From positions 1 to 34,269 of IMG/VR virus record IMGVR_UViG_3300044759_000069: a stretch of DNA of 34,269 nucleotides; one strand, given 5' to 3'. Each line of letters starts with the position of its first letter. The stretch's first letter is position 1. Shown piece by piece: positions 1 to 34,269 of this stretch. This DNA is from a virus. Taxonomy: Duplodnaviria > Caudoviricetes. The position numbers and the translations under genes were made by a program. The notes beneath the pieces are model-generated. The model did no database searches. It was not told the origin of the DNA and was given only the letters and a program-made list of their open reading frames with translations.

Positions 1-182
1 ACAACCGCCCCAGCGACGGGCGTATGATTCCCCCGCCCAGTCCTGCCGCGGCCGCGGCGCTCTGCGAGGAGCGCCTCGGTGTCTGAAAAAGCCAAACCCG
101 AAACCAACACAAACCCCCACCCGCCGGCGCAGCTCCGTCGCCGAACTCCTCACGCACTTCACTCGCTTGGGAGGAATGGCTC

Positions 183-317
183 ATGAGCATTCTCTGCATT
201 CTCTATCTCGCGGCGCTCGTGTCGACGATCGTGTCGATCATGGGCAAGTGCCCGCTGTACGTGCCCGTGCTTCTCGTGTCCATCGGTCTACTGCTCGGTT
301 GTCTCAGTCTGCGATAG
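183..317 (+). CDS. 44-aa two-TM membrane protein, holin-like (absent from ORF track)
   Basis: GGAGG at 170-174, ATG 183, TAG 315-317. MSILCILYLAALVSTIVSIMGKCPLYVPVLLVSIGLLLGCLSLR has two hydrophobic segments around GKCP. Confidence 0.65.
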   Translation: MSILCILYLAALVSTIVSIMGKCPLYVPVLLVSIGLLLGCLSLR

Positions 318-340
318 CGAATCGCGAAGAGGGTGAACGC

Positions 341-1069
341 ATGAAAGTACGCGGAACGTCGGGCGCCACACCGGTCGGCACAACGCGGGCGTTTGATGGC
401 GCCGGTCTCGGGGAGCTGCTCGACAAGCTCCTGCTCCTGAAAGAACTCCAGCCGATAATCAAACTGTTCTTCACGCTCTTCGAAAAGCTGATCCCGCCAC
501 CGCCAGAGGTCATCGCTCCAGCACCGGGGCCGATCGATCCCGGCCGGCCCGGTGGTCCGACGTTGCCGCAGGTGCCCATCGATACGCGGCCGATAAAAGT
601 CCTGACGAGCGCATCGCTGACTTGCGCGGGCGTCGAAGTGCCGCAGCGCGTCGGCGGCGGACCCGGCGTGATGTATTCCGACCATCACGGCATGATCGCG
701 CGCGGGGATAATTTCAACTATGGCTGCGTCGCGTTTTTTTACGGCATGGGGCGTGACGCCAATGGCGACGAGTTCCTAGGCCAGGATTTGATCGACGCCG
801 ATCTCGAATTCCGGACGACATACCGGGTCTACAAAAACGGCCGCCTCGTCGCCGTGATGGAAGGCAAGGGCGACGACAACCCGAACGCCGAAGGTAAACC
901 GGCTCACTGGCACCAGTCGGAGTCGGGCGGCGTCGGATTCGGGAGCTCGCGTTGGCTGAATTCCGCCGGGTGCGATAGCCGAATCGTGTTCTACGAGGAG
1001 GGCTCGTACGAAGTCGAGTGGGAGATGGCTGGGTTTGTCGCCGGCCGCGTCCCCTTCCACGTGAGCTGA
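341..1069 (+). CDS. Hypothetical protein (242 aa): amphipathic Leu-rich helix, Pro-rich linker, beta-rich C-terminal domain
   Basis: GAGGGTG precedes ATG 341. The track start at 167 overlaps the 183-317 gene. Confidence 0.7.
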   Translation: MKVRGTSGATPVGTTRAFDGAGLGELLDKLLLLKELQPIIKLFFTLFEKLIPPPPEVIAPAPGPIDPGRPGGPTLPQVPIDTRPIKVLTSASLTCAGVEVPQRVGGGPGVMYSDHHGMIARGDNFNYGCVAFFYGMGRDANGDEFLGQDLIDADLEFRTTYRVYKNGRLVAVMEGKGDDNPNAEGKPAHWHQSESGGVGFGSSRWLNSAGCDSRIVFYEEGSYEVEWEMAGFVAGRVPFHVS

Positions 1070-1075
1070 CACTCT

Positions 1076-1321
1076 ATGCACGCGCTGGTCGCTCTCACGC
1101 TTGGCGCTGTCCTCGAGGGACAGCCGACGGCGATCCAGTGCGACTCGATCATCGTCACCGGTGGCGAGGGGCTCTGGTGCATCCCGAAGACCTCGCCGCC
1201 GAGTGAGACGACCACATCACCGACGGACTCGAGCTCGAGCGAGCCGACTCTGGAGCAGAAGCCGAGGGACAGGCCGGACAGACGCGGAAGGTCGCGCACG
1301 CGACCCCGAGGCAGGAGGTGA
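1076..1321 (+). CDS. Small hypothetical protein with hydrophobic N-terminus, Cys pair, Ser/Thr linker and basic tail
   Basis: Fills the gap between adjacent genes; signal-peptide-like start MHALVALTLGAVL. Confidence 0.5.
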   Translation: MHALVALTLGAVLEGQPTAIQCDSIIVTGGEGLWCIPKTSPPSETTTSPTDSSSSEPTLEQKPRDRPDRRGRSRTRPRGRR

Positions 1322-1331
1322 TCTTGTGACC

Positions 1332-2417
1332 ATGCGAAAACTGGCGCTACTCGCTGCCCTCGTTCTGTTGGTCTCGAGCTGCCAGAAACGCCCACGCCCG
1401 CCATACCCAACGCCGTACACGCCGGTAGGCCTCACCTGCGGAGGCGTCGACGATACCGACGCCATTCAGCAGGCGGTCGATATCAGCAACCAGGTCAACA
1501 TCATCGGCCAGAAATGCGCCATCGACAGCGCGAAGACAGTGTGGATTCCGAGCGGTCGCACGATCATCGCGACCGGTTCGGTCTTCACGGAGCGGCCAGG
1601 TTGTCGACCGCGCTGCCGGCTGTTCGAGACGAAATCGGGATCCAACGACATCACGTTCATCGACGGCGAGCTCGTGGGCGATCCCGCGAACATGACGAGC
1701 CTCGATTGGCGCTTCGGCATGCGGTTGAACGACGTCAGGGGCTTCCGAATGATCGGCACACGCATTCGCGGGTTCCGGTTCGATGCGCTCGGCATCGGCG
1801 GTAATGCCGGGTCTCACTACGTCGAGATAGAGCGCGTGGTCTTCGAAGGCAATGGCCGATCTCATGTGAGCGTCGCACGTGGATCGTTCATCGCATTCCG
1901 CAAGGGCGTCTACCGCAACGTCGTCGCGATGCCTGGGACAACGCTTCCGAATCCCGGCGCCGCGATCAACATCGAGGGCAACAGCGGCGATTACGTGACC
2001 GACGTGGTTATCGACGGCATCGAAGCCTACGGCAATGTCAAAGGAGTAGTCGTGATCCCCGGCAAGGGTCTCCCGCACTCCCGCATCCAGATCACGAACA
2101 ACACCCTCACCGACAACAACCTCGGCGGGCAAGGCTACGGCATCATTGCAAACAGCATCCAGCAGGGTTTGATTTACGGCAACACAATCAGCGGCTCGTG
2201 GTTGTGCATGACAATCGGGGGCGCCACGGAGACGACCCGTGCGAGTGGTTTGGATATCTCGCGGAACGTGATGACCAACTGCGGGACTGGAGGCGGGTTC
2301 CGTCTGACGGGCGTCAAGGATTCGATGGTCTCGCTGAACGACTACCCCGGCGCGATGCAGCAGCCTGCGCTTGGGGTCAGCGGGAACATGATCTTCGCGG
2401 GCAACGTGCAGCGATGA
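1332..2417 (+). CDS. Lipoprotein with right-handed parallel beta-helix (pectate lyase 3-like) domain
   Basis: AGGAGGTG SD at 1313-1320; MRKLALLAALVLLVSS-C17 lipobox; GGVDDTDAIQQAVD cap motif; beta-helix rungs such as IQITNNTLTDNN and LIYGNTISG. Confidence 0.8.
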   Translation: MRKLALLAALVLLVSSCQKRPRPPYPTPYTPVGLTCGGVDDTDAIQQAVDISNQVNIIGQKCAIDSAKTVWIPSGRTIIATGSVFTERPGCRPRCRLFETKSGSNDITFIDGELVGDPANMTSLDWRFGMRLNDVRGFRMIGTRIRGFRFDALGIGGNAGSHYVEIERVVFEGNGRSHVSVARGSFIAFRKGVYRNVVAMPGTTLPNPGAAINIEGNSGDYVTDVVIDGIEAYGNVKGVVVIPGKGLPHSRIQITNNTLTDNNLGGQGYGIIANSIQQGLIYGNTISGSWLCMTIGGATETTRASGLDISRNVMTNCGTGGGFRLTGVKDSMVSLNDYPGAMQQPALGVSGNMIFAGNVQR

Positions 2418-2611
2418 GCTTCCTGCGCTGGATGGCCCTATTCGCCGTAGCCTTCGTGAGCTGCTCCGTGGTGGTGCGGTATCTCGCCGAAGTGGACGCG
2501 CCCATTACCGAGTTAGAAGCAGCGGCGGGCGTCGTTGCAATTGGAACCGTAGTGCTTGAGGTCGTCGTCGCGATCCAGGCGGCGATGGCCGAGAAGCCGA
2601 TCCGACGCTGA
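2414..2611 (+). CDS. 65-aa two-TM membrane protein, holin-like
   Basis: ATGA overlap with the upstream stop and TGATG coupling to the next gene; two hydrophobic segments and a basic C-terminus (KPIRR). Confidence 0.65.
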   Translation: MSFLRWMALFAVAFVSCSVVVRYLAEVDAPITELEAAAGVVAIGTVVLEVVVAIQAAMAEKPIRR

Positions 2612-3345
2612 TGCTCTTCCCGGTTCGAAGTTCGCTCTCGCCGGTCGGTGGCGCAGCGGCGCGCGCGCAATCCGAGCTGCTCACGGGACTCGTCGCGTAT
2701 TGGAAGCTCGACGAGGCCAGCGGTACGCGCGTCGATGCGACGGGACGCGGCAACAATCTGACCGACTTCAACTCTGTTGGCACAGCGGCAGGAATCGTTG
2801 GCTCTTCGGCGCAGTTCGTAGCGGCCAGCTCCAAATACCTCGGCTGTGCGTCGACTGCTGACCTCACGATGGGCACTAGCAATTTCACCATCTCCGCATG
2901 GGTTCGCCCGGATACTACAGGCGGAGTACAGGTGATTGCGGCCAAGGGGAGCACGGCCGCGGCCTCGAGTTATGAGACGTCCCTCATCGCATGCCATAGC
3001 GGCCTCAGCAATGTGTGTCTATTCTCTATCTCCGATGGAGTGACCCAAAGGATTGTTGCTGGACCGGTGCTTACCACCGGCGCGTGGCATTACGTGGTTG
3101 GATGGCTAGACCGTCCTGCCGACAGAATTTATATCCAGGTCGACGGCGGCGTGCCAGCTTCTGAAATCCTTGTCGGTTACGTCATACCCTCAGCTGGCCT
3201 GCCGTTTGCGCTCGGGCGATCCACGTTCGGCCACTATCTAAACGGGCGCCTCGACGAAGTCGGGATCTGGAAGCGCGTCCTGACGACGGCCGAACGCGCA
3301 TCGCTCTACAACGGCGGCGCTGGCCGCACGTATCCATTCGCTTGA
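2611..3345 (+). CDS. LamG / concanavalin A-like jelly-roll protein (possible virion glycan-binding protein)
   Basis: LVAYWKLDE, FTISAWVRP, GAWHYVVG and LNGRLDEVGIWKRVLT motifs typical of Laminin_G_3. Confidence 0.88.
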   Translation: MLFPVRSSLSPVGGAAARAQSELLTGLVAYWKLDEASGTRVDATGRGNNLTDFNSVGTAAGIVGSSAQFVAASSKYLGCASTADLTMGTSNFTISAWVRPDTTGGVQVIAAKGSTAAASSYETSLIACHSGLSNVCLFSISDGVTQRIVAGPVLTTGAWHYVVGWLDRPADRIYIQVDGGVPASEILVGYVIPSAGLPFALGRSTFGHYLNGRLDEVGIWKRVLTTAERASLYNGGAGRTYPFA

Positions 3346-3358
3346 AGGGAGAACTCCG

Positions 3359-3664
3359 GTGGCGCAGTCGAATAGAGTCGTGCTCGTCAATCGCACGCGT
3401 GAAGCTGCGCGTGAGCTCTACACTGCAGTCGAAAAGGCACGCGTCACTTTCGCGGAGTACACGAGCGACGGAGGCGCAGACTACACGGACCCGTACTTCT
3501 ACGTGGACGAGGACGTGAACGGCGAGCTTCGTCAAGACCTCGACATCACGAAAGAGCAACTGACCGCGGCCGAAGTCGCACTCAACGCTATCACGGCGCC
3601 CAACGCGATGGCTCCGGGCGCAACCATCAATGACTACCTGCCGGCGCTTTCGCAGGTGAAGTGA
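3359..3664 (+). CDS. Hypothetical protein (101 aa)
   Basis: AAGGGAG SD before a GTG start; tight operon spacing. Confidence 0.7.
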   Translation: MAQSNRVVLVNRTREAARELYTAVEKARVTFAEYTSDGGADYTDPYFYVDEDVNGELRQDLDITKEQLTAAEVALNAITAPNAMAPGATINDYLPALSQVK

Positions 3665-3670
3665 CCGCAC

Positions 3671-4825
3671 GTGGCGATTCACCAGATCGGGAACAACCTC
3701 GTGTGCGTCGCGCAGTTTCTAGCGAGTGGTGCGGGCGCTGCTCCAAGTCTGCCCGTCAGTGTCGACGTGCTCAAGATTCCGCTCGCTAGTGGTTCGCCGA
3801 CGACTCTCGTCACCGGCGGTGCGGCGACTCACCTCATACTCGGTGCCTTCTGGTATCGCCTCACGTCCGGTGTCGATACTGCGGCGCTGTATGTCTTCGC
3901 GTTTTCCACCTCGGGCACTGCGGACCAAAAGGTCGTCGTGCAGGGATGGAGCGCTGGTATGGAGTGGACAGAGCGCCTGGATGCGACGATCGCGTCCCGT
4001 TCGAGTCACACAGCAGCGGATGTATGGCTGGCATCCACACGCACGCTGTCCGCCGCCGGCGTGCAGGCGATTTGGGATGCGCTGACGAGCGCACTCTCGA
4101 CGATCGGCTCAATCGGCAAGCGGCTCGTGGATAACATCGACGCCACGATCTCGAGCCGGATGTCGGCCTCGAGCTACGTCGCACCGCCCTCGAGCACATC
4201 GATCGCGGATCAGGTCTGGGACGAGGCCTTGGCCGGGCACCTCACCGCAGGTAGCACAGGGAATGCGCTCAACGCCGCGGGAGCTGCAGGTGACCCCTGG
4301 GCCACTACCCTCCCGGGCCCCTATGCAGGGGACCAGGCGGGGGCCGTCCTCGCATCCATCGATACGCACACCGATCTCATCTCGGCAGGTGGCGTCACGG
4401 TGGTGTCCCCCTACAACCCCACCACCGGCAAGCTCACCCTCACCCGGGGGGACGACTACCCCTCCGACCACCCCGGGCACCTACCCCCCTTCACCTCCAT
4501 GGACTGGCCCGATCTCACGAACGCGATTGTGCGATTCACCATTCGCGCACGTGTAGCGAGTACAGGCCTCGGAGGTGATGTGCTGCTCACGATGACAGAC
4601 ACAATCGCAGCACGCATCGCTGGCCCCGGTGAACAGTCAATCACGTTCGAGCCTATGGCCACGGCGGGTAGCCCTGCACCGAACAACCAGGAGGGGGGTA
4701 CCGACCTGCTCATCGTCGGTGTGAACACAGGGAAATGGGACATCCAGGCCACCCTCGAGGACGGCACCATCAAGACTCTGGTAACTGCCCTCATGGACGT
4801 CGTGGAGGACGTAACCAGGCCATGA
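3671..4825 (+). CDS. Hypothetical, probably virion-associated protein (384 aa)
   Basis: Repeated ADVW/QAIWD/ADQVWDE and LDATIASR/IDATISSR motifs, familiar from phage minor structural proteins; beta-rich C-terminal domain. Confidence 0.65.
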   Translation: MAIHQIGNNLVCVAQFLASGAGAAPSLPVSVDVLKIPLASGSPTTLVTGGAATHLILGAFWYRLTSGVDTAALYVFAFSTSGTADQKVVVQGWSAGMEWTERLDATIASRSSHTAADVWLASTRTLSAAGVQAIWDALTSALSTIGSIGKRLVDNIDATISSRMSASSYVAPPSSTSIADQVWDEALAGHLTAGSTGNALNAAGAAGDPWATTLPGPYAGDQAGAVLASIDTHTDLISAGGVTVVSPYNPTTGKLTLTRGDDYPSDHPGHLPPFTSMDWPDLTNAIVRFTIRARVASTGLGGDVLLTMTDTIAARIAGPGEQSITFEPMATAGSPAPNNQEGGTDLLIVGVNTGKWDIQATLEDGTIKTLVTALMDVVEDVTRP

Positions 4826-4976
4826 CCACCCTCACCCCGCACCGCCACCCTCGACCTCTCATTGCAAACGCATTGAGCATTTCACATTTCGTATTCACGC
4901 ATGCGTTTGATGAGCGCGCGCGTTTAAACACAACTATCAATGAGGCCCGAACACCCCGTATGCCCCCCGGTGCTTC

Positions 4977-5020
4977 GGGTCCTTGTCCCGACTGGGTGAT
5001 CGGGGGCCCGCCCCCTCGCG
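4977..5020 (+). other. Candidate cos site (cosQ plus cosN-like dyad)
   Basis: GGGTCCT at 4977-4983 is identical to lambda cosQ. GGGGG-CCCG-CCCCC dyad at 5002-5015 ends in CCT-CGCG like lambda cosN. Lies about 60 bp upstream of terS. Confidence 0.65.
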
Positions 5021-5079
5021 CGTGTCCGCTAGCCAAACACCTCGGCGATGGGTACGCGAGCACCACGGAGGCCCTGTGA

Positions 5080-5616
5080 ATGGGGACGGTGAGCGCGCCG
5101 GCGACGCGCAGGACTTCGCCTGCGAAAGCGGCGCCGATGTCGCTCCGTGCGTTCGCGAAGCACCTCGGGGTCACGGACCGCGCGCTGCGCAAGGCCATCA
5201 TTTCGGGCCGGCTGGCGGGGTCGTTGGGCACGACGGCGAGCGGGAAGCCGTGCATCTCGAATCCCGAGCTCGCGGCGAAGGAGTGGGAGGCGGTCCGATC
5301 GCAACCCAGCCCGGGAGGTTCGGCGTCGGCCTCGTCCGGGCTCGCGCAGGCGCAGATGCGTGTCGCGGAGCAGCGCGAGGCGTCGCTGCGCATCGCGAAC
5401 GAGCAGAGGGCCGGCCGGCTCATCGACGCGGAGAGGGCGCGCCGTGACGCTTTTGCTTGCGCTCGCGCTGTCCGGGACGCTGTGCTCAATGTTCCCGACC
5501 GCCTGGCCGCAGAGCTCGCCGCCGAGTCCGATGCCGCGCGGGTTCACGAGCGCCTCGACCTCGAGCTCCGCAAGGCGCTCGAACTGGTTGCCGAGGTTCT
5601 CGCCCGTGGCGAGTAA
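5080..5616 (+). CDS. terS: Terminase small subunit (Nu1-like)
   Basis: N-terminal wHTH MSLRAFAKHLGVTDRALRKAI, coiled coil, and AGRLID...VRDAVLNVPDRLAAELAA; overlaps terL start. Confidence 0.9.
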   Translation: MGTVSAPATRRTSPAKAAPMSLRAFAKHLGVTDRALRKAIISGRLAGSLGTTASGKPCISNPELAAKEWEAVRSQPSPGGSASASSGLAQAQMRVAEQREASLRIANEQRAGRLIDAERARRDAFACARAVRDAVLNVPDRLAAELAAESDAARVHERLDLELRKALELVAEVLARGE

Positions 5617-7540
5617 GAGCGTCGTCTACGAGGGCTGGTCGGAGGGCGCCTGGCCGGACCGGCAGATCCTCGTAAGCGAGTGGGCGGACCTGTACCGCCG
5701 GCTGCCGCAGAAGTCGAGCGCGGAGCCTGGACCCTGGCGCACGTCGCGCACCCCGTACCTGCGCGAGCCGATGGACTGCATGTCGGCGAGGTCGCCCGTC
5801 GAGGAGGTCGTGTTCATGAAGGGCGCCCAGGTCGGTGGCACGGAGGCCATCCTGAACGCTCTCGGGTATCTCATCGATCACAGCCCTGGCCCCGCGATGA
5901 TCGTGCAGCCGACCGTCGAGACGGCGAAGCGGTTCTCGAGGCAACGTCTAACGCCGCTCCTCGAGGAGACGCCGCAGCTCGCCGGGAAGGTGGCGGACAG
6001 CCACACGCGCGACGCGAGCAACAGCATGCTCACGAAGGAATTCATGGGCGGAGTCCTCATCATCACCGGAGCGAACAGCGCGGTCGGCCTTCGCTCGATG
6101 CCAGCGCGGTGGTTGCTGCTCGACGAGATCGACGGATACCCGGCGGACGTCGACGAAGAGGGCGCGCCTATCGATCTCGCCGAGGCGCGGCAACGCACGT
6201 TCGCGCGGCGGAAGCGCATGAAGATCTCGACGCCGACGATCGCGGGCTCATCGGCGATCGAACGCGCTTACATGAGCACCGACCGACGCCGGTACCACGT
6301 GCCGTGCCCGCGGTGCGGCGAGATGCAGCCACTCGAGTTCGCGCGCTTGCAGTGGTCGAAGCTCGGGCGGCCGCCGGCCAGGGCGGTCTACTGCTGCCGC
6401 GGCTGCGACGGAATCATCGAGGACCACGAGAAAACGGCGATGTTGGCGGCGGGCGAGTGGGTGCCTGAGGATCCGGACGCGAATCCGAAGGTGCGCGGGT
6501 ATCACCTGAGCGCGCTCTACTCGCCGGTGGGCTGGATGTCGTGGGGCCAGATCGCCGAATCGTTCGTGCGGGTCCACAGGAACCCCGAGAAGTTCAGGGT
6601 GTTCACAAACACCGTCCTCGGTGAGACCTGGGCGGAGCGGGGCGAGGCGCCGGAATGGGAACGCATCCGCGACCGGCGCGAGCCCTACGTGATGCGCACC
6701 GTGCCTGCGGGCGGCCTGCTCCTGACCGCCGGCGCCGACGTTCAGAAGGACCGCATCGTGTTCGAGGTCGTGGCCTGGGGTCGTGGTAAGGAGTCGTGGT
6801 CGATCGACTACGCCGTGTTGCCGGGCGACACGGCGAACCTCGAGCTCGTTGACGGGCCCTGGAAAAAGCTCGACGCCCTGATGGGCCGTACCTTCACGCA
6901 CCAGGACGGCGCGGAGATGCCGGTCCGCATGCTGGCCGTCGACTCCGGCTACAACACGCAGCAGGTCTACACCTGGTGCCGCCGGTACCCGCTGAACCGG
7001 GTCATCGCGGTCAAGGGTGTCGTGGGCGGCGCCGTGCTCATCAGTTCGCCGTCGGCCGTGGACATCAAGCTCACCGGGAAACGCCCGGTGCGCGGGTACA
7101 AGGTCTGGCCGGTCTGCGGCAGCGTCGCGAAGAGCGAGCTCTACGGCTGGCTACGCCTGGATCGACCGGCAGAAGGCGAGGCGTACGCTCCGGGCTGGTG
7201 CCACTTTCCGGAATACGACGACGAGTTCTTCCGGCAGCTCACGGCCGAGCACCTGATCTCGGTGAAGAACAAGAAGGGGTTCATCCGGTACGAGTGGGCG
7301 CTCGTCCCCGGTCGGGAGAACCACGCGCTCGATGCTCGCGTCTACGCCCGCGCCGCTGCACAGATCGTCGGGTTGGACCGTTTCGGCGAGAAGGAATGGG
7401 CAGACCTCGAGCAGATGGTCGCGCAGGCGCCGGATCGCAGTGGAGACGGCGGAGCTCCCGCGGCGAAACCGGCTCCGGCCCGGCCGAGCGGATTCTTCGG
7501 CAATCGTCGGCCCGGGGGTTTCTGGGGGAATCGAGGATAG
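5606..7540 (+). CDS. terL: Terminase large subunit, lambda GpA family (644 aa)
   Basis: VSEWAD, PGPWRTSRTPYLREPMD, Walker A MKGAQVGGTE, Walker B LLLDEID, STPT, CPRC/CRGC, nuclease LTAGADVQ and RENHALD. GTG 5606 chosen over the track start. Confidence 0.97.
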   Translation: MASKSVVYEGWSEGAWPDRQILVSEWADLYRRLPQKSSAEPGPWRTSRTPYLREPMDCMSARSPVEEVVFMKGAQVGGTEAILNALGYLIDHSPGPAMIVQPTVETAKRFSRQRLTPLLEETPQLAGKVADSHTRDASNSMLTKEFMGGVLIITGANSAVGLRSMPARWLLLDEIDGYPADVDEEGAPIDLAEARQRTFARRKRMKISTPTIAGSSAIERAYMSTDRRRYHVPCPRCGEMQPLEFARLQWSKLGRPPARAVYCCRGCDGIIEDHEKTAMLAAGEWVPEDPDANPKVRGYHLSALYSPVGWMSWGQIAESFVRVHRNPEKFRVFTNTVLGETWAERGEAPEWERIRDRREPYVMRTVPAGGLLLTAGADVQKDRIVFEVVAWGRGKESWSIDYAVLPGDTANLELVDGPWKKLDALMGRTFTHQDGAEMPVRMLAVDSGYNTQQVYTWCRRYPLNRVIAVKGVVGGAVLISSPSAVDIKLTGKRPVRGYKVWPVCGSVAKSELYGWLRLDRPAEGEAYAPGWCHFPEYDDEFFRQLTAEHLISVKNKKGFIRYEWALVPGRENHALDARVYARAAAQIVGLDRFGEKEWADLEQMVAQAPDRSGDGGAPAAKPAPARPSGFFGNRRPGGFWGNRG

Positions 7541-7542
7541 AG

Positions 7543-7752
7543 ATGCGCGAACAGTTGCTGGTCGCACGGGAAAAGCTGGTCGCTGGGATCGCCGGAGCCG
7601 GGATCATTGGGGCGATGACGGTGGCCGGGCAGCAATTCACCTTCCGCAGCATCGAGGACATGGAACGCGCGCTCGCGTGGATCGACCGGCAGCTCGCGCT
7701 CCTCGATGGGACGAGCCGCACCAGGCTCGCGGCGACCAGCAAGGGGGCATGA
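7543..7752 (+). CDS. Head-tail joining protein (gpW-like, 69 aa)
   Basis: Sits between terL and portal; TFRSIEDMERALAWIDRQL motif; GAGG SD. Confidence 0.85.
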   Translation: MREQLLVAREKLVAGIAGAGIIGAMTVAGQQFTFRSIEDMERALAWIDRQLALLDGTSRTRLAATSKGA

Positions 7753-9386
7753 TGCGAGACCAGAGGGTCCAGGCGTCGAACGGCAACTGGCTGGACCGCG
7801 CCGTCGGGTGGTTCGCCCCCCAGCTCGGCCTGCGGCGGGCCCGCGCGCGGATGCTGACCGGCGTGGTGCAGCGGCACTACGAGGCGGCCTCGAGCGGGCG
7901 CCGCACGTCGGGCTGGCTCCGCTCGCCAGGTGACGCCGCGGCGGTGAGTGGACCTTACCTGGCACGCCTGAGGGAGCACGCTCGCGACCTGGTGCGCAAC
8001 AACGGGTACGCCGAAAGCGCATTGACGACGATTTGCGACCACGTGGTGGGATGGGGCATCACGGCCAAGCCCAGGACAACGAACCGGCGCGTGCACGAGG
8101 TGTGGAAGGCCTGGGCGGAGTCGAGCGACTGCGACTCGGACGGACGCCACGATCTCTACGGCCTGCAGCATCTCGTTCTGCGTTCCGTCATCGAGGCGGG
8201 CGAGGTCCTCATTCGCCGCCGCCTTCGCTTCCCGGACGAGGGCCTGCCAATTCCGTTGCAATTGCAGGTCCTGGATCCCGACTTTCTCGACACCGACAAG
8301 GTCGGAAGCCAGGAGATCCGCAACGGCGAGGGCCAGCTCGTCGGGCGTAACGTGATCCTGCACGGGATCGAGTTCGACATTCTCGGCCGCCGGCGGGCGT
8401 ATTGGCTGTTCCGCGAGCACCCCGGCTCGGCCCTGGGCCTGAACAGTGCGGCATCAGTCAGGATCCCCGCGGAAAGCATCCTGCACGTGTACCGGCACGA
8501 CCGGCCGGGGCAGGTGCGCGGCGTGAGCTGGTTCGCCCCGGTGCTGCTGCGCTTCAAGGATTTCGACGAGTTCGAGGACGCAACCTTGATGAAACAGAAG
8601 GTCGCGGCGTGCCTGGCCGTCGTCATGACGACCCCGGACGGCAGCATGACGGCTCTCGGCACGCCGAACATCGATCAGAGTCCGGAATGGGACCACCTCG
8701 AGCCCGGGTCGATCATCTCCGCGACGCCCGGCCAGGAGGTCGAGGTCGTCCAGCCTCCGACCGTGAGCGAGTACCAGCCGTATGCCACGGCGATGCTGCG
8801 CGCGATCGCCACGGGGCTCGGCGTCTCCTACGAGGATCTGACGGGGGACTTCAGCCAGGTGAACTTCTCCTCGGCGCGCATGAGCCGGATTCGCCATTGG
8901 CAGCGCGTCGAGGGCTGGCGTTGGCGCATGTTGATCCCGCAAATGTGCGAACCGGTGTGGAGGTGGGCCATGGAAGCGGCACAGGTCGTCGGGGCCGACG
9001 GAGCCGTGGAGCTCGAGGCGGACTGGACGGGCCCGCCGTTGCCGATGGTGGACCCGGACAAGGAAGGGTTGGCGTACATGCGACTCGTGCGCGCCGGGCT
9101 GATGAGCCGCCAGGAGGCCGTGAGGGAGCGGGGATATGACCCCGCGGCGGTGCTGGCCGAGATCGCGGCGGACAACAGGGCGGCCGACGCGCTCGGGGTG
9201 ATCCTCGACAGCGATCCTCGAAACACCACGCAGGCAGGCAACCCCCGGCAGACGCAGGCGGCCGGGAACGTCAGCACCTTCCAGGAGCCGGAACCAAAGC
9301 CGGCCCCAAGCGAGACGGACGACGAAGACGACGAGGACGAGCAGGAAGAGGAGGACGAAGAGGAGGCGGAGCGTGTCGGAGCGTGA
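7749..9386 (+). CDS. Portal protein, lambda family (545 aa) with acidic C-terminal tail
   Basis: HYEAAS, ARDLVRNN, RPGQVRGVSWFAP, LTGDFSQVNFSSAR, VDPDKE, LDSDPR motifs. Confidence 0.96.
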   Translation: MMRDQRVQASNGNWLDRAVGWFAPQLGLRRARARMLTGVVQRHYEAASSGRRTSGWLRSPGDAAAVSGPYLARLREHARDLVRNNGYAESALTTICDHVVGWGITAKPRTTNRRVHEVWKAWAESSDCDSDGRHDLYGLQHLVLRSVIEAGEVLIRRRLRFPDEGLPIPLQLQVLDPDFLDTDKVGSQEIRNGEGQLVGRNVILHGIEFDILGRRRAYWLFREHPGSALGLNSAASVRIPAESILHVYRHDRPGQVRGVSWFAPVLLRFKDFDEFEDATLMKQKVAACLAVVMTTPDGSMTALGTPNIDQSPEWDHLEPGSIISATPGQEVEVVQPPTVSEYQPYATAMLRAIATGLGVSYEDLTGDFSQVNFSSARMSRIRHWQRVEGWRWRMLIPQMCEPVWRWAMEAAQVVGADGAVELEADWTGPPLPMVDPDKEGLAYMRLVRAGLMSRQEAVRERGYDPAAVLAEIAADNRAADALGVILDSDPRNTTQAGNPRQTQAAGNVSTFQEPEPKPAPSETDDEDDEDEQEEEDEEEAERVGA

Positions 9387-9783
9387 TCGCTGGGTGCCGC
9401 CGACGGCGGTGGAGACGCCGGAGCGCGGCGCCCCCCCTCTCGGGACGCCCGAAGACGGTGAGCAGCTCGAGGAGCGCGAGGACGAGCTCGAGGAGCTCCC
9501 CGAGGACGACGAGGAGCTCGAGGTCGAGCTCCCCGAAGACGAGGAACCAGTCCCTCCCAGTTCCGAGCGTCAGGCCAGGCTGGCTGCGGCGCGCGCCCTG
9601 GCGCCGGCTGGGGCGCATTGGGCGGCCGTGTGGATGGCCGGCCGGGACGCGGCCGTGAACGCGCTCGAGAGCGGCGCCAGCATCGCCAGCGTGTACGCGC
9701 TGACGCCACCCGAGGAAGCCGGCTGCAGAGACTGCTGGATGCGCGGTCGCGACGCCGCGCTGCGGCTGATCCAGGGAGTATGA
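9373..9783 (+). CDS. Acidic hypothetical protein with duplicated WMxGRDAA motif
   Basis: GAGGAGG SD, overlap with portal stop, Glu-rich N-terminal half, WMAGRDAA and WMRGRDAA. Confidence 0.7.
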   Translation: MSERDRWVPPTAVETPERGAPPLGTPEDGEQLEEREDELEELPEDDEELEVELPEDEEPVPPSSERQARLAAARALAPAGAHWAAVWMAGRDAAVNALESGASIASVYALTPPEEAGCRDCWMRGRDAALRLIQGV

Positions 9784-10013
9784 CCATGGCCGAGGATGTG
9801 GTCGTCCGTCCGCTCACGGCACGACAGCGTGACGTCCTGCGGGAGATCGTCCGCTACTACCGGGCGATCGGCGTGGCTCCATCCCAATACTTCGTCGCGC
9901 GGCGCCTGGGGATGTCGAGACCACGCGTGCAGCAGCAGCTCACGGCCCTTTACGAGAAGGGCTGGCTGCTCACGCCATCCACAAGCGGGCTGCGCTGCGT
10001 GCACATGCCGTAG
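9780..10013 (+). CDS. Stand-alone LexA-N-like winged-helix DNA-binding protein (about 77 aa)
   Basis: LTARQRDVLREIVRYYRAIGVAPSQYFVARRLGMSRPRVQQQLTALYEKGWL follows the LexA DNA-binding domain pattern; no peptidase domain. Start is 9780 or 9786. Confidence 0.85.
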   Translation: MTMAEDVVVRPLTARQRDVLREIVRYYRAIGVAPSQYFVARRLGMSRPRVQQQLTALYEKGWLLTPSTSGLRCVHMP

Positions 10014-10017
10014 CCGT

Positions 10018-10065
10018 ACCCCCCCTATCCAAAATGGATAGACCCCCCCTATCCAATTTGGATAG
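10018..10065. promoter_or_regulatory. Tandem 24-bp repeat, each copy carrying the 17-bp palindrome CTATCCA-N3-TGGATAG (operator-like)
   Basis: ACCCCCCCTATCCAAAATGGATAG (10018-10041) and ACCCCCCCTATCCAATTTGGATAG (10042-10065), between the wHTH gene and the capsid gene. Confidence 0.8.
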
Positions 10066-10102
10066 TTCCCCGGAGTAAACGCGAGACGAACCATGCGGGC
10101 AC

Positions 10103-12310
10103 ATGGCGAAATTGCCGCCCGCAGTCGCTCCGACCCCTCGTTCCCCGTGCATCGTCGACATGCCTCCGCTCTCGATCCGAGCGGAGGTCGTTCCTCCCTC
10201 TTCGGCCAACGACGAGACCCGTGAAGTAGACCTGACCTTTACCACGGGCGCGGGGGTCGAGCGCTACGACTGGGCGAACGACAAGCGCTACCTCGAGGTT
10301 CTCAGCCTCGACCCGGCGCACGTGCGCCTCGAGCGCTTGAACCAGGGCGGCCCCCTCCTCGATTCCCACAGCGCGTGGTCGGTCGCCGACATGCTCGGCG
10401 CTGTCGTGCCGGGCAGCGTGACCCTCGCGAAGGGCCAGGCGCGCGCCCGCGTGCGTTTCTCGAAGCGCGCGGCCGTCGACGACATCTGGCAGGACGTTCG
10501 GGACGGCCTCGTCCGGTCGGTGAGCGTCGGCTATCGCATCCACAGGTACGAAGAGGCCGAAGGCAAGGGGAACAAGCTCGCCGTCCGCACGGCGACCGAC
10601 TGGGAACCCTTCGAAATCTCGATGGTGCCGATCCCGGCGGACGCCGGCGCCATGGCCCGCGGCGCGAAGCCGGCCGACACCAATCAATGCGAAATCGTGA
10701 CGGGCGCCGAGGCGGCGCCGTCCCTCCCGTCTCAGCCCCCCAAGAAGGAGAAATCCATGGAACCCCTCAGCAACGAGCGCTCGGAGTACCTCGTCGAAGA
10801 GCCGGCACCGATCGTGCGCAGGCCCGCACCCGAGCCAGTCGAGCCGTCCGATGCGGACCGCGCCGCGGAGCGCGAGCGCAAGCGTTGCTGGGGGATCATC
10901 TCGGGCTGTTCGGCGGTCAGGCTCCACCCCGACTTCCAGAACCGCCTCATCCAGAGCGGCGTCTCTCTCGAAGACGCTCAGACGCAGATCTTCGAAGAGG
11001 TGCGGAAGCGAGGCCGGGACGACGAGGGCCCCGGCCGTTCGCCCGGCGGCGTCGGCATTGTGGAGCGTGGCTTCGAGGACCCGCTCGTCCACAAACGGAG
11101 TGGGATCGAGAACGCGATCCTGCACCGCGTCGCCCCGGAGTATTTCAAGGTCAACGATGAAGGCCGGGCCTACATCGGCCTGTCGATGCTGGACATCGGG
11201 AAGCTGTACCTGAACTCGATCGGCATCCGCACCACATCCATGAGCAAGTCGCAGCTCGCCGAGGCGATGCTCGTGAAGCGCGGGGGCATGCACACGACTT
11301 CAGATTTCCCGTCGCTGCTGGCCGACGTCGCGAACAAGACGCTTCGCGCCGCGTACGACGCGGCCCCCCAGACCTGGCGGCCATTCGCCAAGATGATCTC
11401 GGCTTCCGACTTCAGGGCCCTCAACGTCCTGCAGATCGGTGATGCGCCGGAGCTGCTCGAGGTGCTCGAGCATGGCGAGTTCACGAGCGGCACCATCACC
11501 GAATCGAAGGAGACGGTGCGTCTGAAGACGTGGGGCCGAATCTTCGCGATCACCCGCCAGGCCTTGATCAACGACGACCTCGGTGCATTCGCCGAGATCC
11601 CGGCGGCGTTCGGCCGCAAGTCGGCGGACAAGATGAGCGATCTCGCGTGGTCAATCATCACCACGAACGCCGCGCTGGCCGACGGCTTCAACCTGTTCAG
11701 CTCCAACCACGCGAACCTCTCGGCTACGTCCGATCCGATCACCGTCGCGTCCCTCGGCGCCGCTCGTGCCGCGATGCGCCAACAGAAGGGCATTGACGGT
11801 TCAACGCCGATGAACCTGGTCGCGCGGTACCTGATCGTGCCGGCGAGCCTGGAGACCATCGCGGACCAGTACGTCTCCGTCATCACGCCCGGACAGACCA
11901 CAAACGCGAATCCCTTCCAGCCGGGCGGCCGCACGCCGCTGACGGTGATCGCCGAGTCCCGCCTCGACGCCAACAGCATCCTCGCCTGGTACGTGGCGGC
12001 GGATGCCAGCCAGGTCCCGCTCCTGCACTTCGTAACCCTCGACGGCCAGGAGGGCCCCGAGGTCCGGCAGATGGAGGGCTTCGACGTCGACGGCATCAAG
12101 TACCGCTGTCGTCTCGATGTGAACTTCGCGGCCGCGGACTATCGGGCGGGGTACAAGAACCCCGGAGCAGCACCAGCTCCCGGTCTTTTGACTTCGCCGT
12201 CACCCATGGGGGGTCGGGTACCGGAACCCCAGGTAAAAGAACGCGTCGTCGTCGAAGGCCAGCAGCAGACAGGAGAAACGCGCGATGAAAAACTACGTCC
12301 AAGACGGTAA
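10103..12310 (+). CDS. Fused HK97-type prohead protease and major capsid protein
   Basis: Protease motifs PLLDSH, VSVGYRI, WEPFEISMVPIPAD; capsid motifs HTTSDFPSLL, WGRIFAITRQALINDDLGAF, LIVPASLE, YRAGYKNPGA. Start could be 10160. Confidence 0.93.
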   Translation: MAKLPPAVAPTPRSPCIVDMPPLSIRAEVVPPSSANDETREVDLTFTTGAGVERYDWANDKRYLEVLSLDPAHVRLERLNQGGPLLDSHSAWSVADMLGAVVPGSVTLAKGQARARVRFSKRAAVDDIWQDVRDGLVRSVSVGYRIHRYEEAEGKGNKLAVRTATDWEPFEISMVPIPADAGAMARGAKPADTNQCEIVTGAEAAPSLPSQPPKKEKSMEPLSNERSEYLVEEPAPIVRRPAPEPVEPSDADRAAERERKRCWGIISGCSAVRLHPDFQNRLIQSGVSLEDAQTQIFEEVRKRGRDDEGPGRSPGGVGIVERGFEDPLVHKRSGIENAILHRVAPEYFKVNDEGRAYIGLSMLDIGKLYLNSIGIRTTSMSKSQLAEAMLVKRGGMHTTSDFPSLLADVANKTLRAAYDAAPQTWRPFAKMISASDFRALNVLQIGDAPELLEVLEHGEFTSGTITESKETVRLKTWGRIFAITRQALINDDLGAFAEIPAAFGRKSADKMSDLAWSIITTNAALADGFNLFSSNHANLSATSDPITVASLGAARAAMRQQKGIDGSTPMNLVARYLIVPASLETIADQYVSVITPGQTTNANPFQPGGRTPLTVIAESRLDANSILAWYVAADASQVPLLHFVTLDGQEGPEVRQMEGFDVDGIKYRCRLDVNFAAADYRAGYKNPGAAPAPGLLTSPSPMGGRVPEPQVKERVVVEGQQQTGETRDEKLRPRR

Positions 12311-12626
12311 CACCCTCGAACTCACGGCGCCCGTCGGCGGCGTCGTCAGTGGCACGGCGTACAAGATCGACTCCCTCGTCGTTGTCGCCACAGTCACGGC
12401 CGCCGCCGGCGCAAAATTCTCGGCACAGGTGACGGGTGTCGTCGAAGTGCCGAAGGAATCCGGCGCCGGCGATGCCTGGACCGAGCTCGCCAAGATCTAC
12501 TGGGACGACATCGCGAAAAAGTTCACGAAGACTTCCACGGCGAACACGCTCGTCGGCGTGGCGACGAAAGCCGCCGGCGACAACGATACGACCGGTCACG
12601 TTCGGTTGGATGGAGTCGCCCGCTAA
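12285..12626 (+). CDS. DUF2190 family capsid cement/decoration protein
   Basis: MKNYVQDGNTLELTAPVGGVVSG, GVVEVPK, KIYWD, VRLDG; follows capsid gene; AGGAG SD. Confidence 0.88.
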   Translation: MKNYVQDGNTLELTAPVGGVVSGTAYKIDSLVVVATVTAAAGAKFSAQVTGVVEVPKESGAGDAWTELAKIYWDDIAKKFTKTSTANTLVGVATKAAGDNDTTGHVRLDGVAR

Positions 12627-12638
12627 CGCGGTGACACG

Positions 12639-13328
12639 ATGGATGCCGGCTCCCATTCCTTCGGCGCCGGCGTCCCTGTAGTTCTCCACGGTCGCCAAAA
12701 CGTGTTGACCTTCGCCCCCCGCCTCTGGCCGGAATCGACTGTGGTCTGCATCGGCTGTGGGCCGAGCCTCACCCAGTCAGATGTCGAGCTCGTGCACAAC
12801 GCCCACGCCGCGGGCTGCATCTACGTCATCGCCATCAACGCCGCGATTCGCTTGGCGCCCTGGGCGGATCTGCGTTACGCCTATCACGCCGTCGACTGGG
12901 ACCGACCGGAAGACCGCGAGCTGCTCGCCAACTTCAAGGGCCTGCGGTTCGGCGTCGAGGGTGAGACAGCGAAGTACGGCGTTACGGTGATGCGTATCGA
13001 GAACGGCGGCGGCCTCCAGGTCCAACGGCGCGACACGATCAAGCACGGGAAGAACAGCGGGTATCAGGCCATCAATCTCGCTGTCCACCTCGGAGCGCGT
13101 CGCATCGTCCTTCTCGGCTACGACCTCAAGCGCAGCCTCGACGGCCGGCTGCACTTCTATCCGTGCAGTGGGAAGGCCGGGAAGAACGAGTTCACCGACT
13201 GGAAGCACTATTTCGCGACCCTCCCGAAGGCGCTGCGTGCGGTCGGTGTGGAGGTGGTGAACGCGACACGAGACACGGACCTCACGGTGTTCCCGCGCGT
13301 CTCTCTCGAGGAGGCGCTGCTGTGCTGA
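12639..13328 (+). CDS. Glycosyltransferase-like Rossmann protein (DUF115/MptE/Maf or sialyltransferase-like)
   Basis: VVCIGCGPSL, VIAINAA, NSGYQAINLAVHLGARRIVLLGYD, VVNAT...FPRVSLEEAL. Confidence 0.72.
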   Translation: MDAGSHSFGAGVPVVLHGRQNVLTFAPRLWPESTVVCIGCGPSLTQSDVELVHNAHAAGCIYVIAINAAIRLAPWADLRYAYHAVDWDRPEDRELLANFKGLRFGVEGETAKYGVTVMRIENGGGLQVQRRDTIKHGKNSGYQAINLAVHLGARRIVLLGYDLKRSLDGRLHFYPCSGKAGKNEFTDWKHYFATLPKALRAVGVEVVNATRDTDLTVFPRVSLEEALLC

Positions 13329-13720
13329 ACGATGTCATCCGCGATGCGGTCGCGCTCGCTGCCGCAAGTACGACGGACATCCAGGAGCCGGTCGAGTGGT
13401 GGCCGTGGATCGGCCTGGACGCCGACGAGCGTCCGAAATACGCCGACGCCCCTTTCGTCCTGGCCGGTTTCGTGGAACGGGAACCCGGCGTCATCAATCT
13501 GCCTTCCGGCGAGGTGATCGAGTACTCCCACCACATCGCGTTCATGGGGCCCGTCGCACCCCACGGCGCCGACCACCGGAAAGAGCCCATCGATCCGAGG
13601 GACAAGTTCGTGCTCGCTGATGGCACCTCGAGCCCGGTGGTGCGCGTGAAGCCGGCCCTCTGGGATGTGACGACGCATGCCGGATTCGGGTATGAGGTTT
13701 GGCTGGGGGTGCGGCGGTGA
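13322..13720 (+). CDS. Putative head-closure / head-tail adaptor (132 aa)
   Basis: GAGGAGG SD, GTG 13322, position, IDPRDKFVLADG beta-barrel-type motif. Confidence 0.62.
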   Translation: MLNDVIRDAVALAAASTTDIQEPVEWWPWIGLDADERPKYADAPFVLAGFVEREPGVINLPSGEVIEYSHHIAFMGPVAPHGADHRKEPIDPRDKFVLADGTSSPVVRVKPALWDVTTHAGFGYEVWLGVRR

Positions 13721-14142
13721 TCGCCATTGCCCCCGCCATCAAGACGCTGTTGCTCGAGAGCCCGGCTGTCGTCGCGCTCGTGGGCCCGCGCGTATACGAC
13801 GACCGCATCCCGACACGCGACACCCTCCCCGGGCCGACGCTTGTCCTCACGGTATGGCCGATGCTCGCGCAGCAGTCGTCGGAAGGCGCCACAGGACTCG
13901 AAGACCATCGTCTGCAGCTCGACGCCTACGCAGGCACGCGTTCGGCGGCGGACGGGCTCATGGCGACGGCATCCGCGGCGCTCGCATCCTCGGCGGTGAA
14001 TCCTGGCGAGCGCATCGTCGCCGGCGTCCGCATTCAACGAATCATGGAAAGCGGCGGCCCTGGCGCGCCCACCGACGAGCAGGACACGCGACTTTCGCGC
14101 CGCATGCAGACGTTCAGGATTTCGGCCGCACGCGCGGCATAG
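13717..14142 (+). CDS. Tail terminator / tail completion protein (DUF3168-like)
   Basis: GTGA overlap; LLESPAVVALVGPRVY...RLQLDAYA motif. Confidence 0.82.
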   Translation: MIAIAPAIKTLLLESPAVVALVGPRVYDDRIPTRDTLPGPTLVLTVWPMLAQQSSEGATGLEDHRLQLDAYAGTRSAADGLMATASAALASSAVNPGERIVAGVRIQRIMESGGPGAPTDEQDTRLSRRMQTFRISAARAA

Positions 14143-14150
14143 GAGGCCTT

Positions 14151-14672
14151 ATGGCGCTCAGCGGCAGCATCTCGGTCGGGATCAACCTGAGGAAGACCAC
14201 ATCCGCCGAGCTCGGCTCCGCGCCGTGGTCGATGACCGCGGCCTGGGCGAAGACGCTCACCGATGGCACGGGCCTCAACCAGGCGAACAAGGTCGTCGCC
14301 GAGAAGGTGACGCTCGCCGGATCCGGCACGGTGACGTACGACCTCGACAGCGGTGCCCTCTCTGACCCGTCCGGCGTCTCCGGCGGCGTCGTGGCGGCGA
14401 TCACCCGCGTGGTGGCCCTTGCGGTCCGGCGCACCGGCGCGCCCGCGGCGTCGACGCAGGACGAGGACGTCCACCTCAAGGGCAGCTTCATTACGACGCT
14501 GCTGGGAAACGCCGGCGCCGCGCTCCCCATCGGGCCTGGGGGCATGTTCGTCTACGTGTTCCCGGCGGCCGAGGGCGTCGTCGTCACGCCGTCCACGGGA
14601 GACCAGCTCACGCTCGAGAACATGTCCACCACGGATTCGGTGGAGCTGGAGGTCATTCTCGTCGGCTCGTAA
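14151..14672 (+). CDS. Putative minor structural protein (173 aa)
   Basis: AGGAGG SD at 14141-14146; DGTGLNQAN...TLAGSGTVTYDL...VTPSTGDQL beta-rich pattern; located in the neck/tail module. Confidence 0.7.
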   Translation: MALSGSISVGINLRKTTSAELGSAPWSMTAAWAKTLTDGTGLNQANKVVAEKVTLAGSGTVTYDLDSGALSDPSGVSGGVVAAITRVVALAVRRTGAPAASTQDEDVHLKGSFITTLLGNAGAALPIGPGGMFVYVFPAAEGVVVTPSTGDQLTLENMSTTDSVELEVILVGS

Positions 14673-14714
14673 ATCAGCGTCGGCTGGTATTCAGCCCCGC
14701 AGAAGGAGGATGTC

Positions 14715-15158
14715 ATGGCAACGCCGGCGACGCTCGCGAAGCACACGATGGGGACCAAGATTTACGTCGAGGACCCCGATACCCCGGGCAGTTTCATCCA
14801 GGCGAAGGAGTGCACCACGCCCCCGAGCGTGGGGGACACGGCGCCACTCGTCAAGACGACGTTCTCGGACGCGCTGCGCGAGACCTACATCACGGGACGC
14901 GGAGACGGCGACCAGCCGACGCTGAAGTTCAATTTCATTCCCGACGACCCGGGCCAGCTCGCCATTCGTGGTTACAAGGCGGCCGCCACCAACTTCCAGA
15001 TGCGCGTCGTTGTCCCGGTGGTGCCCGAGCTCATCCTCGGTTTCGAGGCCGTGCCGCTGCGCGCTGCCATCGATCCATCGAACATCGACGGCCAGGTGGT
15101 GCTCGAGTTCATTTACAAAGTGAACGGCGAGATCGACGAAAGCGCGACGCTCTCGTAG
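14715..15158 (+). CDS. Major tail tube protein
   Basis: AAGGAGG SD; KTTFSDALRETYITGRGDGDQPTLKFNFIPDDPGQ resembles siphovirus tube proteins; precedes chaperone and TMP. Confidence 0.85.
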   Translation: MATPATLAKHTMGTKIYVEDPDTPGSFIQAKECTTPPSVGDTAPLVKTTFSDALRETYITGRGDGDQPTLKFNFIPDDPGQLAIRGYKAAATNFQMRVVVPVVPELILGFEAVPLRAAIDPSNIDGQVVLEFIYKVNGEIDESATLS

Positions 15159-15162
15159 ACCC

Positions 15163-15687
15163 ATGGCCGCCGAGATCAAGATCTTGATCGATGGTCAGGC
15201 GTTCGCCCTCGACGACGATGGTATGGCCGCCATCGCTGCGCTGCGCATGCCGCGCGACTATCGCGGGGCGGAGCCGGCGAACGCGTACGGCGACGTGCCC
15301 GTCGAGATCGCCGGCGACACGTACACGCTTCGCATCGGCAATCGCGAGTGGTGGCGCGCCGAGGAGGTGTTCAAGAAGAAAGGCGTCCAGGCCATCGTCG
15401 ATCACGTGAACGCGAGCGAGCGCGCCCTGGCCGAGTTCTATCTGATCGCCCTGTCGCGGCATCACGGCAAGCTGATGACCATCGAGAAGGTCGGCGAGCT
15501 CATGGACTGGAGGCCTGCGGATGGGCAGCCGTCGTTGCGTGATGCGCTCGAGCGCGCGCTGACGTTCTCGCGCCCGAAACAGTTCCCGGCGGATGAGCCG
15601 GACCCAAAAGCGCAAGCGGCCCTGATGGCCGCGCTGTTGGCGAAGGCGGCGACGACGAGCCACAAGGAATCGACGGCCACTACCTGA
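15163..15687 (+). CDS. Tail assembly chaperone (gpG equivalent)
   Basis: Follows tail tube gene; YTLRIGNREWWRAEEVF; contains slippery C CCA AAA. Confidence 0.8.
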   Translation: MAAEIKILIDGQAFALDDDGMAAIAALRMPRDYRGAEPANAYGDVPVEIAGDTYTLRIGNREWWRAEEVFKKKGVQAIVDHVNASERALAEFYLIALSRHHGKLMTIEKVGELMDWRPADGQPSLRDALERALTFSRPKQFPADEPDPKAQAALMAALLAKAATTSHKESTATT

Positions 15688-15992
15688 GGACCGCCCTCCG
15701 CGCGGGGATGCTCCTCGCCGACTTCTGGGAAGCCACGATCACGGAGACGCACATGTTCATTCAGGCGTACCGATGGCGCTTGGACGAGCAGCGCAGAACG
15801 ATGATGTGGCACGCATGGCATACCGCGGCGCTCGCCGGCGCCAGCTTCGGACAGGGTGGCATCCCCGCATTGTCGAGCCTTCTGCCGGCCAGGCCGGGCC
15901 CTCGGCCACGGGCCCTGACGCTCGATCAAGAGGCAACCCTCTGGCGCGCCTGGGCGCAGGAGCACAACCTCAAGCGCAGGCGGCCCTCGTGA
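15603..15992 (+). CDS. Tail assembly chaperone -1 frameshift extension (gpT equivalent)
   Basis: X XXY YYZ heptamer CCCAAAA at 15603-15609. The -1 frame is open for 35 codons into the 15708..15992 ORF (DFWEAT...AWHTAAL). Confidence 0.8.
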   Translation, partial: PKSASGPDGRAVGEGGDDEPQGIDGHYLRTALRAGMLLADFWEATITETHMFIQAYRWRLDEQRRTMMWHAWHTAALAGASFGQGGIPALSSLLPARPGPRPRALTLDQEATLWRAWAQEHNLKRRRPS

Positions 15993-16396
15993 TCAAGCTC
16001 TCGGCGAAGGTCACGAACACTGCGAGCTCGGCCCTCGACGGGCTCCTGCGTCGGTTCGAGGACCAGCAGCAGCTCAGTCGCGACGCGATGGAGGCGGCGG
16101 GTCCGGTGGCCGATGCGGCGCGCGGGACCATTGCACGCAAGACCGGGCGCACCGGGGACCAGATCACCACGTGGTCGAACCCGGAGGCCGGCCAGGGTGA
16201 GTTCAGCGTCTTCGTCGGCATCCCCGGGCCCGAGGTCAATGGGTCGAGGAGCCGCGCCTACATCGGCCACTTCCTCGAGTTCGGCACGTCGAAGATGAGG
16301 GCACAGCCTTGGCTTCGTCCAGCCGACGACGCCCACGGCGGATCTCGTCTCATGCAGCGCTTCGCTGCAATCCTGCAGCGGCGGATCGGGCGGTGA
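15989..16396 (+). CDS. HK97 gp10-like tail component (135 aa)
   Basis: RKTGRT...YIGHFLEFGTSKMRAQPWLRPA signature; GTGA overlap. Confidence 0.88.
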   Translation: MIKLSAKVTNTASSALDGLLRRFEDQQQLSRDAMEAAGPVADAARGTIARKTGRTGDQITTWSNPEAGQGEFSVFVGIPGPEVNGSRSRAYIGHFLEFGTSKMRAQPWLRPADDAHGGSRLMQRFAAILQRRIGR

Positions 16397-16399
16397 TGC

Positions 16400-19300
16400 A
16401 TGGCTGACCAGCCGATCGGCGGGATAAAGCTCGAGATCACCGGCGACATCCGAGGCCTGCAGAAGGCGGTCGCGGACGGAAAGATCAGCGTCGACCAGCT
16501 CGGCAAATTCCTGGAGCAGCGGATCGAGAAGGGCACGACCTCGGCGGAGCGTTCCGTCAATCGCCTCGTCAAGGAGCTGACGGGAGTTCGCCCGACAGCG
16601 CAGCTCCAGCAGTTGGGAGTCGCGCTGCAGAAGATCGGTGGGACTGCGAAGCTCACCGAGGTGCAGGTCGGAAACCTGCAGCGCAAGATCGAAGGCCTTC
16701 GTTCTGCGGGCGGGACAGTTCCGGCATCGCTCCAGAACATCGCCACCAGCGCTGCCGGCGTCGGGAAGGCATTCGAGGGGATCAAGACGGACACGGTCCA
16801 GCGTGCGACCGGTAATCTCGGCTCGCTGGGCACCGCGCTCGGGGCGCTCGGCCCGGCTGGTATGGTCGCAGCGGTTGGGCTAGCTGCCGTAACGGCCGGC
16901 CTCGGAGCCGTAGTGGCCGCCGGCGCAGGCCTCGCGAAGCTCGTCAACGACGCGTCGATCTGGGCCGACAAGATCAAGGACACCTCAATCGCGACGGGCA
17001 TGTCAGTCGAGAGCGTGCAGCGCCTGGAACACGCCGCCGCCCTTGCCGAGGTCTCGCTCGAGCAGGTCACCAGCGCTGTCATCAAGATGCAGCGAGCGAT
17101 GATCGAAGCGCCGGAGAAGTTCACGGCGCTGGGCCTGTCGATGGCGCAGCTCCGGGAGATGGCTCCAGAGGAGCAACTCGTTGCCGTCGCCGACAAGCTG
17201 AAGCTGATCGAGGATCCAGCTCTGCGCAATGCAGCGGCGGTCGACATCCTCGGTAAATCGTGGGCTGACCTCGCTCCGCTGATCATGGACGGTCTCGGTG
17301 CGATGAAAGACGCGAACGTGATGAGCGCGGACACAATCGGTCAGCTCGACGAACTTCGTCAGAAGACGAACGGAATGAGCGCCGCCTGGGATCAGATGTG
17401 GGTCGCACTCGGTGCTGCGGCCGGCAAGGAACCCGCGATCGTGGGCGCTATCGATGCGATCACTGGGGCGATGACGCGGCTCGGGAAGGCGCTTAAGGAC
17501 AGCGCTGACAAGAAGAAGGGCTCGTTCCTCGATTCTGCTGTACATGCGTTGAGTGGGTTGCAGGCCAGCGGCGCGATAGGAGGCGGTCTTGTCGGGAGCG
17601 GTCTTGCCGCGAGCGTGACGCTGCCTTTGCAGATGTTCGCGGCGCAAGCCGCACCTGCCCTTCCCATAAATCCAGCGGAGGCCGGTCGTCACCGAGTCGA
17701 GCTCGAGGCCGAGAAGGCTGCCATGGCCGAACGCCTCCGCAATGCGAAGGCAGAGGAGGAAGCCAAGAAGGCCGCCGACAAAGCCACGGAGAAACTCGTC
17801 GCGAGAGAGAAGGAGCTCACAGGCGCGCGCATTGCCGAGGCGGCCGCGATCGACCGCAGCATCCTCCGTTCGAAGGGCGTGGCCTCGTTCACCGATACGG
17901 GACTCAAGGACCTCTCCAAGTACGCCGGTGGCCCCGGCAACGACGTCGCCCTTGCGGCTCTGAAGGAGATCGTCAAACGTCAGCGGCCCGAGGGGATGGC
18001 GTTCCCGAAGGCGACCCCGATGGGCATCCAGGAGCTCATGCCTTCGGGCGGTACGGGACTGCAATTCGAACTGTCCAAGCTGGCGAGCGGAACGATGTGG
18101 CCGACGGCACTCCGGCCGCTGAAGATCAGCATGAAGGAAACGTCCGACAGCATGGACGCCGTCAACGAGAAGACGGTCGACTGGCACCAGCAGCTCGCGG
18201 CCATCGCGGACATCACGCAGATCCTCGGCAGCAACTTCGGTAGCAAGATCCTCGGCGGCGTCGCGGGCATCGGCGGCGCTCTCAAGACGCTCAAAACCGG
18301 TATGGCCGATGGCCTCACCGGCGGAGCCGGACTGTTCAGCACGAAGGGCCTCTCGAGCCTGTTGGGGAACGCCGCGACGATCGGTCAGATCGCATCGATA
18401 GGCCTCAGTCTCGGGAAAGCCGTCGCCGATGCGCTCATCACGAAGGCGAGCGCCTTCGAACACGTGGGCAAGCATTGGGGTACGAAGATCTCCGAGGGCC
18501 TGGCGGAGCAGATCGACAAGGACGCGAAGGAGAAGTTCGGCGGCGACATCGAGACCGGCGCCCTGTCGAATCTTGGCGCGATCTTCGGCGAGGCGGGTGG
18601 CGTCGAGAAGTTCGGCACCGGCGCAGCCACGGGCAAGGTGCGCGACCTGTTCAGCGCCGTCGAGCAGGGAAAGCTTTCGCTCTCACAGGCCGGCGATGTG
18701 TTCGACGAGGTCTTCGGCGAAGTCGCGGCCGCCAATATCTCGAAGTCGACCGGGCTTGCCAGCGATGGCCTGAAGGAGCTCGTCGACCTCGCGAAACGAT
18801 TCGGGCTCGAGAGCGAGGCCCTGCAGGATTTCATGAAGGGCCAGGCCACGGGGCTCGCCGGCAACCTCGCGGGGGGCCTGGGTTCGCTGAAGGCCAGCCG
18901 GGAGAAGGGCGGACCTGGGCTCGTCAGCCAGGGCGCGGCGACCGGCATCTCCGCCGCATTGGTCGGCGACTTCGCCGCGATGCGCGAGGCCGGCCTTTCC
19001 CAGGCGGAGGCGATCGGCCAGATCACGCCGGCGATCCAGGCGATGCGCGAGGAGCTCACCGCCGCCGGCCTCGAGGGAAGCGCTGCGTTCCTGGCCCTCG
19101 AGCAGCAGGTCGGCATCTTCACCGACGAGGTTACGGGCCCGCTTGTCTCCGGCATCGGCAGCTTCTCGGGCGCCCTAGTCAACATGAACAACATGGGCCT
19201 CCTCACGCAGGAGACCTTTGCCGGCATCACGGCGCAGATCGGCGCCAACATCGAGGCCCTCGCACGTGAAGGCGTCGAGGGCCCCGCGGCCGTGGCGGCC

Positions 19301-19903
19301 CTGCAGCCCGAGCTGCAGAAGATCTGGGAGATTCAGCAGAAGACGGGACTGCAGGTCGACGAGACGACGCAGAACCTCATCGACCAGGCGGTCGCCGCCG
19401 GCGCGGTGGGCGAGCAGCACCGGAGCGCGCAAGAGGTCATGCGCGACGCGATGCTCGACACGCGAGACGCCATCGTCTCGATTGCCGAGGCCATGGGCGC
19501 CTTGCCGAAGGACATTAAGTTCCGTGTCCACACCGAGTACACGGAATCAGGGCACCGGCCCGGCGAGATCAACATGGAGCCGATCGCCAACCTCAGGGGC
19601 GGCGGCGGTGGCGGCGAAGAGTTGGAGAGCCGCGCCATCGGCAGTCCGAACCTCGAGTATTGGGGCACGGGGACGCCGGTGATGCTCCACGACTGGGAAG
19701 CGGTCATGACCCCCGGCGCCCTCGAGAGTCTGGTGTCGAGCTCCATCGATATCGGCGTCGCGGCCGCGGCCGGGCAGAAGCCGGTCAGCATGGGCGGCAA
19801 TGACGAGATGCTGCAGGAGCTGCGCGGGCTCCGTGCCGAGATCGCACGCCTGCCGCGTGCCGTCGCCATCGTGTCGCGCGACCTGGTGCAGCAGAGCCGC
19901 TGA
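16400..19903 (+). CDS. Tape measure protein (1167 aa)
   Basis: Longest ORF, Ala/Gly-rich and helical, hydrophobic segments, C-terminal WGTGTPVMLHDWEAVMTP. Confidence 0.93.
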   Translation: MADQPIGGIKLEITGDIRGLQKAVADGKISVDQLGKFLEQRIEKGTTSAERSVNRLVKELTGVRPTAQLQQLGVALQKIGGTAKLTEVQVGNLQRKIEGLRSAGGTVPASLQNIATSAAGVGKAFEGIKTDTVQRATGNLGSLGTALGALGPAGMVAAVGLAAVTAGLGAVVAAGAGLAKLVNDASIWADKIKDTSIATGMSVESVQRLEHAAALAEVSLEQVTSAVIKMQRAMIEAPEKFTALGLSMAQLREMAPEEQLVAVADKLKLIEDPALRNAAAVDILGKSWADLAPLIMDGLGAMKDANVMSADTIGQLDELRQKTNGMSAAWDQMWVALGAAAGKEPAIVGAIDAITGAMTRLGKALKDSADKKKGSFLDSAVHALSGLQASGAIGGGLVGSGLAASVTLPLQMFAAQAAPALPINPAEAGRHRVELEAEKAAMAERLRNAKAEEEAKKAADKATEKLVAREKELTGARIAEAAAIDRSILRSKGVASFTDTGLKDLSKYAGGPGNDVALAALKEIVKRQRPEGMAFPKATPMGIQELMPSGGTGLQFELSKLASGTMWPTALRPLKISMKETSDSMDAVNEKTVDWHQQLAAIADITQILGSNFGSKILGGVAGIGGALKTLKTGMADGLTGGAGLFSTKGLSSLLGNAATIGQIASIGLSLGKAVADALITKASAFEHVGKHWGTKISEGLAEQIDKDAKEKFGGDIETGALSNLGAIFGEAGGVEKFGTGAATGKVRDLFSAVEQGKLSLSQAGDVFDEVFGEVAAANISKSTGLASDGLKELVDLAKRFGLESEALQDFMKGQATGLAGNLAGGLGSLKASREKGGPGLVSQGAATGISAALVGDFAAMREAGLSQAEAIGQITPAIQAMREELTAAGLEGSAAFLALEQQVGIFTDEVTGPLVSGIGSFSGALVNMNNMGLLTQETFAGITAQIGANIEALAREGVEGPAAVAALQPELQKIWEIQQKTGLQVDETTQNLIDQAVAAGAVGEQHRSAQEVMRDAMLDTRDAIVSIAEAMGALPKDIKFRVHTEYTESGHRPGEINMEPIANLRGGGGGGEELESRAIGSPNLEYWGTGTPVMLHDWEAVMTPGALESLVSSSIDIGVAAAAGQKPVSMGGNDEMLQELRGLRAEIARLPRAVAIVSRDLVQQSR

Positions 19904-21912
19904 TGCCCGCCGAGCGTCCGCAGTGGCGAATCGAGATGCAGCTCGACGGACCGAGCGGGGACTGGACCGACGTGAGCCGCGACGTCCTCGACGGGGACAG
20001 CGTCCGAGCCGAACGCGGCATCCAGGGGAGCGGGCCGAACGATCGCGTCGCGGATACCGGGAAGCTCTCGTTTGCGCTGAACAACTCCGTCGACAACTCC
20101 GTCGCCCTGGCCGGCTATTACTCCCCGGACCATTTCAGTGCGCGCCTGGGGTTCGACCTGGGCGTCGGGGTCCGACTGCGCATCGCGCACATGGGGCATT
20201 GGCGAAATGCATGGCAGGGGACCATCGACGAGATCATCCCGATGCCCGACCACCTGGGCGAGCGCAAGACGCTGGTGAGCTGCGTCGACTGGATGGAAGA
20301 GGCCGCGGCGCACCGTTTGACCGGCCTCGCCACCGTGACCGACGTGCGCGCCGACGACGTGATGACCGCCATCGTCGACGCGGTGCCCAAGGCTCCGGCC
20401 GCCGTGCAGTTCGACGAGGGGAGCGACGTCTACCCGTTCGCCAACGATGCGACGCGGGATACCACGGCGATGACCGAGTTCTCGCGGATCGCCCGCTCGG
20501 AGCTGGGCCAGGTCTTCGTGAAGGCGGACGGCACCCTGCGTTTCGAGAACCGTTACGCCCGGCTGGCCGTCGCCGATCCTCTGGCCACGCTCGGCGGAAC
20601 CATGATGGGCATGCGCCTCTCCCGCGCGCGGCGTGACGTGGTGAACAAGATCCGCGTGATCGTCCACCCCCGTCGTGTCGATTCGGGCTTCGTCGTCCTG
20701 GGCCGCCTCGAGGACCGCCCGCTCATCGCCCCGGGAGAGTCGATCACCATCCGCATCAACTACCAGGACCCGGAGAACCCCGCCGAGCGCATCGGCGCAT
20801 TGGACGTGCAAATCCCCCTGACGCCCGGCGTCGACTACCTGATGGACACCGTGCAGGCCACGGCCGTCGGCACCCCCGACACGCCCACGATCATCCGCCC
20901 CATGGCCAACGGGCACTACACAGGGTTCAGCGGCAGCGCCACGGATGCCGGGGACCAGAACGACGCCACGGGCCTGACGCCGACGGGCGGGTTCGCGTAC
21001 GCGACGTTCGCGCTCACCGACGTCGCGGCGCCGAACAACGCCGCGGTCTCGGGCGTCAAGGTGCGCGCGCATGTCCGCCACAACGATCCGGATCCTGTCC
21101 GCTTCACCGCGTGGTTTCCGCGGCTCCGTCTCAACGACGTGGACCTCGACGGCCCGCCGTCCGGCACCTACGCCGCCGGGATCGAATGGTTCGAGACGGA
21201 GTTCCCGACCCCCCCTGGTGCCGGCGAGTGGACGATCGGGAGCATCAAAACACTCGAGGCGGGAGGCGCGTTCAACTGGAGTGGCGCCACGCCGGAGCTG
21301 CTCGAGCTCGAGGTGTTGTTCATCTACGCGTCGAACGTCCTGCCGACCGATCGGACGGACAACTTCACCGTGCTCGCTGTGGATGGCGGCAGCTCGGCGG
21401 AAGTCACGCTCACGAACAACGGCAGCGACGGTGCCTACGTGAACCTCCTGCAGATCCGTGGCCGCGGCGTCTACACCTTCGACGACGTGACGGCCGAGGT
21501 GAGCGACGCGGCGAGCATTGCCGAGTTCGGGGAGCGCGTCGAGACCCTCGATATGCCCTACCAGGCGGACGTGAACACCGGGATTCGCGCCGCGTCCTAC
21601 ATCATGGACCTCTTCAAAATCGCGAAGTCTCGCATCACCGGGGTCACGTTCCTGGCGAACAGTTCTGACGAGCTCATGAACGCCGCGCTCGATCGCGAGA
21701 TCAGCGACCGCGTGCTCGTCAGTGAAATCCAGACCGGCCTGAGCCTCACCGGCGCCGAGCACCACATCAACGCGGTGTCGCTGAACATCCAGGCCGGCAA
21801 CATCCTGTACTGCACGTGGACGCTCGTGCCGGCAGACCCGAACGACTATTGGCAGGTGGGGATCGCGGGGCACTCCGAGGTCGGCGAAACCACCATCGTC
21901 GGACCCTTGTGA
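19903..21912 (+). CDS. Tail tip / hub protein (669 aa)
   Basis: TGATG coupling to TMP; WTDVSRDV, GKLSFALNN, VFVKADGTLRFENR, ASIAEFGER. Confidence 0.75.
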   Translation: MPAERPQWRIEMQLDGPSGDWTDVSRDVLDGDSVRAERGIQGSGPNDRVADTGKLSFALNNSVDNSVALAGYYSPDHFSARLGFDLGVGVRLRIAHMGHWRNAWQGTIDEIIPMPDHLGERKTLVSCVDWMEEAAAHRLTGLATVTDVRADDVMTAIVDAVPKAPAAVQFDEGSDVYPFANDATRDTTAMTEFSRIARSELGQVFVKADGTLRFENRYARLAVADPLATLGGTMMGMRLSRARRDVVNKIRVIVHPRRVDSGFVVLGRLEDRPLIAPGESITIRINYQDPENPAERIGALDVQIPLTPGVDYLMDTVQATAVGTPDTPTIIRPMANGHYTGFSGSATDAGDQNDATGLTPTGGFAYATFALTDVAAPNNAAVSGVKVRAHVRHNDPDPVRFTAWFPRLRLNDVDLDGPPSGTYAAGIEWFETEFPTPPGAGEWTIGSIKTLEAGGAFNWSGATPELLELEVLFIYASNVLPTDRTDNFTVLAVDGGSSAEVTLTNNGSDGAYVNLLQIRGRGVYTFDDVTAEVSDAASIAEFGERVETLDMPYQADVNTGIRAASYIMDLFKIAKSRITGVTFLANSSDELMNAALDREISDRVLVSEIQTGLSLTGAEHHINAVSLNIQAGNILYCTWTLVPADPNDYWQVGIAGHSEVGETTIVGPL

Positions 21913-21919
21913 GGTATTC

Positions 21920-23239
21920 ATGACCCAGTGGACGACGCCGCGGACGTGGGTACGAGGCGAGATCGCGACGGAAAGCCTGCTCAATACGCACGTGCGCGAC
22001 AACCTCCTGCACTTGAAGGAATCGCAGAATACCTCGGGCGGTTCGTTCCGCGGCGTGGAGCTCCGGACGCATGTCGACGCCGCGCTCGCGCCGAGCCGCG
22101 TCATGCTCCTCGGCGCGCGTCAGATCGTCATGAACGACGGGGAAGGCATCGGCGCGTGGCCGGTGCTGACCGCGGACATCGCGGTGAGCGGCGCGAATGG
22201 ACTCGATACCGGCGTCGAGGGCGCATCGAAGTGGTACGAGATCCACGCGATTCGAAAGTCGAGCGACGGCACGCAGGCCCTGCTGCTGCACGAAGCCATG
22301 CAGTGGTTCGAGGACGAGGGCCACAACACCAACGACGGTTTCATCGGGCTTCGTGATTCGGCCGTGCGCGAGCGCCTCTCTCAAAGCTTCGAGATCGACA
22401 CGGCGAGCGCGCCCCTCGTATTCGTGCGCATGTTCTTTCGGAAGCAGGGCACACCCACCGGTTCGATGTGGCTCACGGTCGAGGCCAACGCCGCGGGCTC
22501 TCCGTCGGGTACCGCACTGGCCACGTCGCAGACGATCGACGTGTCTCAACTGGTGGCGGCCCCGGCAACGCAGGGCGCCGTCGTGTTCGTGTTCCGAACG
22601 CCGGCGACGCTTGTGAGCGGGACCATCTACCACATGGTGCTCTACGGGGATTTCGCGGTCAGCGCGTCGAACTACGTCGACGTCAACCAGAACAGCACCG
22701 ACGCGTACGCGCGCGGCGAGCGCAAGAGCTACAACGGCACGGTGTGGTCGGGCTCGACCACAGATCTGAACTTCCGCCTCTGGGTCGAGCCTCCGGCAAC
22801 AGCGGTCGTCATGCCAACGGGCTACGACCAGCGCGCGCTCATTGGATATGTGCGCAACGACGCCACCAGCAAGCTCGTCCCGTTCCTCGCCTTGGACCGC
22901 CTTGTCACGCCACTCGTGTCGCAAAACCTTCTCCTCGGTGGCACCGTGACGAGTCCCAGCCTGATGGATGTCACCCCTTATCTTCCGTCGGTCGCGACCA
23001 AGAGCTGGTGGTTCCTCTACCTGAGCTCCGCGACAGGTACTCGCAACATGCTCGTGGCCCCCGCCGATACCGGATATGCCACGAACTCAACAGTGCGATT
23101 CGGCGGCGCGGCGGTTCTTTCCATGTCGACCATCGGGGGCGCGGCGGTGGGCCCGGTGATCAATAAGGCCCCGGTCGTGATGACCCAGGTCACCGGCGAC
23201 GCGTACACGGTTCTTATCGATAGTTGGGAGTGGTTCTGA
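21920..23239 (+). CDS. Tail fiber / receptor-binding protein (439 aa)
   Basis: N-terminal WTTPRTWVRGE...LNTHVRDNL anchor; GANGLDTG...WYEIHAI and MPTGYDQRALIGYVRND fiber motifs. Confidence 0.75.
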   Translation: MTQWTTPRTWVRGEIATESLLNTHVRDNLLHLKESQNTSGGSFRGVELRTHVDAALAPSRVMLLGARQIVMNDGEGIGAWPVLTADIAVSGANGLDTGVEGASKWYEIHAIRKSSDGTQALLLHEAMQWFEDEGHNTNDGFIGLRDSAVRERLSQSFEIDTASAPLVFVRMFFRKQGTPTGSMWLTVEANAAGSPSGTALATSQTIDVSQLVAAPATQGAVVFVFRTPATLVSGTIYHMVLYGDFAVSASNYVDVNQNSTDAYARGERKSYNGTVWSGSTTDLNFRLWVEPPATAVVMPTGYDQRALIGYVRNDATSKLVPFLALDRLVTPLVSQNLLLGGTVTSPSLMDVTPYLPSVATKSWWFLYLSSATGTRNMLVAPADTGYATNSTVRFGGAAVLSMSTIGGAAVGPVINKAPVVMTQVTGDAYTVLIDSWEWF

Positions 23240-24291
23240 TGACCCGGCTCATGGCCGCCGCGGTAGTGCTGACGACTCTCACGGGCGGCCACTCGGAAGA
23301 CGGCACCATACAGGATGGCGCTCGGATCCAGGCGGCCATCGACGCGGCATGCCGGACCGGAGGTGGGCGTGTTGGGATTGGTCCGGGCTGGTATCGCATT
23401 CAACAGCCGCTGTTGATCCGGTGCTCCGGGATCACGCTGCAGGGCGCGGGGCCTTCGGCTACGCACCTGTATGTGCCCGCGAGCCACGAGGTCAGCGAGG
23501 TCATCTCGATCGGTGGCGGCGAAGCGATCATGGGCACGGTGGTCGAGGATCTCGAGATCAACGGCGGCCTGGTGCACCCGAGCGAGCGCGTCGGGATCTA
23601 CGTGGACCGCGCGATCCGGACCATGATTCGCGACGTCTCTATCGACCACGTGCAGCACGCGGTCGTAATGGGTCGCCCTGGCGTCGCGGGGACGAGCGTC
23701 CTGCGCATCATCGGAGGGCGGTTCGGCTCATGGGGCGACGGGCTGGTCGTCAACGGCCAGGCCGGCCTGTGGGTCACCCGGACGCATTTAAACGGCAATT
23801 CGCCGGGGGCCCGAACGCGTGGCGTTGCTTTTGTGGGGGGCTTCGACTCCGCATGGCTCACCGACGTGGCCATCGAGACGCACGACACCGGCGTGTGGGT
23901 CGGATCGTCCGACCCGAACGTCGAGATCTGGGACCTGTGGTTCTCGGGCACGTTCGCGGACCGTGTGGTGCGGGCAGGGTTCGAGCTCGGCGGCGTGTCG
24001 AGGGTCCAGTCGGTGCAGTTCTCCAACTGCTGGACCTCGGCGGGCGAGTACGGTTTCGTGGTCTACCAGCCGGGTCCGGCCGCAACCTCGCGGATCACCA
24101 TCACGGGAAGCCACGTCAACGCGGCGACGGACAGCGCAATCTGGATCGGCGGCCAGGTGAACAGCGTCTCGATCGTGGGGAACGTGCTCGCGCATGGTCG
24201 GGGCCGCGATCCGATCGCCATTCGCAACGGCACCCCGCTCGCGACGGTGGCGACGGCGGGGAACGTCTACGTCGAGGCGGTGGCCCGCTAG
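23239..24291 (+). CDS. Beta-helix (pectate lyase 3-like) depolymerase-type protein (350 aa)
   Basis: DGARIQAAIDAA...GGGRVGIGPGWYRIQQPL...ITLQGAG cap; beta-helix rungs; short hydrophobic N-terminus; TGATG coupling. Confidence 0.82.
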   Translation: MTRLMAAAVVLTTLTGGHSEDGTIQDGARIQAAIDAACRTGGGRVGIGPGWYRIQQPLLIRCSGITLQGAGPSATHLYVPASHEVSEVISIGGGEAIMGTVVEDLEINGGLVHPSERVGIYVDRAIRTMIRDVSIDHVQHAVVMGRPGVAGTSVLRIIGGRFGSWGDGLVVNGQAGLWVTRTHLNGNSPGARTRGVAFVGGFDSAWLTDVAIETHDTGVWVGSSDPNVEIWDLWFSGTFADRVVRAGFELGGVSRVQSVQFSNCWTSAGEYGFVVYQPGPAATSRITITGSHVNAATDSAIWIGGQVNSVSIVGNVLAHGRGRDPIAIRNGTPLATVATAGNVYVEAVAR

Positions 24292-25334
24292 GGCCGGCGA
24301 GCAAGCAGCGCCGTCAACCGGTCAGCGATCACCATGGCCGCCGCGGCGTGCCCTCGTGGCGTCAGGTGAACCAGGTCCAAGAACATCCCCTCGGAGGAAG
24401 AGGCGAATGCGGTCGTCGTCCGCATGTCGATGCATTCGAGCGAGAGCTTCTGGCATTGCCCGAGGGCGGCCTCGACCTGGGCGGCGTACTCGCTCTCGAA
24501 TTGCGGGTAGCGCCTGAGGAACATGTCGCGCCATCCTTCGGCGCTCTGCGGTTGCTCTCGACTGCCGTGCGGCTGGAATGCGAACACGATGACCGCCCCG
24601 CGGGCGCGCGCGAAGGCCGCCATCCGCTCGTGGTTCTTCAGGTACTCCGCCGTGACCTCGCCGTTTCGGTGCGGTCCACGTCCAGGGGTCGGCTTGACGG
24701 CCGCGAGACCAACGGCCTTTCGAAGTTGGCCCTCGATGACGAAGAACGTACCCCAATGGTAACCAAGCGCGGCGACCTCCGGCCGGCCGTACGCCTGCAG
24801 GAACGCGTCGTTCCACCCGTCGAACACCACATAGGCGCGAGGCGCCAGCTCGTCCGCGTAGTGGACCATCTCCGCGAGCTCCTGGCCGGAGAGCCACGCC
24901 ACGACGCCGGCGTTGTGGAGCTGGTAGTCGGGCATCAGCCGGCCGAGCTGCGCCGGTAACGCCTCGCGCTCGAGGCCTGCCTCGAGGTCGAAGCCGAACG
25001 CCGTGGATCCTCCGAGCACGACGACGTTCGGCTGACCGGGCCTGGCCTCGCACCCGCCACGATACCCACGCTCATTGATCGTGAAAAACGGGGTGCGCTG
25101 GTTCGGCTGGTGGCGATACAGCGTGAATGGGTCCAGCCGGAGCTGCAGCGGGCCGGCGGAGTTCGAGACCCTGGCGCCGGTGCTGTCCAGGAGCTCGGTC
25201 GTGTATGGGTAGACCGTCGGTGGCGGCGGCGCGGTGAAATGCCTGTAGGCCACCATGGCGGCCACCCAGGCGGCCGCGGCGATTGCGATGATCAGAGCCT
25301 TTTGTCGATCGGTTCGCGGTCGCGGGAAGGGCAC
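24288..25334 (-). CDS. Membrane-anchored SGNH/GDSL hydrolase (moron)
   Basis: N-terminal TM; block I VVLGGSTAFG, block II NAG, block III FDGWND, block V DLVH. Opposite strand to the tail operon. Confidence 0.88.
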   Translation of the reverse strand: MPFPRPRTDRQKALIIAIAAAAWVAAMVAYRHFTAPPPPTVYPYTTELLDSTGARVSNSAGPLQLRLDPFTLYRHQPNQRTPFFTINERGYRGGCEARPGQPNVVVLGGSTAFGFDLEAGLEREALPAQLGRLMPDYQLHNAGVVAWLSGQELAEMVHYADELAPRAYVVFDGWNDAFLQAYGRPEVAALGYHWGTFFVIEGQLRKAVGLAAVKPTPGRGPHRNGEVTAEYLKNHERMAAFARARGAVIVFAFQPHGSREQPQSAEGWRDMFLRRYPQFESEYAAQVEAALGQCQKLSLECIDMRTTTAFASSSEGMFLDLVHLTPRGHAAAAMVIADRLTALLARRP

Positions 25335-25369
25335 GGGCGGGATGATACACGCGGTATTGGCGCCGCAAA

Positions 25370-25616
25370 AGGTAGCCCAGAGGTAGCCCGGATCGGAATT
25401 GCCGTTGTGTCTGTCTGGCTGTAAGTGGTGCGGGCGGTGGGACTTGAACCCACATGGGAGGGTTACTCGCCACCAGCTTCTAAGACTGGACCTATCGGTC
25501 CTATACCAATCAGTAACTTACGGGCAAAACAGCATGTTATGCGGATTTAGCCGGTTGATAGACCCCCCTGTTTTCCGCATAATTCGGGCCCCGGAGGTAG
25601 CCCAGAGGTAGCCCGG
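25370..25616. other. attP: tRNA-Leu 3' core flanked by arm-type repeats and an IHF-like site
   Basis: AGGTAGCCCAGAGGTAGCCCGG at both 25370-25391 and 25595-25616; AATCAGTAACTTA at 25508-25520 fits WATCARNNNNTTR; directly upstream of integrase. Confidence 0.88.
25426..25489 (-). tRNA. Partial tRNA-Leu(UAG): anticodon arm to CCA only (att core, not a complete gene)
   Basis: Reverse complement reads CCAGT-CTTAGAA-GCTGG, long variable arm, GTGGG-TTCAAGT-CCCAC, CGCCCGC-A-CCA. No 5' acceptor strand upstream. Confidence 0.88.
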
Positions 25617-25632
25617 GATCGAGGAGCCCTGA

Positions 25633-26850
25633 TTGCCTGTCCGATTGACGAAGAAAGTGGTCGATGCCGCGCGACGCACTGTATGGGATACCGACGTGCG
25701 CGGCTTCGGCCTGCGCGTGCGTTCGAGCGGCCGCCGGTTCTACACGCTGAAGAAAGGCACCGGACGCTCGGGCCGCGGACGATGGCTCACGATCGGCGAG
25801 CACGGCGCACCGTGGACGCCCGATCCCGTCACCGGCGCCAAGCGAACACTCACCGTGGATCTCGCGCGCGCGGAGGCCGTTCGCCTGATCGGAGAGGTCC
25901 ATGCGGGTCGCGATCCAGCGCAGGTGAGGCGCCAGGCGCGGGCCATGCCCACGCTGAGCGAGTTCGCGGCGAGGTACATCGAAGAGCATTCGGTGGTGCA
26001 TAAGGTGCCGGCGCAGGTCAAGGAAGAGCGCCGGCTCCTGGGGAGCACCATCCTTCCGAAGCTCGGCGCGCTGCGTCTCGACCAGGTGAGCCACACGCAG
26101 ATCGGCGAGTTTCATCGCGCGCGGCGCCACGTGAAGGTCAATGCGAACCGCTGCCTGACGCTGCTCTCCCACATGTTCAACCAGGCGCGCGCGTGGGGCG
26201 TTCTTCCGCGCGCCCACATCAACCCGTGCCTCGATGTGAAACGGTTCAAGGAGATGAAGCGCCGACGATTCTTGTCGCCCGAGGAGCTGCACGACCTCGG
26301 GGCTATCCTCGCCGGGCGCGCCACCATCACAGCGCAATTCATCCACCTGCTCTTATACACCGGGGCGCGACCGATCGAGCTCGCGCGCCTGAAGTGGTCC
26401 GATTTCCCGGGCGACCGCCTCGAGGCCGCGGTCATCAGGCGCAAGGAACGGGAGCTCGCCCTGTTCTTTCCACGACCCGCGCGCGAGATCCTCGAGGCGC
26501 GGAGGAAGGAGGCGGACCCCGATGCGCCATACGTGTTCCCGAACTTCAGGCACGCGAAGCGGAAGACGGGACACATGCGCGTGACGAGCGTTCAAAACGC
26601 GTGGTACGACCTCCGCGAGGCTGCCGGCCTCAAGGACGTGCGCCTCTACGATCTGCGGCACACGTTCGCATCGACGGGCCTGCTGGAGGGGCAGGATCTC
26701 AAGCGCATCGGGGACCTGCTCGGTCACTCGAATCCGCAGACGACGGACCGCTACGCGCATCTTGCCGCCGGTCACCTGCTCCAGGCCGCGGAAGACACGG
26801 CGGAGCGGCTATCGGCCGCACTCACGCGGCAGCCTGGTGCAGCACGGTGA
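25633..26850 (+). CDS. int: Tyrosine integrase with N-terminal arm-binding domain
   Basis: WDTDVRGFGLRVRSSGRRFY arm domain; catalytic TGAR, YDLRH, LLGH, TTDRYAH; GAGGAG SD before TTG. Confidence 0.96.
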   Translation: MPVRLTKKVVDAARRTVWDTDVRGFGLRVRSSGRRFYTLKKGTGRSGRGRWLTIGEHGAPWTPDPVTGAKRTLTVDLARAEAVRLIGEVHAGRDPAQVRRQARAMPTLSEFAARYIEEHSVVHKVPAQVKEERRLLGSTILPKLGALRLDQVSHTQIGEFHRARRHVKVNANRCLTLLSHMFNQARAWGVLPRAHINPCLDVKRFKEMKRRRFLSPEELHDLGAILAGRATITAQFIHLLLYTGARPIELARLKWSDFPGDRLEAAVIRRKERELALFFPRPAREILEARRKEADPDAPYVFPNFRHAKRKTGHMRVTSVQNAWYDLREAAGLKDVRLYDLRHTFASTGLLEGQDLKRIGDLLGHSNPQTTDRYAHLAAGHLLQAAEDTAERLSAALTRQPGAAR

Positions 26851-27173
26851 GCCGGCACGTTTCGGGACTTCTCCAGGATCTCTCGAATAACCTGGATACG
26901 GTTGACCGCGCAGAGCTGCCGGCCGTCCTCGGCCGCCTGGTCGAGCTCGAGGCCCGCGTGCGCCTGCGGCTCGCCGAGGTTCCGACCGCCGTTGCACCGA
27001 CCGCGGCCCGGGTGATCACCGGTGACGAAATGGCAACGATTGCCGGCACAAGTAAGCGCGACATCCTGGCGAAGACGCGCGGCATGCGGTTCCGATGCGA
27101 TCTCTCTCGGAAGCAGCCTCGGGCGCTCGAGGCCGAGTTCCGCCGATGGCTGACGGACAGACGCCGAGCATGA
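26847..27173 (+). CDS. Excisionase-like HTH protein (108 aa)
   Basis: GTGA overlap with int stop; C-terminal ITGDEMATIAGTSKRDI...LSRKQPRALEAEFRRWL resembles HTH_17/Xis. Confidence 0.7.
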   Translation: MSRHVSGLLQDLSNNLDTVDRAELPAVLGRLVELEARVRLRLAEVPTAVAPTAARVITGDEMATIAGTSKRDILAKTRGMRFRCDLSRKQPRALEAEFRRWLTDRRRA

Positions 27174-27201
27174 TCCGTCGTGAGCCTGCCCTGCCCAAAC
27201 C

Positions 27202-27473
27202 CTAAGCACCAGCCGGAGGGGCAGGCGCGATCTTCCGCCGGCGGCGTATCGTCTCGTCCTCCTCGGGCCCAGGCTTCGTGAACTCGTCCCATGCTCGAGC
27301 GAGGCACATACGGGATGATCGCGAAGGCGAGCGCCAGCGCCGTGCCCGAGGGCCTCCTGCGGTGCACCGGTCGCACGCATCAGCACGTAGCCGACCTGAA
27401 GCGCCGCGAGGCCTGCGCCGGCCAGCGTCAGCAACCAGAGCATTCGGCCGATGATCAGCGACAAGACGTGCAT
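27202..27473 (-). pseudogene. Two-TM membrane protein broken by two 1-nt insertions (or sequencing errors)
   Basis: GGAGG SD. Removing one base at 27345-27347 and one at 27307 joins three frames into an 89-aa ORF: ...ATGAPQEALGTALALAFAIIPYCLARAWDEF... Confidence 0.7.
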
Positions 27474-27574
27474 GGCCCACCTCCGCGGCGAGAAATCGGC
27501 GTAGATTTTTCGCGATCATCGCCACGGAATTTGGTCCGCTCTTCCTAATATCCCCGGTGGTATAGTCCGCGCCG

Positions 27575-27775
27575 TTGACGTTGACGGGCACCGAGCTGTG
27601 GAGCAGGAGGCTCCTAGCCGGCCTGACCCGGCGCGCGCTCGCGGGGGAACTAGGTGTTGACGAACGCACTATCTTGAGGTGGGAGAAGGAGGAGTATCCC
27701 ATCCCTCGAAAGAGAATCGAAGGCATCCTCGAGTTCTTCGCAGCACCACGCGTGCAGCAAGTAGGGCCGGCTTAA
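27575..27775 (+). CDS. XRE-family HTH protein (66 aa)
   Basis: LTRRALAGELGVDERTILRWEKEEYPIP; extended -10 TGGTATAGT at 27558-27566. Confidence 0.8.
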   Translation: MTLTGTELWSRRLLAGLTRRALAGELGVDERTILRWEKEEYPIPRKRIEGILEFFAAPRVQQVGPA

Positions 27776-27848
27776 TAGACGTATAAGAAAAGCGAACTGA
27801 TGGCGAATTAAATGTCGCGACAAAAATACATGTTGCGTGGAAAGACCC

Positions 27849-27877
27849 TTGCCAGGGAAACGGAAAGCGCGTATAAC
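27849..27877 (+). promoter_or_regulatory. Sigma70-like promoter convergent on the repressor gene
   Basis: TTGCCA (27849-27854), 17 bp, TATAAC (27872-27877); palindrome TGTCGCGACA at 27813-27822 upstream. Confidence 0.55.
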
Positions 27878-28108
27878 GCCGTAGCCTGAATCTCGGCGAC
27901 GACCATCGAGCCGGGCCCCACCTGTTCGCGCCATTCTCTTGCGCCTGAAGAAGACCCGACTCGACGGCGGCGCGGCGCCCATTTTGCGCGGTACGACGGG
28001 GGGGGGAATGGATGATGGCCCGATCCAACCGGACGCAACAGAAAGTTGATGTCGTGGCCGTTCGGGATGTGAAGCGTCTTTTGCTCGAGATCGTGGATGC
28101 GCTGAGAG

Positions 28109-28486
28109 CTACTCTTCGCGATTCGAATTGCGCGGAGGAGGAAGGTGAAGAGACGCCTTCATCATATCCGTCGACTTCACGAGCTCCTCAACCTGACGAG
28201 TCAGACGGCGAACGAGTCGCGGATCGACGCCGAGCGCCGGTTTCGGTGCGCCCGGACGCCCAAGGAGCCAATCGACGCTCACGCCGAGGGCGTCTGCCAG
28301 GCAAGCCAGGCGCCACCAATGAGTGAAGCTCGCATCTCGCAATCCCCATTGGGCAACTGCAGATCCGCTGATGCCTAATTTGTGGCCCAGCTCTCGTTGG
28401 CTTAAGCCGTTGGACTCCATCGCCTTCGAGATGCGGTCGTTCACGCCGTCAAGCCATTCATTACGCGGCGTTTGATCATTACTCAT
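28109..28486 (-). CDS. CI-like immunity repressor (XRE HTH, no S24 peptidase domain)
   Basis: RISKAMESNGLSQRELGHKLGISGSAVAQW...LADALGVSVDWLLGR; divergent from cro-like gene. Alternative start 28495. Confidence 0.85.
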   Translation of the reverse strand: MSNDQTPRNEWLDGVNDRISKAMESNGLSQRELGHKLGISGSAVAQWGLRDASFTHWWRLACLADALGVSVDWLLGRPGAPKPALGVDPRLVRRLTRQVEELVKSTDMMKASLHLPPPRNSNREE

Positions 28487-28493
28487 CAAGTCC

Positions 28494-28566
28494 ACCTTAG
28501 CGCGCCAACCTTAGCACACTAATTCATCCTTGACACGCGCTTGGCGCAGCGCCTAAAGTGCGCAGC
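28494..28566. promoter_or_regulatory. Divergent cI/cro promoter-operator region
   Basis: Rightward TTGACA (28530-28535), 18 bp, TAAAGT (28554-28559). Leftward TAAGGT twice. Dyads TTAG-CGCG-CCAA (28497-28508) and TTAG-CACA-CTAA (28511-28522). Confidence 0.7.
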
Positions 28567-28824
28567 GTGACTAAGCGATCCGGCCGGCCACTCAAGTCTT
28601 TCTTGGCGCGCCACGAGCTCTCCCAGGCCGACCTCGCCCGTGGCATCAAGAAAACCACGGCGTTCGTTGCGCTGCTCGTGAATGAGGAGTCGAGTCCGAG
28701 CCACGCCACGGCGTTCGATGTTCTCGCCTATCTCTCTCGGCGAGTTCAACGGCCGGTTTCGTTCGAGGAGATCTTCGGCGCACCACGGCGTTCGCGAACA
28801 ACGAGCAGAAGCCGCACGACCTAA
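28567..28824 (+). CDS. Cro-like HTH protein (85 aa)
   Basis: LKSFLARHELSQADLARGIKKTTAFVALLVNEESSPS...FEEIFG; first gene of the early operon. Confidence 0.82.
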   Translation: MTKRSGRPLKSFLARHELSQADLARGIKKTTAFVALLVNEESSPSHATAFDVLAYLSRRVQRPVSFEEIFGAPRRSRTTSRSRTT

Positions 28825-28885
28825 ACAGGCGCGGGTGTCCCGCGCGAGGCCGTAGGTGTCTCTTTCGGCAAGTTCGGAGGGCGAA

Positions 28886-29212
28886 ATGGAGATCGAGAAG
28901 CCGTTGGCGGAACAGCAGCGGGCAGGCCATCCCGACGCCCGTCACCGACGTGTACTTCCTGGGTGGCTGGACGACGTGCTGGCGGCGCGCGTGGCCCAGG
29001 ACGCGGAGCACGGCGGGCAGTCGCCGGCGCGGTGGCTCGTCGTCATCGCCGATTACCTCAAGGCGGCCTCCTACTTCAGCGCCGGGCCGCTCACCGTTGA
29101 CAGGGAAGAGGCGTATCGAACTTGCCTGGTGAAGATCGCGGCTCTCTCCGTCATCGGCATCGAGTCGATCGACCGCCGGGCGGCAAGGCGCGAAGCGAAA
29201 CGGGACCGCTGA
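28886..29212 (+). CDS. MazG-like all-alpha NTP pyrophosphohydrolase-fold protein, possibly degenerate
   Basis: GGAGG SD; RVAQDAEHG...WLVVIADY...RTCLVKIAALSVIGIESIDR pattern; the acidic metal-binding motif is not obvious. Confidence 0.5.
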   Translation: MEIEKPLAEQQRAGHPDARHRRVLPGWLDDVLAARVAQDAEHGGQSPARWLVVIADYLKAASYFSAGPLTVDREEAYRTCLVKIAALSVIGIESIDRRAARREAKRDR

Positions 29213-29559
29213 TGCCGCGCCGATCGTTTCCCGCGCGCGACAGGGGCGAGATCCAGGAAGACCTGGCGGCCGCCCGAGACCGGCCGATGTCTCATGAGCA
29301 ACGGAACGCACGGCGGAACGCCGAGATCCGCCGCCGCCTCGGCTGCCCGTACCTCTCGCCCGCCGAGGCCGCCGTCTACATCGGATGCAGCGAAAAGTCG
29401 CTCGCGGAAGCCCGGGTCAAGGGCAATGGACCCACGTACCGCGACCACTTCGGCATCGCCTATCACATCGACGACATCGAGGCCTGGTCGCTCTCACGTC
29501 GCCGCGTTTCCACCTCGGACCTGCCGGCCCAGGGCGCAGAGGAGATGAGAAAGAGATGA
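29212..29559 (+). CDS. AlpA/excisionase-like HTH DNA-binding protein
   Basis: YLSPAEAAVYIGCSEKSLAEARVKGNGPTY...YHIDDIEAW...RRVSTSD; TGATG coupling. Confidence 0.85.
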   Translation: MPRRSFPARDRGEIQEDLAAARDRPMSHEQRNARRNAEIRRRLGCPYLSPAEAAVYIGCSEKSLAEARVKGNGPTYRDHFGIAYHIDDIEAWSLSRRRVSTSDLPAQGAEEMRKR

Positions 29560-29849
29560 AATCCGGGGACGTCGTGCGCTACGTGCCAATGAACGCGGTC
29601 TGGGTCGTGGCCATCGTCGGGCCGGCGCCCGGAACACTCTCCCCAGTGGGCTGGCCCGATGTCGTCGCGCAGATCGCCGACTGCGAGCTGATCCGCGAGT
29701 GCACCGACGAGGAGTCGCTGGAGCATCTCCGACGCGTTGCGCAATTCGCGTTCATACGCTGCCACCGCTCCATCGCCCAGGCGCAGCTCATCGCGCACGT
29801 GGTCAAGGCGCGGGCCATGCCGCCGGCGAGCTCGGGGGCTGGCGAATGA
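29556..29849 (+). CDS. Hypothetical protein (97 aa), SH3-like start
   Basis: ATGA overlaps at both ends; MKSGDVVRYVP. Confidence 0.7.
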   Translation: MKSGDVVRYVPMNAVWVVAIVGPAPGTLSPVGWPDVVAQIADCELIRECTDEESLEHLRRVAQFAFIRCHRSIAQAQLIAHVVKARAMPPASSGAGE

Positions 29850-30208
29850 GCGCCGACGATGGCCACGCCCTCTGGAACATCGCGCTGACGTTCCTGGCGA
29901 TCGTCGTGGTGTTCGGCCTGCTCATCGCCCTGGCCTTGCTCGTGTTTGCCTGGCGTGGGTTCGACTCGACCACACCGCGCCAGCGGGAGCGTGACGCGAC
30001 GCTTGCGCCATCCGTCGATTCGATCGTCCGGGACTTCGCCCCGGCGCCGGGGTTCAGAGTTGTGACGCGAGCGACGCTCGTGCACCAGGTCATCCGGTTC
30101 CCCGACGGAGCAATCGTCGAGGAGTTCGCTGACGAGGCGCTGGCTCGCTGCGTGCGCGAGCAGCTCGAGCTCGGAAGGATGCGTGCACGTCGGGATTCAG
30201 GTTCGTGA
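29846..30208 (+). CDS. Single-TM membrane protein (120 aa)
   Basis: ATGA overlap; long hydrophobic stretch LWNIALTFLAIVVVFGLLIALALLVFAW. Confidence 0.72.
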   Translation: MSADDGHALWNIALTFLAIVVVFGLLIALALLVFAWRGFDSTTPRQRERDATLAPSVDSIVRDFAPAPGFRVVTRATLVHQVIRFPDGAIVEEFADEALARCVREQLELGRMRARRDSGS

Positions 30209-30460
30209 GGCGCGGCTGGGCCTGGCCCGGCCCGGCTGGGCCTGGCAAGGCGGGGCGACGCGTGGCCTGGCGCGGCTGGTCTGGGCACGGCAGGCGTGAC
30301 GTGGTTCGGCGAGGCGTGGTCGGACGTGGCTTGGTCCGGCAAGGCGGTCGAGATGAGGCGCGGCCGGGCGCGGTCGGGTAGGACGCGGTCGGGCCTGGCC
30401 GGATGCGGCCGGGATTGGCATGGCTGGGCCAGGCGAGGCTTGGCTTGGCAGGCGAGGCGG
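30209..30460 (+). repeat. GGY-NN pentamer array 1 (putative guide RNAs; units of 16, 10 and 20 pentamers)
   Basis: Starts right after the upstream stop codon. Strict 5-nt phase broken only by GGCA (30289), GGCG (30343) and GGCA (30447); 37 of 46 triplets are GGY. Confidence 0.9.
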
Positions 30461-30610
30461 CGATGAAGCTGACAAGCGTGGTGATCACGATGGAAGCGCC
30501 CGATGAGAGGGACCCGGACTTCGGACTGCCGCCGAAGATCTGCAGCAGTTTATCGACCACGAAAGGCGATATCCAAAAGCGCCCTGAGCGGCGCACTGAA
30601 GGAGATGCGA

Positions 30611-31375
30611 ATGGTTGCCAAAAAGAAGACTGAAGAGTCCATCGACATCATGGAAATGACGCAGGGCAGGTTGACGGTGCGCCTGCTAGGGAAGACGCCG
30701 CTCGTTCTCAATGCGATGTCGAAGAAGATCATCGAAGGCCTTCTGCTGCCCTCGAAGAAGAACGCGGCCGAGCGAGCGGCCACGCTCAAGCACAACCCTC
30801 CTGAAGAGTATCGGTCGAGCGTCTACCGGTCCATGACGAACGATGCACCCACACGCATCGTGTTTCCCTCGGTGGCGTTCAAGGCCGCATTGGCCGACGC
30901 CGCGAAGGACATCCCCGGCGCGGCGAAAGCCCAGATCGGACGACTCACCTACGTCGAGGGCGACACCGTGTCGATCTACGGAATCCCGCAGATCTCGATG
31001 ATGGTGACTCGCATGGCCGACATGAACCGTACGCCAGACGTGCGTACGCGCGCGATCGTTCCGGAGTGGGCGTGCGAGTTCAGCCTCACCTACCTGACAC
31101 CGATCCTGAAAGAGATCACGGTCGTGCGGCTGCTGGCCGCTGCCGGGCTCATGCGTGGCGTCGGTGACGGGCGACCCGAGAAGGGCAAGTTCAGCTATGG
31201 CCAGTTCGAATTGGTCGGCAAGGACGACAAGCGCTGGGACGCAATCGTCAAGAAGGGCGGCCGAGATGCGCAAGACAAGGCGCTGGCCGACCCGCAGCCC
31301 TACAACAGCGACACGTTGGCGTTGCTGAAGTGGTGGGCGTCGGAGTCGGAGCGGCGCGGTTTCAAGATCGCGTGA
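30611..31375 (+). CDS. Solitary RAMP / Cas7-like RNA-binding protein (Vipr-like, 254 aa)
   Basis: AAGGAG SD; beta-1 LTVRLLGKTPLVLN; FPSVAFKAALADAA helix; VRTRAIVPEWACEFSLTY; Gly-rich loop AAAGLMRGVGDGRPEKGKFSYGQFEL, the motif order of RAMP proteins. Confidence 0.75.
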   Translation: MVAKKKTEESIDIMEMTQGRLTVRLLGKTPLVLNAMSKKIIEGLLLPSKKNAAERAATLKHNPPEEYRSSVYRSMTNDAPTRIVFPSVAFKAALADAAKDIPGAAKAQIGRLTYVEGDTVSIYGIPQISMMVTRMADMNRTPDVRTRAIVPEWACEFSLTYLTPILKEITVVRLLAAAGLMRGVGDGRPEKGKFSYGQFELVGKDDKRWDAIVKKGGRDAQDKALADPQPYNSDTLALLKWWASESERRGFKIA

Positions 31376-31382
31376 GGTTCGA

Positions 31383-31415
31383 TGCCGCGTCGAGACTCGC
31401 GCTCTCGGCGCGGCA
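31383..31415 (+). other. 13-bp stem-loop leading into array 2
   Basis: TGCCGCGTCGAGA-CTCGCGC-TCTCGGCGCGGCA (one G-U pair), followed by ACAC-GGCA and no U-tract. Confidence 0.8.
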
Positions 31416-31419
31416 ACAC

Positions 31420-31533
31420 GGCAGGCACGGCCGGGCTTGGCCAGGCGTGGCCAGGCGCGGCGTGGCGTGGCCGGGCGAGGCGTGGCGTGGTCCGACGCGG
31501 CTTGGCACGGCAAGGTGAGGTGAGGTGAGGTGA
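31420..31533 (+). repeat. GGY-NN pentamer array 2 (GGCA plus 22 pentamers)
   Basis: 21 of 22 triplets are GGY; ends in (GGTGA)x4, which supplies the SD of the next gene. Confidence 0.9.
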
Positions 31534-31537
31534 ATCG

Positions 31538-32047
31538 ATGAGAACAGAGCAGGAACGTCAGGCCGCAGAACTCGCGCTCCAGCAGCTCGAGCGCGATGGC
31601 CGGCTCACGCCGGAAGACGTGCTGAACGCGGCGGAGGACCCGTCGAGTCCGCTGCACGGGTGGTTCGACTGGAACGACGACACTGCGGCGCACAAGTACC
31701 GGCTCGAGCAGGCGCGCATGCTCATCCGGACCATCACCGTGGAGATCACCACCGAGAACAGGGTGTTGAAGTGCGTGAGGTACGTGCGTGACCCGAAGTC
31801 GGCCGGCGATGAGCAGGGTTACGTCTCCCTGCCGGAGTTGAGGCGAAGTCCGGACGAGGCGGCTGCGCTGCTGGTGTACGAGCTCGAGCGGGCGGAGAGC
31901 ATCCTCGGGCGCGCGGAGCTGTTGGTCGAGGTGCTCGCCCGAGAGGCCGAGACGGACCCGACGATTCAACCGCGGTTGGGCCGGCTGCGGCGCGGTGTGA
32001 CGAAGCTCGCGAAGAAGGTCAGGACGGAGACGCAACCGACGGCGTGA
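31538..32047 (+). CDS. Conserved phage protein partnered with the RAMP-like gene (169 aa)
   Basis: LTPEDVLNAAEDPSSPLHGWFDWNDDTAAHKYRLEQARMLIRTI motif; lies exactly between arrays 2 and 3. Confidence 0.8.
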   Translation: MRTEQERQAAELALQQLERDGRLTPEDVLNAAEDPSSPLHGWFDWNDDTAAHKYRLEQARMLIRTITVEITTENRVLKCVRYVRDPKSAGDEQGYVSLPELRRSPDEAAALLVYELERAESILGRAELLVEVLAREAETDPTIQPRLGRLRRGVTKLAKKVRTETQPTA

Positions 32048-32050
32048 TGC

Positions 32051-32404
32051 GGCAGGCGTGGCGTGGCAGGGCCCGGCGTGGCAAGGCAGGGCGGGGCCTG
32101 GCGCGGCAAGGCAGGCGGGGCAAGGGAAGGCCCGACCTGGCTGGGCAAGGCTCGGCAAGGCAGGTGAGTCCCGGCCTGGCATGGCGCGGCGAGGCCTGGT
32201 CGGGCGCGGCGAGATGCGGCAGGCGTGGACTGGCGCGGCGCGGCATGGCCTGGCAGGGCATGGCAAGGCAAGGCAGGCGAAGCGTGACTTGGCAGGGCGC
32301 GGCGCGGCACGGCTTGGCCGGGCAGGCGTGGCAAGGCGTGGCGAGGCACGGCGCGGTTTGGCTGGGCGCGGCGAGGCCGGGCACGGCGCGGCGAGGTAAG
32401 ACGT
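32051..32404 (+). repeat. GGY-NN pentamer array 3 (six GGCA-delimited units of 11, 9, 11, 10, 9 and 16 pentamers)
   Basis: GGCA at 32051, 32110, 32159, 32218, 32272, 32321; 58 of 66 triplets are GGY and the rest differ by one base. Confidence 0.92.
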
Positions 32405-32425
32405 TTCGTGACGGGGAGGTTGACC

Positions 32426-32611
32426 ATGACCATGAAGTCGCTCACGGAGGTGCATCGTCGCGGGGAAGTCCTCGCATACGCCCTTCGCTTGCTCCTCGAG
32501 CTCGCCCCCACACCCCCGTGCTCGGCGTGCTCCGCCTCGGCCAGCGGCGAGTGCGTCATGCACCGTCGATTCGCTGCGGCGCGTGCCGCCCTGGCCGAGT
32601 GGAGGAAGTAG
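32426..32611 (+). CDS. Small hypothetical protein with CxxC...CxxH
   Basis: GGAGG SD before ATG 32426; CSAC...CVMH. Confidence 0.65.
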   Translation: MTMKSLTEVHRRGEVLAYALRLLLELAPTPPCSACSASASGECVMHRRFAAARAALAEWRK

Positions 32612-32803
32612 ATGCCGACTCTCGATCACGGTCACGACCCGGACAACTGCCTGCGGTGCATCTGGGAAGAAGCGCACCAGCGTGACGCGCTCCGACAGCC
32701 GCCGATCTCCCAGCGCGTCTGGTGGAAGTCGGTCCTCTGCGCGGCGGCAGTCGCGTGCGTCATCGCGCTCTACGCGGTGGCGCTGACCAGGACGTGGAGA
32801 TGA
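32612..32803 (+). CDS. Small membrane protein with HxHxxxxCxxC and C-terminal TM
   Basis: GGAGG SD; abuts the upstream stop; hydrophobic VLCAAAVACVIALYAVAL. Confidence 0.65.
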   Translation: MPTLDHGHDPDNCLRCIWEEAHQRDALRQPPISQRVWWKSVLCAAAVACVIALYAVALTRTWR

Positions 32804-33051
32804 GGCGCCGGGGGCAGGTGAGGACCTTGCTCCGCACGCTCGGGTTGCTGGAGCAGGAGCCGCACGTCCATCCGAGCGCGGTGCGCGACATGTTGCTGCG
32901 GCAGGTTCGCGAGGCCGACGGGAGACGAATCCTCTCGCGGCAGGACGTGGATGTCGACGCGCTCCGCCGGCGCATGGTCCGCGGGCTCTCGCCGCGCGAA
33001 ACGATGTGGGACGTGATTCAAGAAGTTCGGCGGCGGGAGCGTGCCTCGTAA
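32800..33051 (+). CDS. Basic hypothetical protein (83 aa)
   Basis: ATGA overlap with upstream gene; operon continuity. Confidence 0.55.
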   Translation: MRRRGQVRTLLRTLGLLEQEPHVHPSAVRDMLLRQVREADGRRILSRQDVDVDALRRRMVRGLSPRETMWDVIQEVRRRERAS

Positions 33052-33187
33052 AAGCACGTGGAGCCCGCCAGGCCGGTTCGTCTCGGCGGTCCGCTGGAAG
33101 TGCTGGCGGTCGGATTGCCTCACGTGGGTGCACATCGTCGTGAAGGGGAGGCGAACGTGCTCAAGGCACGAGAGGAAGACGAGGTGA
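33041..33187 (+). CDS. 48-aa putative C3H zinc-finger protein (absent from ORF track)
   Basis: GGGAG SD, GTG start; MPRKSTWSPPGRFVSAVRWKCWRSDCLTWVHIVVKGRRTCSRHERKTR (C-x4-C-x13-C-x2-H); fills the gap to 33191. Confidence 0.5.
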   Translation: MPRKSTWSPPGRFVSAVRWKCWRSDCLTWVHIVVKGRRTCSRHERKTR

Positions 33188-33190
33188 CAG

Positions 33191-33478
33191 ATGTCTAAGC
33201 GCCTGTTCAGAAGGAAGAACGTGAGCCTACCCATGGCTGACGGGGCGCCGGCTGTCTTGAGTATGCACTTCGAGGTGAGCATCCCGGAGTTTAAGGGCGA
33301 CCGCTGGGAAGAGACGGCGCGGGCCTACTACCGCATGTACGCCGTCGCGTTGGTCGAGGCCTTGGCCGAACACGCGCCGGGAGCGCTCTTCGACGCCGTG
33401 TTCGGCGAGATGGCGTATCGAAAGGCGTCCCCGTTCCGCATCCCGGAGAAGCACGTCACCGACGTGGTTGGAGGGTGA
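33191..33478 (+). CDS. Hypothetical protein (95 aa)
   Basis: GAGGTG SD; operon continuity. Confidence 0.7.
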   Translation: MSKRLFRRKNVSLPMADGAPAVLSMHFEVSIPEFKGDRWEETARAYYRMYAVALVEALAEHAPGALFDAVFGEMAYRKASPFRIPEKHVTDVVGG

Positions 33479-33479
33479 G

Positions 33480-34269
33480 ATGGTTGAGGTTATTCAAGAA
33501 CGACTCACGGAGATTGAGCGCCTCAGGCTGCTGCGTGGCTCGCATGACGGCGCGGAGGCGAAGGAGTTCTGCGTCATGGAGGCCGTCGCATACGTCGCGG
33601 GCGAGCGGCACTCTGACTCTCCCGCGTGCGCGTCGCCCGTGATCTCCGCGTTCATGCGTCGGTGGAATGACGATCTCGACGACGCAGGGCGCCAGCGCTT
33701 GAAGCCCTACATCCCGCAGCTCGTCGGCACCGCGGCGACGCCGGAGATCGAGCAGGCGCGCGGATGGATGGCCGCGGACTGGCTCGTGCGCGTGCATACC
33801 GCGGCGTGGTTGCGTCTCGCGAAGCTCGACGCACAGGCCGAAGCGCTCGAGCAACTGCCGCCTATCGATAGCCCTGCGCGCCTCGATGCCTCTGTGGTTT
33901 CGATTGCCGCAGCCAGGGACGCAGCCAGGGACGCAGCCTGGGACGCAGCCTGGGCCGCAGCCAGGGCCGCAGCCTGGGACGCAGCCTGGGACGCAGCCTG
34001 GGCCGCAGCCTGGGCCGCAGCCAGGGACGCAGCCAGGGCCGCAGCCAGGGACGCAGTCAGTGACGCAGCCAGGGACGCAGCCTGGGCCGCAGCCTGGGAC
34101 GCAGCCTGGGACGCAGCCTGGGCCGCAGCCTGGGCCGCAGCCAGGGACGCAGCCAGGGACGCAGTCAGTGACGCAGCCTGGGACGCAGCCAGGGACGCAG
34201 CCAGGAAGCATCTCGAGCCCACGAAGCTGTCGCTCGAGGAGTCGGCGTTCAAGCTGCTCGATCGCATGC
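33480..34269 (+). CDS. Phage AAWD/AARD tetrapeptide-repeat protein, 3'-truncated by the window (absent from ORF track)
   Basis: GGAGGG SD, ATG 33480; MVEVIQERL...GSH...CVMEAVAYVAGERHSDSPACASPVISAFMRRWND...DWLVRVHTAAWL; open to the window end. Confidence 0.85.
   Translation, partial: MVEVIQERLTEIERLRLLRGSHDGAEAKEFCVMEAVAYVAGERHSDSPACASPVISAFMRRWNDDLDDAGRQRLKPYIPQLVGTAATPEIEQARGWMAADWLVRVHTAAWLRLAKLDAQAEALEQLPPIDSPARLDASVVSIAAARDAARDAAWDAAWAAARAAAWDAAWDAAWAAAWAAARDAARAAARDAVSDAARDAAWAAAWDAAWDAAWAAAWAAARDAARDAVSDAAWDAARDAARKHLEPTKLSLEESAFKLLDRM
33909..34205 (+). repeat. 12-bp coding tandem repeat GCAGCC(A/T)GGG(A/C)C, 24 full copies plus one partial
   Basis: Read directly; two variant copies GCAGTCAGTGAC at 34053 and 34161. 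Confidence 0.95.

What the first reader, a model, noticed from the sequence alone, without database searches (positions are those of the whole stretch)
30209..32404. The NN code may read codon positions 1-2 and skip the wobble base; TA is never used
Seen: none of the 134 NN positions is TA. Inference: if one target base is skipped per NN (as I recall for VIPR), a guide has 3-nt periodicity and could ignore synonymous changes. Read as NNx codons, U3 gives [DE]PL[IM]A[DE]LRA[DE]A, U4 gives VLAA[IM]L[RS][IM][KN][KN], and array 1 unit C gives [DE][DE]ARAR[RS]ARLRAR[FL][IM][CW][HQ][DE][FL][FL]. These look protein-like, but any NN string can be read this way and TA is rare in GC-rich DNA. A partial by-eye check found no self-target in this window.
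Basis: inference. Interest (0 to 1): 0.72.

Follow-up and report, generated by a model that had tools for sequence, protein, structure and literature searches.

The report
Phage VIPR guides skipping wobble bases
This phage carries three five-base-repeat arrays around a gene whose protein is predicted to fold like CRISPR Cas7, and it likely uses them as VIPR guide RNAs that read two DNA letters and skip the third (wobble) letter of rival phages' genes, a code already published in 2026; no actual target was found, and the missing 'TA' is likely chance because close relatives use it.

Summary
Observation confirmed: ten GGY/NN tracts give 134 NN, none TA. The locus is a phage VIPR system: vipr 30611-31375 (only PDB sequence match SUSP1 Vipr, RAMP fold), a vap-like gene and staggered arrays joined by GGCA.

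The wobble-skip idea is already published (bioRxiv 2026.04.26.720920, 2026.10.15.759431), and this scan noted it before on other DNA. Here it is supported by composition only. In relatives (2837 NN, 77 loci) NN match sense-strand codon positions 1-2, best in 35 of 44 loci; in this window alone the support is modest.

No target was found: eight collection scans gave nothing or chance-level hits. 50 of 76 such hits were wobble-aligned anyway, so the proposed one-in-three null is wrong.

TA is no rule: relatives use it at 3.7%, and codon positions 1-2 predict more TA (Tyr), not less. Its absence here is a mild outlier (P about 0.01; 0.05-0.09 for any missing class).

Verdict: new member of a known system; low interest.

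The parts
30209..30460 (+). vrRNA array 1: tracts A (30209-30288, 16 units, with a 20-nt internal duplication), B (30293-30342, 10), C (30347-30446, 20) and a 2-unit remnant, joined by 4-nt register shifts (GGCA, GGCG, GGCA)
30611..31375 (+). vipr gene, 254 aa, RAMP (Cas7/Csm3-like) predicted fold; aligns R147, D186, R188 to SUSP1 Vipr R138, D177, R179; G187 stands where SUSP1 has W178
   Evidence: residue roles from 2026.04.26.720927
31383..31415 (+). 13-pair predicted hairpin between the vipr stop and array 2 (role unknown); it takes in the two pentamers left out of the 134 count
   Evidence: z -3.0; z -2.1
31420..31533 (+). vrRNA array 2: GGCA then 22 units; the last four are identical GGTGA units running into the start region of the next gene
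31538..32047 (+). vap-like accessory gene, 169 aa, no Pfam family, phrog_15946; its homologue follows the vipr homologue in Gordonia phages ODay and Ecliptus
32051..32404 (+). vrRNA array 3: U1 32055-32109, U2 32114-32158, U3 32163-32217, U4 32222-32271, U5 32276-32320, U6 32325-32404, each preceded by GGCA (1-nt overlap stagger)

Best explanation
The three arrays are staggered GGY/NN repeat arrays flanking a vipr gene in a temperate phage, and they are likely transcribed into guide RNAs that a predicted Vipr filament would use to pair each NN with double-stranded DNA while skipping one target base, most likely the wobble base of genes in rival phages or satellites, which would be silenced. 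Shown here: the arrays, the stagger motif, the Vipr relationship, and that NN of this clade carry the composition of sense-strand codon positions 1-2. Taken from the papers: the 1-nt skip, filament and silencing. Inferred: expression, guide ends and targets. The absence of TA is most likely sampling chance on the rarest class plus duplicated units, not part of the code.
For: Vipr: only PDB sequence match is SUSP1 Vipr (E 0.014 single, 0.0018 profile); Foldseek top hits are Csm3/Cas7 RAMPs (E 1.6e-6). Arrays occur in 75 of 83 sequences examined, window included; the stagger 4-mer is GGCA in 256 of 308 cases and most tracts between two staggers hold 8-12 units. Composition, 2837 internal NN of 352 guides in 77 GC-rich loci: second base A .27 C .26 G .21 T .26 against codon position 2 A .26 C .27 G .22 T .25; residual correlation 0.85 with sense 1-2; log-likelihood over background +212 for sense 1-2 against +8 or less for the other five phases, unchanged without AG; a sense 1-2 model won 1000 of 1000 locus bootstraps and was best in 35 of 44 loci. 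Mixture over 264 guides: 75% sense 1-2, 25% antisense 1-2, 0% other phases. NN order: z 2.4-3.0 for sense 1-2 against at most 1.3 for other phases (330 guides). Window alone, 110 internal NN: sense 1-2 +5.4 over background with own-gene models. Published rule.
Against: No target found for any window guide. In the window alone, models trained on relatives' genes do not separate sense 1-2 (+4.6) from a non-wobble antisense phase (+4.0), and tracts A and C fit sense 1-2 slightly worse than background. After matching margins the non-wobble antisense phase fits the clade almost as well (47.8 against 51.7). The order signal is under half that of real gene segments (z 5.3-8.3, in-sample). The first base has less C and more A/T than codon position 1, so other forces act too. 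Gene calls for the phase models were heuristic. No RNA data. The window's NN differ somewhat from the clade's (G-test p 0.016).
Confidence: 0.82

Rival explanations
1. The codon-like NN composition comes from constraints on the RNA itself (avoiding pairing with the GG scaffold, avoiding false GGCAG boundaries, Vipr preference), and targets lie in any phase or in non-coding DNA.
For: Clade guides fold slightly less than NN-shuffled ones (mean z +0.24, s.e. 0.05, 360 guides); the Y base depends on the following base (T in 36% before C, 16% before A); C is depleted at the first position.
Against: The folding effect is small; the fit holds without AG; background, uncalled DNA and AT-richer background models all fit worse than sense 1-2; wobble alignment is published for real targets of another clade.
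Confidence: 0.08
2. TA is actively excluded at this locus, for instance because a UA step would be cut in the RNA or CTAG is avoided in the host.
For: 0 of 134 against 3.7% in relatives, P 0.006-0.016; CTAG in the window is at half its expected count.
Against: Look-elsewhere P 0.05-0.09; 4 of 34 relatives with at least 40 NN also have none, while the 67%-identical L001 has 3 of 72; TA use after GGC is the same in loci with and without CTAG avoidance (52 of 1346 against 34 of 896, p 1.0).
Confidence: 0.1
3. This staggered-array clade uses a different skip length or targets RNA.
For: The 1-nt skip was shown biochemically for SUSP1, a distant Vipr matching only residues 146-196; W178 is G here.
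Against: A codon 1-2 signature needs a 3-nt period; a mostly sense-strand guide could not pair with mRNA (inference); skips 0, 2 and 3 gave no match at 80% in 4.2 Mb of loci either.
Confidence: 0.06
4. The arrays are decayed or neutral repeats with no present target.
For: No target found; internal duplications in tract A and the GGTGA run.
Against: vipr and vap frames are intact; NN are 52% GC in relatives of 58% GC or more; array 3 is unchanged in runs of 2017 and 2025.
Confidence: 0.04

Closest known systems
VIPR systems with staggered vrRNA arrays (bioRxiv 10.64898/2026.04.26.720920, text and legend of fig. S18; whole held text read, figures not seen)
   Same: Phage-borne vipr plus one accessory gene, GGY/NN pentamer arrays in the flanking intergenic DNA, 1-nt overlap between tracts, no self-target, proposed 1-nt skip on the wobble base.
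   Different: Type (I-VII) cannot be assigned without the figures and data files; three tracts here (20, 22 and, at the limit, 16 units) reach or pass the 9-16 range; no target identified.
Type II VIPR of Escherichia phage SUSP1 and the Pseudomonas fulva prophage (2026.04.26.720920; 2026.04.26.720927 parts 1-2 of 6 read; 2026.10.15.759431 part 1 of 8 and passages read)
   Same: G-loop and thumb residues R138, D177, R179 align; one array upstream and others downstream; wobble alignment reported for real targets.
   Different: Vipr is 254 aa against 202 aa, with a helical C-terminal extension and only a weak sequence match; tracts are joined by GGCA with no roughly 40-nt tail between them; W178 is G.
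Class 1 CRISPR RAMPs (Csm3/Cas7)
   Same: Predicted fold.
   Different: No CRISPR array or cas operon seen; guide pairing would be gapped, not contiguous.

Membership tests
VIPR | Vipr protein: stand-alone RAMP with RRM, thumb and G-loop | tested here: met
   SUSP1 Vipr the only PDB sequence match; RAMP fold, TM 0.4-0.5
VIPR | Tandem YNNGG (GGY/NN) repeats beside the gene | tested here: met
   120 of 138 triplets are GGC or GGT; arrays in 75 of 83 sequences
VIPR | Minimal locus, vipr plus vap, in a phage | tested here: met
   Capsid, portal, terminase, integrase in the contig; accessory gene homologue beside vipr in Gordonia phages; vap number not assigned
VIPR | 1-nt skip recognition with natural targets at 80% or more NN match | tested here: inconclusive
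   No target above chance in loci or collections; collection scans are exact-match only; tracts A, B, U2, U5 not scanned in collections
VIPR | Skip base at codon position 3 | tested here: inconclusive
   Supported by composition in the clade, modest in the window, untested on real targets
VIPR | No self-target in the source contig | tested here: met
VIPR | vrRNA expressed and bound by Vipr; repression of targets | not testable with these tools
   Needs small-RNA sequencing and reporter assays
VIPR, staggered-array architecture | Tracts overlapping by 1 nt | tested here: met
   GGCA shifts in window; 256 of 308 staggers in the clade
VIPR type II (SUSP1, P. fulva) | Conserved structured 3' tail after each tract | tested here: not met
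   Tracts follow one another after 4 nt; U6 with its downstream DNA folds no better than shuffles (z -1.2); pseudoknots not modelled

The most novel reading that the evidence does not exclude
In this staggered-array clade guides are written from the coding strand in codon register by an unknown templated acquisition step (about three quarters sense, none out of phase), rather than shaped only by mutation and selection, and the scaffold Y keeps a faint trace of the skipped base (z 2.2). The strand bias itself is well supported by composition; the templating is not, and the sense/antisense counts of published fig. S10 could not be seen.
Probability: 0.08. Interest if true: 0.75.

Novelty: new member of a known kind. 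Interest (0 to 1): 0.2.

Why it matters
The code itself is published, so the locus adds one more member. Two small things are useful. First, NN composition gives a target-free test that a distant, uncultured VIPR clade keeps the 3-nt, wobble-aligned code and mostly copies the sense strand, which bears on how guides arise; the VIPR texts read here describe no acquisition mechanism. Second, chance hits of codon-like guides are themselves wobble-aligned, so phase tests need a shuffled-guide null.

Tried and rejected
Self and local targets: 18 guide forms against window plus 82 loci, none above 30 shuffles; 10 guides at skips 0-3 against 152 sequences (4.2 Mb, both strands): one of 40 combinations (C, skip 3, 28 of 40) topped its 10 shuffles by one base, far below 80%. 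Family cross-scan of 162 and 364 guides matched the null; the one 19 of 20 match (L020 to L121) is a repetitive guide and was not followed. Exact scans of viral contigs: U3 units 1-9, 3 hits, best 20 of 22; U4 1-9 and U1 2-10, none; C 12-19, 3 hits, best 10 of 24 outside the core; U6 6-13, 14 hits, best 6 of 16; array 2 units 2-9, 25 hits, best 9 of 20. Metagenomes: array 2 units 9-18, none; U3 2-10, 103 hits = 76 distinct, 3 at 22 of 22 (1.1-1.6 expected) and 11 at 21 or more (11.1 expected); they lie in an MFS transporter, antisense to an IS66 transposase, in O-methyltransferases and others: rejected as chance. A relative's guide (L116) in 301 genomes of its genus, up to 2 mismatches: not found in those searched. 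Guides read as peptides against Vipr homologues: best 7 of 11. CTAG avoidance as cause of the TA gap: rejected. Y copying the wobble base: z 2.2, but the pattern follows pyrimidine-start neighbours, not codon usage. No RNA holder listed. No earlier notes on this genome.

Full report
Setting. The window is the whole record G000, a 34,269-base contig of 66% GC with capsid, portal, terminase and integrase genes, held by sediment and groundwater DNA runs. The finding lies in a rightward gene run that starts near a sigma-70-like site at 28530-28559 and a Cro-like HTH gene.

The observation. Tracts are joined by a 4-nt unit, GGCA in all but one case, so that each overlaps the next by one base. Contigs from other runs carry parts of the arrays with no differing letter.

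What the locus is. The 254-aa protein between arrays 1 and 2 has 1368 homologues among 3355 candidates. Its only PDB sequence match is SUSP1 Vipr (E 0.014, and 0.0018 with a 51-sequence profile), over the thumb and G-loop, where R147, D186 and R188 align with R138, D177 and R179, residues that contact the GGY bases in 2026.04.26.720927. Its model (pLDDT 85) matches Csm3/Cas7 RAMPs. The 169-aa gene after it has no Pfam family, and its homologue follows the vipr homologue in two Gordonia phages. Related loci carry the same arrays (75 of 83 sequences) with the same stagger (GGCA in 256 of 308). This is a VIPR system with staggered arrays as in the legend of fig. S18 of 2026.04.26.720920.

The wobble idea is published. 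2026.04.26.720920 (whole held text read; figures not held) shows the 1-nt skip in vitro and in vivo and states that skip bases align overwhelmingly to the third codon position, on both strands, and would defeat synonymous escape. 2026.10.15.759431 (part 1 of 8 and passages) reports it for a satellite recombinase and for nearly 90% of vipr-targeting orphan guides. A search for 'vrRNA' listed four works; of 2026.10.21.760802 I saw passages only. Four earlier notes of this scan on other genomes reach the same reading; they are not independent evidence.

Does it hold here? By composition, for the clade, yes. In 77 related loci of 58% GC or more (352 guides, first and last unit dropped, 2837 NN) the second base is A .27, C .26, G .21, T .26, as at codon position 2 (.26.27.22.25); the dinucleotide residuals correlate at 0.85 with sense positions 1-2. 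Sense 1-2 gains 212 log units over background, the other five phases 8 or less; the result holds without AG; a sense 1-2 model won all 1000 locus bootstraps, also against AT-richer background models, and was best in 35 of 44 loci with 30 or more NN. A mixture over 264 guides gave 75% sense 1-2 (66-82) and 25% antisense 1-2 (17-34). NN order gives z 2.4-3.0 for sense 1-2 and at most 1.3 for other phases, against 5.3-8.3 for real gene segments. Limits: gene calls were heuristic; with margins matched a non-wobble antisense phase comes close (47.8 against 51.7); the first base is poorer in C than codon position 1; guides fold slightly less than shuffles. For the window alone (110 internal NN) sense 1-2 gains 5.4 with own-gene models (P 5e-5 under background, 3e-4 against the non-wobble antisense phase), but only 4.6 against 4.0 with models from relatives.

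Targets. None found. Window guides did not beat shuffles in the window or in up to 151 related loci. Six exact scans of viral contigs and two of metagenomes, covering six of the ten tracts, gave no hit or hits that did not extend beyond chance. For U3, 3 of 76 distinct metagenome hits reached 22 of 22 (1.1-1.6 expected) and 11 reached 21 or more (11.1 expected), in unrelated cellular and IS genes. Exact scans miss targets with a mismatch in the core, and the source community was not searchable, so this is not a refutation. One side result matters for the proposed test: 50 of those 76 chance-level hits were wobble-aligned (frames called by a codon score), and shuffled guides gave 14-63%. One in three is the wrong null.

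TA. Relatives use it at 105 of 2837; 30 of 34 relatives with 40 or more NN have it, among them L001 at 67% identity. At codon positions 1-2 TA (Tyr) is commoner than in background (1.8% against 1.3%), so its absence gives the codon idea no support. Against the clade rate P is 0.006-0.016, and 0.05-0.09 for any empty class. CTAG avoidance does not explain it. Most likely chance; a local constraint is not excluded.

Mechanism. Likely: transcription with the early operon, division at the GGCA overlaps into guides of about 9-12 units, one Vipr per unit, NN paired mostly with the template strand of a rival's gene with the wobble base flipped out, and repression helped by the accessory protein. Only the anatomy, the protein relationship and the compositional signature are shown here.

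Verdict. Interest 0.2. The data files and figures of the VIPR preprints were not visible; they bear on the type and on whether the sense bias is new.

Noticed in passing
window 30435-30588 (run X3, also X2, X4): A variant strain differs upstream of vipr (a few letters and a 1-base deletion at 30570-30588) and in X3 has a different end of array 1 (16 letters put in at 30446, loose end at 30435), while X3 contigs match array 3 exactly: possible guide turnover in array 1.
   Followed up: partly
window 32055-32114: U1 folds into a long hairpin, far more stable than its NN-shuffled versions (z -4.0, 0 of 200), unlike other guides.
   Followed up: no
window 31383-31415; L043 3388-3447, L148, L061: Hairpins just 5' of an array block occur here and in some relatives (18 of 186 leaders with z below -2).
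   Followed up: partly
window 31169-31171 (vipr codon 187): G stands where SUSP1 Vipr and the family consensus have the G-loop W that stacks on the second G of GGY.
   Followed up: no
related loci L001-L149: The scaffold Y is T about twice as often before a pyrimidine NN as before a purine NN (36% and 31% against 16% and 17%); the last NN before the stagger is often AA (4 of 10 tracts here).
   Followed up: partly
window 33480-34269: Gene with about 25 copies of a 12-nt repeat coding an Ala-rich tetrapeptide repeat, matching phrog_8332 and phrog_3416.
   Followed up: no
L003 9105-11980: A relative with very large staggered arrays (221 NN in about 20 tracts).
   Followed up: no
phages collection, H4-H12: The vap-like protein matches genes in 27 Mycobacterium phage records in which the Vipr query found no match.
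   Followed up: no
G003 (genome of L112): Two vipr homologues on different contigs of one Paraburkholderia genome.
   Followed up: no
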